A stretch of DNA of 63,984 nucleotides, the filler included, from Olpidium bornovanus S191 (Eukaryota > Fungi > Olpidiomycota), in NCBI GenBank assembly GCA_017911155.1. It is 29 parts of 29 records of this genome, joined end to end, with 100 filler letters (N's around TTAATTAATTAA, not from the genome) between each part and the next. Parts side by side here need not be neighbours in the genome. Positions count along the whole stretch, not along the records: positions 48,194 to 50,285 come from JAEFCI010000071.1; 28 more parts are not named here. One strand, written 5' to 3'. Below are positions 1 to 63,984 of the stretch, piece after piece; within the stretch, counting starts at the first letter, position 1; each line of letters starts with the position of its first letter. A program made the translations under genes and the position numbers. The notes below the pieces were generated by a model. It saw only the letters and a list, made by a program, of their open reading frames with translations. It did no database searches and had not been told where the DNA came from.

Positions 1-1
1 C

Positions 2-425
2 CTGACAAGCCGCTTCGGCTTCGTCGACGGACTGGACCTGCCTGTTTCTGTGCCGTCGGACGGCCTCACTGAGAATGCGCACTACAACGGTTGGACGCGG
101 CACCACCAAATTGCGGTAATGTCCCGGTGTTTGCACCGGACGGAAACATCACCTAGGCAGCTCTCAACAGGCCGGGTTCCTGGCACGACTCCGCTGTGGC
201 GATGGGACCTGTACCGTATCCTGCCCGATGAGCACCAAAAACGCCGGGCGCTTATCGCATTCTTGCGGACACAGCGTTTCCCCCCGCCTTGAACACCGCG
301 CTTGAAACGGATTTCTGGCGCCACTTCAAGGCAAGCGACCGACTTCCCGTTTACTATTTTTCTCGCGGCGAGCAAAACCCGAGTGAAGCCCGTGTGATAA
401 ATGAACAAATGTTGCTGCGGTCGTG
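2..425 (+). pseudogene. Decayed PIF/Harbinger transposase (DDE_Tnp_4-like) fragment
   Basis: Across frameshifts it reads FGFVDGLDLPV..ENAHYNGW, VFAPDGNIT*AALNRPGSWHDS and YRILADTAFP, the catalytic-motif order of Harbinger transposases. There is a TAG at 154-156 and several indels. Confidence 0.75.
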
Positions 426-717
426 CATCCCGGTGGCGAGGAGGGAGGGGGTGGGGGGGGGAGGGGGAAGTGCGGCGCGGTCGCAATGCGGGATGTTGGT
501 TGGGTGGTGGTTTGCGTTTCGCCGTTCTCCCTCCCCCGCGGCCGCTCTCTCCGAACCCAAACCGCCAAAACGACGCACGCCTTTTTCTTTCTTTTCTCCT
601 CCGCGTTTTGGCGTAGGTTGCGAACGGGTTTGCTCGCCTTCGCTGCGCGCGGTGGAACGCCGGCCGGCCCGGGGGGAAAACGTCCCCACCCCCCATTGTT
701 GCGCCGTGCCTCCGCGA

Positions 718-1169
718 TGACCCCGCCGGAACCCGCGCGACGTCAGACGCGCGGAGGGACCGCCGCCGGCCGCCCGGCCTTTCCGCGCCCGGCGGCCGCG
801 CCCGTCTCCGACGGTTTTCCGCGTCCTTCCCCGCCGGCGGCGGGGGAGCACGCGGACGACCTTGCCTTCCGGCAGCAGCTCGACGCGGCCGTGGCATACT
901 ACCGGGAGCGCGACAGGTACCTGCGGGACTGGGTCCGCAAGCGCACCGCCCGCCTCAAGGACGCAACGGCGGACGTGCGGCGGAACTGCGAGGCCCTCGC
1001 CGAGGCCAACGAGAACGGCGGCGCCGGCGACGTGGCCGAAATCAGGCTCTGCCTGGAGCGGTCAGCCGCGGCGCTGGCGAAAATGGTCGGGGCCGGTCCC
1101 GAGGCGGACGTTGGAATCGCCCGGATCCTCGCAGCAGCGCCCGTGGCCGGAGCGGGCACGCCGCCCTGA
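718..1169 (+). CDS. Hypothetical protein with helical/coiled-coil C-terminal half
   Basis: ATG at 718, GC3-rich codons, amphipathic segment QQLDAAVAYYRERDRYLRDWVRKRTARLKDAT. No family recognised. Confidence 0.4.
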
Positions 1170-1744
1170 TTTCGGGAGCACAGAAGACAAAGACGACACA
1201 GTATGTACACCGTGGCGTTTCGAGGTCACTTTGCATCAGTTCATCGGTATAGATTTATACACCGTCGGTCAGATAGCACCCCAATTCACGGAAGTTTTCA
1301 CCGACTGAAAGGCCGAAGCGACAGGCGTGACGTTGCCCATTGCTATTACGTCAGCTTCGAAAGGCGGAAATGGAGCGTTAATTGTCTTTCGCCGTCACAT
1401 CAGCCCAGCAGTGAAGCCACCTGTTTCCTCTTCTTCTTCAGATTGTGTTTCTTCACTTCTTCCGTCGGTTTGCACTCGCAAATTGGGGTTCATCCTTTGG
1501 AACCTATTTAATTTTCGTACGTAGACGGCAAAAGTCGACAATGGCAAAATCAATCCAAAACAAAGTCAGAGACCACTCGGAATCGTCCTTCTTTCTTCTG
1601 CGTTGACACTCAGACTGCGCTCGAAGTTGAACAGTTGAACAGTTGAGGTGGGGAGCCGAAACAGCGCAGAGTACATTTCGTGAGAGTATTCGAGCGTGGT
1701 AACCCACTGGGAGAGCCCTGCTAGAGTTTTAAAGCCGGTTGGGA

Positions 1745-2040
1745 ACCTTGCTCCGCCATTGTCCACAACTACAAGAGAGAGCTGCCGATTCGCAGGGAGG
1801 CTCGAAGAGCGCAGTGTATTCTTGCTCCGTCAACGAAAACGTAACAAGCGCCTTCCTTTGGTTTTTCCAGAGGATGGCGCCTCCGACTAGCTTGAACAGG
1901 CGCCTCGTCCGCGATTAACGGCAAATGTATCCTTCTAAACTGAGTGGAGCAGATTTGCCACGAGTTGAATGAATGGCGATGTTGATGTCTTCCGGAGGTG
2001 CGCATGTGCTGTGCCTGATGCCGTAATTTGTGGAGTACCG
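1745..2040 (-). mobile_element. Ty1/copia RT-RNase H remnant
   Basis: Minus strand reads YLRYSTNYGI..LEGY, then LFKLVGGAILWKNQRKALVTFSLTEQEYTAL and VDNGGA. This matches the copia RNase H pattern (F.LGGGAISWKSKKQ..VALSTTEAEY..DN.SA). Stops and frameshifts are present. Confidence 0.65.
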
Positions 2041-2348
2041 CAGGTACCAGCGGTTCGAGAATATGTTTCCCGCCAAGCACAACACAATATCTCCAAACTG
2101 CGCGATTCGACGTTGTCGCCGTCTGTCTGGCAGCACGGACATCCGAGGACACTCGTCCGAGTCCTGACATTCTATCGGGGCAACTATCTGTACATATTTT
2201 GAATTCCGTCGGTGTTGGCGGCGGGATCGTCGGAACCATTGCAAAGCCGAAAACCTCAGCGTCGCCTTTCGGAAATGGGAGTTCGACCCGCATCCCGGTC
2301 GTTCTCGCCACGCCTCTGGGCTACGGCGAATATGGGCACAGATTATCT

Positions 2349-3016
2349 TCACGCTTTCGCTTGTGTCGGGGTAACCGGTATTCCTTGCATAAAAATCGGG
2401 AGATCTACCAGGAGCAGCAGTTCAGCGACGTCGGCGTTACTTCTCCTTCGAGCTCCTGCTAGCGCCCGCAACGCGGCGGTGAAGCGTTTTCTTTCCAGTC
2501 AGCCGCCTAGCGCGCGAGACTTACACTGCATGGCCAGCCCGCCGATAGCAAAAGTCAACGAGCTCATCGCGGAGCTCTTCCCTTGGCTGGTTGGCCACTC
2601 GTCCGCCAGCGACACTGTGCAGCATATGACGGCGACCCAGCTTGCCAGCGGCAGCCTGAGAGAAGAAGGCCGCGGGCAGGGTTTCGCGCGCGCTTCAATC
2701 CGCGATGCTTCCTGAGGACGGCGGCGCCCGACGCCGGAAAGAAAACGGCCCTCACTCACTTCATAAGAATCCCGGCCATCGCGCTCGCCATGGCCGTCAA
2801 CGCTGAAGCGCAAACATCGGGGGTTAAGGCGGGACACGCGGAAAAAGCCCCGGGTTTTCCGCGGCTGACAGAAGCGCGCAGCAGGACGGAGGAGAAACAA
2901 AAGAACGCACAAAGCAGGTCCGAGTACGCGCTCGCGTCCAACGAGGGGGGCAAAAAGAACGGGCGCACCGCAGACGCCCTTCGCGGGTCCCGCGGGTCCA
3001 GCTGCAGCTGCGCCAT
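2349..3016 (-). CDS. WDR83OS: PAT complex subunit Asterix (UPF0139) homolog, 4 exons, 111 aa
   Basis: Exons 3016-2911, 2802-2760, 2655-2525 and 2404-2349 splice in phase through GT-AG introns. Product: MAQLQLDPRDPRRASAVRPF..SDLLSLTAMASAMAGILMKLPLASWVAVICCTVSLA..AMSSLTFAIGGLAMQYLP. It parallels Asterix DPRR..[30 protein letters not shown]..VMSYL. Confidence 0.8.
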
Positions 3017-4637
3017 CCGGCGAGACGTGCGGCGCCCCAAACTCCCTCGGGTTCGCTTCTGACGTCTACAGTTCAGTCACGCAGGGAAGGGCGGCCGGAA
3101 ATCCGCCGCCGTACACACGGGGGACCCGGGCCGCCGGTGGCGGGGCCGGGTGGCTTTTTGTCCCCCGCGCATTCATGGAAATTCAGAGCGGTTCAAGTCC
3201 TCACCAATTTCTGCGGCGGGGCACTTCTGCTGACCGTGAAATGTGACATATTCCGGCCGGAATCAAACATTGCGCACGGGTTCCAGCAAGTAAATGTCCT
3301 CCAGAGGACCCCATCATGCCCTTCCTGGGCGGGGAGAAGCCGGCGCCGTGTTCGCAGCAAACGACGCAAGCCGCGGAGGCTCACCGAACAATCAGGCTTC
3401 CCACTTCGTTTTAACACGTTTCAGACGTTCTGTTCGTGTACATACATTGGACAGAAGGCCGTCCGCAGTGGACGGGAGGGTTAAAAAGCCGTTCTGCCGG
3501 CGTTGGACGGCTGGGCATAGGAAGTATGTCCGGTTAGAAGCATAGAAGACACGGTGCATGCAGCTGGATTAGCAGCTAAGCGTCACCACTTACAGGACCG
3601 TCCGACTTAACAGGTGTGCGGCTGAGCCGATCCAATCTGCGTGCCTTGGTGCCAATAAGGCACGTTCAGTAGCTTTAAAACATGCTATGCCATTATAATT
3701 AGTGCCGCTCGGATTTTCAAAAATCGTAACCGACCGTTGCACGTAATCTTTGGAGAAATGTCATTTTTTCTTTTTAGCTTTCTGATTTAGTTTCATATTT
3801 TTCAGCGAAAAATGGGGAGCCTGAGGACGTGTCGGCCGAAAAAAAACGCGGTTAACTGGGTGGGGTCAATTCTAAACTGAGTTTCACACGACCAGGTTCT
3901 GGCCTGTCACAGGACCTTGCATGTGTCCTAGAAATGGATGACCCAATTTACACAGGCGCAATGCCTCCAAAGGCGAATTCTACACACAAAGCAGCTTCGT
4001 GCTTCCGCTTCAAAGGGATCTCCCGCCGCCCGCCTTATGGAGCTTTGGGTTGCTGTCGTCAACCCCCCCTTGTGCCGTCATCTTTGTCTGACGTTAGCCG
4101 CGGGGGGGAACCGCCTTCGGAGCCTTTGTTCATTACCACGGGGACTTCGAGACACCGTGTAAGTGTGTAGAGGTAACTGTGAGAAGTGACCCTACCAAGC
4201 TCCCCCTCCCCCTCCCCTTCTCCCCCCCCTTCTTCCCCCCCTTCCCCCCCTCCTCCCCCCTCCTCCTTCTCCTCCTCCTCCTTCTTCCTCCCCACTTTTA
4301 AGCTGTAAGTTCAAACTCGTTTACTCCGCATAAGCGAACAGTTAAGAGAAAGAGCAAAAAAGGTTTAAATGAAAAAGAGGCAAAGTGTCGTGAGAGAGAA
4401 GTGAGAGAGAGTGGTGGATGGACGAGTATAGGGCAAACAATCATCTGGCCGTGTGAGTGGATAAAAAAAAAAGAAAAAAAAAACGAGCTCCGCGGTGAAT
4501 GCAGCCAGGATTGCGCACCCATAACTCGACAACCACCTCGAGACAATTTTAAAAGGCGAATTTTTTTACGCAAATATCTAAACCACATATCACATTCTCT
4601 TTGAAGTGATTATACAGCTGTCCTCTTACCCTTCCTC

Positions 4638-4737
4638 NNNNNNNNNNNNNNNNNNNNNNNNNNNNNNNNNNNNNNNNNNNNTTAATTAATTAANNNNNNN
4701 NNNNNNNNNNNNNNNNNNNNNNNNNNNNNNNNNNNNN
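4638..4737. other. Artificial contig spacer N44-TTAATTAATTAA-N44 (first of 28)
   Basis: Identical 100-bp spacers with stops in all six frames start at 4638, 6106, 9626, 11654, 16038, 18088, 19228, 21645, 23875, 25668, 28197, 29394, 31243, 32783, 35216, 36448, 37988, 43337, 44900, 46344, 48094, 50286, 53717, 55942, 57391, 58982, 61253 and 62857. Confidence 0.99.
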
Positions 4738-5973
4738 ACATGGCGCGCAACCGGGACCGCCGACCTCCCGCCGAGCAGAATCCCAGGGAGCGGGAACGGC
4801 GGCAATCCGTCGAGCAAGGTTTGCGAGAGCGGGACCGGGCCTCATCTGAGCGAGAGGGGCGGGAGCGAGAAGCCCGGGTTTCCACAGAGCACAGCTCGAA
4901 AGACCGCGAGCGGCCGCCTTCCGAGCGGGACCCGAGGGAGCGCCGGGACCGCCCGGGCAGCGACCGGGCCCCCGAACGGGAGCGCGCCGGCGACGACCGG
5001 ATGGCCGAACGGGAGCGTCCCAGTAACGACCGTCCGTCGGAAAAGGATTGGCCCAATTCCGTCGGTGAGCGGGATCGCCACATCGTGGATCGCAGTTCCG
5101 AACGGGACCGCACATTTGGCAACGAGCGACCCGCCGAGAGGGACCGGGATCGCGAGCGGGATAGAGAAAGGGAGCGCGACCGTGATAAGGACAGGGAGCG
5201 CGAGCGGGACAGAGAAAAGGATCGCGAAAGGGACAAAGAGAGGGATCGCGAAAGAGAAAGGGACAGAGACCGCGAGCGTGACCGCGAGAAGGACCGAGCT
5301 CGGGACAGGGACCGGGAAGCCTATCGGGACCGCGATAGGGACAAGGAGCGAGACAAGGAGCGGGACAGAGATCGGGACAGAGACCGGGAGAAGGAGCGGG
5401 AGAGGGAGCGCGAAAGGGATCGGGAAAAGGAGAAAGACAAAGATAAGGAGAAAGAGAGAGAGAAGGAGAAAGAACGGGAAAGAGAGCGCAACGGCGAACG
5501 TGACCGTGGTGCCGATCGGGACCGGGAACGCGGTAGCGACCGTGCCAGCGAGCGGGACCGGGATCCGCACCGTGATCGAGAACGCGACCGTGACCGGGAC
5601 AAGGAAAGGGAAAGGGACAGGGATCGCGAGCGGCGGGACAAGGTTCAGAAGCGGTCTATTTTATCCTACTTTGTACTTTAACGGATGATGGAGACCGCGT
5701 TTGGTGTCCCTTCCCCTCCGCGTACACAAACCGTCTTGCGCACGGCACCTGACTCGCTTACCCCCGCCTGCAGGAGCGGTCGTCACGCAAAGGAGAAGAA
5801 CGATCATCCTCTTCAAGGTGAATTTTTAGGCGAGCCCGCGTTTCCAAATAATCTCAGCCGCTATAACATTTTTTTTTAAAAAAAAATTGAATTATTTCGG
5901 CTTTTTCGACAGTTCGCGGAAACGAAGCCATCGGGAAGACGACGACCAGCAGCGGTCGAAGCGCCGTCACTGA
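4738..5973 (+). CDS. 3' part of an RD/RE dipeptide-repeat protein (splicing-factor-like)
   Basis: About 300 aa of (R/K)(D/E) repeats. Exons <4738-5642, 5774-5817 and 5913-5973 splice in phase and end ERSSRKGEERSSSSSSRKRSHREDDDQQRSKRRH*. The 5' end is missing. Confidence 0.7.
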
Positions 5974-6205
5974 AGAACGGACTTACGAATGGTGCCGCCT
6001 AAAGTAGGGACAAAAAAAAAAAAAAAAAAAAAGAGCAGACCGGATCATTGTTATATCTTTTTCTTCCCACCCGCACACGTCAGAAAATCCCATAACCCGC
6101 CCATGNNNNNNNNNNNNNNNNNNNNNNNNNNNNNNNNNNNNNNNNNNNNTTAATTAATTAANNNNNNNNNNNNNNNNNNNNNNNNNNNNNNNNNNNNNNN
6201 NNNNN

Positions 6206-8358
6206 CATGGCCTCCAAGTCTGCGGGAGTAACCTCCATCCAAGAATAATTGTCTGCCGGCCTTGCGTCGACGAGGTCGTCGTCGGGAGGGAGGGGAAGGG
6301 AGAGTAGGCGGCGGAGGCGGGGCTTGAGGTCCATTGTCAGCCTACGGGAAAAAAACTAGGATCAGAATGCGGCTCCGGCACAATGCATAGCGCGTAATAA
6401 ACGGATGGGGCGCACCCGTCATCATCACTATCCGGCCGGTCGGCTACCACGTCGACTAAGTAGGCATCCTTGGCCCGCTGCTCAAGTTCTCTGTACCGAC
6501 GGCTTCCTGGCAGCTCGTTCTATTGCAAGTGCCGGTCAAATTGGTAGATAATCCAATCACGAAGACCACCGGCGACTTCGACAAGTTGTACATTGTGAGC
6601 ATACCCTGAAATACCCGTACTTTATCAAAGACGCGGTGAAAGCTTTCCACCGTGGGTCCGAGTCAAAGGCGTGCGTCTGCGTTGTACATTGTAATGTACT
6701 AAGTGTCCCGCGTGCGGTATCGAACGTATTAAAGCAGCCAGCGAGTACAACCTTACCTCGACAGTGGACCGATCATGCAGATCATTTTCCAACCGTAAAG
6801 ACGCAACAAGAATCTCGAAACCGCAAGTCTGAGCGGGCGGCATGCCAACCGGGCTCGTCAGCGGCAACAACAAATTAAAAACAAAAAAACGCGAAAGGAC
6901 CAAATTTTTCACCGCACCAACTTCATCCCCAGCTCGGCGGCTGCAAAGGAATCGTCAGAGCGCGGGGGCAGCTGGAACGACCGCGGAGGGTGAAACCTCT
7001 GCGAGACGAGCTGTGCGTACGAGGGCTTGGTGAACGTCACCAGCGTCGGCGACGGCAGCATCGTCGAAGGGGGGAAGTTTGCCATCTTCAGACAAGCCTG
7101 CGAGGGAAATAGGAGCATTGGCAAAAAAACCGGAATAATATGAAAACGCCTTTCTTCTGGTCACCGATCTCGCTTCTACAAACGCCGCACCTTCATGTGG
7201 TCGACGTCCCTGGTGTAGAACGCGTGCACAGCAGCAGTGACCAGCCTTGGGTCCTCCCTGAGCAGCAACGCGATGCGTTGCGGCAGCAGACACTTGGCGC
7301 GGTGGAAGGACTCCGCGATCTTTCCCGGGTAAGCACGCGCGCGAGCCAGAGCAAGCCGATCCACTTCGGGCGGGGCGCGTGTATCCGTGGCCGCCGATCG
7401 CACGATTTCGACCGCCTCGGCGACATTTGGCGTCCGGTTGGGGGATTTGCTGTGCATCGCCGGCGTCGCCGACAAAGGAATAAGGTGCAGCGTCCCTCGG
7501 TGTATGAAGACCTGCCGACGGGAAAAAGGGCGAAAAATGAGCAAGCTGTCGCCGACCAGAAAACCGGGGCTGAGGAATAAACCGTCAGGCGGCCAGGTGC
7601 CGTTATCGGCGGCTTGGGGACGCACCCGGTTGGTGGTGTTGGCCGGGGTGACCCAGGACGGCAGGGCGTCCGCGGCCTCGATTAGAAGAAACTCGCCGTC
7701 ATTATCGTGAACTCTGGAAAGAGACGGTCGAGGACAAGCAAAACCGGTTTTGAAGAGAAACGAAACGTGTCAAGACCTCCTCGTCGACTTCCGGGAGCAG
7801 GTGGGTTCCGCGAAGACGACGACACTTACGATATCACCGCCTCGTGGAAGAGCTCGGACACACGCAGCAGCAGATACACAACGAACCACTCGTCTTCAAT
7901 GCAGTCCCCAAATCTCGTCGAACCCCTGAGGATCAGGTCTCCTGCGACGCAAGAACTTTAAAGGTAAGCTCGCACGGCAAAGCACGCTTTTCCTTGGAAA
8001 GAAAAAAGGATGGCGATGTTGCGGCCGCCCTTCCCTTTCGCTCTGGGTGCGGCCCCTCCCCCCGCCCGTCTCCCTCCTCCCCGCCGGACCAGCGCGTACC
8101 TGTCGCGCCACCGTTTTCCACGACGGACAGGCGGAACGGCTCGCAGTGCCAGAAATAGGTCTCGAGGAGCGGGGCGAGTTCCGCGTGGGCGCGCGCTCGG
8201 GCGTCGGGCAGGCGGTCGGCGTCGGGCGCGGGCGGGGCGCAGGAGGAGGGGGACGACGAAGGGAGGCGGGGGAGGTAGACCGTGTAGCAGACAACGTTGG
8301 CGCCGTCGGCGTCGGCGGCAGAGTGGCGGGGCGGGGAGTGTTCCCTTTCGTCGAACAT
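6206..8358 (-). CDS. ECD: Ecdysoneless/SGT1-family protein, multi-exon, 3' truncated
   Basis: Motifs YFWHCEPF, GSTRFGDCIEDEWFVVYLL, DNDGEFLLIEAADALPSW..NR, VFIHRGTLHLIP, HRAKCLLP..AVHAFYTRD, GSRRYRELE and SWMEVTPADLEAM. ATG at 8358. Confidence 0.85.
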
Positions 8359-8824
8359 CGAACAGGCGAGGAAGAGGGCGGGGGCTCCGGGGCGTGGACG
8401 TGTGGAAGACGGGTCGCCTGCGCGCGCGCAGTCGTTTTGGAGCCTTTGTGGTATTTCGGTAGGAAGGGGGGAGGCGGCGGCGGCGGCTCGTCGTTCGGAA
8501 CTGTGCTAAACCGCGCAAGGTGAAAAGGAAGAGCAACGGGGCAAAAGCAAACAGAAAGAGGGAGGTCGGGCCCGGGAGATAATGAGCGAATCAGACTTTT
8601 TGGAAGTAGAAAAAAAGGGAGAAGTAAAATCTAAAAGGAATGATCTGAGGGTCTTCGCCTGCGGACGCCGCCCGGCGACCTGTGCCTTGTTCTGGAATGA
8701 ACGGGGAGAAAAACCAGAACTCGGAACAGCGGGTCAGGTGGTCGACGGCGGCCGCAGACCGAGACGGTGAGGCCAAAAACGGCCGGGTCCCGTCTTACCT
8801 CGAAGGTTGTTCCTTTCATAGCAA

Positions 8825-9400
8825 GAACAGATTACGACGCCCTCAAGTAATTGAATCGGCAACTTCACCACTCGATACGGCAAGCCGCGTGGGTAAAAAA
8901 GATCTAAGCATTCAATATGCAGATTAAGTATGAGCCCGATAAATTCAACGCAGTCGCAAATGCCCTATCACACAGACCTAATTCACCTTCCCAACTCTCC
9001 TTATTGTCAAGTACACCAATGTCAGGGTGCAACCACAGAGATTCTGCCGCTCTCGGCCACGGTCCTGACTGTAGAGTCCAGATTTGAGAACAAGCTGCGT
9101 GCCGCGTTGTCCGAGGAAGAATAAATATTGATAAACTACTTGATTTAATCACCAGCACAAATTCAGCTGACATGGACAATTTATCAGCGGAATCGCATAT
9201 TTTGGCAGCCAAACATATTTACCTTCCGGAGTCCATTTCGTCAAAGAGTATTGTTGGCAGTCCATGATTGAGAGACCATGCATGCAGCGTCGTTAAAACG
9301 CTAAACGCCATGCAGCGACATTTCTTCGGGCGAGGCATGGGATGGACAAGTCGGACACTGGCTCAAAACATTATGTGATGTTTGTCAACGCAAAGATTAG
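8825..9400 (+). mobile_element. Ty3/gypsy pol remnant (RNase H end to integrase zinc-binding region)
   Basis: TDYDALK*LN..RQAAWVKKI*AFNMQIKYEPDKFNAVANALSHRP resembles TDHKSL..RQARW..FD..I.Y.PGK.N.VADALSR. It is followed by RVLLAVHD..KTL..RHFF..CDVCQR. Multiple stops. Confidence 0.7.
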
Positions 9401-11040
9401 GCTTTACAATTTAGGACATCCCTTGTATCTCAAGATTCCAAAACGGCCGATTTACGAGTTTAAGCACGGATTTATTTGATGTTAATTATCCCGTCAATGT
9501 ATATGATCAAGTTCTGCTTGTGATAGTAGATTATTTGAGATAATATTTGTTCCTAATCCCTGTCGCCGCGGCGACTGGTTGTTGTTTTTTTTAGGGGAGG
9601 GGGTTTCGTTTTGGGGTGACACATGNNNNNNNNNNNNNNNNNNNNNNNNNNNNNNNNNNNNNNNNNNNNTTAATTAATTAANNNNNNNNNNNNNNNNNNN
9701 NNNNNNNNNNNNNNNNNNNNNNNNNCATGGTTTAGCTCTCTTGCAGCATATCTTCTCGATCAAGTTCGTTCTTTTTAAAATTATAAGTGCACGTACCTCA
9801 AGTTAGGTATGATTTGTTATCGTCCACCCTGATTTCCCCGAACGGCTTCGCCTGGACCGGCAGGGACTTGATACGGTTCTCAGCCGCAAGTGCTCGGCTG
9901 GTTGGAAGCACAACAGCGATAGACAGAAGTAGATGCTTTTCAGATTTTATGCGGGAATAAAAGGCGAGAGCTGAACTCTCTATGAGGTGGGTCCAGGGGC
10001 AGAGGTCGTACGATTCGGCGTGCGCCGCGGGGGGGTTAGTTCGGTACATCCGAATTTATTGCTTTTCACGCGATTCTGCATATAAATGGACACCTGGCAA
10101 CCGGCAAGTCTACAGAACTGCGAGTAGGAAAACCAAAGGCGTGGGGCCAGGCAAATAACCACTCTCCATGTCCTATTACCTACCTCTCGCCCCTTCTTGC
10201 CCCAAGCTACTGCTGCTGCTGAAGCGTCTGCACAACATGCGGAGTCCACTTCCCTCGTTGCACATCCTTTTAAGCTGCGTTTTCCTAGAGCGCATCACTG
10301 GTGCCCATTGACTGTAGCAGCAACGAAGACGATGGGGACCTTTGCATTCCGGCCCATCAGATGTCTGACCAGCAAAAATCTCTGTTCACCCGGTGATGCT
10401 TTAAAGTGCCGGGGGCGGCTTTCGATGTTGTGGAGTCCCGGAAATGCGCGGAACAGAGCAGTACGGCAGCGCACGCAAACCCTCACAGCTGCGTTGGCCA
10501 ACGCGTCCCGCCGGCCTGTTCAATTGTCTCTCCGAACGCTCTCAGAGCCGTTCACAGGATCGTATCAACCGACGTTATTTGGTGCCGAGCGTTTCAGACG
10601 CTTTGACTGGCCGGGCTGACCGCCGCGCGGCGTCGCGCGCAGTTCTTCCCGCTGATCGACGGGAGTAACAATCCGGCTTCCCGGCAGCTCGGGTTTCGGT
10701 TGGGTTGGTCGTGGGGTGGCGGTGGTTTTTTTTTTTTTCGTTTTTTTTTCCTTTTCTGGCTGGGCGGGTTTTTGTTTCTGACGTTCACCCGCGGAACGGC
10801 CTCCCTCCTCCCGGCGCGGGACAGACACACGAAGCTCCTCGCGGCGAAACGACGCCCGGCGCCCAAACAAACTCCGCGGCCCGCGCTCTGCGAGCGAGCC
10901 CGCCCGGGCGAACGCCCACTGCCGCTCACCCAGCCGTCAAAAACTCCTTTGCCTCCGCGCGCCGTCCTCCGCTTGCCCGTTGTTCTGTGGAATCCGAGTT
11001 TGCCCGTCGACAAAAAACAACAACAACAACAACAACAGGG

Positions 11041-11559
11041 ATGGCAGCCCAGAAATCTGCCCCGGGGACGCGGTCCGAGGAGATGACGGTGGAAACAGGG
11101 ACGGTATCCGCCTCCGCCGCCACCGCCACCGGCGCAAAGGAGTACGTGCCTTACGCGGTCCCGAAGGCGAAAAGGAGGGGTGTAGCGCGATATCATTCCC
11201 GGGAGGTTCTCCGTGGCCCCGGTTGCGGTAATGCACCGCGCGAGCGCGAAACTGCGTTCCTGAAACGTCCGTGTTTCTTTCCATCCCGCGCTTGTAATTC
11301 ATTTCGCGCTGTCCGCGCGCAGCGCTCCTCCGCCTGCCGGAGCTCCAGCAGATAAAAAGCCGCACGAACAGAAGGTTACCCCTTGGGACGTTGAGGGCGC
11401 CGTCGATGACGAAGGTAAGCAGCAGGCGATCGACTACGATAAGCTCATCAAGAACTTTGGGACCCAGAATATCAGCAAAGAGCTTCTGGAGCGCTTCGAG
11501 AAGCTCACGGCCTGCCGGCCCCACCGCTTTTTACGCAGGGGCTTTTTCTTCAGCCACAG
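11041..11559 (+). CDS. WRS1: Cytoplasmic tryptophanyl-tRNA synthetase, 5' part
   Basis: Exons 11041-11141 and 11323-11559 give EQKVTPWDVEGAVDDEGKQQAIDYDKLIKNFGTQ..ERFEKLT..PHRFLRRGFFFSHR. Confidence 0.93.
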
Positions 11560-11812
11560 GTCCGTTGCGCGATTTCGCTTGCACGCGTCTCTACGCTGTT
11601 CACGTCTGGAGTTTGGCCGATGGCTGCTGCCGTTGTAGCCTGCCAATAACATGNNNNNNNNNNNNNNNNNNNNNNNNNNNNNNNNNNNNNNNNNNNNTTA
11701 ATTAATTAANNNNNNNNNNNNNNNNNNNNNNNNNNNNNNNNNNNNNNNNNNNNAGCAGCGCTTTTGCGCCCGGCGGCGTTTTTCCGCCGGGCAGTGTTTT
11801 GCGCCGGGAATA

Positions 11813-11857
<45 letters not shown>

Positions 11858-12092
11858 GGGGGGGACGACGCCGCTCCCGCTCCCCCAGAGCCGCCCTCTT
11901 GCCGGGCCATGCGGGCGCAGAACCCCTCCTTCCTCCGAGACCTCCGAGACCTCCTTCCAAAGAAGGCGCCGCGTGACTATGGACGCGGCCAAGGTGGCCG
12001 CCCCGGCAGACAAGGGGCCGCGACGGCGGCCGCGTGAGCCACAGAGGCGGCAGAGGCGGCCGCGACGGCGGCTGCTTGAACCATGGAGGCGG

Positions 12093-12260
12093 CCGCGTGA
12101 ACCGCGCAGGCGGCCAAGGTGGCTGCGGCGGTGGACGCGTGAACCGCGCAGGCGGCCAAGGCGGCCGCGGCGGTGGCCGCGTGAACCGCGAAGGCGGCCA
12201 AGGTGGCCGCGGCGGTGGCCGCGTGAACCGCGCCAGCGGCCAAGGCGGCCGCGTGAACCA
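12093..12260 (+). repeat. 42-bp tandem repeat (about 4 units) encoding GGRVNRAGGQGGRG
   Basis: Units start at 12093, 12135, 12177 and 12219, with a shortened unit ending at 12249. Consensus CCGCGTGAACCGCGCAGGCGGCCAAGGYGGCCGCGGCGGTGG. Confidence 0.9.
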
Positions 12261-12629
12261 TGCAAGGTTTTCTTTCCAACCCAACTTCCCAGAAGAAAAC
12301 CCCCAACACAAAAGGTCAAAAGCTAAAAGTAGCAAAGCGCCAAGTCGCGAATACTTTTTCCCTGTTCTTGTACTTCTACTTCTCTAATAAAGGCGAAAAG
12401 AAAGACAAAGACTCCTAAAAACTGTCTACTTGCAATTTCGACCTCAATGCCCCTTGCTTGACCTCGATGCGGTCGACCTCGATGTACCACCCGCTTCCTC
12501 GATGTACCGCTCGCTTCTCCCCATTGTTCGGTCCCTCAATCAAGGGGGGCCCCAGCACGTAAAACCCCTGGTACCCCCCTCTTCTAATAAACACAAGAAA
12601 CCCTCGCCGAACACAACACCACCCACAAC

Positions 12630-13985
12630 ACCTGGCGTGGCAATAGAAAGAGACTTGAACTTTGCCGAACCTTGCCGTAGTACATTGGTGGGAGGGGCTG
12701 AACGGAGCATTGTCAATCAGGAGAAGGATGTTTCTGTTCTTGCTTTAGAAAAACATCAGGCTCGAAAAGGTGTACAGGGTGATAAAATGTAATGGATTGC
12801 CCTGTATCGATACTGATGCCTCCTTTTCATATTGATACCGCACAGGTTCTCTTCGATGCCGACCTCTATTGCACCGATTTTAATTCCACGTGGCTCCCCT
12901 TTGATGATGCTTCCCACAATGTGCAACCCTTTGATGCCACATGGGCACGTGACCCTCTTTCGAAGTACGGAAAAGCCCCACCGGGCTCTATAATAAAATA
13001 GCTACGCATCGCAGAGCTCCGCTACACACGAGATTAATTCAAGGAGAAATAGGGGGAAAGGCAAAACGAGTAGGCAGGCGGAAATCAACAGATAAAAAGA
13101 CGTCCGCATTTAAGGGGGGCTTTTTTGGAAGGGTAAACGGATGGGCAAATGTTATTTGCGGAAAATGCCGCTAAGTGAGCATCTGTTTTCCTTTTTTTGT
13201 TTTGTGGCCACCGAGGGAAAATGGGGGAACTTTCTGAAATTGACCAATGAAAATCTGAGCCGGACAGCTTTTCATCCGGCTCATCCGAAGGGTGCGTATC
13301 ATATCAAAACAGAGGAACCTCTTGAAGCCCCAGGGGAAACACGCCAGAAAAGGCTGCAGTTGGAAATAAAGACACCAGTTCTTTGTCAACCAATGAAATC
13401 ACGAATAATGTAGGAGCAGCTTCCTTCCTTTTCAAAGCTTAACCTAAACCATAAACTCGGTTATGTTTTGCTTTGACGGCACCACCCCCATTTTACGGTT
13501 TACACCAGGGTAACCCAGGCACACCAACGACCTTTTCCCGAACCACAGCATAACCCCCTTCCTAATGTAGCAAATCAGGGATTTGAGCAAAAATTCCTTC
13601 CTAATGTAGCGAACCACAGCAAAACTTCCTTCCTAACGTAACAGGGGCTTCCTTAACCTAGACCGTAAACTCGGTTATGTTTTGCTCAGACGACACCACC
13701 CCCATTTTACGGTTTATATCAGGGTAACCCTGGCACACCAACGACCTTTGCCCGAACCACAGCAAAACCTCACGCTGTAGACACACCGTCATTTCTTTGT
13801 CCGCATTTGCAAGCCATTCCTGATAGAACACGCCTTTGTGTTGTTCTTGTACAGGAACCGAAGTTCCTGGCCTAACTTCTTGTTGAAGCACCGTGGTTTT
13901 TTGGCTTTCCCGATGAAAAACGGCTGGAACTTATCAGATCCATCAACGTTTGTGGTAAAAGCAATGGTAATCCGTGTCTGCAAAA
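12630..13985 (-). mobile_element. pogo/Tigger-type (DDE_1) transposase fossil split into two parts
   Basis: 13985-13790 reads RITIAFTTNVDGSDKFQPFFIGKAKKPRCFNKK..YKNNTKA..EWLANADKEM. About 12745-12650 reads NRNILLLIDNAPFSPSH. The order is colinear with DDE_1. Confidence 0.75.
12775..13777. mobile_element. Candidate non-autonomous Tc1/mariner-type insert with internal ~115-bp direct repeat
   Basis: TA|CAGGGTGA at 12773-12782 and TCACGCTG|TA at 13770-13779 form an 8-bp inverted repeat with 1 mismatch, flanked by TA. Internal repeat copies lie at about 13441-13555 and 13655-13770. Confidence 0.4.
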
Positions 13986-14029
13986 GAATGTCAATGTGTG
14001 TACTGTGTCACATTGATGTGCCATTCATG

Positions 14030-14604
14030 CTGCAAATCCACTGGCAAACGCTGCTTCCGACGACTTCTGGGCGCGAACAGAGGCGGCGTGAACACAAGCC
14101 GCAAATTTGCGGAGATGCGCGCGAAAGCAGCCGCAAGTGGCAAATTTGCGGGAAAATGGTCCCGCCGCCGCAACAAACTTTCCTGCGGAAGTATCGCCCT
14201 GGAGCCGTCGCGCTCCATGAAATACGTCACCTGCAGCGCACAGTAAACCCAAAACTCCCGTCATGCCAAAACTCCCGTTTGTCCGCGTGGTCCGCGACAT
14301 TTCGGACAAAGTGTCCGGAAGAGTGGGGGGCCAGCGTCGGACAAGGCCATAAAAACGCGTTGCGGTGGAGCAAGGGAGCACTCAGAGAGCTACAGGTAAA
14401 TTTTACACCAAATATTCGCACAAAGAAGGATTCGCACCATAATTTGCACCACGAGATTAAAATGACAACGTTTTATCTACTCGAAAGAGGCGGCAGAGGA
14501 TTCCCTCTGCCGTTTATTTGAAGACTGCAGCCTTGCTGCAGTCTCACGCCAAGGGAGTCACAGTTCAGCCAAAGAACATAGAATTTGTGCGGCAATTCCA
14601 CGGC
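14030..14604 (+). pseudogene. Histone H3 variant (CenH3/CENP-A-like) pseudogene
   Basis: Pieces KSTGK, RKYRPGAVALHEIRHLQ, PKLPFVRVVRDIS, ALRWSKGALRELQ, EAAEDSLCRLFEDCSLAAV and HAKGVTVQPKNIEFVRQFHG occur in H3 order. At least 3 frameshifts. Confidence 0.75.
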
Positions 14605-15748
14605 AAGACGTTGAGAAACAAGAACGAACAAATGAAAAGGGAAAAAACAAAAAACTCTGTTGGCTCCTGACCCTGCTTCTGACGAACCGTCGTCGACCTG
14701 AGCTTCGCGTTGCAAAAAAAATTGGCATAGTTGGCAAAGTAGGCAACGGTTCCCCGTCGTTTTTTTATTTTGGCGTCACAGTCCTCGTATCCTCTCCCTC
14801 CTGCTGGATCAGAGGGCAGAGGCTTCATTATCACTTTTTTCTTTTGCAGTAATCTTTCTTTTTTCTTCGTGTGTGCTTGTTCTACAGGTGCAGAAGGCTT
14901 CAATGGTATTACTCATTTCCGCTCCTTCTTTTTGTCAGTGCTTATCAGGTTTGGCCCATTATCATTTTTTGAATTTTTCTGTCAGTATCAGTTTTGCTTG
15001 AAATGCTCCATAGTTGCCGTCACTCTGTTGCTATGAATCAAAATCTCGTCGGCAGTGTCCTCTGACAGGACATTTCGCACCATAATTTGCGCCAGATCTC
15101 CGCACTGCATTTCAAAGCCAAGTAAAGGGAATGAGGGGAAAGAGAGATCACAGCTCGGGCGATGGTTCGTCTTTCATGTAGCCCGCGGGATTCTTCGCCG
15201 GTTGGCGCTGCAAGGCAAAGGCATGTGCAGTACGATCAATTTGCTGTGAGATTATGGGCGACAAGAAAGATTCAAGAATTTTTTCTTCCTCCACCGCCAG
15301 TTCTTGCCCCTCGACCCCCTTGTCCGTCTCGCAGTCCTCCTCTCTTGAGGACGTGTCTTCTTCGCTGTCCTCCTCCTCCTCTACCTCTCGAGGGTGTTTC
15401 AGTTCACGGCCCCTCAATCTTGCCGTTAACTGACCGATGGGGATCATTGTGGAGGGAACATGTGCTGTAGCACGGCCCTCGAACCGCCCGTCGACCGACG
15501 CCACTGAAGGCGGGCATCGGGCGAAGAGCGCAGGGCAAAGGACGAGAGGCGGTCGAAGGGCGGAGGCAGCGGGATCGAGGGCAGGACGGCCCCCGGACCC
15601 GGGGGCCGACCAATAGAATAGCCCCCCTCAAACCCCGCCAATCGAAGAACGCTTCCCCCCTTCCCCCCCTCGAAATCCGCCATTCGAAGGGCTTTCCCCC
15701 TTGCCCCCTTGCCCCCCAGCGCCACACGTGGGAACCCCCGCCAACCAG

Positions 15749-15817
<69 letters not shown>

Positions 15818-16137
15818 CCCCCCCCCGCCCCCCCCCCCCGCACCCCACTGCACGCAAGAGCTCGGAGCCCCGCGTGGTAACCACGCGGGAAGGGACCGGA
15901 CGCACCGCGTCGACGGACGCGACGCCGAAGGACGGCTCTGCCGTCGACCTGCATCCCGCTCGACGTCGACGAGCGTAAATAGCGTCCCTTCCGCTCCGTA
16001 GCTCGACTTCGACCCCATCCAACTTTACCTTAGCTTGNNNNNNNNNNNNNNNNNNNNNNNNNNNNNNNNNNNNNNNNNNNNTTAATTAATTAANNNNNNN
16101 NNNNNNNNNNNNNNNNNNNNNNNNNNNNNNNNNNNNN

Positions 16138-18087
16138 CTTATTGAGTGCGAACGCCTGTTCGGACCTTGGCCCGGCGAATTGCTGCAAGGTGGAAAGAAG
16201 AGGATCACCGGTCTCTGGTGGTTCGAAACGTGTGGCGTTCGTGGGAGAAGACGCATGGCAGAAAGAAAAGGGGAATGGAAGCTCGCCAGGGGGATATCCC
16301 GATGGGTCTTCGGAACCGGTCCCCGAAACGCAAATCGCAGAGGATGGCACGGGACAGGTAGACCCGACTACGCTGCCAAAAATGGATGATTCCATTGTGC
16401 AACAGGCAGGACAGTCGGCAATGCAGGAGCCAGTACTTCAAGCACAGCCAGGAGCGCTTCAACATCATGGTTTCCGCGAAGCTACCGAGGAGTTGAATGT
16501 TCCGCCGACTGGTGTTCATCCGGAGGAAAAAAACACATGCAAGTCCCAATGGCCTCAATCCGCGGCCGAACCAGTTAGTGAAGCCACCAGTCAAAAACGT
16601 CGAAAGAGTAGTAAATCATCAAGCTGGTCAATTAGGCCGCGGTCATCAGCCCCCATGCGAACAGTGAACCGAGGAGAAGGGACAGACACCGTCACACCGG
16701 ACAATGGCAGGAGCGCAATTCTCGATGAGCGTGACTCTGCAGGCACTACGAAGCATGTTAAGGAAGGTTCCCGCCTGCTTGTGAGTTGAGTCTACGTTAA
16801 ACTTAAATTGGCTGAAATCCCGAACAGTCGCGGCGCATATCAACGGTCGGGATACCTTGTAGACACCCGGCGAACCAGTTCTACCTATCGTGAGTAGCAC
16901 TTCGTACATATGTGTTACAAAGTTAAGCTGATCTTATGCCTCCGAATTTTTCTGTTGATTGCTCGATGTTTTTTCAGGCGCCTAGCGAAAAGGTTTGGCC
17001 CGCCGACGACGTTCTACCTGCGGTGGGATTACGCGTCGACGTCCGGCGGGCGCAGAAGAAAAGACAAGTTAAGTCTGCCGCAATTTCCCGACACGGAACT
17101 CTGCCGTCCTTAAAAGCCCGGCCGGCGACTTCGTTACCAGCGGTAGCTAAGGTCGGTTTGCAAGGCACAGAAGTCGCGGACCGAATGGTCGTCATTGTCC
17201 ACGCGCCGATGGAGGCGACAATTCAGGATGTGTGTGGTCCAAAACTCGTGCACGAGCTGGCAAACGTTCCGCTCCGCCTGGCGCAACAGGTGAAAATGAT
17301 ATCGCGTCGAATGTCTGGGATTTCTGCTTCAGGCGGCCGCCTGTTCAAAAATAGCAGCTGGGCCGGACCTCGTATAAGCTCTGCTGTGACGTACTCTACA
17401 AACAGTTCAGAATCCGACGCGGAGAGCGAGGCCGACTATCTCGACGGTGAAAACGGCTTCAATGAAACGAAATCCCAAGTGGACATGTTCACCCAACCGC
17501 TGACTACGGCTGAACCGGCCGTGTCGAATAGTCCACCCGATACGGAGCGCGTCTCAGGAGGCATTGAATCTCTACCGCCGGAGCAGCCGACCCATGAAAA
17601 CACGAGCGGTTCTGACATCGCTTTGAGTGAGGGCCGTGACGTATGCGATTTTGAATGGATTGAACACGCTATCGCGGCGACCAGCGCCGTCTACAGGCCA
17701 GTTGAAGAGTACGTCCCGGAGCTGTTTAAGCCACGGAAAATGGCGACGTCCGCCAGATCCAAGCGGGTTGCATTGTTCGTGGAGGAAAGCCAGATGGAGG
17801 TACCCCAAAGCCTCGATGATGCCAGTCTGCCTGTCAAGAGCATGAACCTCACACAAAGGAAGCCTAAATCGAAGGACCGATCCTTGCCCTTCCTGGCGAA
17901 ATCGAAGGAGCGTGAAAAACTGCCTGTGAAATCTGTGAAGAAAGGGAAGGGAGAGAAGCGACAGAGCATGAAGCGGCAGGTGTCGTCTGCCCCTGCTGGC
18001 CGGGGGAGCAAGCTCGTCAGGAGCGGGTCCACACGGCAACCCCCTTTGAAGAAGAGCCCACCTTCTGTTCCTATTGTGCTCAGCGAA
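16138..18087 (+). CDS. Hypothetical multi-exon, largely disordered S/E/K-rich protein (internal part)
   Basis: Long open frames 16142-16789 and 16978-18087 with a GTGAGT donor near 16782 and a TTTTCAG acceptor at 16977. No domain recognised. Confidence 0.55.
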
Positions 18088-18268
18088 NNNNNNNNNNNNN
18101 NNNNNNNNNNNNNNNNNNNNNNNNNNNNNNNTTAATTAATTAANNNNNNNNNNNNNNNNNNNNNNNNNNNNNNNNNNNNNNNNNNNNCCCCCCCCCATCC
18201 CACCCGAGAACCATCTATCCTTCCCTCCCGCGAATCAGACAACAGCACACTCCCCCGTTCCCCGAGAT

Positions 18269-19017
18269 ATGACGAATCTCGCGGGCAAGCGGCGGCAGCC
18301 GGCGCCGCCGCTGGCGGCGGCTTCCCTGCTGGCGCTGCTGCTGCTGCTCGCCGGCACGAGCGTCCACTCCCAGCAGACGCCGGCGCGACAACTGCGGACC
18401 GTTAAGGCTTCCGAGTGCCGGGCGCAATCTGTCGTCCAAGACATCATCTTCTCCGGCTGCTCCACAATAGACTCTCCGTCAGGTAAAGAATTTTTTTTTT
18501 TGCTATTTGCTTCCTTTTTTGTTGTTGTTGTCGTCGGTGTTTTCTGCCTCGGTCGAAAAACCGTAACCGCTGGGGTGGTTGGGCGATTGGTGCGGGGGTG
18601 GGGGGAGTGTGAAAAGGAGAATGAAGAGGAGCGGCTCGGAAGGACGATAGTCTTTTAACGCTGACGCACAAATATTTTTTTTTTTTTGTTTTTCCCGCCT
18701 TTTTTTTGTGCCTTCGTTTCCCAACAACCCCCCCCCCGCCGCGCACGCAGCCGGCCAGCCGTGGTGCCTCCTCCCCAAGGCCGAACCCACCGATCCCGAC
18801 ATCCAGGCCCTCTGCGCCCCGGACTCGATACCGGCGCGGAACGCCCGCGCCGACACCGGCGAGACGGTCCCGTGCGCCGCGTCCACCGCGCCCCCCGGGA
18901 AGCAGGGCGTGGTTCTCGGCTGCTTCACGACCGTCCAGGCCGCGGGCGCGCTGAAGTGCAACAGCGGGGCCGGCGGCCTGCAGCCGTGCAGGATCAACTT
19001 ATCTAAAGCGTCGGACG
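18269..19017 (+). CDS. Secreted cysteine-rich protein, 3' truncated
   Basis: Signal peptide LAAASLLALLLLLAGTSVHS. Exon 1 ends ..GCSTIDSPS|GTAAAG and exon 2 gives AGQPWCLLPK... There are 8 Cys in about 130 mature residues. Confidence 0.65.
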
Positions 19018-19047
19018 GTACGGAGAGCGGGGGGTGTCTTTTTTTTT

Positions 19048-19084
<37 letters not shown>

Positions 19085-19107
19085 CTTTTTTTTTTTTTTT
19101 TTCTTTT

Positions 19108-19144
<37 letters not shown>

Positions 19145-20217
19145 CCTTTCCTTTCCAACCGCCGCGAGAGAGAGGGAGAGAGAAAAGAAGGGAAAAGAGA
19201 AAAGAGAGAGAGAGAGAGCGAAAAACANNNNNNNNNNNNNNNNNNNNNNNNNNNNNNNNNNNNNNNNNNNNTTAATTAATTAANNNNNNNNNNNNNNNNN
19301 NNNNNNNNNNNNNNNNNNNNNNNNNNNAAGTGGTTTAGGGTCTCTCGCGGGGTTAATGTCGCAGCGGAAGGAAATTGAGCAGTAGATGAAGGCTCCGCGC
19401 TCTGATTCAGTTTTCCGCCCGAGGCAGGTGAAGGGCCATCGGACATGCGGGAAGCGCAGAGCAAGGAGAAAGAATATGAACAGAATCTGGAAAGATTCAA
19501 AGCAACGGATAATTCCAAGACCCCGAATCCTCAACCGTTGACCATCTACCCGCGCCTTACCGTAGGATTTGTACGGTTTCGACTGCCACCTCCGCGGCCC
19601 CCTTCCTTACTCCCCCCACCCCCCTCCCTCCTTTCTCTCCTTTCTCGTTCCTCTTTTTTCTCCCTCTTCTCCATTTTTCTTCCTCTCTCTTTTCCTTCCC
19701 CTCCATTCTCTCTCGTCTCCCTACTCCATTTTCACGCGTTTCCCCCCCACCCCCCGCCCCCCCCGTCCTCCCCACCTCCACATTCCCTCATCTTTCATTC
19801 CGCCTCCCCCGCCCTCTTCCCTGAACCCGTAAATGCGCATTTCCCTTTTCCCGGATGCGAAAATCTCACAACATTTTATCCCGCCGAATTTATATTTTTC
19901 AAACAAGACAAACCAACCAGATCAAAACTGTCGCAAACCACACCCCTTAACAAAATCCCCTCCGCCGCAGACCTTCCTTCTCCTGGCCGAACATGATTAT
20001 GTGCTTGTGCGCACGTGCGCGATGAGTTTGCGCGAGTTCTCCTTATTTTTCTTCTTCTTCTTAGGCGCGGGCGGCTGTACGGTTTCCTGCTCTCGACATA
20101 AAGCGGCTATTGCAGGATTATCCGCCGTAACACGGGTAAACACGAAATCGGTGACGAGGGCCTTGCGTTCACACGTCTTGGTTGGCGTATCGTTAACAGG
20201 GTCGTCCAACGGTGCCG

Positions 20218-20289
20218 CCTTCGATCGTATAGTGGTTATTATCCCCGCCTGTCACGCGGGTGACCCGGGTTCGATTCCCGGTCGGAGAG
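20218..20289 (+). tRNA. tRNA-Asp (anticodon GTC), intronless
   Basis: A box TCGTATAGTGG, anticodon arm CCCGC-CTGTCAC-GCGGG, T arm CCGGG-TTCGATT-CCCGG, discriminator G73, and a TTTT terminator immediately downstream. Confidence 0.92.
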
Positions 20290-23200
20290 TTTTCTTAAAA
20301 ATTTTCCTTTTTATTTTATAACCAGCCGGAAAGCCGTTCTCCCTCTGGAAAGAACGTCAGCGGCCGGGGGAACAAAAACCGGTTTGAATGAAGCAAGAGT
20401 CGACGGACAATTAATGCTTTGAACAACAAATACAAGGCCTGGGCTGCAATTTGATTGCAAATTCGATCAGCGAAGTTGTTGGGTGATTTGAAGGAAGATT
20501 TGGTGCCCGTTTGAGACTGGATTTGGTGCTGGGTTTTGACGCCAGATGTTTACCAAGCTTAATACCTGATTTGAAAACGGGATTTGTCCCGTCCGTCATA
20601 ACAAGAGCGAAGGGGACGGCGCAGTCGAAAGTGCGGACGGCGGCAATGTGAAGGCTACGGTCGCGAATGCGATGCCGAAAGCCGATGCGGACGGGCGAAG
20701 ACGGAACGGGTGAGGCGGGGTGGCCGTTCGGGGAGAACGGGTGGGGGCCCAGTGAAACCCGGAATAAAAATACCTGTGGCTTTCCTTTTCGAGCAATAAT
20801 TTCAACCACAAAAATAGCGTAAAATTTGCAAAAAAGAACCTTAAACAGAGTATTATTCAGCCTGCGCATCACCGGCCAACGACTGCCTGTACTGCAAAAG
20901 TCGCGACAGACCGCATCCGCAAAAAAGAATGCCTCGGCCCTGGCAGCGGTCGCAGGGAGGAACATAAAAGAAAGCTCCTCAGCTTGTGCAGATAAGGATG
21001 CGCCCGCCGGCTGCGCTGATCGAGTTCCGTAATTTCCTGTAGCCGTGTTGCTCGAAACAGTCGGTTGATGCCGTAACTAAGGGCATCCTCCGGAAAAATC
21101 ACACCAATACACTTCCCAAAGATTGGGCCGGTTTTTCGGTCTCTGAAACCAATCCACCAAGGACGCTTGCGCCAACCCGGGAAAAACAAATTTTCTCCGC
21201 CAGCCCACCAGAATTTTCCGGCAGGAGAGTGGGCCACCGCGCAGTTTGCGCCCATTGCCTTCAGAAGACGGACGTTTTCCCGGCCCCGCAAGCCTCACCC
21301 CCTCCCTCCTCCATTGAGGTTTCTTCATTGCCACCTAGCGCCTCGCACCGGCGCGGGGGCGGCCTTCAGCGGTTTGTTCGCGTGACCGTTGCAGACAGCT
21401 TCGTTGGCGTTTTAGTCGACAAAAGTCTGTTTGCAAGACTTTCGCCGGCAGCACCTCCCGTTTGGCGTAAAATGGAAGACCCTCGTTTAAAGACTTTTGT
21501 CGCCAGCGCTGTCGTTGGCCTAAATTGGCAAAAGTCGTAAATCACCCAGCCCCCACCTCCCTTGCGCTCAGCCTTTGATGGCTCAGGAACGATGTACCAC
21601 GCTTGCCGAGCGCTGACAAAAAAAAAGTCGCGCTCGCTGGCATGNNNNNNNNNNNNNNNNNNNNNNNNNNNNNNNNNNNNNNNNNNNNTTAATTAATTAA
21701 NNNNNNNNNNNNNNNNNNNNNNNNNNNNNNNNNNNNNNNNNNNNGCGGTGGCGTCCGCATCGATCCGCGCTTGCAGCGACCGATCCATCATCGCCGACAC
21801 CGACGCCAACGAAAGCGCCCGATCGGGCGTTGTGCTGCCCCCGAAACAAAGCGGCCGGGCCATGGAACACAGGCTTTTTACAAAGAACTCATCTGGCTCG
21901 GCCTAGAAAGAGCCGTGGTGTGTCTCTCACGCTCCACAATGAGGCGACGAGCTCGTCATCGCCATTTTTTACGTTGGTGGCATTTTTTTTTTTTTTTTTT
22001 TTTCGCGGGGCCTGACAAAAGGCTCTCGTTTTGGACTTTTGAGAATTTCGCTCTCTAAAAAAAAAAAAATAAAATAAAAAATAAAATTACAAGATTGACC
22101 GAACGGGTTTATCCTTTTTTCATCACCTCCTTGGGCGTCAGGGATGAATGACCGCTGATGACGGGTCGAGAATCCTCAACCAGGGTCCGCGGCGTCCGTC
22201 AACTTCACAGGAGATTTCGGCATGGATGCGGCCGAGCCGATTAGCGACCCCGCTTGTGAAAGACGCCGCGCCGCGGAGAGCCTGCACCAAGTCGAAACCA
22301 AGGCGGGAGGGGCGAAGGGGAGGGGGGGCCGCTGCTAGTCGGGGTCACTGCTGTGGTTGGCAATGGTTTGACGCGGCCTGATGGTCGCCTCCGCTGCGCC
22401 CTTCTTGGCCCGATTCATCGCGAAGCCAAGCGGCACCGCCGTCGGGGGAAGCCGTCAGAGGAGGTCACGCGGTGTATGAAAGGGACCGCCGTCGGACTGC
22501 GGAGAATCCGCTTCAAAGGACGCCCTCCGCGAAGGCGAAAAAAATTTCAGAAAGCCGTTCGGTGACGCCCCGACCGCGCCGGCTGGCCCGCCGCGACTGG
22601 TGGGCATCAAAACCTGCGCGGGGTTGCTGGTACTGTGCAACGGCGGCAGACCCGGGCGTCATGGAGGTCGAAAGTTCACGGCAGCCGCGCGTCAGCGGGC
22701 CTCACCCTGCGAGGCCGAAGTTTCGTCACCGGGGGTCGATCGGTCGCGCAGGAAGTCCGTCGCGGCTCACACTCCAATCACTTGGGGCTCGCGGGCGAAC
22801 CGCAGGGCCCGACGGCTTTTTAGAATTGTTGACGACGGAGGGCGGTCAGAGCTCGCGTCGAACGAAAAGGGCACCTCGTTGCTAGGAGCACGTCGAAATA
22901 AAAACGCCGTCAAGGTCTTCGAATGGATTTGTGCGAGGTCCGTCGCGCATCATCCCAGAACCCGGCCGTTATGTTCGCGAAGCCTCTGGAGAAAAAAAAA
23001 AAAAAGGCGATTCGCGAGCTTTCGCGGCCGCGCCGGGGTTACGCCATGTCGGGGGGGGGGTGTGCGCGCCGAGGGCGCCCGTCGGATGGACACGATCTAT
23101 GCGGTCGACGAGAAATAAAGCTGCAAGAGATAAACGTGAAACCGCCCAAGAGTAAGTCCCCCGCGAGATGTATGGGCGTCATTTGTACCTTTCCTTAATG

Positions 23201-23639
23201 TCCTGACCAACGCGGAGAGAGAATATATCTCCTTGTTTCTTGGGTGCAAACGGATTCGCAGGCGGCCCGATGATTCATCGCGCAGCCGGACTGCGCCTGC
23301 TCGGTCGTACGTACTAACGGAGCAAAACTATCTCCCCCGGCGTCTGACCGCGCTTTCTCTTGTGCGCAAATAATTTCTTTTTTAACGCCCTAGTTATAAT
23401 GAACATCTACCTTGGACAATAAAAGGTAAATACACTTGGTTTGAAAAGAGAGAGAGGCGGTGGGGGAAGGCGTATTGTTGTTGCGGAGTACTTGGGCGTG
23501 CACCAGCACAGCAAGCAAAACTTCCGGATTTACGAAGAGGGTTATGGGAAACGTAAATACAAGACGTGTAAGGAGCTTCCAGACAACTTTTTTGGACAGG
23601 ACCGCGACAAACTTAGCGTGCGCAAAACGAGCCTCCGCC

Positions 23640-23765
23640 TCATGCCCGCAAGCTTTTGGGATACTTGCACCCGCTCTGTCGGATTACAGCACCCGCGAAA
23701 TATTGCCCGGCGGCGACGCAGGCTTGGACCGAGTCACCCCTGATGTAATGCGCCATGAAGCCTCC
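23640..23765 (-). CDS. ADO1: Adenosine kinase, last exon only
   Basis: After the acceptor CTTCTCAG it reads GGFMAHYIRGDSVQACVAAGQYFAGAVIRQSGCKYPKSLRA*, matching the ADK/Ado1 C-terminus (GGF...CI.AG.Y.A...I...GC..P). Confidence 0.7.
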   Translation of the reverse strand, partial: GGFMAHYIRGDSVQACVAAGQYFAGAVIRQSGCKYPKSLRA

Positions 23766-23974
23766 CTGAGAAGCGGGCAGACAAAATCGCGAGAGTCAAT
23801 CGCGCCTCTCGACAAGCAAAACTTCCCCATCTTAAGGAAATGCGGACGCGGTACATAATAAGAAAAAAAAAGCCNNNNNNNNNNNNNNNNNNNNNNNNNN
23901 NNNNNNNNNNNNNNNNNNTTAATTAATTAANNNNNNNNNNNNNNNNNNNNNNNNNNNNNNNNNNNNNNNNNNNN

Positions 23975-25617
23975 CATGACGTCGGTGCTCGCGACCACGC
24001 GGAACGAGAAGATGCTGGAGGCCAGGCCCGAGCCGTACGAGAACACCGCGATCCGTTTGTTCAAGAGGTCGTCGGGCTCGATCTCGGAGATCAGGGACGC
24101 GATTCCGCCGTCTTTTTTTACGCAGAAAAAAAAACCCCCGCCCGCGAGTAAGACCGGGAGTTTCTGAGGTCTCGGGCCCGCGAAATTTGCGCGCGTCGCA
24201 AACTCCTGCGGAAAAGCCGTTGATTTTTTTTTTACTCACAAACGCTCGCGCAGTACATGTTTCCCAGCTGCTTCGCCGCCAGCAGTCCCGGCTCGACGCG
24301 CCGCGTCATCATCTGCTTGGTCTGCGCGAGGCAGGTGGCCATCAGAGAGCGGTCGTTGTAACTGTCTTCTTTCGACATGGAGAAGAACGGGCGGAACGCC
24401 GAGTATTTTTCGTCGTCCGGACTTCTTAGGTAGTCGTTGTACGCCTGCGTGGCCGACGTAGACGGCATGGTCAAACCGGCCAGGAACCGAAACGTCGAAA
24501 TAAGAAGGGGAAGAAAGAAATTTTGCTTACCAGTCGGGCGTAGGCCTTGATCACCTGCTTCGAGAAGGGAGCGTGGAAAACGAAGTAGTCCAACTGCTCC
24601 AGCGACGCCCTCTTGACGCCCTCGGCGTTCTCCAATTTTTTGAGGTACCGGTGGTAGCAGATGTCGACGCTCTTCAGGTAGCACTCGACCGACAGCTTGC
24701 CGTCGACCTCGGGGAACTCGGAGCTGAGGTCGGGCTTGTAAAAGTCGTACACGTGGTCCATGTGCGTCCCGCGGAGGCCGCGCTCGACGGCCAAGGGCGC
24801 GTCGGGGCCGACGAGCATGGCCACGCAACCGGCCCCTCCCGTGGGGCGGGCGCTGCCCGACGCGTACACCGCGATGTCGCCGGCCACCACCAAGGCAAGC
24901 CGGCCGTCCCAGGACGAGGACTCTACCCAGTTCACGGCGTTGAACAGCGCGCTGGTGCCCCCGTAGCAAGCGTTTGTCGTGTCCACGCCCTCGACGGCGG
25001 AATTGCCGGAGTCGACGAACAGTTGCATCAGCACCGACTTGACCGACTTGGACTTGTCGATGATCGTCTCGGTACCGACTTCAAGTCGCCCGATGTCGGC
25101 GTACGAGACGTCGTATTTCTCCATGAGGTTTTGTACGGCTGTGAAGCGGATGTGAGCAACGCGGAGGCGTGCGTCCTAAACGACGGCGCGCGAAACATAC
25201 CGGTCATGCAAATGGAATTTATGTCCTCCCGGTCATCGCAGAATGCCATCTTGGAAAGTCCCAACCCCGACGTGTACTTTCCCGCGGACACCCCATCATG
25301 TTTCTCTTTGGAACATCAAAAAAAGCGGGTGCTGTTAACAGGGGCAGAGCAGAGAAGCGAAAATTTGGCAGGCAAAAAAAAAAACGCAAGCGTCGCGCGG
25401 GATGACGTTACCGAGATCTGCTTGGTCGACACACTGCGAGAACCAGCAACCCGCAATTTCGAACAGAAAAGTCAGCACCTTGCATACCAAAGCCGAAGAA
25501 TGGAAAAGGTCGTTCGACGCGTGGCTGGGGGTTGATACCGACCCTGGCCGGGAAGTAAATCTCCAAAGCCCTTATGCCGACGTTCTCGGGGTACTGGAAG
25601 GAGTTGGGGGAAACCAT
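23975..25617 (-). CDS. ERG13: HMG-CoA synthase, multi-exon, 3' truncated
   Basis: [91 protein letters not shown] and GNMYCASV. Confidence 0.97.
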
Positions 25618-26017
25618 TTGCGCCACCTGATGGGGTTGCCGCAGAGACTTGCGGCAAGGGGGCGGGGNNNNNNNNNNNNNNNNNNNNNNNNNNNNNNNNN
25701 NNNNNNNNNNNTTAATTAATTAANNNNNNNNNNNNNNNNNNNNNNNNNNNNNNNNNNNNNNNNNNNNCCGCGCCTTTGAGAAAATTCTGCCCCTTCGCCG
25801 ATCGCGCCCGTGCTGTTCGCACCTTTTCCCGCGCATGGACCGAACCCGGTCGAGCTGGGGATCGCGCAGCGCCAGCAACGCGTCCATGGTCTGAAGCACG
25901 AGCAGTTTGAAAAATGTCGGCGCCCAGGTCCTTCGCCCACGGCAGCCAGGCGGCAGGCGGTTTCGTCGACGCCGCGTTGCGCTCCGGGTTTGGTCTCAGC
26001 AGCAATTTTCTTTCTTT

Positions 26018-26048
<31 letters not shown>

Positions 26049-26178
26049 CCTTCTCCCCGCTCCTCTTCCTCCCCGTCAAACGCTTTCGGCACGAGAGGAA
26101 AAAGAGTAGGAGGAGGACGACGAGGACGAGCAAAAAGAACGCACCCGCGCGGAAAAGAACCGCCAAGCGCCCCTCGCG

Positions 26179-28081
26179 ATGCCGCCGAAGAAGCAGCAGG
26201 CCGCCGACAGGATCCTCCTCGGCAGGCCGGGCAACAACCTCAAGATGGTATACCGCCCGCCTTGCCCTCCCTCCCTGCGCGCGAAACGGGGGAAAGGAAC
26301 AACAAAAAAAAAATAAAAAAATAAAAGCCGCGCTTGTCGTTTTCCCCCTTACTGCGTGGGGTCTGCGCTCGTTCCCCGGTGTTTCGGCCTTTGCGTGTGC
26401 CCGCGTCAATTGACTCCAGAGTCCCCTCCTTCCCCCCTCCGCGCAACCCGCAGGGCGTCGTCGGCCTCCCGAACGTCGGGAAGTCGACCTTTTTTAACGC
26501 GCTGACGAACAGTAGCGCGCCCGCCGAGGTGAACATTCCGGCCTCGGCTCCGCACCCCGCCTTTCTGGTTTGCGGCGCTGGCGCGCGGCGGGGACCGCGC
26601 GACGCGGCGGTTCCTCATCTCGTCGGACGTTCCTCCCGCGCAGAACTTCCCCTTCTGCACGATCGACAAGGAGGAATCGCGCGTCGCGGTCCCCGATTCC
26701 AGAATAGAGAAGCTGTTCGAGATCTACAAGTCGGAGAAGAAGGTTCCTGGTAAGGAGGGCCGTCGCCGCCAGAGCCGAGGGACGGCGCCCGGTTTCCACC
26801 GCCGGACAAGGACGGTGCGCGCTTCCCACGTCCGGAAGGTCGAAACCCAAACGCCCGGCGGTTCCCTCCGACGTTGTGCCTACGTTTCGTGTCGAGTCGC
26901 GGACGCCGTTCGTACACAAACCAACCCCCCCTCACCTCTTTTCGCGGCCGCCTTGCGCAGCGTACCTGTCCGTCATTGACATTGCCGGCCTGGTCAAGGG
27001 CGCAGCGGAAGGCGAGGGCCTCGGCAACGCGTTTCTGTCGCACATCAAAGCCGTGGACGGCATTTTCCACGTCTGCAGGGCGTTCGACGACGCCGACGTG
27101 ATCCACGTGGAAGGAGAGGTGGACCCGGTGCGGGACCTGGAAATTATACACCGGGAGCTGTTGCTCAAGGACGAGGAGTTCATCAGCAAGCAGGAGGCGA
27201 CTCGTGCCAAGGACAAGTCGGCGCAGGGCGACAAGCTGAAGAAGGAGGAGCTGGAGATCGTGCGCAAGGTTTTAGATTGGGTGTCTGTCCAGAGAAAGGA
27301 CGTGCGCGAAGGAGTCTGGAACAACAAAGAGGTCGAGTTCATAAACACCCTCCAGCTCATCACCGCCAAACCCGTCGTCTACCTCGTCAATTTGTCCGAG
27401 AAAGATTACGTCCGCAAGAAGAACAAGTGGCTCGTTAAAATCAAGCAATGGGGGGACGAGAATCACCCGGGCGACCTGCTCATCCCCTGCTCGGTCGCAC
27501 TCGAGCTCAAGCTTACCCAGATGGAAACCGATGCTGAGCGCGAGGCCTACCTCAAGACGCTTCAACAAAAATACGAGGTTTCAAACCCCGTGACCAGCGT
27601 ACTACCGAAGATTATTCTGGCCGGATACAGCGCCCTCAACCTTGTCTATTGTAATATTCCCCGCCTTTTCGTTGTCCGGGGAACGGGATATGGCGAACGG
27701 CGTTGGAAAAGTGGCTTTCCACGAAAAGAGACTTGGTTCGCAACTGTCGGCCGATAACATCGGCATCCACGTCAAGCGAGTGGAAATGTGGGAGTACCTT
27801 ACTCTCTGGCCATGGAAGCTGACTTGATCTCCGCCTCGGCCTCCACGCAGACTTCACATGCGGCCCGATGGAGGTCCGCTGCTGGACCATCAGAAAAGGC
27901 ACCAAGGCGCCACAGGCCGCCGGTGTCATCCACACAGATTTTGAGAAGGTGCGGCACTTTGAAATGTCTTAAGATATCATGCTCGTTCGCTGCGCAGTCT
28001 GGACTAACGGCTGAGACTTTTGGCCTGTTCGGGCTGGTTTCTGTTCCACCGTTACGTTTTTTCCCAGGGTTTCATCATGGG
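26179..28081 (+). CDS. OLA1: Obg-like ATPase 1 (YchF family), multi-exon, 3' truncated
   Basis: [70 protein letters not shown] and [16 protein letters not shown]. Confidence 0.96.
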
Positions 28082-28786
28082 GGTATGTTCCGTCCCCGCC
28101 GCGCTACGTCTCACCCCGTCCGGTCCCCGGTGCAGGGTCGAATACCGTAGCAGACGTACCCACTGAATCCTTATTTGAATTTCCTTTGTCGACTCCNNNN
28201 NNNNNNNNNNNNNNNNNNNNNNNNNNNNNNNNNNNNNNNNTTAATTAATTAANNNNNNNNNNNNNNNNNNNNNNNNNNNNNNNNNNNNNNNNNNNNTCGG
28301 CCCAGTGTACCGGGGGGACCGGCCCGTAGCCTCTGCGATTGGCCGGAGGGAGGGAACGCGGAGACTACCGCCGGGACGGGGGCGACCAGCGCCAGGAGAG
28401 AAGCGGAGAACTTCATGGTCTTTTAAGGCGGGAGCAGCGAGGATCAGTTAAGATTCGCTGGCGAGAAGGGCCGAGGAAGGTTGTGCGTCAAACTACAGGC
28501 CTTTCGCCCGTCGCTACTTAAGCGCGGTTGGGGTGGCGAGGGGGGGAAGGGCGACGGGCGGGAGCGACGTCATTCTCGGTGGGTCTTGCGGGCGCGAGTG
28601 GCTGGTTCGGGCGACGAGCGGCGGCCTGAGCGTGGCAGAGGATGGGGAGTGGGGGGGGGGAAAGCGGAAAAGGGGGAAGGAAGTTTTGGGGAAGACTGGG
28701 GCTGAAGGCACTGCCGGGTAACGGCGCCGGGCTCCTGAACTGATTTTCCTGACAACAGGAAACTTTCTGAAAGCACTGTGGCCAGT

Positions 28787-28993
28787 TGTGGTGGTAGAAC
28801 GGGTAGGTTGCGGCTTGCCGCGGAAATAAGAAGGGATTAGATGTCGTAATTCACGTTTGGATGGCAGGTGGTTGGTCGCAACCCCGAAATGTTTTACTAT
28901 AGCGCCCCCCCCCGCCAAAGCCCAGTCTCTCTCTCTCTCTCTCCTCCCACTATCCGAAATATAACGCGTTACCAAACCACAGGTTATGAGCCC
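28787..28993 (+). mobile_element. Copia-type 5' LTR (195 bp) plus primer-binding site
   Basis: The LTR is bounded by TGTGGT (28787) and ACCACA (28981). It is followed directly by GGTTATGAGCCC (28982-28993), the Ty5/copia-type half-tRNAiMet PBS. Confidence 0.6.
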
Positions 28994-29030
28994 AACGGGA
29001 CTTCCCTGCCTGTACCTGTGACCGAGGTCG

Positions 29031-29130
29031 CCATCCCGCAGCAGCAGAAGTGCGCGCGGGCATACCGCGGCAGCTGAACGCCATCCCGCAGCAGCAGAAG
29101 TGCGCGTGGGCGTACCGTGGCAGCTGAACG
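29031..29130 (+). repeat. 50-bp tandem duplication in the leader downstream of the PBS
   Basis: CCATCCCGCAGCAGCAGAAGTGCGCGYGGGCRTACCGYGGCAGCTGAACG occurs twice, at 29031 and 29081. Confidence 0.9.
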
Positions 29131-29495
29131 CCGCCGCAGCGGAGCGCGAGAGCGGGAGCTCGCTGCGCGAGAAGCCGCTGCGCGGATTCGCTGCACAGCG
29201 GAGCGCGGGAGCGCTGCCGCGCATCAGCGGACCGCCGCAGCGAAGCGCAGGAGCGCGACGGGAGCACGAGAGCGGGAGCGCTGCGCCACCGTGCGAAAGA
29301 AAACCTGTTTTGAAAAAAAAAAATCAACAGACAGGGTAAAGCAAAAGGAAAAGAAACGAAAAAAAAAGCCCCGACATCCTGGGTAGGAAAAAANNNNNNN
29401 NNNNNNNNNNNNNNNNNNNNNNNNNNNNNNNNNNNNNTTAATTAATTAANNNNNNNNNNNNNNNNNNNNNNNNNNNNNNNNNNNNNNNNNNNNCG

Positions 29496-29544
<49 letters not shown>

Positions 29545-29953
29545 CGGCCCTGCAGCCGCTTTCCCTGCCGCTGTTCTCGCGGGCGATGGGGCGGACGTGC
29601 GGGGTGCGGTCGAACACGGGCTCCCCCGTTGTGCTGGGGCCTCCTGGTCGGCGACGCCGACACGTACGGGGAAGATGGGGCGACCAACGCGCCCGTTTCG
29701 CCCCGCTGTGGCGGACTGTGCCGCGTGCATCCGCTTCCCGGCCGGCAAAAACGGGAGGAGTTGGCCTGGTGGATCGGCGCGCGCGGCCGTCCGAATTTCG
29801 TCCCTTTCTCACTATTCCGCCCAGGAAGGACGTTCGATCCGCGATCATCGCAGGTCGCCATCTCTAACGCCATCCTTGCTTCTGGGCCTCTCGTGTCTCC
29901 GCCCACATTTGTGCCGGCCGACCTCGGGTAAACCGTTTGTGGACGCTATGCGG

Positions 29954-31162
29954 ATGACTGTGGGCTGCAGGTCGTCACAAGGCCGCCTGCAGATTTTCCC
30001 GACACGGATGTGAGTAGAATGGAAGCCGCAAATGGCCGGGACCACTACTGGTGCTCGGCGTGGCTGCGCCGTGTCGGAGTGGTTCATAAGGCAGAGGCAG
30101 GAAGGCATTGAGTGGGTGTAACGCTGTCGGCGCATTGGGATAACCCATCCAATCCCTGACCTGGGGCCGTCGTTGAGGAACGCCATGCCGGAATCCGGAC
30201 TGCAACCGGAGACAGGAGAAACGGACGCGGCGGTTATCTTTTGGCGTCTGCATATTACGCTAAGGCGGATGGCGCAGGTTTGTTGCCGTCAGGATATACG
30301 CGGTCGTATTTGTCTCACTGGTGCCCGTTCTTGGGTAATGGCCCATCAGGGCTCTTACCACCGTCCGGCTGCGCCTAAAGGGCGCGCAGACTGGCCACAG
30401 CCTTCTGAAGCGCAAGTCCGAGGCACTTACCAAACGATTCAGGGAAATCGTCAAGAAAATCGACGAGGTTAGACGACATTCCGCTTACTTGCGCTTAGAC
30501 CCACCCTGAAAACTCTCCACTTATGATCTCGGGTGGTTCTTTTCCGCCCACCCAGGCTAAGCGCAAAATGGGAAAAATGATGCAGGTCGCGTCGTTTTCC
30601 CTTGCCGAGGTCACCTATATTGCAGGTGACATCAGGTGAGTCATGTGCAGTGATCCTTTACGACCATCCGTCCACTTTTCAGTGAGCTTCCACGGAAGTC
30701 CGTCGTTTTGACAGCCGCAAATCTAGTCAGGGGGGGGTTTTTTCGGGGGGTGGGGGAGGGGGTGGGAGCTACTAACTGGCATGCTCCTCGCTGTGGACAG
30801 CTACCAGGTGCGCGAAAGTGCGAAAACAGCCCAGACTCGCGTGCGCACGAAGCTTGAGAATGTGTCCGGTGTCATGCTGCCCGCCTTCGAGACCTACAGT
30901 GAGGGGATGAACGGTGAGTGGTTTTCTAACCTGACCCTTCGCGCGCACTGAGTTTTCAGCGCCTGCGCGTGTCTGCCCGGGAAGCCTGCTTTGGAGCTCG
31001 CGTGCTAAAGCGAGTTATTTCCGCGTTTTCCGTCTGCTGACTCCTGCCGCGTCGCCAGCCTTCGAGCTCACCGGTCTCGGCCGTGGCGGTCAGCAGGTCC
31101 AGAAGTGCAAGGACGTGTACCAGAAAGCCGTCCAGACTCTCGTAGAGCTGGCTTCGCTTCAG
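29954..31162 (+). CDS. VMA8: V-ATPase V1 subunit D, multi-exon, 3' truncated
   Basis: IFPTRM|ALTTVRLRLKGAQTGHSLLKRKSEALTKRFR, KMMQVASFSLAEV, ENVSGVMLPAFE and FELTGLGRGGQQVQKCKDVYQKAVQTLVELASLQ. The start codon is uncertain. Confidence 0.95.
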
Positions 31163-31373
31163 GTGAGTGCGGCCGCTAGCGGCGCACCATTTTACGTCTG
31201 CTCCCATCGCACCTTCCGAGCGGTAGTCGACCTTTTGCATGANNNNNNNNNNNNNNNNNNNNNNNNNNNNNNNNNNNNNNNNNNNNTTAATTAATTAANN
31301 NNNNNNNNNNNNNNNNNNNNNNNNNNNNNNNNNNNNNNNNNNCCCCCCCCGGGCCCCGGGGAAAAAAAAGAAA

Positions 31374-31415
<42 letters not shown>

Positions 31416-31496
31416 GTACGTCGTCCGACGCGCTCGCCCCCCGCCGCCCCGCTCCCGCTCCTGCAGCCGCCGCCGCCGCCGCCGCTGCCCTGTCCC

Positions 31497-32782
31497 ATGC
31501 CGCGGGTTGCCGCCCGGTGAGTGCAGGTAGCCCCGGTGACTGGACTAGTCGGGCTGGCGGTGAGCCGAAAAGCCGTCCGACTTCGCGAAACCCCCCGCCT
31601 CCCTTTCGGGGCCGCCCCCGTCCCCGGCCCTGGCCACCGCAAAACTCAAATTTGGTCGCCTTTGCTTCCTCTGGCCCCCCCCCCCCCCCCCCCCCTCCCT
31701 CCCCCACGCCAGTGTTGACCTACGCGTCCTCGAGGCACCTGGGAAAGGCCGCGGCGTCTTTTCCCCAACCGCGGACGGCGGTTCTGCTGGCACCGGCCAG
31801 GGCGCTCTCGGAGCCGCCGCGTCGAAGCCCAAGACCGCCGCAGCGGCAGTTCTCCAGCCCGGCACAGCGCTGCTGCAACAGGCACCGTACGTGTGCGTGG
31901 TTGACGACAGGAACCTCGCGACCACCTGCAGCTATTGCTTCAGGAGCACCGAATCTGCCGTCCAACCCGCTAAGGCTCTTCTCCTCTGCTCGGTGTGCCA
32001 AACCGTGCGCTACTGCTCGAGGCAGTGCCAGGCAGGAGACTGGGCGGACCACCGAGCGGAATGCCGGGGCTTTGTCTGCGTCAAACCGCGGCGCGTCCCT
32101 GCGGCGGTGCGCGCCTTCTGTCGAATCTTGCGAAAGAGAGCGAGGGACCCGGCATCAGTGAGCACGGGGGGAAAGCGCGGTTTGCGAACTCCTGCGGCTT
32201 TTGGCGCAACGACTGACTCCTCGTCTCGACGATTATCTCGCCCGCGCTGGCCAGTTGCCGGAAATTGATAGCTTGGAAAGCAGTGAGTTCGTCTAAAAGC
32301 GAAACGTTGCGAGCCATCGTTTGCCCTCGGCTCTGCTTTCTTACGCGGTCGTAATCATCGTTTGCTACCGGAAAAAAAGACAGGCAGAGGTTCCCTCAAG
32401 AGCAATTGGAGACCTTTGCGCACTTGAGCGTCGTGGCGATAGCATGTCTTGATGGCGACACGCCAGTGCCGCCGGCCAGTGAGATGATTGCGCTGTGGTG
32501 CAAGGTGAGAACCGCACTGCATGCGCCTGCGAAAAATGACCTTTTGACTGGGGTTTGACGATCTCTTGGCCGCCAATCAGTTTACCTGCAACAGCTTTTC
32601 GGTCACTGACGGAGAGCTCGTCAACAGGGGTGTCGGTATCTACACCCAGGTGGCTATGCTTAACCACTCGTGCGACCCGAACTGCGTGGTGGTGTTCGAC
32701 GGGAACGTCGCTTGCGTCCGCAACATCCTGCCACTTCAGCCGGGGGAGGAGCTGACCGTGAGCTACGTCGACGGCTGCATGA
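31497..32782 (+). CDS. SMYD-type SET-MYND lysine methyltransferase, 3' truncated
   Basis: MPRVAAR|VDLRVLEAPGKGRGVF, MYND finger CSYC..CSVCQTVRYCSRQCQAGDWADHRAEC, and SET motifs MLNHSCDPNC and GEELTVSYVD. Confidence 0.88.
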
Positions 32783-32967
32783 NNNNNNNNNNNNNNNNNN
32801 NNNNNNNNNNNNNNNNNNNNNNNNNNTTAATTAATTAANNNNNNNNNNNNNNNNNNNNNNNNNNNNNNNNNNNNNNNNNNNNAATTAAAAAAAAAAACAA
32901 AATAACAACAATAACATAAAAATAAAATTAAAAATTTACCCACCAGCAAGCCGCGAGGTACCTGAAG

Positions 32968-33435
32968 ATGCACACCGACCGGCTGGAGCAGGAGAACCGG
33001 CAGCTGGAGGCGGGCCTCCGGCAGGCGATGCGGAGCACGCGGGAGAAGCTGATCCGGAAGGAGGCGCTCGAGTGGGAAAACAGGGAGCTGGTGCGCGAGC
33101 GCAGGCTGAGGGAGGGCGTCATCCGGGTCCGCATCGACCGGGCCGCCCGGGAGCTACGCGAGGCCGAAGAGAGGAGGAGCAGGAGGCGGGAACTGGAGCG
33201 GCGGCGGAGGGCCGCCGCGGGCGGGAAGGAGACCGGCGGAGGAGGACGAAGGGGAGGAGCTGGTGGCGGCGGCGGCGGAGCGGGCGGAGGGAGCGGCCGC
33301 GATTACGACGACGAGTGCGACAACGACGACGACGACGGCGACGACGGCGACGGCGACGGCGACGGCGACAGCTACTCGTCAGCGAGCTCCGAGGACGACG
33401 AGGACGCCGTGGTCAACGACGAACTGCTGTCTTGA
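32968..33435 (+). CDS. Hypothetical coiled-coil protein C-terminus with acidic tail
   Basis: R/E-rich heptad segment followed by a Gly-rich linker and a D-rich tail, with GC3-biased codons. Confidence 0.45.
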   Translation: MHTDRLEQENRQLEAGLRQAMRSTREKLIRKEALEWENRELVRERRLREGVIRVRIDRAARELREAEERRSRRRELERRRRAAAGGKETGGGGRRGGAGGGGGGAGGGSGRDYDDECDNDDDDGDDGDGDGDGDSYSSASSEDDEDAVVNDELLS

Positions 33436-35471
33436 AAGAAAAGAAAAAAGATTATAACCAAAACCGCAAATAAAGAAGAAAGATGAAGGACGAGTGGCGC
33501 TTTCGGGTTGGGTTGTTTTCCGGACGGCGCTAAATTTGGGTCTTGAGGGAAAAATGAAAGCCCCGAAACCGTAACACTTTTCTTTGCAAAATCGTTTTGA
33601 TTGTTCAAAGTTTCCCCCGCCCCTGACTTCCCCCTCCTCCCCCACTTCAGGAACCGAATATTTGGGAGTACATGAAGCACACCGACCCCAACCCCTTTCC
33701 CTCCCCCCCCCCCCCCCCCCCCCCCCACGCGTGGGAGAATTGCAAATGGATCCAACGAAGGACGACCACCAGACGGAATTCTTCCAGGATGCCCGGGATG
33801 TGCTGGACCCGTACATCTCAGTTGTGCCAGCACGGTGCGACTCGCTTCAAGCACGTTCCCTTCATCCCCAAGGATCCGGTGGAGTGTGACACACCGCGCC
33901 GGTTCGAGATTTCGGAGGAGATCGTTGGCCGAGTTCTATTTCAACGAGGATGGCCCGCGTTTGCCTGAAACGCTTACACGGGCTCACGAACCGGTACGAC
34001 GTGCTCTGCGGGTCACCCTCCTCAGACGCAACGCGGATATATCAGGTTCATCGGGGCCCTGCGTCGGTAAAGAAAGTCTGTGAACGAATCCATTCGCAAA
34101 GTCCTGCTCGTTGGAAGACGAAACACGCCCGGCAACTTCTTTTTTCGTTTTAAGTATATATAATCTTTTGGCGACAGAGGGTGCAAATGTTCTCTCGTTA
34201 CTCAGACAAGCGAGTCCAGGTCCGGGGAAGTGGGGGGGGAAGAGGAGGGGATTGGGCTTGAGGTTGGGTTTCCACCCGCAACGTCTGCGGCCGTTTTTGG
34301 CAACGGCGGATCCAAGCACGTTCTCGTCAAACCCTTCCTGTTCGGATGGCTTCTGGGCCAATGGGGACACCGCGGGAGGATTCTCACGCAGGGGGCGATC
34401 ACCGGCTGCCGCCAGAACCGCCCGAATAGATGTTTGCGGAGCGGCCGCGGCCGTGGGCGGGCCACGGGCGGCTGCGGCAGGTCAAGGGTCACCGCACGGC
34501 CACAGAGGAAGGCTTTGCGCCCGCCGGGACTCACTTCTTGCTGCCCATCTTGCTGCCCCTGGCCCCCTTCCCCTTTTCACCCCCCCCCCCACCTCCCCTT
34601 CTCCCCCCGCACCCTCCGTGGGAGGCGGGGAAAAAGCCTCGGCGGCTTCCCCGGAGGAAATCACCCAAAATTCGCGGACTGTGGGCGAGGCCCCTTCGCG
34701 CCCTGCTGGTGTCGAGTTTTCCTCGGGGGTCTTCGTTCGGCGGCTTAGTCGGGGGGGGGGGGGGGGTGGGGGGGGGGGGGCAAACGCAGCCCCGGTCCCG
34801 AAATCACGTTTTTCCGCGCGGTGTGGCGCCCGCGAGGGTGGGAACTGGGGCGCGGCCGGGGGAAAATCACGCGCCGCGCGCGCGCGGGGATGAAAAGGAA
34901 AGGCGCGCCGGATTGTTAATTAAAATTGGCCTGCGCCGCTTAAAGTGTGCCGCCGGACCGCATTTTCCAAACGCGCGTCGCGTTCCCTCCCCTCCTTACC
35001 ACTCCCCGCTCCCCTCTTTTTCTTTTTCCGCGCGCGGTTGGAGTGTGTTGCGGAAAAGGGGCTCTCTCTCTCTTCTTTCTTCTCTCTCCATTGTTTGCGT
35101 TTGACGGCGGGAGGAAGAGCTCCAGGGGGAGCTCCCCTGTAATATGCCGGCAAAACGTCGAATTCGGAACCCAAGTTTTATTCTCGTGTGGTGTTCGGGT
35201 TTCGTTGTTTTTTACNNNNNNNNNNNNNNNNNNNNNNNNNNNNNNNNNNNNNNNNNNNNTTAATTAATTAANNNNNNNNNNNNNNNNNNNNNNNNNNNNN
35301 NNNNNNNNNNNNNNNCATGATTTCCAAGTCTCTTTTCCGCACGTTTTCGGAAACGGCCGGACAATTGAACCTCAGAAAAATAAGGCGGCCTCCGGCGGTA
35401 CCAGCGGCGGCAACAAAAAACGAAAAAAAAAAAAATAAAACAATCAAATAGAAATACTTATGCCCGCTTAC

Positions 35472-36015
35472 TTAGGCTGCATAGCGTATTTCCTCAATTC
35501 CGCAATCTGATGGTTCCGTTCCTCCGTCTGGGTGGTATATTCGGCGATGAGAGCAATCCGGTTTTCTTCCAGAGTTTTCTGCCGCCGTCGAAGACAGTCA
35601 GCAGAAGCCGATCCGCGCCCGTTTTGCAGATCAGAATCTGCAGCTCACTTTCTCACGCGAGACGTCTTCGTGCGTCCTGCGGAGGGCCTCCAGTTCGGAC
35701 TTTAAATTCACGTGTTCCTTGAGGATCTGCTCCGTTTTTTCCACAAACGTCGTCGCGCCGTGGTCCGGTGGTCCCGAAAAAAAAAACTCTTGTCGTCAGA
35801 CGGGAGGGAAACCGCGGCGGCATCAATCGCGAGCGCGTCGCGGAAACCGAGTCCGCCCCGACCGACTCCCGGACCTCGTCGCTCCCCCGCTTCTCGTTCG
35901 TCAGCTTCTCTATGAGCTCGAGGGCGAGCTGGATTTCCCGTTGGCACGACTCGTTGCAGCAGGGCTCCGTTTCGAAAGCGCCCGCCGGCGGCGGCGCGCG
36001 TCCCAGGTCCGGCAT
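35472..36015 (-). CDS. Hypothetical coiled-coil protein, multi-exon fragment
   Basis: Exon-like blocks QREIQLALELIEKLTNEK, EQILKEHVNLKSELEALRRTHEDVSREK|GTGAGC and KTLEENRIALIAEYTTQTEERNHQIAELRKY|GTAAGC. Confidence 0.45.
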
Positions 36016-38087
36016 GGCCGCGCTGCGCTCCCGGCAGATCGTGCTCCGGCAGCGCGGAAGAGCGGCTTTCGCGAGGGTCTTGGGGACGGGGCGACGGCGG
36101 CGGGCCGCGTGTGGAGGCCCCGCACTCGGGGCGCCGGAGCGAGGCGGCGGTCGGCGGCGACGCGTGGAACCCACAAGCTGTCTACTCCTTTCCGTCCCCG
36201 CACACGCCCGCGGAGAGGGGCCGCGCGCGCGCGGCTCTGAGGGGCCGCAGCGGTGGCGCGGACGGGCGAAAAACGCGACGCTTGTCGCCGCTCGGTCTCC
36301 TGGAGCTCGGAGGGGGGGGGGAGGGGGGGAAGGGAGGTCGCCGTCCGAGACTCTCTCCTCTTTCGCGACCGAGCGCGCTGCGCCGTCTGCTCCGAAACGC
36401 CGGCGGACCCCTCCCGCGCGCGATTTTTTCGTCTTTGGAATCGGCCCNNNNNNNNNNNNNNNNNNNNNNNNNNNNNNNNNNNNNNNNNNNNTTAATTAAT
36501 TAANNNNNNNNNNNNNNNNNNNNNNNNNNNNNNNNNNNNNNNNNNNNCATGACGAACGGCGGAAAAGAGAAAGGGGTAGAGAGGATTTCCAGGCGGATAA
36601 GACGTGGGGGGAGGAGGATTCGCTGGGATTTTCGGTTATGTCCCTTTCCCTCCCCCAATGGTTGAACAGCTTGTGAGAGCCGGTGTTCACGCCGCACACC
36701 CGCGAGCCATTAGAAGAGTTAGTTTGGCTTCTCCGCCCCGCTCAACGAACTGCAAACGTTTACTACGGCCGGGAGTGTGCGTGTGCGTGTGCGTGTAAGG
36801 GAGGGGGTTGGGTGTGTGCGTGGGAAGAGGGGCCAGGGGGTGTAGGATTCGGGGAGTTTTCAGGGTTTGGAGGAGATTCAAAAAAGCTTCTCTATTCCGC
36901 TATTCTAACCGGCTTTACAGAGGGGATTTCAGGTGTTCAATCCGGTGGGTGTTTCAGGGCGAAACCCCGGCGGGCGCAGTGCACTTTATCTTTTGTTTCA
37001 GGCTGCGTTTCACAGGGGAAGGAGGGGCGCCGGGTCTGTGGCTGCTTATCTCGGGTCTGTGGCTGCTTATCTTGAAATCCAATTTACATCCAATTTTGCC
37101 CTTCCGCCCTGCCAGCAACCTTGGATCGGCTCGCAAAGTCCCGCGTCCCGCGACGTTTTGGTGTGCGCTGCCAGTTCGGCGCGGATGGCCGGCTGCGCAC
37201 CCCTCTCCTCGGTGTGCTTCGGCAAAACGACGCCGGGTCACCTTTCCCCCCGTCATGGCGTCCCCCCACAGTAGCAAGCCAAATTGGCCGGCTTGTCCAT
37301 GATGGACCAGGGAGAAGAGACAGCCGAACGGTTCTGACGATTTCCTAAAACCTGCGACTTTCATAAAACGCGCGAAAACTCCAATTATAAACGGGAAAAC
37401 ATGTGGCGAGAATATCCAGGAGATTGCCAGCTCCGCGAATTTCAAGGATTTTTCAAGCACCACCAGCGAAGAGGAAGAGGTACGAGGCGTGTTGCGCATT
37501 CTCCCAAAAACGCAAAGCTACGCTGGCCGATGCTAATGGGAAAGTACATCGTCGCCACGATCTGAAATGTCGTGTCAAGCTTTCGTTTCCTTTTTCGTTT
37601 CCACCGATGCGTGCGTGTGTCGCTATTTTTTTTTTTTTTACCTGCGTGCAATCATTTACCATGAGGTTCTGGGAACTATCAGAAGGAGAGAGTTGATTTC
37701 TTTCGCGACCAAGATGAAAAAAAAAAAAATTAGCACGAAGTCGAAAACCGGCATGAAAACGTTACCTTCAAACCCATCGGGCAAGAAAAAAATTCCTTGG
37801 ATTTCCCGAAGCCGTTTAGCGAGCAAAATTCGTATTTGCGGCTTTCCTCTAAAACTATTGGGAGTGCGGAGAAGCAGAAGTCCCGTGAACTTGTTGTCTG
37901 GTATTTCTTTTATAAAGTCTCGGTCCACAAAACGTTGTCAGTCTTTCGAATACCACGGCGCTGTCAGGGCGCGAAGATAACGTCATGNNNNNNNNNNNNN
38001 NNNNNNNNNNNNNNNNNNNNNNNNNNNNNNNTTAATTAATTAANNNNNNNNNNNNNNNNNNNNNNNNNNNNNNNNNNNNNNNNNNNN

Positions 38088-39284
38088 CATGGGAGACCGC
38101 ACACACCTGCAATCCACTCATAACTACGCCTGTGAGCTGCGGAACCGCTGGCTGCCCGGGCTCTTCCAGAGCGGTAAAAACGTCGGCAATTTGTTGGATT
38201 TCGTTTATGAATTCGGCATCAACCTGGTTTTTGCGGAACGTCCCCCCTGGATTTTAGTAGCTGGCGAGAAGCACGGTTCGGCAAGTAAAAGACAATGTCT
38301 CGCAACTAACTGTTTTCGTCATATCGAAAACGTCCGTTTTTAAATCCGAAAATCCTAATCGAAACAAGTCCAATGCTTCGGACGCAGGGCGCCGCGATGG
38401 AAACTCGGGTGGAACCCGCTGCTCTGCCAACAGCATCGACGTTGCAAAATTGTTACCAAGAATAACCTACTTCGTCAACTTTCCTCCAATGTCATAGGGT
38501 GAAAGCAAAGTGCGTTTCGCAACGTACTGTAAGGTCGGCTGCCATCAGCAGTCCGGTGTCAGACTTTCTCGTCACTGCCGTACTGCGAAGATCGCGGGGT
38601 TGCGCAACTAAATCAGCTGCTTCTTCCATCGACTTGAAATGTTCCGCTAGACCGGATGGCACGGCATTGATACGAAACGCAGGCTCCAACATAGGAAAAA
38701 TCTCTGCAATTAGTGCGTAAGGTTCAGAACAGGAGCCTGGCTCCCGCAAACACGACCTTGCGACGCTACGTAAACCACCAGCAAGTCGCCCGCGTTTGGC
38801 GGCCAAGGTCAACTTACGCGGGACGATCTCGGCCAGAACCCCCACGACCTCAATAACCGCAAATGCGCCCGCCCGACTGGACTGGTTTGTCACCGGTGTA
38901 ATGCTGGCAAAGGATGGGCTAGTCGTCCACTTCGGCATTCCTAGCGATGTGGCCGCGCCTGTGACGCCTGCCGCATACGCGAACATGCCTGGCAAACTGG
39001 AGAAGGAAACCTCCGGGATCCCTTCGTCGGACGGCGCGAACGGGGGTGATTCATATAGCAGGAAAGGCGCCTTGGCAATAAACAGCGAAGCGGTTGCTGA
39101 ACGTTGCGGCGCGCGCCCGCGAAGGCAGAGAGAGTGGAAACAGGTGGGCGGACGTGATTTAACGCTGAAGGGCAACGACGGTGTGTTCCTCCCTACCTGC
39201 TTGCGTGGCTCCGGTCGCACAGCAACAGAGTAAGGCAAGCGCAGCATAGGACGCGACGGCTCCCGAGAGCGCCTCGAGCATCAT
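38088..39284 (-). CDS. Signal-peptide protein resembling the ATP6AP2/(pro)renin receptor ectodomain, 3' truncated
   Basis: Signal peptide MMLEALSGAVASYAALALLCCCATGATQA|GTAGGG. Exon 2 has EGIPEVSF..KW..RAGAFAVIEVVGV. A later exon has VDAEFINEIQQIADVFTAL, compared with human ATP6AP2 VDLLFLSELQVLHDISSLL. Confidence 0.5.
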
Positions 39285-41689
39285 GGCGGGTTGCTGCGGG
39301 CGGTTCCTGGCGAGGCCGTGGAGTCGGAGGAAGGAGGGTGTGGAGGGGGGGAAAGCGGGGGATGGTGCAGGGGTGTGTGCCCTCTCAGCGAAAGCCGCCC
39401 TCGCGGCAGAACGCGGCGGGGCGCGGGACCGCAGGCGGTCGCGGCCGAGAGCGGCTGGCAGCCGGAAGGAGCGATCCGCCGGCCACCAGCCCTGCCAGGA
39501 GCACTGCACGCCGCAAATACTCCCCTCAGATCTCGTTGGGTTGACGTCACCAAATGTGGCGCATTTGCCTTAGCTGGCTCTGGGCACGAAAAACGACAAA
39601 TCCGCTGGGAACTTCGCGTTTTCAAAGATAGCACCAGGGTGTACCGTAAGCTTTGGTCTGACCCAGTCGCCCAGATTTCTTCGGCCCTGATTGCCGATCA
39701 AAAAATTATGGCAGGAACGGGGTGCACACTAACTGTGTCAGTTCCGCCTTTCTGGAACCCAGTCTGACAAGGATCTTGCAGTGTTTTGGTTTCCGGCATC
39801 CCGATGAGGGTTGGGTAGCGCGAATGATCTTTGATTTTGTTGACTAAATAAACACACTTTGTTCTCAGCAACTACACATCGCACAGGAATGAATTTTATA
39901 TAGCGTTAGAAAGCTCTTTGCATGTCAAGTTTCACAATGATTTGTAAGCAGCAATAAAACGTCGAGTTTTTGCTGGAGTATGTGATATTCAAGTCATCGC
40001 TGGTGAAATAGCTTACATGCGGGGAATGTTAATTTCCTTGTATGCAATCCAAAAGATATCTTGAATTCTATGGTTTTCTGTATCTGGTAATGTTAAGATT
40101 TATGGTTCCCCAAACTCCGCCGTGCTGTTGGTAAAGGGGCCAAGATCTGGAGCTGCTAGAATTAGACTTGTTGTATCCAGATGCGCTGGCTTACAGACTG
40201 GGAGATCACCAATACCGCGTTTTTCTCGCTATAGGCTTTTGTCGCCGTCCTCCGTCTTCAGCAATAAGCTGGACCCCATCGCAGTGTGTAAGTTGGCGAG
40301 CCGGTGGCCCTTGTTTCGTTTCGTTGTCCCGGATTTGGTTGGGTGTGTCGTAACCTAACACGTCCGTCGTATCACACACCACAGAACTCTGCAAGCTGGA
40401 CTCCACCGGTAAGTACTGACAGAACTGCGAAGTGCGTGACGCAAACCAAGCGGATTACTAGCGGCTTCTTACTGAGATACAACAGGGATTATAGGGAATG
40501 AAACAAAGACAGTTCCATTGGGACTAAAGATAATGAGATGGAATAAAGCAGCAGTCAAGACGGAATAAAGCTGCAATTTTTGCAAAGGAATTTTAAAAGG
40601 AAATTTGAGGAGATAGACGTAGATGAGAACATTATTTGCGAAACAGTCAGTTATCAGGAGGTGTGCCCTCGTGAAACTGAGCTGGTTAAAATCTGCCGAG
40701 CTCATCAGCTTCAACATGCTAAGGCTGATGTCATTATCTGCTAAATTTTCCGATTTCGAAGTATCTTCGTACCAGTTCAGTGAGGTTCTCCTTGAACACA
40801 AGGACTTTTGAAAGCCGGCAACGCCACAGTCCGTGCCCAAGAAGCGCACCTCAGCGCGTGCTTCAAGAAGTGACAACACGTTGCTTCCTAACTGTCATCG
40901 TACCGTCTTTATTGTCACCTGTACATCCCACCAAACCCTAACCCCAAACGCCCTGCAGCTGACCGTCGTCACCCATTGTTGACAGCACCCAGCCACACCT
41001 GTTTGACGATGCTTTGGAAAGCAGTTCAATCAATACCGCACATATCTCCTTTCTTGGGTTTCTTGGAAGCTTCTTTGCTGTTCGATGCACGTTACTTCGC
41101 TTCTGTCGATCACGCGCGAGTACATCGTTTCTTTTTTTTGGGTTGGTCAGTGTGCTCGGCCGGACAGGTGGTTCCTATTTGTCACCGATATGCATGTAGC
41201 TCATCAGCCTCCTTGCAAATGCGTCGATGACCCCTTTCTGGTCAGCTTTCAAATCAGCAAAAAGGAAAATACCTATCGGCCCTGTGCAGTCCCGCTTACC
41301 CTGAAACCGGGCTGCCTTTCGGCACCAACCGGCCGCTTCTTCTCGAATCATCGAGCGCATTAAGTCTACAGGCCAACCCCGGCCTTCCTTTGCAGTTTTC
41401 TACGGATGGCGTCCGGAATAGAACGACATGTTACGTGCACTGTGCACAAAACAGCACGGTGTGTGCGTAGCAGTCCTAGCTAACGCATAGTCCCCCATGG
41501 CGCACATCAGCTTGCCCGGGGCTTGTCATCAACATGCCGCTGATTGTCACAGGCCACAGACCACAGGCCAAAGACGTCCCGGGCGTTGTTTCCCCTGCAT
41601 CTCACACGACCAAACCGCTCAGGGCATTAACCCGGGCCAGCGGGAGAGCAGGCCCCAAGCTGCCCCGAGCTGGGAGCGACGGCTCAAAC

Positions 41690-43054
41690 ATGCCCGTCTG
41701 TCGGTCCCTCGGGTTGCGTGTCGCATCGAGCGGACCACATGCGGCTTTCATGCCGCGCAGCGGCTGCTGTGAGCACCTCCTGCGCACGCCGCTCTCCGTC
41801 GGGCCCTCGGCGGTTGTTCCCAGTTTCCCTTCCCGGATTGCCGGGAGGGCCGGAGTCAGAACGCAGCCAGAGACCAAGTCGGCGTCGGAAATCTGCGCGT
41901 CGGCAAGGTGGGGGAACCGGCCGTGCGAGAACGGGCGCGAGAGGCTGTCCAGGCGATCTTTTCGGTCTGAATTGTTTTTTTGCCTACTGCGTGTACGTAG
42001 TATGATCGTCGCCGCAAAAGACGATCTCGGCGTTGGAAAACGCGCTGGAGACGAGGACTACAAAATCCTCTTTCTGCAGCGTTCGACCACGGGAACGTTT
42101 CGGGGCGCGCTCGTCTTCCCGGGGGGCGCCACTGAAGTGGCGGACGACCCCGTTAAGTGGCCGCAGCTTTTTCCGGGCGCGCAGGCCAGGTAAATGCGCG
42201 GAGGAACCCGCCGCTGACATGGTTTTCAGGAAGCGAGGCTTTCACGTTTTTTGGTAAATACCATGGGGTCCGTTAACAGTCCCACCAATCCGTTCCGTAA
42301 AAGGGATCACCTGGGTGCCCACCGTATCTGCGCCGTACGCGAGACTTTCGAAGAGTGCGGAGTCTTGTTCACAACGCCAACTCCGGAAGAGAACGGTACG
42401 AGTTGGCAAGCGCTGGAATTCGCTCGGGATGAGGTGGGTCTTTGGGTAACAAGCAGTGGCAGTCCGGATTGAATCACATTAGTTATCGCGCGTCATATAT
42501 CCCAGGTCCAGCGGGACGCTTGTGCATTCCATCGGTTCTGCTCGTTGCACCGCCTTATCCCGGACGTCAACCGCCTCGTGTACTTCTCCCGATGGATCAC
42601 CCCGGCCAACCTGTCTCGCCGGTTTGACACCCACTTTTTCCTGTTCGCGTCGCCCTCGCCTATTTCCCGGCTCAACGACGCGATATCCGTCGACGGAGGC
42701 GAAACCGTGAAGGCGGAGTGGCTCCGGCCTTCGGAAGCCCTCCGCGCGGCCCAGGAGAGCAGGATTGATTTCTGGCCGCCGCAGTTTCACGCGGTCGCGG
42801 AGCTGACGCGGTACGCGCCGCGTCACGCGGACATCGAACGTGTTTTCCGTGGCCGCGAGGTGGTCACCTACCTGCCCGAAGTAAACAGAGAAGGTGATGC
42901 CATATTTGGCGCCCTCCCCGGTGACGTGGCACACTCTTTGAGCAGGTCCACGGCGAGACCCGGAGACAGAAACCGTTTCTATTCCAGGCTTGACCAAGGG
43001 AATTTAAAACCGTACAGGATGGAGAATAACATTAACCGGGAGTCGAAAATATGA
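41690..43054 (+). CDS. NUDT19: NUDT19-like Nudix hydrolase (acyl-CoA diphosphatase family), complete
   Basis: SASMIVAAK, ILFLQRS..ALVFPGG, Nudix box AVRETFEECGV, FSRWITP..RRFDTHFF, DGGETVKAEWLRPSEAL and FWPPQF. It ends in SKI*. Exon 1 and the start are less certain. Confidence 0.85.
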
Positions 43055-44359
43055 TTTGTCACGTCCGTAATATTCCAATATGAAGGGCAACGTGTTTGTA
43101 ATATTCCGGCCATCATCCAACTGACCGCATCGCTCGCATTCATCGCTAATGTGAAGCCGTCGAACGGCTGACTTTTGCGACGCGGCCAGAGGACCAGGTT
43201 TGCGGTAGACCGTTACCGCTGTCACGCACGTCGCTCGGCCATCATTCGTGATAATGAAGTCGCCGGTAGCACTTGGCCAAAGTTCCAACGAATGCCGCAC
43301 GAAGCAGTGCTTTCGCTTGCACGTGCGTGTCACATGNNNNNNNNNNNNNNNNNNNNNNNNNNNNNNNNNNNNNNNNNNNNTTAATTAATTAANNNNNNNN
43401 NNNNNNNNNNNNNNNNNNNNNNNNNNNNNNNNNNNNCATGCGATATCATACATAAAGCATTGACTGTAATATGTCAAATTGTATCTCAATACGTTTCAAG
43501 CTCTCCGACTGCCCTTGTTTGCTTCAAGCAGTACAAATCCTTTCGCAAAAATTATTCCTCTAACTTGCACCACAACAAATTGGGGAATCCGAGGACGAGC
43601 TATTTTATTGTCTTTGTTGTCCTATCTTTTCCGCTGCTTTCCCCGACCACCATCCCATCTTTTGATCCACCCCTTTTGTCCCATCAATCAACCCTGTTGA
43701 ATCCCTGCTGCCCCCTCAAGGTTTGATCACCGCTTAGTCTTATTTCAATTTCGGTTTGCCTTGACATCGGCCGATTCCGTTGCGCCGCCGCCGCTCACGA
43801 GGTTCAGAAGGAGCACTCCCGTAAACGGGCCCGCACGAACTGCCAACGACCAATGCTGTTCCTACAGCTTTGACAGCCCTCGCTTTGATCGCTTCCGGAC
43901 CGACTGCCACCGTTCGCATCGCTGCTGTCACCCCGTCATTGTTGCGGAAGTTTTGCAGTGTTTGCGACAGGCAGCCAGTCGCTAAGCTCAAGGTATTTTC
44001 TGGAGTTTGCCCCGCGGTTATGACGGGTAACGATCCCTCTCTCGCATTATCTTTTCTAAACTCTTTCTCAGACGTCTCTCTCTCTATCTTCCTCCACATC
44101 CTTGATCCCTTTCTCTTTAGACAAATCGGTGGAGAAAACGGTGCTCTGAGAGTTTCCACTGTTTTGGGGCGCGGCTCTAGATGCGTCTTCGGTCCTTGCC
44201 GTCTCCTCATTTTGCCTCTCCTCTGCCGCTGCGCCCAACTGATTTTCCTCTACGCGCCCAGACTATCGCGTTTTTGTCTCCTATTTCGCCTTCGTGTTTC
44301 CTGGCGAAATTAAATAGAATTTTTTGGCACAATCTCCGTTTGGTGCGGCTGTGCGGCTT

Positions 44360-44899
44360 TCAATCCCCTTCCACCGGTTCCTTGCTTTGCCCAAAGTTCT
44401 TCTGCGGTAACCTTCGCCGGTGTTTTGCCCCGCCGCTGTAGCACATAATCGCCGTTGACGTCACAACAATGCTTCGTATATTTTCTCCGTCCAAAAGCAG
44501 AAATTCTTTTACATCGTCGGCTGTGATGGAGTATGATGTATCTGTCACCGCCTCCATCCCTCTTCCCGTCAAAGCACCGACACGCTCAACCTGACCGTCC
44601 CCGCTTTTGGCTTGGTCGAATGCATTGCCGCCAAGGCCTTTCCGACCGCCGACGCTGACGCTCAAGTGCTCGGTGTCGTGAAAAACCAGCATGCTGCTGC
44701 CTCGTGGCACGATCGTGCAAACGACCGCACTTGGCGTCGAATGCGCCGCTGCTGTTTTCTGCGACTTCGACGCTGCCATAAATGCCGTCATTGCTGACCC
44801 GACCGTTTTGCACGTCTACCTTCACATCGCTTTGAAGGACCTCCAGCCAACCATCACCGATGCCGCCACCCCCTGGCGCCATGCCCACGGCTCAGGCGC
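44360..44899 (-). CDS. Hypothetical protein fragment
   Basis: Open frame with complex, globular-looking composition (VLFHDTEHL-like and EFLLLDGENIRSIVVT segments). No family recognised. Confidence 0.3.
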
Positions 44900-45345
44900 N
44901 NNNNNNNNNNNNNNNNNNNNNNNNNNNNNNNNNNNNNNNNNNNTTAATTAATTAANNNNNNNNNNNNNNNNNNNNNNNNNNNNNNNNNNNNNNNNNNNNA
45001 AAAAAAAAACCAAAAAGAAAACAATAAGAAAAAACAAAAAAAGAAAACACCAAAAAAAAAAACAAAGAAAGATAATAAAAACGAAAAAAATATGAAAAAC
45101 AAAAAATATAAGATAAAAAACAAAAAAACAAAAATTAAAGAAGAGGGAGATCGACTCCCTCCCAAAGGCGGCAGACTGTCAAAGAAGCACATCGACCATG
45201 ATGCCGTAAAGCAGACTACCGTCCACAACAGTGTCTCCACAAGGGTTGGAAGTCCCCCATACCGGGGTAGTTTGTGTGGACATGCGGTCTGAATATCCAA
45301 AAAAACAAAATAAAAACAAATTATAACCAAAATTAAATCTCTTAC

Positions 45346-46095
45346 GAGTACGACCGGCACGCCCGGAACCTTGCTGCGCTCTATTGCGGCGCGGACGTCG
45401 CCCATCACTTCGTCCCAGCCGTCCATGTAGCCGAGCCGACCTCCGCGACGGCCGGTGCGCCCGAAACCGCGCTGGTCGTACCCGTGAACAAGAAAATTGC
45501 GCTCCTCGGCGAACATTTTGAAAACGCGGTCGTAGCGGTCGATGTGCTCGCCTGCGGCATAATACGCGGAAAGGCCCCCCCAAACCAAAAGAAAAACAAA
45601 AGTCCGGGAGGTAGCGTGGGGAAAGGGGGGGAAGGACAAGATTTCGTCGAGCGGGGGGGGGGGGTCAAGAGTTTCAAAAGACGGTGACCCCGCGAGTTGC
45701 TGCCCGCAGAAAAACAGCTTACCGAAGCCGTGGACGGCGACGACGACGGCAGCGGGCGGCTGAACCATGTTCTGCGGAGAGAGACGGCCGGAGCCCCCCC
45801 CCCCCGAAGTCGCGAACGTGTGACAAGGTGCAGAGGGAAGGGCGATAAGGCTTGGCGCGAACCAGCAAACACCCCTCGGTCCCCCCCCCCCACCGGCAGT
45901 CCGCGAGCGTGTTGGCGCGCGCGCGCGCGCAAGGGGTGTTCTCCCCGCGCGGCAGGGGTGGGCCCGGCGTACCTTCCAGGTGCGCGCGTAGATCTCCCTG
46001 CCTCGGACGTCCACCCACTGGCCGAGGCACTCGTTCTCCTTCTCCTTCTGGCGGAACGCGGCGGCGTCGGGGGGCTGCCACTCTCCGGCCATCAT
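45346..46095 (-). CDS. Monoglyceride lipase-like alpha/beta hydrolase (Hydrolase_4, Yju3-like), 5' part
   Basis: EIYARTWK|, AVVVAVHGFG|EHIDRY, VHGYDQRGFGRT and G.WDEVMGDVRAAI..PGVPVVL|. Confidence 0.85.
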
Positions 46096-46477
46096 TATTA
46101 TTGTCCGGCGCCCGGGGCGCGGGGTGTGGGGATGACGCGTATGCGGGACTTTGGACGGACCCTCTTCTCTTTTTGTTTTTTTTTTTTTTTTTTTTTGGTT
46201 TGGGAAGGAATACACAGAAATAGGACGGGGCCGCTCTCTTCCTACCCTCTCACACGAATGGAGTCGAACTACCAAGAGGAGAAAAGAAAACGAAGGAACA
46301 AAAAAAGAAAAGAGAATGGGAGTCGTGACAAAGTGTGCATGCANNNNNNNNNNNNNNNNNNNNNNNNNNNNNNNNNNNNNNNNNNNNTTAATTAATTAAN
46401 NNNNNNNNNNNNNNNNNNNNNNNNNNNNNNNNNNNNNNNNNNNCCCCCGAGCGGCTGTAATACGGCCGCCGCCGTAC

Positions 46478-46928
46478 CTCTTGGAAACAAATGATGTCCG
46501 GCGAGCCTAGCTCCCGAAAAAATTCCGCGTAATTCTTGCACCGACCCGACCACGCAGGGTCCTGGAAGACAGACCTAATGCCTGAGGGTTCACGAAGCAC
46601 CGGAAGAGCAGGTGGGGGGGGGGCAGGCGTTCGACTTTTCACGTCAGCCGAAAAACCGCGTTCGAGGACCTGCATTTGTCACGGTCCAACGCGTACCGTT
46701 GATGTTCCAGGATAGCAGCTTGAGTCCCTTGTCGGAGGTAACGCCACTGGAGCTCTGCGGCAGTTCCACCGGTTCGACCGCTGCCGGTCTTCGCGCCCGT
46801 CCGGTCGCCGCTCGTGCTGCTTCTGGTGCTGCGCCAAGGTCCAAAGCCAAATCGACCGCTGAAGCACCTGCTGCTTCTGCCGCGCCCGGGGTTTCTGCTT
46901 CCCGCGCACCGCTCGGCAGCAGTTCCAT
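46478..46928 (-). CDS. APN2: ExoIII-family AP endonuclease (Apn2/APEX2), 5' part
   Basis: Spliced reading LKLLSWNIN|GIRSVFQDPAW..YAEFFRELGSPDIICFQE|, the N-terminal EEP motifs. Confidence 0.85.
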
Positions 46929-47202
46929 CCTGGCGGGTGACGAGGCGGAGGGGAGCGGGAAGAAGCGGGACGTTCCGCGACGCGTGCCCTGTGTTTTGGC
47001 TCCGTTTTTCCTTTTTTTATTTTATTTTATTTTTTTTCTGAAAAGAAAGAAAAAATTGTTCCGTTGTCGCCAAAACCGCCGCCCCCGCCAACGATCTCTC
47101 TCGCAGGACCCCCGAGCCAGCTGAAAAAGCACCCCGTTCGTTTCCGCACAGCGGGAGCCGCGCGCCGCAGCGAGGGCCCCGATCCGCCCTTGCACAATCC
47201 CC

Positions 47203-48093
47203 ATGGCCGCGGCTCCTCAGCCGGCTGCCAATTCCCAAGTCGCCTACCGAAGCGGTGGACGAAGACGGGCTGATGCGGCGGCGGTGGCACAGACCAAGCG
47301 CATCTTCGTCTACCGCAATGGAGACGCATTCAACCCGGGCAAGCGGGTCGTGGTGGCAGACCGCGTCTACCGCAACTGGGAAGCCCTCCTCGCCAGCCTA
47401 ACCAGCCTGCTCGACCTTACGGGCGCCGTGCGCAGGCTGTTTGACGTCGGAGGGAAAAGTGTCCGCCACCTCGACGAAATTTGCGACGGCGCCGACTACG
47501 TTGCCGCGCCCGGCGGGGAGACCTTCAGAAAGGTGGCCTACCCCGTTGCGGCCACCCACAGCCGCATGGCGCCCGCCGGCGGCGGAAACGGGCGGGAAGG
47601 CCGGGTGGGACGGTCGATCGCGCGCAAAGGGAGCGCCGCCGCACCCCGAAGTCCGACACGCGCGGACGCGGCAGTCGAGGCGGAGCAGGCGAGGAAAGCT
47701 CCCGGTGAAAAGTCGCGTGACTCGTCGGTCAGCCGCATGTTTGGGCCGACGGTAAGTTGAAGATTGGACGCACGCGGGTGCACGCTCACGCGCGGCGGGA
47801 AATCGTCGCCGGCGTTAAGCTTCATCCCCGATCTCGATCGATCCCGCGGCCCGCACACCCGGAGGGAGGGGGCGGGGACCGATATCGTAGAGGGTCTTTC
47901 TTTATGATATTGACTTGACATATTTGTCTACCCATATTCCCGTTCCCTACCGCGTCTGAGGAAGTCCAAGGGCATGCGGATGCACCTCTTCATTAACGGC
48001 GACGCGTCGTTTCCGGGCGTCCGGTTCGTGTGCAACGCGCGGGTATGCAGGACGTTCGAACAATTGCTGACGGAGGTTTCAAAGGCTCTCGAG
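47203..48093 (+). CDS. Tandem doublecortin (DCX) domain protein, 3' truncated
   Basis: DCX1: KRIFVYRNGDAFNPGKRVVV..NWEALLASLT..GAVRRLFDVGGKSVRHLDEICDGADYVAA..ETF. DCX2: MHLFINGDASFPGVRFVCNARVCRTFEQLLTEVS. Confidence 0.9.
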
Positions 48094-48469
48094 NNNNNNN
48101 NNNNNNNNNNNNNNNNNNNNNNNNNNNNNNNNNNNNNTTAATTAATTAANNNNNNNNNNNNNNNNNNNNNNNNNNNNNNNNNNNNNNNNNNNNACGCGTG
48201 TTCCAGTTCGGCCGATCGCCCCGCGCCCCCCCGCGGGCCAGAAACCGGCCTCTTTGCCAAATATTGCGCTTCGCAATTTTCTTTGTAGATGCAAAGGGGT
48301 CCAGTGATTCCATGTCCCAACTCCAGCAGCAGGCCCCAAATTCAAGCTGCTTCCGTGGCTGCTTTGGCAAGGGCGATGTATTTGCTCTCCGTGCTTGACG
48401 TGGAGTGATCACTCCCTGACGACAACTTTGCCAGCTGAATGCCCCTCTCACAAATAGAAAAGGGCGCTT

Positions 48470-49230
48470 CCACTAATAGAAATCTTTTCGATTCGCTTCC
48501 CAAAGGGCGAAATGGGGACCTGCGAGTGTGCTTGCGGCAAGCTGCAATGCGGCCGAAGCATCGAGATTTCCGACTTCGAGAGCTGAGTCCAGTTTAGTCG
48601 CCCACTCGTCGAGTACCGTCGGCGTAATGGTGACCGGTCCTTTGGTGTTGCCGAGGGTAGGTGCTTTCCGAACAGCGTCTTTGCTATGCCCGTGAGCGAT
48701 GAGGATTGTGGACTTGGAGCTGGAGTTGCAGCCACCGGTGACGCCGGCGGAAATACTGGCGACGTATGCGCGGGCGGAAAAACTGGCGACGTATGCCGAT
48801 ATGCGCCGGTCGAACAGGTCGAACCGCCGTCGTTGTCGCTTGAGCGTCGAAGTAGAAACTTCGTTCGCATTCCTCATCGTCCTCAGCTTGTTGGCGACGT
48901 TGCGCTAGGGCAATAGAGTCGTTCAGGGCGACTTCACTGTCGCTTACGGCCTCAGCGTCGGAGCCGCCATTATCACAGACCTCCTGGAGCACTTCATCCA
49001 GCTCGTGCTCGACCGCTTCTGCACGCTTCTTTTGCTGGTCAGCTTCTTCTTGTGCTTGCAGTTGGTCTTCCTCTGCACGGCGCCTGGCCGTCTCAGCTCG
49101 TTTGGGCTGTGCACGCAGCTCTTCGAGCTCTCGTTGACATCGACGTTCTCCTTGGCGTTTGTGCGGCTACTGCGGAACGCGCCAAAAGCACGGAGTGCTT
49201 TGACGTTGTTGACTTGGTGTCCCAAGGGAA
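48470..49230 (-). mobile_element. Possible retrotransposon gag remnant
   Basis: Coiled-coil segment (RELEELRAQ..EHELDEVLQE), then after frameshifts EWATKLDSALE..LQLAASTLAGP..LW, resembling the gag EW...LE....LA...L.G.A..W pattern. It includes a 27-bp duplication at about 48751-48805. Confidence 0.35.
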
Positions 49231-49598
49231 AGCGCCACGCGCCGTTTCTCGACTTCCGAGTAGTCCTGCTTGCAGGCCGGTGCCTGCCGACGGCCTAAGA
49301 AGGCCTGCCGACGGTCCCGGGCCTTGAAAACGGGTCCTCGTTGCTTGCGGGCCGGTTTGCACCGTCGCCGCCGCTCTCGTCGTCGGAGTCCACACTGCCA
49401 TGGCGATCTTTTTCTGCTCCGGCCAAAAGTCCCTCGCCGGCGGCCTGGCGTCCTCCACGAGCAACGGCAGCCCCTGCGGAGCCCGGCCTCGTCCCCTGCT
49501 GCTCTTTGACTCCCTGCCCCCGGTCGTTGGGCTCATAACCTATCGCACTGTTGGTGTTACTGCGGACGGTTTTCTTTTGTCGTGTATTTCTTGCACAG

Positions 49599-49767
49599 CG
49601 GCGGAATCTGCGTATTTGCACCGGTTCCTCCATTGCAACCGACCCTCAAGGATTTGGAGCGGGCCTATGCTAACTTCTTTGCCAAACGAGCCGATTTCCC
49701 GCGCTTCAAGAAGAAAGGCCAGTCCAACAGCTTCCGCTACTCCGACCCGAAACAGATTAAACTCGAG
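49599..49767 (+). mobile_element. tnpB: Fragment of a bacterial-type IS200/IS605 TnpB (OrfB)
   Basis: 49618-49767 encodes APVPPLQPTLKDLERAYANFFAKRADFPRFKKKGQSNSFRYSDPKQIKLE. This matches the proteobacterial TnpB signature LQQ.LKDLERAY.NFF.KRA.FPRFKK.GQ.D.FRYP. No RuvC region is present. Confidence 0.85.
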
Positions 49768-50513
49768 GTAAATGCCAGAGCATCAAATCATCCATCGAAC
49801 GTTCTTGTAATAGATAAAGCTAAGCAATTGGAGAATCCTGTTCTGAAGTGTGAGAAGCTAGGAAAATGGGAGCAATGCATTATGCAATATTGATGATGCT
49901 CTTCTATGGGGGACTTCGACGCACGTTTCAGTACCTTGCGAGTGAAAAGGCTCTAAAGACATTTTTCCTGCTGAAAGATCCAATTCCAACCTACTAGCAA
50001 GTAATTTTGAACGAGTTAGTTCCTCAGAAAAATTAAGATAAGACTCAGCACGATCAAAACGAATTTTTTGTGGCGACGGCAACCAGAGCCGCACGCGATG
50101 AGTCTGACTGTTTCATCGTTTCAGACAAAGAGGTGCTTGGTTTAGGTTCCTCATTTTGTGAGGTGGGAAGGCTTGTTTCAAGAGCGAGAGAGACTGACTG
50201 ATTTTTAGGATCTAAAGTTATATTTTGATCCAAATCTTCGCGGGAATCAGCAAGTTGACCGGAGGATGAATGCCGGCCAACCATGNNNNNNNNNNNNNNN
50301 NNNNNNNNNNNNNNNNNNNNNNNNNNNNNTTAATTAATTAANNNNNNNNNNNNNNNNNNNNNNNNNNNNNNNNNNNNNNNNNNNNCATGTTTTGCCGCTG
50401 TCGAAGTCCCTCTTGGATTACATGTTCCAATTCTTCTCTACCGAGGCGCGGCACTTTCGCTTTCGGCTACGGCCGGCATCTCGGCGGACGTCGCGTGGAA
50501 ATCGGACCCGTTC

Positions 50514-51103
50514 TTACATTAAGGCCTCTTTGGCCTTGCCTTTCGCTTCGCGCGTCAGCATATCCTGAATGCGGTTGCTTCTTCGCCGCAGTTCCTCTGG
50601 ACAGAGAAAATCGTTTCAACGCTGTCCACCCAAAATCAACCCGCACGCCGCGCCGCCGCAAACGCTTGCCTTCCAGGAGCTGCTTATCGTCTTTCTCTTT
50701 CCGCAAGAGCGCTTTCACAGCCAACACAGCCTTCTCGTGGTCTGCCTTCCCGCCCGCGTTAGCCCACAGCAGATGCCAGATCACCGAACTCGGCTCGCCC
50801 GACCGCACCTTTGGCTGCCTTTTGATACTCCTCGCACCTCCGAGTGAGCACCGCCAAGGCATGCCCTACAGCGCAGGAACCCAACGTTAAACAAGCACAG
50901 TTTCGACTCCGTTGCGCCCGCGCGCCCCGTCGACGGCCCGGAAGACAGCGCGACGATCCGGAAAATATTTCTGCCGCGACACCTTTGACGATCTCGGTGC
51001 CCGTCTTCGCCTCCGCCGGATCGCCGGCGGCCTTGAACGGCGGCGCCGGCGCATCCGGCCGCGGAGCTTCGCCGCTGTTCCGAGGAACGCCGCCGCCGGG
51101 CAT
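50514..51103 (-). CDS. Hypothetical coiled-coil protein, multi-exon, 3' truncated
   Basis: Spliced reading AVLTRRCEEYQKAAK|DHEKAVLAVKALLRKEKDDKQLLE|EELRRRSNRIQDMLTREAKGKAKEAL. ATG at 51103. Confidence 0.5.
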
Positions 51104-51390
51104 TCCGCCTTGCCTCCGACAGTTCCGGTCAGGGCGCGCGAGGAGGCCGTCCGACACGCAGCGCCGCAGCATCGTTTTGTTGCGCGTTCGCCGTTCTGGG
51201 ATCGGCCGGTCGGCCGGTCGGTCGGTCGGTCGGTGGAACGGGGGAAAGAAAAGCTGCTTCGCCCCCACGCGAGGACGCCGCCGGCGGGCTTCGTCGCTCG
51301 CTCGTCGCCGGGGACTCCCCCTCCCCCCCCGGCCGGCATCGGGGAAACCTTGGAAGCTCCGCTCCCCCTGCGCAGGACCTGCCCGACGCC

Positions 51391-53716
51391 ATGTCCTGTT
51401 ACGTCCACGTCGCAGAAAACCCGCGGAGGCTTGCCCTCCGCGCCAAGGCCGCCGTTCTGTGCGTGGGCTGCCTGCCGCAGGCAGACACCGGCGACCGCAC
51501 GGTGAGCTGCACCGCTCGCCTGGAACCGCGGGAGTCGGCCGAAGTCCAAAAATGGCCGCTTCTGATCTCGCAGCTCGTCTACGGCTGTCTCGGAATCATC
51601 TCCACCGTGGACGGTGAGAGAGTGGAGCGGGACGGGGAGGGGGGGGGGCATCGTTGGGAGGTGGGAGGAAGGCTGCGCCGGCTTGCGAAACGCAAGCGCA
51701 TGCAGAAAACGGCACCGCAAAAGCTGAAATGATACCGTTGAAAAAACGGCGCGCGGCGGGATCTAGACGTCTTTATCGCGTTCATAACCGCCGTTCAAGA
51801 CGTTGGTTTGATCGGCGATGGAGAACGCGTCAATCGCATTGTCGGCGTCGGCTTCTACTCGCTGTTGTCGGACAAATACGACAAGTTCGACGTGTACATG
51901 CCGAGGCCGATGACGACGTCGGGAATGGCGGTGGACGATTCCCAGATCGAGGAGCCCTTCGAGGAACAGGCGGTGATGGTCAACCCGTGCGCCAACCTGC
52001 AGAAGCTGCTCTGCAACGGCCACTTTTACTTCTCCACGACCTTCGACCTGACCAGAAGCCTTCAAGCAAGGTTTGGGATATGGCGGGGGCGAGGTCTGAG
52101 GCGGAGGCCCTCCCTCCCCGCACCACTGCCCTCGTGGGGGGTTTGGGCGGTTTTGCAGAGACCTTGTTCCGAAGGGGCTTGTCCCATTGACCACACTCCC
52201 CGGACACGCAGGAGCGCGGCGTCTGTCACGACGTTGGAATCGTTCGACCCGCTTTTCCTTTGGAACGAATACATGGTTCGGGGCCTGCTCGACTTTCGAT
52301 CGTCGCTGGCCGATCGGGAACAAGCGGCCTTTGACCAGTCCGGCTTTCTTGTACGGGTAAACCCCCTTCCCGTTCCCCAACCCCCCCGACTACGGGCCGG
52401 GGAAGGGGGGGGGGGGGTAGGGATGGGGCGTGCTGTCGGTTCTCTCTTCCTCCCTCTCGTCCCCGCTGAATACCGTTTTTTTGCGCTTCAGGTATCAGCG
52501 ATACAAGGCTTTGCGGCGGTGAGAAACGTTCAACTTCAGAAAGAGGTCGTCCGCGTCGCCGTGTTATCCAGATTGAGCTGCATGCGGGCAGGTTTGTTGG
52601 GCCGCCGCCGGTTGGGTTGGGGGGGAGGGGGGAAGGGAGGCGGGGGCTTTCAACGCAATTGCTCTTACCACTCCCCCCCCCTTCGCGCCATGTGTTTGCT
52701 TGACATTCTGCTTCCGAGCTCAGGCACCAGGTTCAACACACGCGGCGTGGATGACAACGGCAGCGTGGCGAATTTTGTAGAGGTCAGTGGTGACCTTGGA
52801 GGGACTCCCCTGTGTACTCGCGCGTAAAAAAAGAGCCGTGTTTTATATTCCCTCCGAACCGCGCGGCGCCCTTTGCCCGTGGGTTTTTTTTTTTTTTTTT
52901 TTTTTGCTTTGTGCGGCATCAGACAGAAGTTTTGGTCTACATGCGGGGGTTCGTGCTCTCGTCCGTCCAGATCAGGGGAAGCGTTCCAGGTCAGTCGTGC
53001 GCTTGCGAAGACCCCCCCCCCTCTCCCCCCTCCCCGCTTCTCTCTCTCTCTCTCTTTCCTCCCTACCGTTGGCGACGGAGGAAAAAAAACTGGCGTGCGC
53101 GTTAGCCGGTTAATTGTCTTTGATATGGGCGCATCTTTAAGTTTTCTGGGAGCAGCAGGTATTCAAAATCATTGCGTGCGCGTTCCCGTTCCAATGGCGA
53201 CTTTGAAAACAATCGGTTTTTAGGCGGGGCAGGGCGAGGCGGGGGTTGTGTTGGTGGCGCGGAGCCGGCTATCGAGAAGTTTACATTTGTACGCCGACCA
53301 CTCCCACCCCCAACCCGCTCCCCACCCTTCCCCACCGCCCCTGCCTTCCCCCCTGCCTTTCGCTCGATCTTTCTTAGGGTCTTCAAGTCATGGCTCACAA
53401 GATCCAGATCTCCCGGGGAGCGGCCGCGACGCAGCCGGCGGTCGACCGGCATTTCGCCCAACTGATTGCGCGGTACCAGCAAGTGCACATCGTGAATCTC
53501 CTGTCGCAGAAGGAGGGCAGCGGCGAGCTCACCCTGAGCGACGCCTTCACGGCGCACGTGGCGCAGATCGAGCCGGAGCTGCGCGACAGGGCGGACATGA
53601 CAACCTTCGACTTCCACGCGGCGTGCAGGGGCGGCAGCTTCGACAACGTCGCGATTCTAATGAAGGAACTCGAAGAGCCGATCGAGGTGTACGGCGCCAG
53701 CCTGATGGACGTCTCC
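51391..53716 (+). CDS. Synaptojanin-like phosphoinositide phosphatase (Inp51/52/53 family), SacI domain, 3' truncated
   Basis: [98 protein letters not shown] and FDFH. Confidence 0.93.
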
Positions 53717-54324
53717 NNNNNNNNNNNNNNNNNNNNNNNNNNNNNNNNNNNNNNNNNNNNTTAATTAATTAANNNNNNNNNNNNNNNNNNNNNNNNNNNN
53801 NNNNNNNNNNNNNNNNTCCCTTGGTTCCCCGCCCCCCACCGACCCCTCCTCACACTCGTCCATCGCGTGTCCGTCCGTCCGCTCCAGACGGCGCTCCGCA
53901 GAAAGAATAAGAAAACAAGGAAAAAACGACTCCATGGGCAATTGGTGGGTCGCCGGTGCGCCGGTCTGAGCCTTTTCAAAGGCAGAACGGTCTAGCAAAT
54001 CGATTCTACTACGCAAAAAAAAAAAAAACGCGAGGGAAAAAAGATAATGCGAAAATGCCAGGTATGTATGCCTCGTAAAAAGCGGAACGGTCTAACAAGA
54101 TCGAATTCTTCCGCGCATAAAAAATAAAACGTGAGCAAAAAAAATTCGAAAATGAAAAAGAAACCGAATCTGCTGCTACGGCGCAAATTCGAGGGAATCG
54201 ATGGAATCTGAGAGTGGGGGCGGGGGGGGGGGCCGGGAAACGCGGAAAAAAGCGGGTCAGCTGCCCGGAAACTCGAAAAAGAAAACAATAAAAAACCGAC
54301 CCTGCGCAAAACAACACCGAAACC

Positions 54325-55896
54325 CATCTTTTTTGGGGTTTCCAACGCACCTCTGAACGGATCGCGTTCCTCCTCGTCGTCTTGTTCGGGACGGCGCGAC
54401 GCGCATTTGAGATCTCGAGCGCGGTCGTCGTCGCCGTCGTAGTAGTAGTCGTCGAACGGCCGGCGGGCCGCGAGGAGCTTGTCGGACGTCCGGCGGGCCG
54501 CGGGAAAGTCATCGCGGCTGTCACGGTAGTCCGCTTCGGACGGCCGGGGCGGCGTGAAACGGGCGGGAGCGGCCGAGGGCGGTTCGGCCGAAACGGGGGC
54601 TTCTTCGGCGGCCAACGACGCGGGCGCCGGGCGGGCGCGCGGCCGCGCCGCGGACGTGTCGATCAGTCCCGGAATTCGGAAATGCTCCCCGCCGTTCCGC
54701 AAAACCCTCGGAGCGTCCGGGGGCGCTGCCGGCGGCGTCCGCCGCCCCGGCTGGCCACCCCGGTCGGCCTCCTCCTCCAAATTTCGGGACGGGGGCATCG
54801 GCCGGAAACCGCCGTCCGCCTCGGAGCTCGCGCCCGGGGGACCGCTCGAGCGGTCGTCTCCGACCTTGCCGCCCGACGCGGACGACGCCCACGCGGTCTT
54901 GAGCCGCGAGTATTCCTCGTAGGAAAGGTCGCCCCCTTCAACTTCCTCCGGCGGGCAGCAGGCCGAGAAGGAACTGCCGGTCCGGCTCGGGCGGCGCGCA
55001 AAGGGCGCATCGGGGGCAGGTTCGGGACGCCCGCCGCGTTCGACGCTTCGCTCGGAAGCGCGGCGGCCGTTCGCGTCGGCGTGCAGCCGGAGGTCGCCGG
55101 GGGGCGGAACGCCGAAGCCGGGCGGCGGGTGGTCGCGCAGGCTCGTGGGCCGCTCGGCCGCGGACAGGCGGCGGATCTTTTTTTCGGGATCCGACGAGTC
55201 CCAGGGCACGCGGCGGCGCGCCCGCACGCGGCGGCGCCAGCGGTACCCCGCGTACGCGACCGCGGCGAGCGCGAGCGCACCGGCGACAGCGACGACCGCG
55301 ATCACGGCGGCGGCGCCGGCCGAATCGGGCGCGGGGCCGGGCAAGCACTGCGCGCCGCCGGCGCACGGAGCTTGGGGATCGTTCGGCTGGGGGGAGCAGG
55401 CGGGGCCGGAGTCGCACGGTCCGTCGCCGGGGCACCCGCTTTCCTCCCCCGGCGGACACGGCGGCCGGCTCGCGTCGCCGGCGCCGGCGCCGCCGCTGCC
55501 GCTGGGGAAGGCTGCGACGGCTAGCGGCGCCGGCGGTCCGGCCGCCGCGGAAGGAAAAAGCGAGAGCGGGATCTGCGCCGGCAATTCGTGAGGCGCGGCG
55601 TGCGGCGGCGGCGCGCGGCTGTCCGGCTCCGGCAGGGGCTCGGGCTCCGGGCGGTCCGCAGGAGAGCGGTCGGCGGAGGCGACGCGCGGCGCTCCCGAGG
55701 GCGCGGGTTGCCTTGTCAGTGCAGACGGGTCGGGCTTTCCGGGGCGGCTGCCGCGGCGGTCGGGGTCGGGGGCGCGGTCGTCGCCGCCGTCGAGCGGACG
55801 GGCGCGGCGCCTGGGGTCGTCTGGGCTGTCGTGCGGGGGCGGGCGGTGGGGGCGCTGCGAGGCGAGGTGGGCGCGGCGGTCGCCGTCGTCGTCCAT
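54325..55896 (-). CDS. Hypothetical single-pass membrane protein (Pro-rich/Cys-cluster ectodomain, long cytoplasmic tail), 5' truncated
   Basis: Open frame of about 520 codons. It has six Cys in PCPPGEESGCPGDGPCDSGPACS..PCAGGAQCLPG, a TM segment AAAVIAVVAVAGALALAAVAYAGY, and a basic stop-transfer RWRRRVRARRR. Confidence 0.6.
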
Positions 55897-55927
<31 letters not shown>

Positions 55928-57297
55928 GGAGGAGGGGGAGANNNNNNNNNNNNNNNNNNNNNNNNNNNNNNNNNNNNNNNNNNNNTTAATTAATTAANNN
56001 NNNNNNNNNNNNNNNNNNNNNNNNNNNNNNNNNNNNNNNNNCATGGGCATCGCGCTTACTCGGTCCTGAATCTCCATTTTTAATGCTCTCGAGTCGGTTA
56101 TCGCGAAGAAGCGAATGAAATCCACACTGATTAAATTTTTTGCATCGTTCGCACGACGTGTAAGGTTGCATTGCGGGCTCCAAGCGCCCCAACCCGAACC
56201 GGCCCTACCACCGGGACCCTAACCTCTGTCACCGTACCCATCTTAATCCTGACACCTGCGACCGCAGCCTAACGGTAACGGCAGGCGCTAGACCTTGGGC
56301 CCATATCGTTCATGCAACACAAATTTGCGGGAGGGGAAAAATACAAATGGCCTTTTGATTTGCGATTTCAGATCTAGCCGGAGGCCTGCGGCCATAAAAC
56401 GCCATCCGCGCACCCGCGCGGCCGGGGACGTATGCAAGCCGCCGGACACCGCCTCCGTTTACATGGCCTGTTTCACATGGCAGGACGTATCAAAAGTAAA
56501 GCGAAGAAAAAAAAATTACGCAGGGAATTTTTTTCCTTTTTTTTGTTATGAATCTGCGTCTATTGTTGTTCCATTACGGGATGCGCGCGCGATGAGAAAA
56601 CTATGGCGGAAGAGCATGGCATTTTAGGGAAAAATGACGGAAAACTGGCGAAAGAATATTGCAGTGCGGTGGCGGGGAAAAAACGGGTAACGACGTGACA
56701 GATCAAAAAAATCGCGGAATGCCTGCAATGTTCGCCGCTCACTGCCCCCCCCCCCCCTTCCCCCCCCCTCCCTACACCCGCGCACTCATATTGATCCCGG
56801 TCCGCATGCGCTTTGTTACAGATCTTCCGCCGCCCTCGCATGGCTCCGTTCCGCGCAGCCGACCCCCGCAATGCCCTCCGTCTGGCAACCCTCCCGTCTC
56901 CGCGGCCGGAAAGCGGGTGCTTCGAAAACGAGCATAGGCGTCCCCGAAAGAATTTCACCCACCTGGAGGAGCAATTTACGAATCAGTAGGGAACCGCTCG
57001 AAACTTCCCAGCGGAAATGAACAAAAGAAAACAGGAGGGGCGGAACCGCTAAGGGTGATTTGCCGGCCGTTTTCGCCGCGGGCGCGCAAGCACGCCGCCA
57101 AGGCGTGATGCGTCCAAACAGCGCTGGGAACTGGGCAGGGTGGGGGAGCGCGGCCCACTTTTTTTTTTTCCATTTCTTTAATCCTGGCCGGCGCAGACAG
57201 GGTTAACCCTGTCTCGTGCGGCGGAGGGTGACAGCGCGAGAGCGCGGAGACGGAGCGAGCGCTGCAACGAAGAAAGACAGAGAAAGAGCGAGAGAGA

Positions 57298-57311
<14 letters not shown>

Positions 57312-57390
<79 letters not shown>
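57312..57390 (+). repeat. (GA)n microsatellite running into the contig end
   Basis: About 40 uninterrupted GA units preceded by a (CG)n run. Confidence 0.95.
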
Positions 57391-57700
57391 NNNNNNNNNN
57401 NNNNNNNNNNNNNNNNNNNNNNNNNNNNNNNNNNTTAATTAATTAANNNNNNNNNNNNNNNNNNNNNNNNNNNNNNNNNNNNNNNNNNNNCCGCAAGTGT
57501 TTCTGAAAAAAACAGGCCACCCCCCTTTCCCCGCCCCTTGCGGGCCCACCACTCGTTGCCAAAAAAAATAAATAAAAAACAATTGAGAACATGAGGGGGG
57601 TTTTTTTTTTTCCCCTCCTCGGTTTTCTTCTCTCGGAGGAAGAAAGTGGGGGTAAACGGGAGGTTTTTTTTTCTTTTTTTTCTTTTTTTTTTTTTTTTTT

Positions 57701-57747
<47 letters not shown>

Positions 57748-59081
57748 TGGCCGGGAGGGCCAATCCCGGCTCGTAGGGCCCTGTGGAAGAAGGGCCAACC
57801 GGGCCTCTCTCTGATCCTCTCCGCCATCAAAACTTTTTTTTGCCGGGGGGCCGGGTCAGAAACGCCGAGTGGTTCCGCCGCGCATCCGCCGGCGCGCGTC
57901 CCGGCAGGCTTTCCGAGTCCCCGCCCGAACGCGGCCGCCGCCGCCGCAACGCCCGCGAGCGCGGCGGCGGCAGCAGCGGCAGCGGAGTCCGCGCCCGCGG
58001 CGGGGTCGAGGTCGGGAACGGACGGAACGCGTTGAAAATACCACCACGGGCGGGTGTTCCTTTTTTTTTTTTTTTTTTTTTTTTTTCTTTGGCGGCGAAT
58101 CAACCGGTTGAAACGTACAATAGAGCGCGGGGGGGAAAAGGCGGGGGTGGGCGGGGGGCGGGGTGTGGACATTTCCTCAGAAACGCTTCCCCGCGCCGAC
58201 CTCCCGGTTCGGCGAGGAGCGGCCCGGGATTTGCGGCAAAAAAAAGTAGTACATGATGGGGGGGGGGGTTCGATGAGCGCCCGCCCGCCCCGGGGGGTGT
58301 TACAAGATCGTTCGCTAATTATGCAAACTGGAATATCTGGGCGTGCTAATGACCAGAAAAAAAGTCTACAGCGGCAAAAGACAAAAAAAAAAAAAAAAAA
58401 AAAAGAAAAAAGAAAGTAGATGGGGCGCGGAACGAGATCCGCTTTACGCGAACGAGTTCGCGGCAGACGCGGCGCGGCAAATGGTTGGTGGCGTTCACCG
58501 TCGTCGACATCGTGCCCGCGCGCTTTCGCTTTCGCACGGGGGCCGCGCGGGCTCCTCGGCGCCCGCGCGAGAACCTGCGTCCCGCGGAATTTCCCCGGGC
58601 CCCGCGCAAAGCGAGGCGGGCTCCTCGCCGGCCTCTTCGCGCGCGCAGCCTTCTTCTTCTTCTTCTTCTCCTCCTTCGCCCGCCGGCACTCCGCCCGGGT
58701 CGTCCGCGACCTCGACGAGACTGAACGTGACGACGAAAAACACCCGAGACCTGTCCCGGGTCTGGCAGACGTAACGCAGCCCTTGCCCGTCCTTTTTTTT
58801 TTTTTTTTTTTCGTTTTTGTTGAAAGGCGGAAGGAAGGGGGGGGGGGGAGACAAGCGGGTGCGCGTGAGCGAAGAAGACAGGGGCCGACGGCGGCATCCG
58901 CGCGGGCGCCTGTCGTTCGTTTCCGAACGACCCCCCCCCCCCCCCACCCCCCCCCCCCCCCGGGGGCCCCCCGGCCGCCCCNNNNNNNNNNNNNNNNNNN
59001 NNNNNNNNNNNNNNNNNNNNNNNNNTTAATTAATTAANNNNNNNNNNNNNNNNNNNNNNNNNNNNNNNNNNNNNNNNNNNN

Positions 59082-59946
59082 CATGACTTTGCCGTAGTAT
59101 CGTAGCTTGGCCTGTCAGGTGGTTTGTTGCCAAGGCAGTCGTCTCCTGGCTGGATAAGCTTGCTTGTTCTGCGGCTGCTTCAAGCCTACTTACGAAATTG
59201 GTGAGGGCTGCCGCCCCTCCTGAACCGAATAAGCTCGGGACCGCTCCCAACGTGGCTCTCGCCAGTAGGCGGTTTCGGGTCTCCTTAAGCTCGTCGTCGT
59301 CAATAAGTGTCTTCGCGTGCTCGGGTGCTCCCGGAGGAACCTCTCTCGACGTGTTCTTTGTGAACTGGCTCGGCGGCGTCGTCATGTTCGGCGTTGCCAC
59401 CGCGCTCTGCGTTACCGTCGTGCTCCTCTGGCTTTGGCGTCCGCTCCTCCGTCTTCCTGCGCTCTGAGTGCGGTCTCCAGCATTCTGGAGTGCTCTTCTG
59501 CCGTGACTAGGCGGAGTCAAAGGTCTTTCATTTCCCTTTGCCGCTACCTTTTCTCGTCCTCCTGTTCGCGGCGCTTCCGGAGGCGCTTGGAGTGAGTCCG
59601 CAATTCATAGGCGGGAGATGCGTGAGACCGTTGACACCGCGGTGCCGGCTCCCCGGGTTCATAACCTGGTTGCGGTCTTGGAGCCGGGCAGGAAGGAGAA
59701 TACGGGGACGCAGCGAGCGCGTGAGGAGGAGACGAAAAAAGGAGCGGTCCTCGCAAAATTCCTTTTCCATCTCTGCACCAGGTCTGTCTAGATTACATAG
59801 AAACCTCTTAGGGAACTAACTCTCTGCAAAAGGGGCGAAGTAGACTTATGTGCGCGTCCGGTGCGCCCGCGGCCTCTCAGCCTGTCGGGCCCCCCTTAAT
59901 TTCCCGCCGGGGGGGTTTTTTTTTTTTCTCACGAATCATTAAGACA
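59082..59946 (-). mobile_element. LTR retrotransposon 5' end: candidate LTR, PBS and gag start
   Basis: The minus-strand LTR 59946-59785 is bounded by TGTCT...AGACA. TGGTGCAGAG follows 4 nt later. The gag-like frame reads LFGSGGAAALTNFVSRLEAAAEQASLSSQETTALATNHLTGQA. Confidence 0.5.
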
Positions 59947-60101
59947 ACCCGGAATCACGGAATCCTGCTATAGAGCAAAGAGCGGTTGGCGACCTTGGCG
60001 GTCACGTGATCACAAAACAGCGGAGCCCCGCTCCACGCCGCTCCCAGACGGAAACCACCGAAAATAGAAAGCGGCCCCGTCCCGTCGTCCCGTTGTCCCC
60101 T

Positions 60102-60840
60102 TTAGGCGCGGCTTTTGGGCCCGCTTTTCTCGGCTTTTCCCAAATCGCAGGCGCCGCCGCCGCCGTCCGCCGCGCACGCCGGCGGCGGCTTACGCCCGAC
60201 CGCGGCGGACCGCCGTCGGAGGAGCGTCGGCGCGACGGCGGAGTCGGCGGCAGTGACGGGCGCGGAGGAAGCCGAACCCGCCGACGCGTCCGCCGGGCCG
60301 CTGGCGGGCCCGCCCTTCGGGCCCAGGCTCGTGGCGGAACGCGGCCGGGGTCGCGGCCGTCCCGCGGTCCCTTTGGCGGCACCTTCGCCGCCGCCACCGT
60401 CGTCCGGGCCTTTCCTCTGCCGCGCGAGGGGACCGCCGCGGCCGCTCCCGGGTCGCACCCCCCCGACCCGCGCGGCGTCGGGGCCGACGCCGCCGCCGCC
60501 GCAGTACTCGTCTGGGTCTGCCGCCGGTGCCCATCGTCCCTCGGCCTCCGTCTCCACCCCCGGCGGGGCCCCGCGTCGCGGCGTGGCGGCAGGAGCGCTC
60601 GTCAGGCAGGGGCGGCCACCGTCGTCCGACCCCGGACGTCCGAGGGCGGTCGACGGGCGGGTTGCGGGGGCGCCGGCGTTGTTTTTCTTCTTCTGGCCGC
60701 CGCTGCCGCCGAGCAGCAGTAGTTCCGGGTGGCGCTTTTTGAAGCTGCCGGGGAACTGGGAGATGCGCTGGGCGTGGCGCAGGTTCTCCAGGCGCTCGCG
60801 CCGCAGGCGGTCGCGGCTGTAAGCGGACTGGGAGGAGATG
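60102..60840 (-). CDS. Hypothetical protein exon
   Basis: After the acceptor ACCAG it reads ISSQSAYSRDRLRRERLENLRHAQRISQFPGSFKKRHPELL, then low-complexity sequence. Confidence 0.3.
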
Positions 60841-61352
60841 CTGGTGATCCTGTTTACGATGGTCTTTTTTGGTTGTCGCGGTATTCTTATGGTTTAGAAA
60901 CGGCGCAGACGCGAGAAAAACGAAAAGGGAAAAGAAATGCATGGGAAAGAGGAAGGAAAACAAAATCGTCCAGTCCGGAATCCTGGATTTTGAGTTCGCC
61001 ACCTCACACGGTTGGCCCCCCACCATCGCCCTCCATCGTCCCCCTTCCCCCATCCGTTCCGCGCAGGAGTTCGTGTTCGCCCCTCTCCTCTCCTCTACTA
61101 TTACCTCCACCGCCTACTTGCCCTTCTCCCCCATGTTACACGTGCCAAAAAGCGGTCTGGTCTGGTGCGATTGCTGGTAGGCGTCTCCCCTCCCCGCCTT
61201 TCCCTCACACCCCCCCTTCCCCCCCACTTCCACACCTCTTTCCGGAACTGGGNNNNNNNNNNNNNNNNNNNNNNNNNNNNNNNNNNNNNNNNNNNNTTAA
61301 TTAATTAANNNNNNNNNNNNNNNNNNNNNNNNNNNNNNNNNNNNNNNNNNNN

Positions 61353-62592
61353 CATGCCATCTAGAGCCGCCCTAAGCTCACTGATCTGCTTGCGAAGATC
61401 GTCGACGACGGACGCGTCAACCGCCGACCCCACGGCAGCACCCCTGTCCGTCGCTGGGGCTGCCGGAGTCGGCGAAACACGAGCGGAGGGATTGGATTTC
61501 AGGCCTTTGCACGCTCGATCCACTGTGTCCAGTCGAAACCGCGGTTCGTCCATTAACGTTCAACGTTCGACACTGGTATGTTTTATAACGCCCAAACGCA
61601 CCGGAAAGGTTGCTCGACGCCTTCTTAATGGACCCTGCCGACCCAGCCGCCCTCTTTGCTTTTGGCGTCAGTGCCTGAGCTGCACCTGGCGCCGCTGTAT
61701 GCTTGGACTTCCGGCGTGCGACCGCATCATATGCGCCTCCCTGGTAATACGTGTCCCAGTACTTCTTTATCCATTGCAGAAACTCCAGGTTATCCTGGAA
61801 CTTGCACTGGATAAGCCGCTCCACCGGGACGATCTAACGTTCAGCGGCAGGGCGAGGTGTAATTCATTTGACAGTTAGACGCTCGCAATCATTTAAATTC
61901 GAAACCTTGACCAAATCTACTGAGTGTCGACAAGCATGGACGCTGCTGGCGGTCTCACGTAGAGTCGATGCCGACGACCCTAACCTTGTCAACCTTATGT
62001 GCTGTAAATGCGCTTTGGAGAACCTTAAAGTTCTGCACATATTCATATTGATGCTTGGCGTCGAACTTGACCTTGCTCATGGGCACGTCGCCTGCAATAA
62101 ACGAAGATGCCGGAAACGCATAAGGCACGTTTGTTTTTTTTTGCACGCGCAAACGGACGGGCCTTCATCCGCGTCGAGCTGCACTCACGGAACACGGAAT
62201 CGATGATCTGGCAGTGAGCCGCGCCTGTCATTCGATCCCGGGAAAGATTTAGAGCGTGGGAACACTGTGATGGTTAGCGAGGCAGTTCGTTGCCTCGGCC
62301 AGCAGACCGGTGTTTTCGATGGCGGGCGCGGAAGATGGCCTTCCCGTCCGCGAGGGCTGGAAGTTAAACAAAACACGGAAAATGTGCCGTCCGGGTGCCA
62401 GACGAGGCCCTGCCCGGCGACGGCCTCCCGCGGTCGCAATGGCCAACGCGAGAACCTGGCCTCGGGCGACTACCTCAATGTTTTGCGCGGCGCCCGGCTC
62501 CTCTCACCGGTGCCGCACTGCTCGACCTTCGTGTAATCGGTCTGCAGCAGATCGTTCAGCCACGCCAGCAGCTCCGTCCTGCTCTCGCTCAT
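61353..62592 (-). CDS. BIM1: EB1/Bim1 microtubule plus-end-binding protein, multi-exon, 3' truncated
   Basis: [65 protein letters not shown] and [24 protein letters not shown]. Confidence 0.96.
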
Positions 62593-62790
62593 GTTCGCGC
62601 CGGCGTCTCCCTATCGTCCGGTGGTCACAGCCGGACCCTGGTACTGCGCTCTTTGATCCGGACCGATCTGTTCCGCGTCGCGGGGGTTTTTTTTTTGTCT
62701 TTTTTTTTTTTCCTCTCGGCGGTGTGCGGCGCGGCTGGCTGATTTCCGGGCTTTATTTCCGAGCCCGGGCGGCGTCGGGGAGGGGGCCGT

Positions 62791-62845
<55 letters not shown>

Positions 62846-63075
62846 GGCTGTGTTGGNNNNNNNNNNNNNNNNNNNNNNNNNNNNNNNNNNNNNNNNNNNN
62901 TTAATTAATTAANNNNNNNNNNNNNNNNNNNNNNNNNNNNNNNNNNNNNNNNNNNNCTTTTCGGCCCTCTTACTTTAGTTTTTTTTACTTCTAATAATCG
63001 AATAGAACTACGAAACCTCTGATCCCGGGCAACCGGGTACGTAGGCAGCCGAGGCTCTTCGGAGCGGAGGTCCGA

Positions 63076-63111
<36 letters not shown>

Positions 63112-63380
63112 ACCCCCCCCTCCTCTCCTTCGAATCCACTGCTACTCCACGCCATCGTCTTTCCCCGAGACACCAATGTATTCAACTTCACAATACAACT
63201 CACAGCGCATTATGTTTCTAACTTGTATCAATCAAATTGAATTTTGCAACCTCTCTAACGATACATTTCAATGTACAATGCAATTTATCAATCAAAATGG
63301 ATTTTTATAACATCGCTCGCCCTTAGTCGGCGAAAATGAGAATGGTCGATTTTGCCACGGGTGGTGGGATGGCGAGGAGC

Positions 63381-63466
63381 CGGCGGGCGACGGCGGCGGG
63401 CGACGGCGGCGGGCGACGGCGGCGGGCGACGGCGGCGGGCGACGGCGGCGGGCGACGGCGGCGGGC
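63381..63466 (+). repeat. 13-bp GC-rich minisatellite (GACGGCGGCGGGC, about 6.5 copies)
   Basis: GA dinucleotides recur every 13 nt, at 63389, 63402, 63415, 63428, 63441 and 63454. Confidence 0.92.
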
Positions 63467-63906
63467 GGGGGGCGCCGCGAGGGGGAGGGGGAAGGGGCGC
63501 AGCGCAGCGGGGGACGAGGGACGCAGCTGCGGCAAGGGACCCGCTGCGCGGCATCGGGGCGGGGCAATCGATGGGGAGAAATGGTCGGCGGGGATGTTTG
63601 TTTGATGGGGGTTCGGCCTCGGATATGCCGCGGCGCATTCCGCATTGACGTGGATTTATAAATAGGCGGCGCACCCCTTTTCGCGATCATCGTGAGTTCG
63701 TTGCGCGGAACCGCCATCCATTCAGGTCGGACCTGGCAGGGAGCATAGATCGAGGGAGAGTGCGCGGCGACGGCGGAGGGAAAGCGGGTGCAGACGGCGG
63801 ACCGTGCGGCATTGGTTCATTCTACGCCGGGGGCCCGCCAAAATGAAAGTAAGGAGGTGCATCGGCGGCCGCCCAAAAACAAACCTGAAAGAACCGCCCT
63901 TCCTTT

Positions 63907-63972
<66 letters not shown>

Positions 63973-63984
63973 ACCCACAAAAAA

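Follow-up and report, generated by a model that had tools for sequence, protein, structure and literature searches.

In the genome assembly of the fungus Olpidium bornovanus S191 (GCA_017911155.1), contig JAEFCI010000071.1 carries a short internal piece of a bacterial tnpB gene of the IS200/IS605 type, and it is certain that this piece is a non-functional scrap of a known family. It is 151 bp long and lies on the plus strand at 49617-49767 of the window, the whole 63,984-nucleotide stretch in which the contig is presented; the analysis covered the 2,092 bases contributed by this contig (48194-50285). The fragment is about 12% of a tnpB, stands isolated from the rest of that gene, and has no nuclease or mobile-element function. 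How it came to lie beside a eukaryotic gene is a separate matter, and we judge, with a shade more confidence than doubt, that the sequence to the right of about 49590 is foreign and was joined on by a library or assembly chimera.

The 50 codons of the fragment contain no stop and align without gaps to residues ~73-123 of proteobacterial TnpB, to which they are 84-90% identical in amino acids and 83-87% in nucleotides; the full-length homologues are ~405-411 aa and belong to IS200/IS605 elements of beta- and gammaproteobacteria. A plus-strand ORF of 103 codons (49582-49893) is open across the whole fragment, reads MYFLHSGGICVF-APVPPLQPTLKDLERAYANFFAKRADFPRFKKKGQSNSFRYSDPKQIKLE-VNARAS... and holds exactly the 50-residue peptide that the initial annotation had quoted as TnpB of the IS200/IS605 kind, an identification upheld by tblastn and by profile and structure matches, with TnpB proteins as the best hits. 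Searched with tblastn against plasmids, the peptide reaches 1,350 records (top E=1e-21, 84-88% identity), and the top matches are annotated 'RNA-guided endonuclease TnpB family protein' in Cupriavidus, Edwardsiella, Xylella and Burkholderia; WP_071040591.1, encoded on plasmid NZ_CP017750 of Cupriavidus sp. USMAA2-4, is among the closest proteobacterial IS200/IS605 TnpBs. Across 185,579 prokaryote species genomes, one per species, there are 373 confirmed relatives, the nearest of which, at 90% identity, is from Alcaligenaceae bacterium CGII-47. A profile of 61 full-length TnpB sequences, run with hmmsearch on all six frames of the whole 2.1-kb piece, finds the fragment at E=1.6e-29 (HMM positions 74-125). 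The NCBIfam models guided_TnpB (E=5.1e-7, profile positions 73-117 of 389) and IS200_TnpB (E=1.9e-6) match it too, far under their whole-protein cut-offs, only 50 residues being present. Pfam is silent because the fragment falls between the HTH_OrfB_IS605 and OrfB_IS605 domains, as is seen on the map of a 411-aa homologue (HTH 1-48, OrfB_IS605 166-279, TNB 306-372) where it occupies aa 73-123. There is also a distant likeness to ISDra2 TnpB, a structurally characterised RNA-guided nuclease (PDB 8EXA/8BF8/8H1J), in which query residues 7-42 match chain residues 79-120 at E=0.007, with about 50% likeness over 36 residues and a 6-residue gap; unlike that protein, the fragment is without the catalytic and RNA-binding core. 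We take the matched ISDra2 residues to lie where the REC lobe ends and the second WED segment begins.

The rest of the protein is missing from the piece. The six-frame HMM search over its whole length detects no other TnpB segment, two further ones appearing at E about 1 only; that search and Pfam on every ORF find no RuvC core or D-E-D residues (OrfB_IS605, aa ~166-279 onward), and they likewise find no TNB zinc finger (PF07282). At the DNA level homology is absent past 49767, also when transitions are ignored, and for the omega/reRNA region the piece has nothing homologous to tnpB's 3′ part or to the DNA downstream of the gene. An Rfam scan at E<=1 gives one chance-level match elsewhere in the piece and nothing relevant. 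Neither tnpA nor subterminal hairpin IS ends occur in the piece; on a Xylella fastidiosa plasmid, by contrast, the homologue WP_042836805.1 adjoins an IS200/IS605 tnpA. With catalytic and guide-RNA parts all missing, the initial annotation was correct that a contig with no RuvC and no omega-RNA can supply no active nuclease.

The limits of the homology, 49617-49767 (+/-2), agree between blastn against plasmids, blastn against 82 loci, and nhmmer with a profile of 77 DNA sequences that each include 150 nt of flank per side; the tblastn matches, the custom HMM and the domain map also enter into the placement. On the right the edge is sharp at 49767 (+/-2), with GTAAAT directly after, so the earlier observation that the homology ends at a GAG/GTAAAT boundary holds. 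On the left it had been proposed that homology starts right behind a splice acceptor ending at 49598; significant homology begins 19 nt later, at 49617, and the six codons between (GGICVF) are unrelated to TnpB. A 26-nt stretch (49591-49616), assigned to neither strand, lies between the unit shared with other samples and the start of TnpB homology and includes the putative acceptor as well as most of 'AESAYL', a frameshifted hexapeptide previously likened to a TnpB motif. That likeness is not borne out by local alignment of 49517-49616 to the 77-sequence DNA profile, which scores 10.7 against a mean of 13.1 for shuffled controls (286 of 300 shuffles score at least as high as observed), and an upstream extension of tnpB with 'AESAYL' standing for TETAWL is rejected on this alignment and on nhmmer stopping at 49617. 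Around the other edge (49762-49773) the homology ends in CTCGAG, an XhoI site, before GTAAAT, and its length of 151 nt is a common short-read length; site and length would both fit a technical join, and both are coincidences noticed post hoc.

The fragment has a history of its own that can in part be read from its differences to the consensus of 77 homologues. These fall at 21 of 150 coding positions, 16 being synonymous and 17 going from GC to AT, and the GC3 of 68%, compared with a family mean of 82%, is barely within the family range. They concentrate at third codon positions, as differences do likewise among the bacterial homologues themselves, and the synonymous-rich pattern is what one would expect of a gene diverging under selection in bacteria somewhat poorer in GC. 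From the preponderance of synonymous differences the gene probably evolved under purifying selection while in bacteria. Four substitutions (H4P, Q8P, D37N and P42S) are private, occurring in none of the 77 homologues; H4P, Q8P and P42S hit residues invariant in 77 of 77, and D37N is at a position where 72 of the 77 carry D. Private changes per bacterial homologue number none in 62, one in 11 and two in 4. Because four private substitutions lie at invariant or near-invariant residues, we infer that the fragment spent some time unconstrained, accumulating by estimate roughly 3-4% decay, and the remnant may by then have been a pseudogene. The initial annotation had described the copy as mutated rather than fresh, and this half of its case is sustained by the private substitutions while the 'AESAYL' argument offered for it is lost. 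No match to the doubly substituted segment PVPPLQPTLKD, written as a degenerate DNA pattern, occurs in 241 M metagenome records.

No donor is nameable because the tnpB family spans many proteobacterial families, other phyla and Ralstonia phages. In a tree of the 151 nt the fragment is placed within an unresolved polytomy, its terminal branch being among the longest (0.12, with a median of 0.04), and the naming of a donor lineage was abandoned in view of this polytomy and of a family found in Pseudomonadota, Verrucomicrobiota, Synergistota and Thermodesulfobacteriota. The betaproteobacterial, possibly endofungal, donor suggested by the initial annotation therefore gains no support from the tree. 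Derivation from a cloning host or from a phage was considered and rejected, the best E. coli match being 76.7% and the Ralstonia phages reaching 84%. Exact-protein look-ups of four ORFs are blank, as are metagenome and viral pattern scans for a source or a second copy, and a word search with the 103-aa ORF gives solely bacterial fragments at 90% or below, none of which spans the non-TnpB tail. The family has features meriting mention in their own right. Verrucomicrobia bacterium LP2A (JAFS01000001/2) has at least 8 copies in one genome, and other members are in MAGs of Synergistaceae and Desulfuromonadaceae and in Dimitile and Cimandef, which are phages of Ralstonia. The element evidently passes between phyla and also onto phages.

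Beyond the fragment, the remaining 518 bp of the piece (49768-50285) form an AT-richer flank, delimited by composition and by blank searches, to which no strand or origin is assigned. GC content goes from about 59% (48194-49590) through 54% in the fragment to 43% in this flank, a fall of 16 points over 180 nt around the fragment. The flank has no blastn match in plasmids or phages, its proteins have no word-sharing relative, and a metagenome 24-mer scan returns nothing; the Atlas features of its ORF lean weakly to bacterial clusters. Two overlapping minus-strand ORFs of 76 and 78 aa occupy different frames at 49858-50284, and they resemble a single frameshifted frame that extends into the piece across its right edge. 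The possibility that the flank is a decayed or RIP-mutated continuation of tnpB was tried and discarded: HMM matches are at E about 1, ungapped window matches in the ACGT and the purine/pyrimidine alphabets are no better than those of shuffles, and the RIP indices are negative (TpA/ApT 0.56, substrate index 1.53). Look-alikes of tnpB in it are, in the same frame, GKW and G.D..ARF.T and, on the minus strand, 'PSPQKIRFDRAESYL'. Repeat and promoter/terminator scans of the piece say nothing on the identity of either flank. The scrap and its AT-richer flank would together be foreign DNA and not a native continuation of the locus.

The left block is of a different kind. This GC-rich unit (48194-49590), which is seen in other samples, holds on its minus strand an orphan gene that runs past the left edge of the piece. 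A 76-nt GT..AG intron (48905-48980, minus strand) is placed by frame arithmetic and by a joint at 48904/48981 in X1, a run from another sample; its removal brings the frame upstream of it (...DEVLQE) into register with the ORF 48904-48473, and since removal of a GT..AG intron joins two frames, the left block is eukaryotic. The last coding exon, of 143 stop-terminated codons (48473-48904, minus strand; from the ORF list and frames), is probably what the initial annotation meant by a gag-like remnant. That description finds little to sustain it, as no relative appears in Pfam at E<=1, in a word search of 5.8 billion proteins or in phmmer against 1.84 billion representatives (0 matches), and Atlas language-model features give weak leads only, at 0.82-0.90, to fungal hypothetical and gag clusters. 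The single-sequence AlphaFold2 model of this ORF, with a pLDDT of 43, is too poor for fold comparison, and blastn of the left flank against plasmids is blank. Within the minus-strand ORF two tandem 27-nt copies, 93% alike (48742-48795), encode a 9-residue in-frame duplication, ...AYVASFSAR/AYVASISAG..., and upstream of the long ORFs of the orphan gene a 12-nt exact direct repeat, GCCTGCCGACGG, occurs twice with a spacing of 21 nt (49282-49314).

Other samples of the organism bear directly on whether the two parts belong together. In a run index eight runs, X1-X8, with one organism label and from two studies, share words with the piece, and with a best share of 0.58 none of them is the one from which the assembly was made; their library type is a guess only ('RNA?'), and a further run, X18, is polyA RNA. 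Among Logan contigs, 48194-49590 is matched at >=99% by those from two runs of study P1 (X1 and X2) and one of study P2 (X4), and contigs end at 49590 in X1 and at 49585 in X2, which is 27-32 nt short of the fragment. Depth over 49594-50285 is zero in X1, X2, X4 and X18, and no contig of X1, X2 or X4 has an empty site joining 49590 to 49768. The word shares, 0.58 and 0.53, are the value expected from the left block alone, from which it follows that the fragment and right flank are absent from those samples whether joined or unjoined. In X18, which may lack the strain, 0 of 10.8 M reads fall on the piece. Three SNPs distinguish the window from the other samples (48324 C>T, 48604 A>G and 48845 C>G; ~0.2% over 1.4 kb), and wherever these are covered the samples of both studies agree with each other.

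What the missing coverage means depends on what the libraries are. The contigs add up to 84-89 Mb (depth 12-15) or 59-68 Mb (depth about 3), which, with the silent RNA run, favours genomic shotgun, and if so the right part is truly absent from those samples. The spliced GT..AG joint in X1 favours RNA; if the runs are RNA, the missing right part says nothing about DNA, and a minus-strand transcript may simply have its 5′ end at 49585-49590. The joint is on a 58-nt contig of depth 3 that skips the 76 nt (CT..AC on the plus strand) and is found beside the unspliced form at depth 7.7; X2 and X4 have the unspliced form only at 48905-48980. The coexistence of the two forms points either to strong retention of the intron or, were the runs DNA, to a second copy that has no intron.

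The same data speak to two further readings. In the first, the whole contig, left part included, comes from an associated organism, and the tnpB remnant is that organism's own IS relic. Neither flank has relatives in very large protein libraries, which leaves the taxonomic origin of both unproven, and the weak pointer of the right ORF to bacterial clusters would suit it; against this, the left part has a spliced intron that marks it as eukaryotic and recurs in two studies under the same species label, and the right part does not recur. We consider this very unlikely. The second, which is barely credible, makes 49599-49767 an exon of an exonised or domesticated TnpB, either a reused REC/WED segment or part of an intron-bearing Fanzor-like gene. 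The fragment is open throughout in the 103-codon frame, and the single GTRART donor on the plus strand of the piece falls precisely where homology stops, which deserves to be noted as a coincidence. The acceptor side, however, is offset by the 19 nt already described, and sites resembling an acceptor (AG after ten positions of which seven or more are pyrimidines) number 34 on the plus strand of the 2.1-kb piece, ~1 per 60 nt. As 49594-50285 is covered neither by contigs of X1, X2 or X4 nor by X18 reads, RNA joints at 49598/49599 or 49767/49768 are seen in none of the runs examined, the 10.8 M polyA reads included, keeping in mind that the types of the other libraries are guessed. Further points against an exon are that no additional TnpB-like exon exists in six frames of the 2.1 kb (none in the 518 nt downstream), that a gene on the opposite strand fills the space upstream, that residues otherwise invariant are substituted, and that identity to bacterial TnpB is 88-90%, far from any Fanzor. 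The bracketing by splice sites proposed by the initial annotation, and the exonisation built on it, accordingly find no backing in the left edge, the coverage or the surrounding sequence.

There remain the chimera and a genuine, strain-specific integration of bacterial DNA, either alone or with the AT-richer flank, now an inert remnant. For the chimera there are the setting, a 151-nt stretch on a 2.1-kb contig from an assembly that is highly fragmented, and the succession of three compositional blocks with contigs of other samples ending at 49585/49590 and zero depth to the right. The source might be an associated or contaminating microbe with an old IS remnant, DNA of which was joined to a genuine GC-rich gene. 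Against the chimera, the closest source for the fragment is only 90% identical in amino acids and 87% in nucleotides and the right flank has none, which is why a contaminant is not pinned down; moreover, an internal fragment with unrelated flanks is also expected of a real capture at a DNA break.

Integration, plausible and yet short of probable, could have come about, for instance, if the repair of a double-strand break used the bacterial piece as filler or if the piece landed where a mobile unit ends; in either case it would lie just upstream of the minus-strand orphan gene. As an insertion would, the fragment borders on unrelated sequence at its two ends, it is no pristine copy of a known gene and has pseudogene-like changes, and the DNA of the left flank truly belongs to the organism. 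If X1-X4 are RNA, as the GT..AG joint suggests, the gap in coverage on the right is uninformative. There is precedent in scattered eukaryotic sequences, from bacteria-associated hosts, that nest in diverse branches of bacterial TnpB (Saito et al. 2023, PMC10432273). Weighing on the other side are the absence of fragment, right flank and empty site (49590 to 49768) from every other sample and the abruptness of the 16-point GC drop over 180 nt. If the runs are DNA, ~4% of unconstrained decay also conflicts with absence from strains only 0.2% divergent, and the two together would put the decay in the donor genome. It is doubtful that the junction is real in the specific sense that one strain has recently taken up a tnpB scrap at a point 27 nt upstream of where an expressed orphan gene has its 5′ end.

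Comparison with known captures is instructive whichever of the two holds. The ~150 bp size, abrupt unrelated flanks, compositional steps and want of corroboration from other samples all fit NUMT-like captures and chimeric contigs alike, with the difference that NUMT-like captures have an organellar donor and the donor of this fragment is bacterial. With Fanzor1 and Fanzor2, the eukaryotic descendants of TnpB, the fragment would share an origin from TnpB and a place in a eukaryotic genome. Fanzors, however, are full-length, RuvC-bearing, borne by transposable elements or viruses, and deeply diverged from TnpB (Bao & Jurka 2013, PMC3627910; Saito et al. 2023, PMC10432273), whereas the fragment is a 50-codon scrap without RuvC that nests among present-day bacterial TnpBs at 84-90% identity. 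It is not a Fanzor-like capture in the making.

The contig merits a flag for contamination or chimera screening, and the fragment is not to be counted as a fungal TnpB, as a Fanzor or as evidence of exonisation; with neither RuvC nor guide RNA, a 50-codon piece can tell nothing about how Fanzors arose or about genome editing. Continuing sporadic acquisitions of TnpB by eukaryotes have been described (PMC10432273), and if the junction is real it would be evidence of ongoing leakage of TnpB-bearing bacterial DNA, the raw material of Fanzor-type genes, into this lineage, with bacterial DNA possibly now in a eukaryotic promoter region. It would then be one more small case of bacterial mobile-element DNA in a eukaryote, and as such would bear on how frequently TnpB arrives there.
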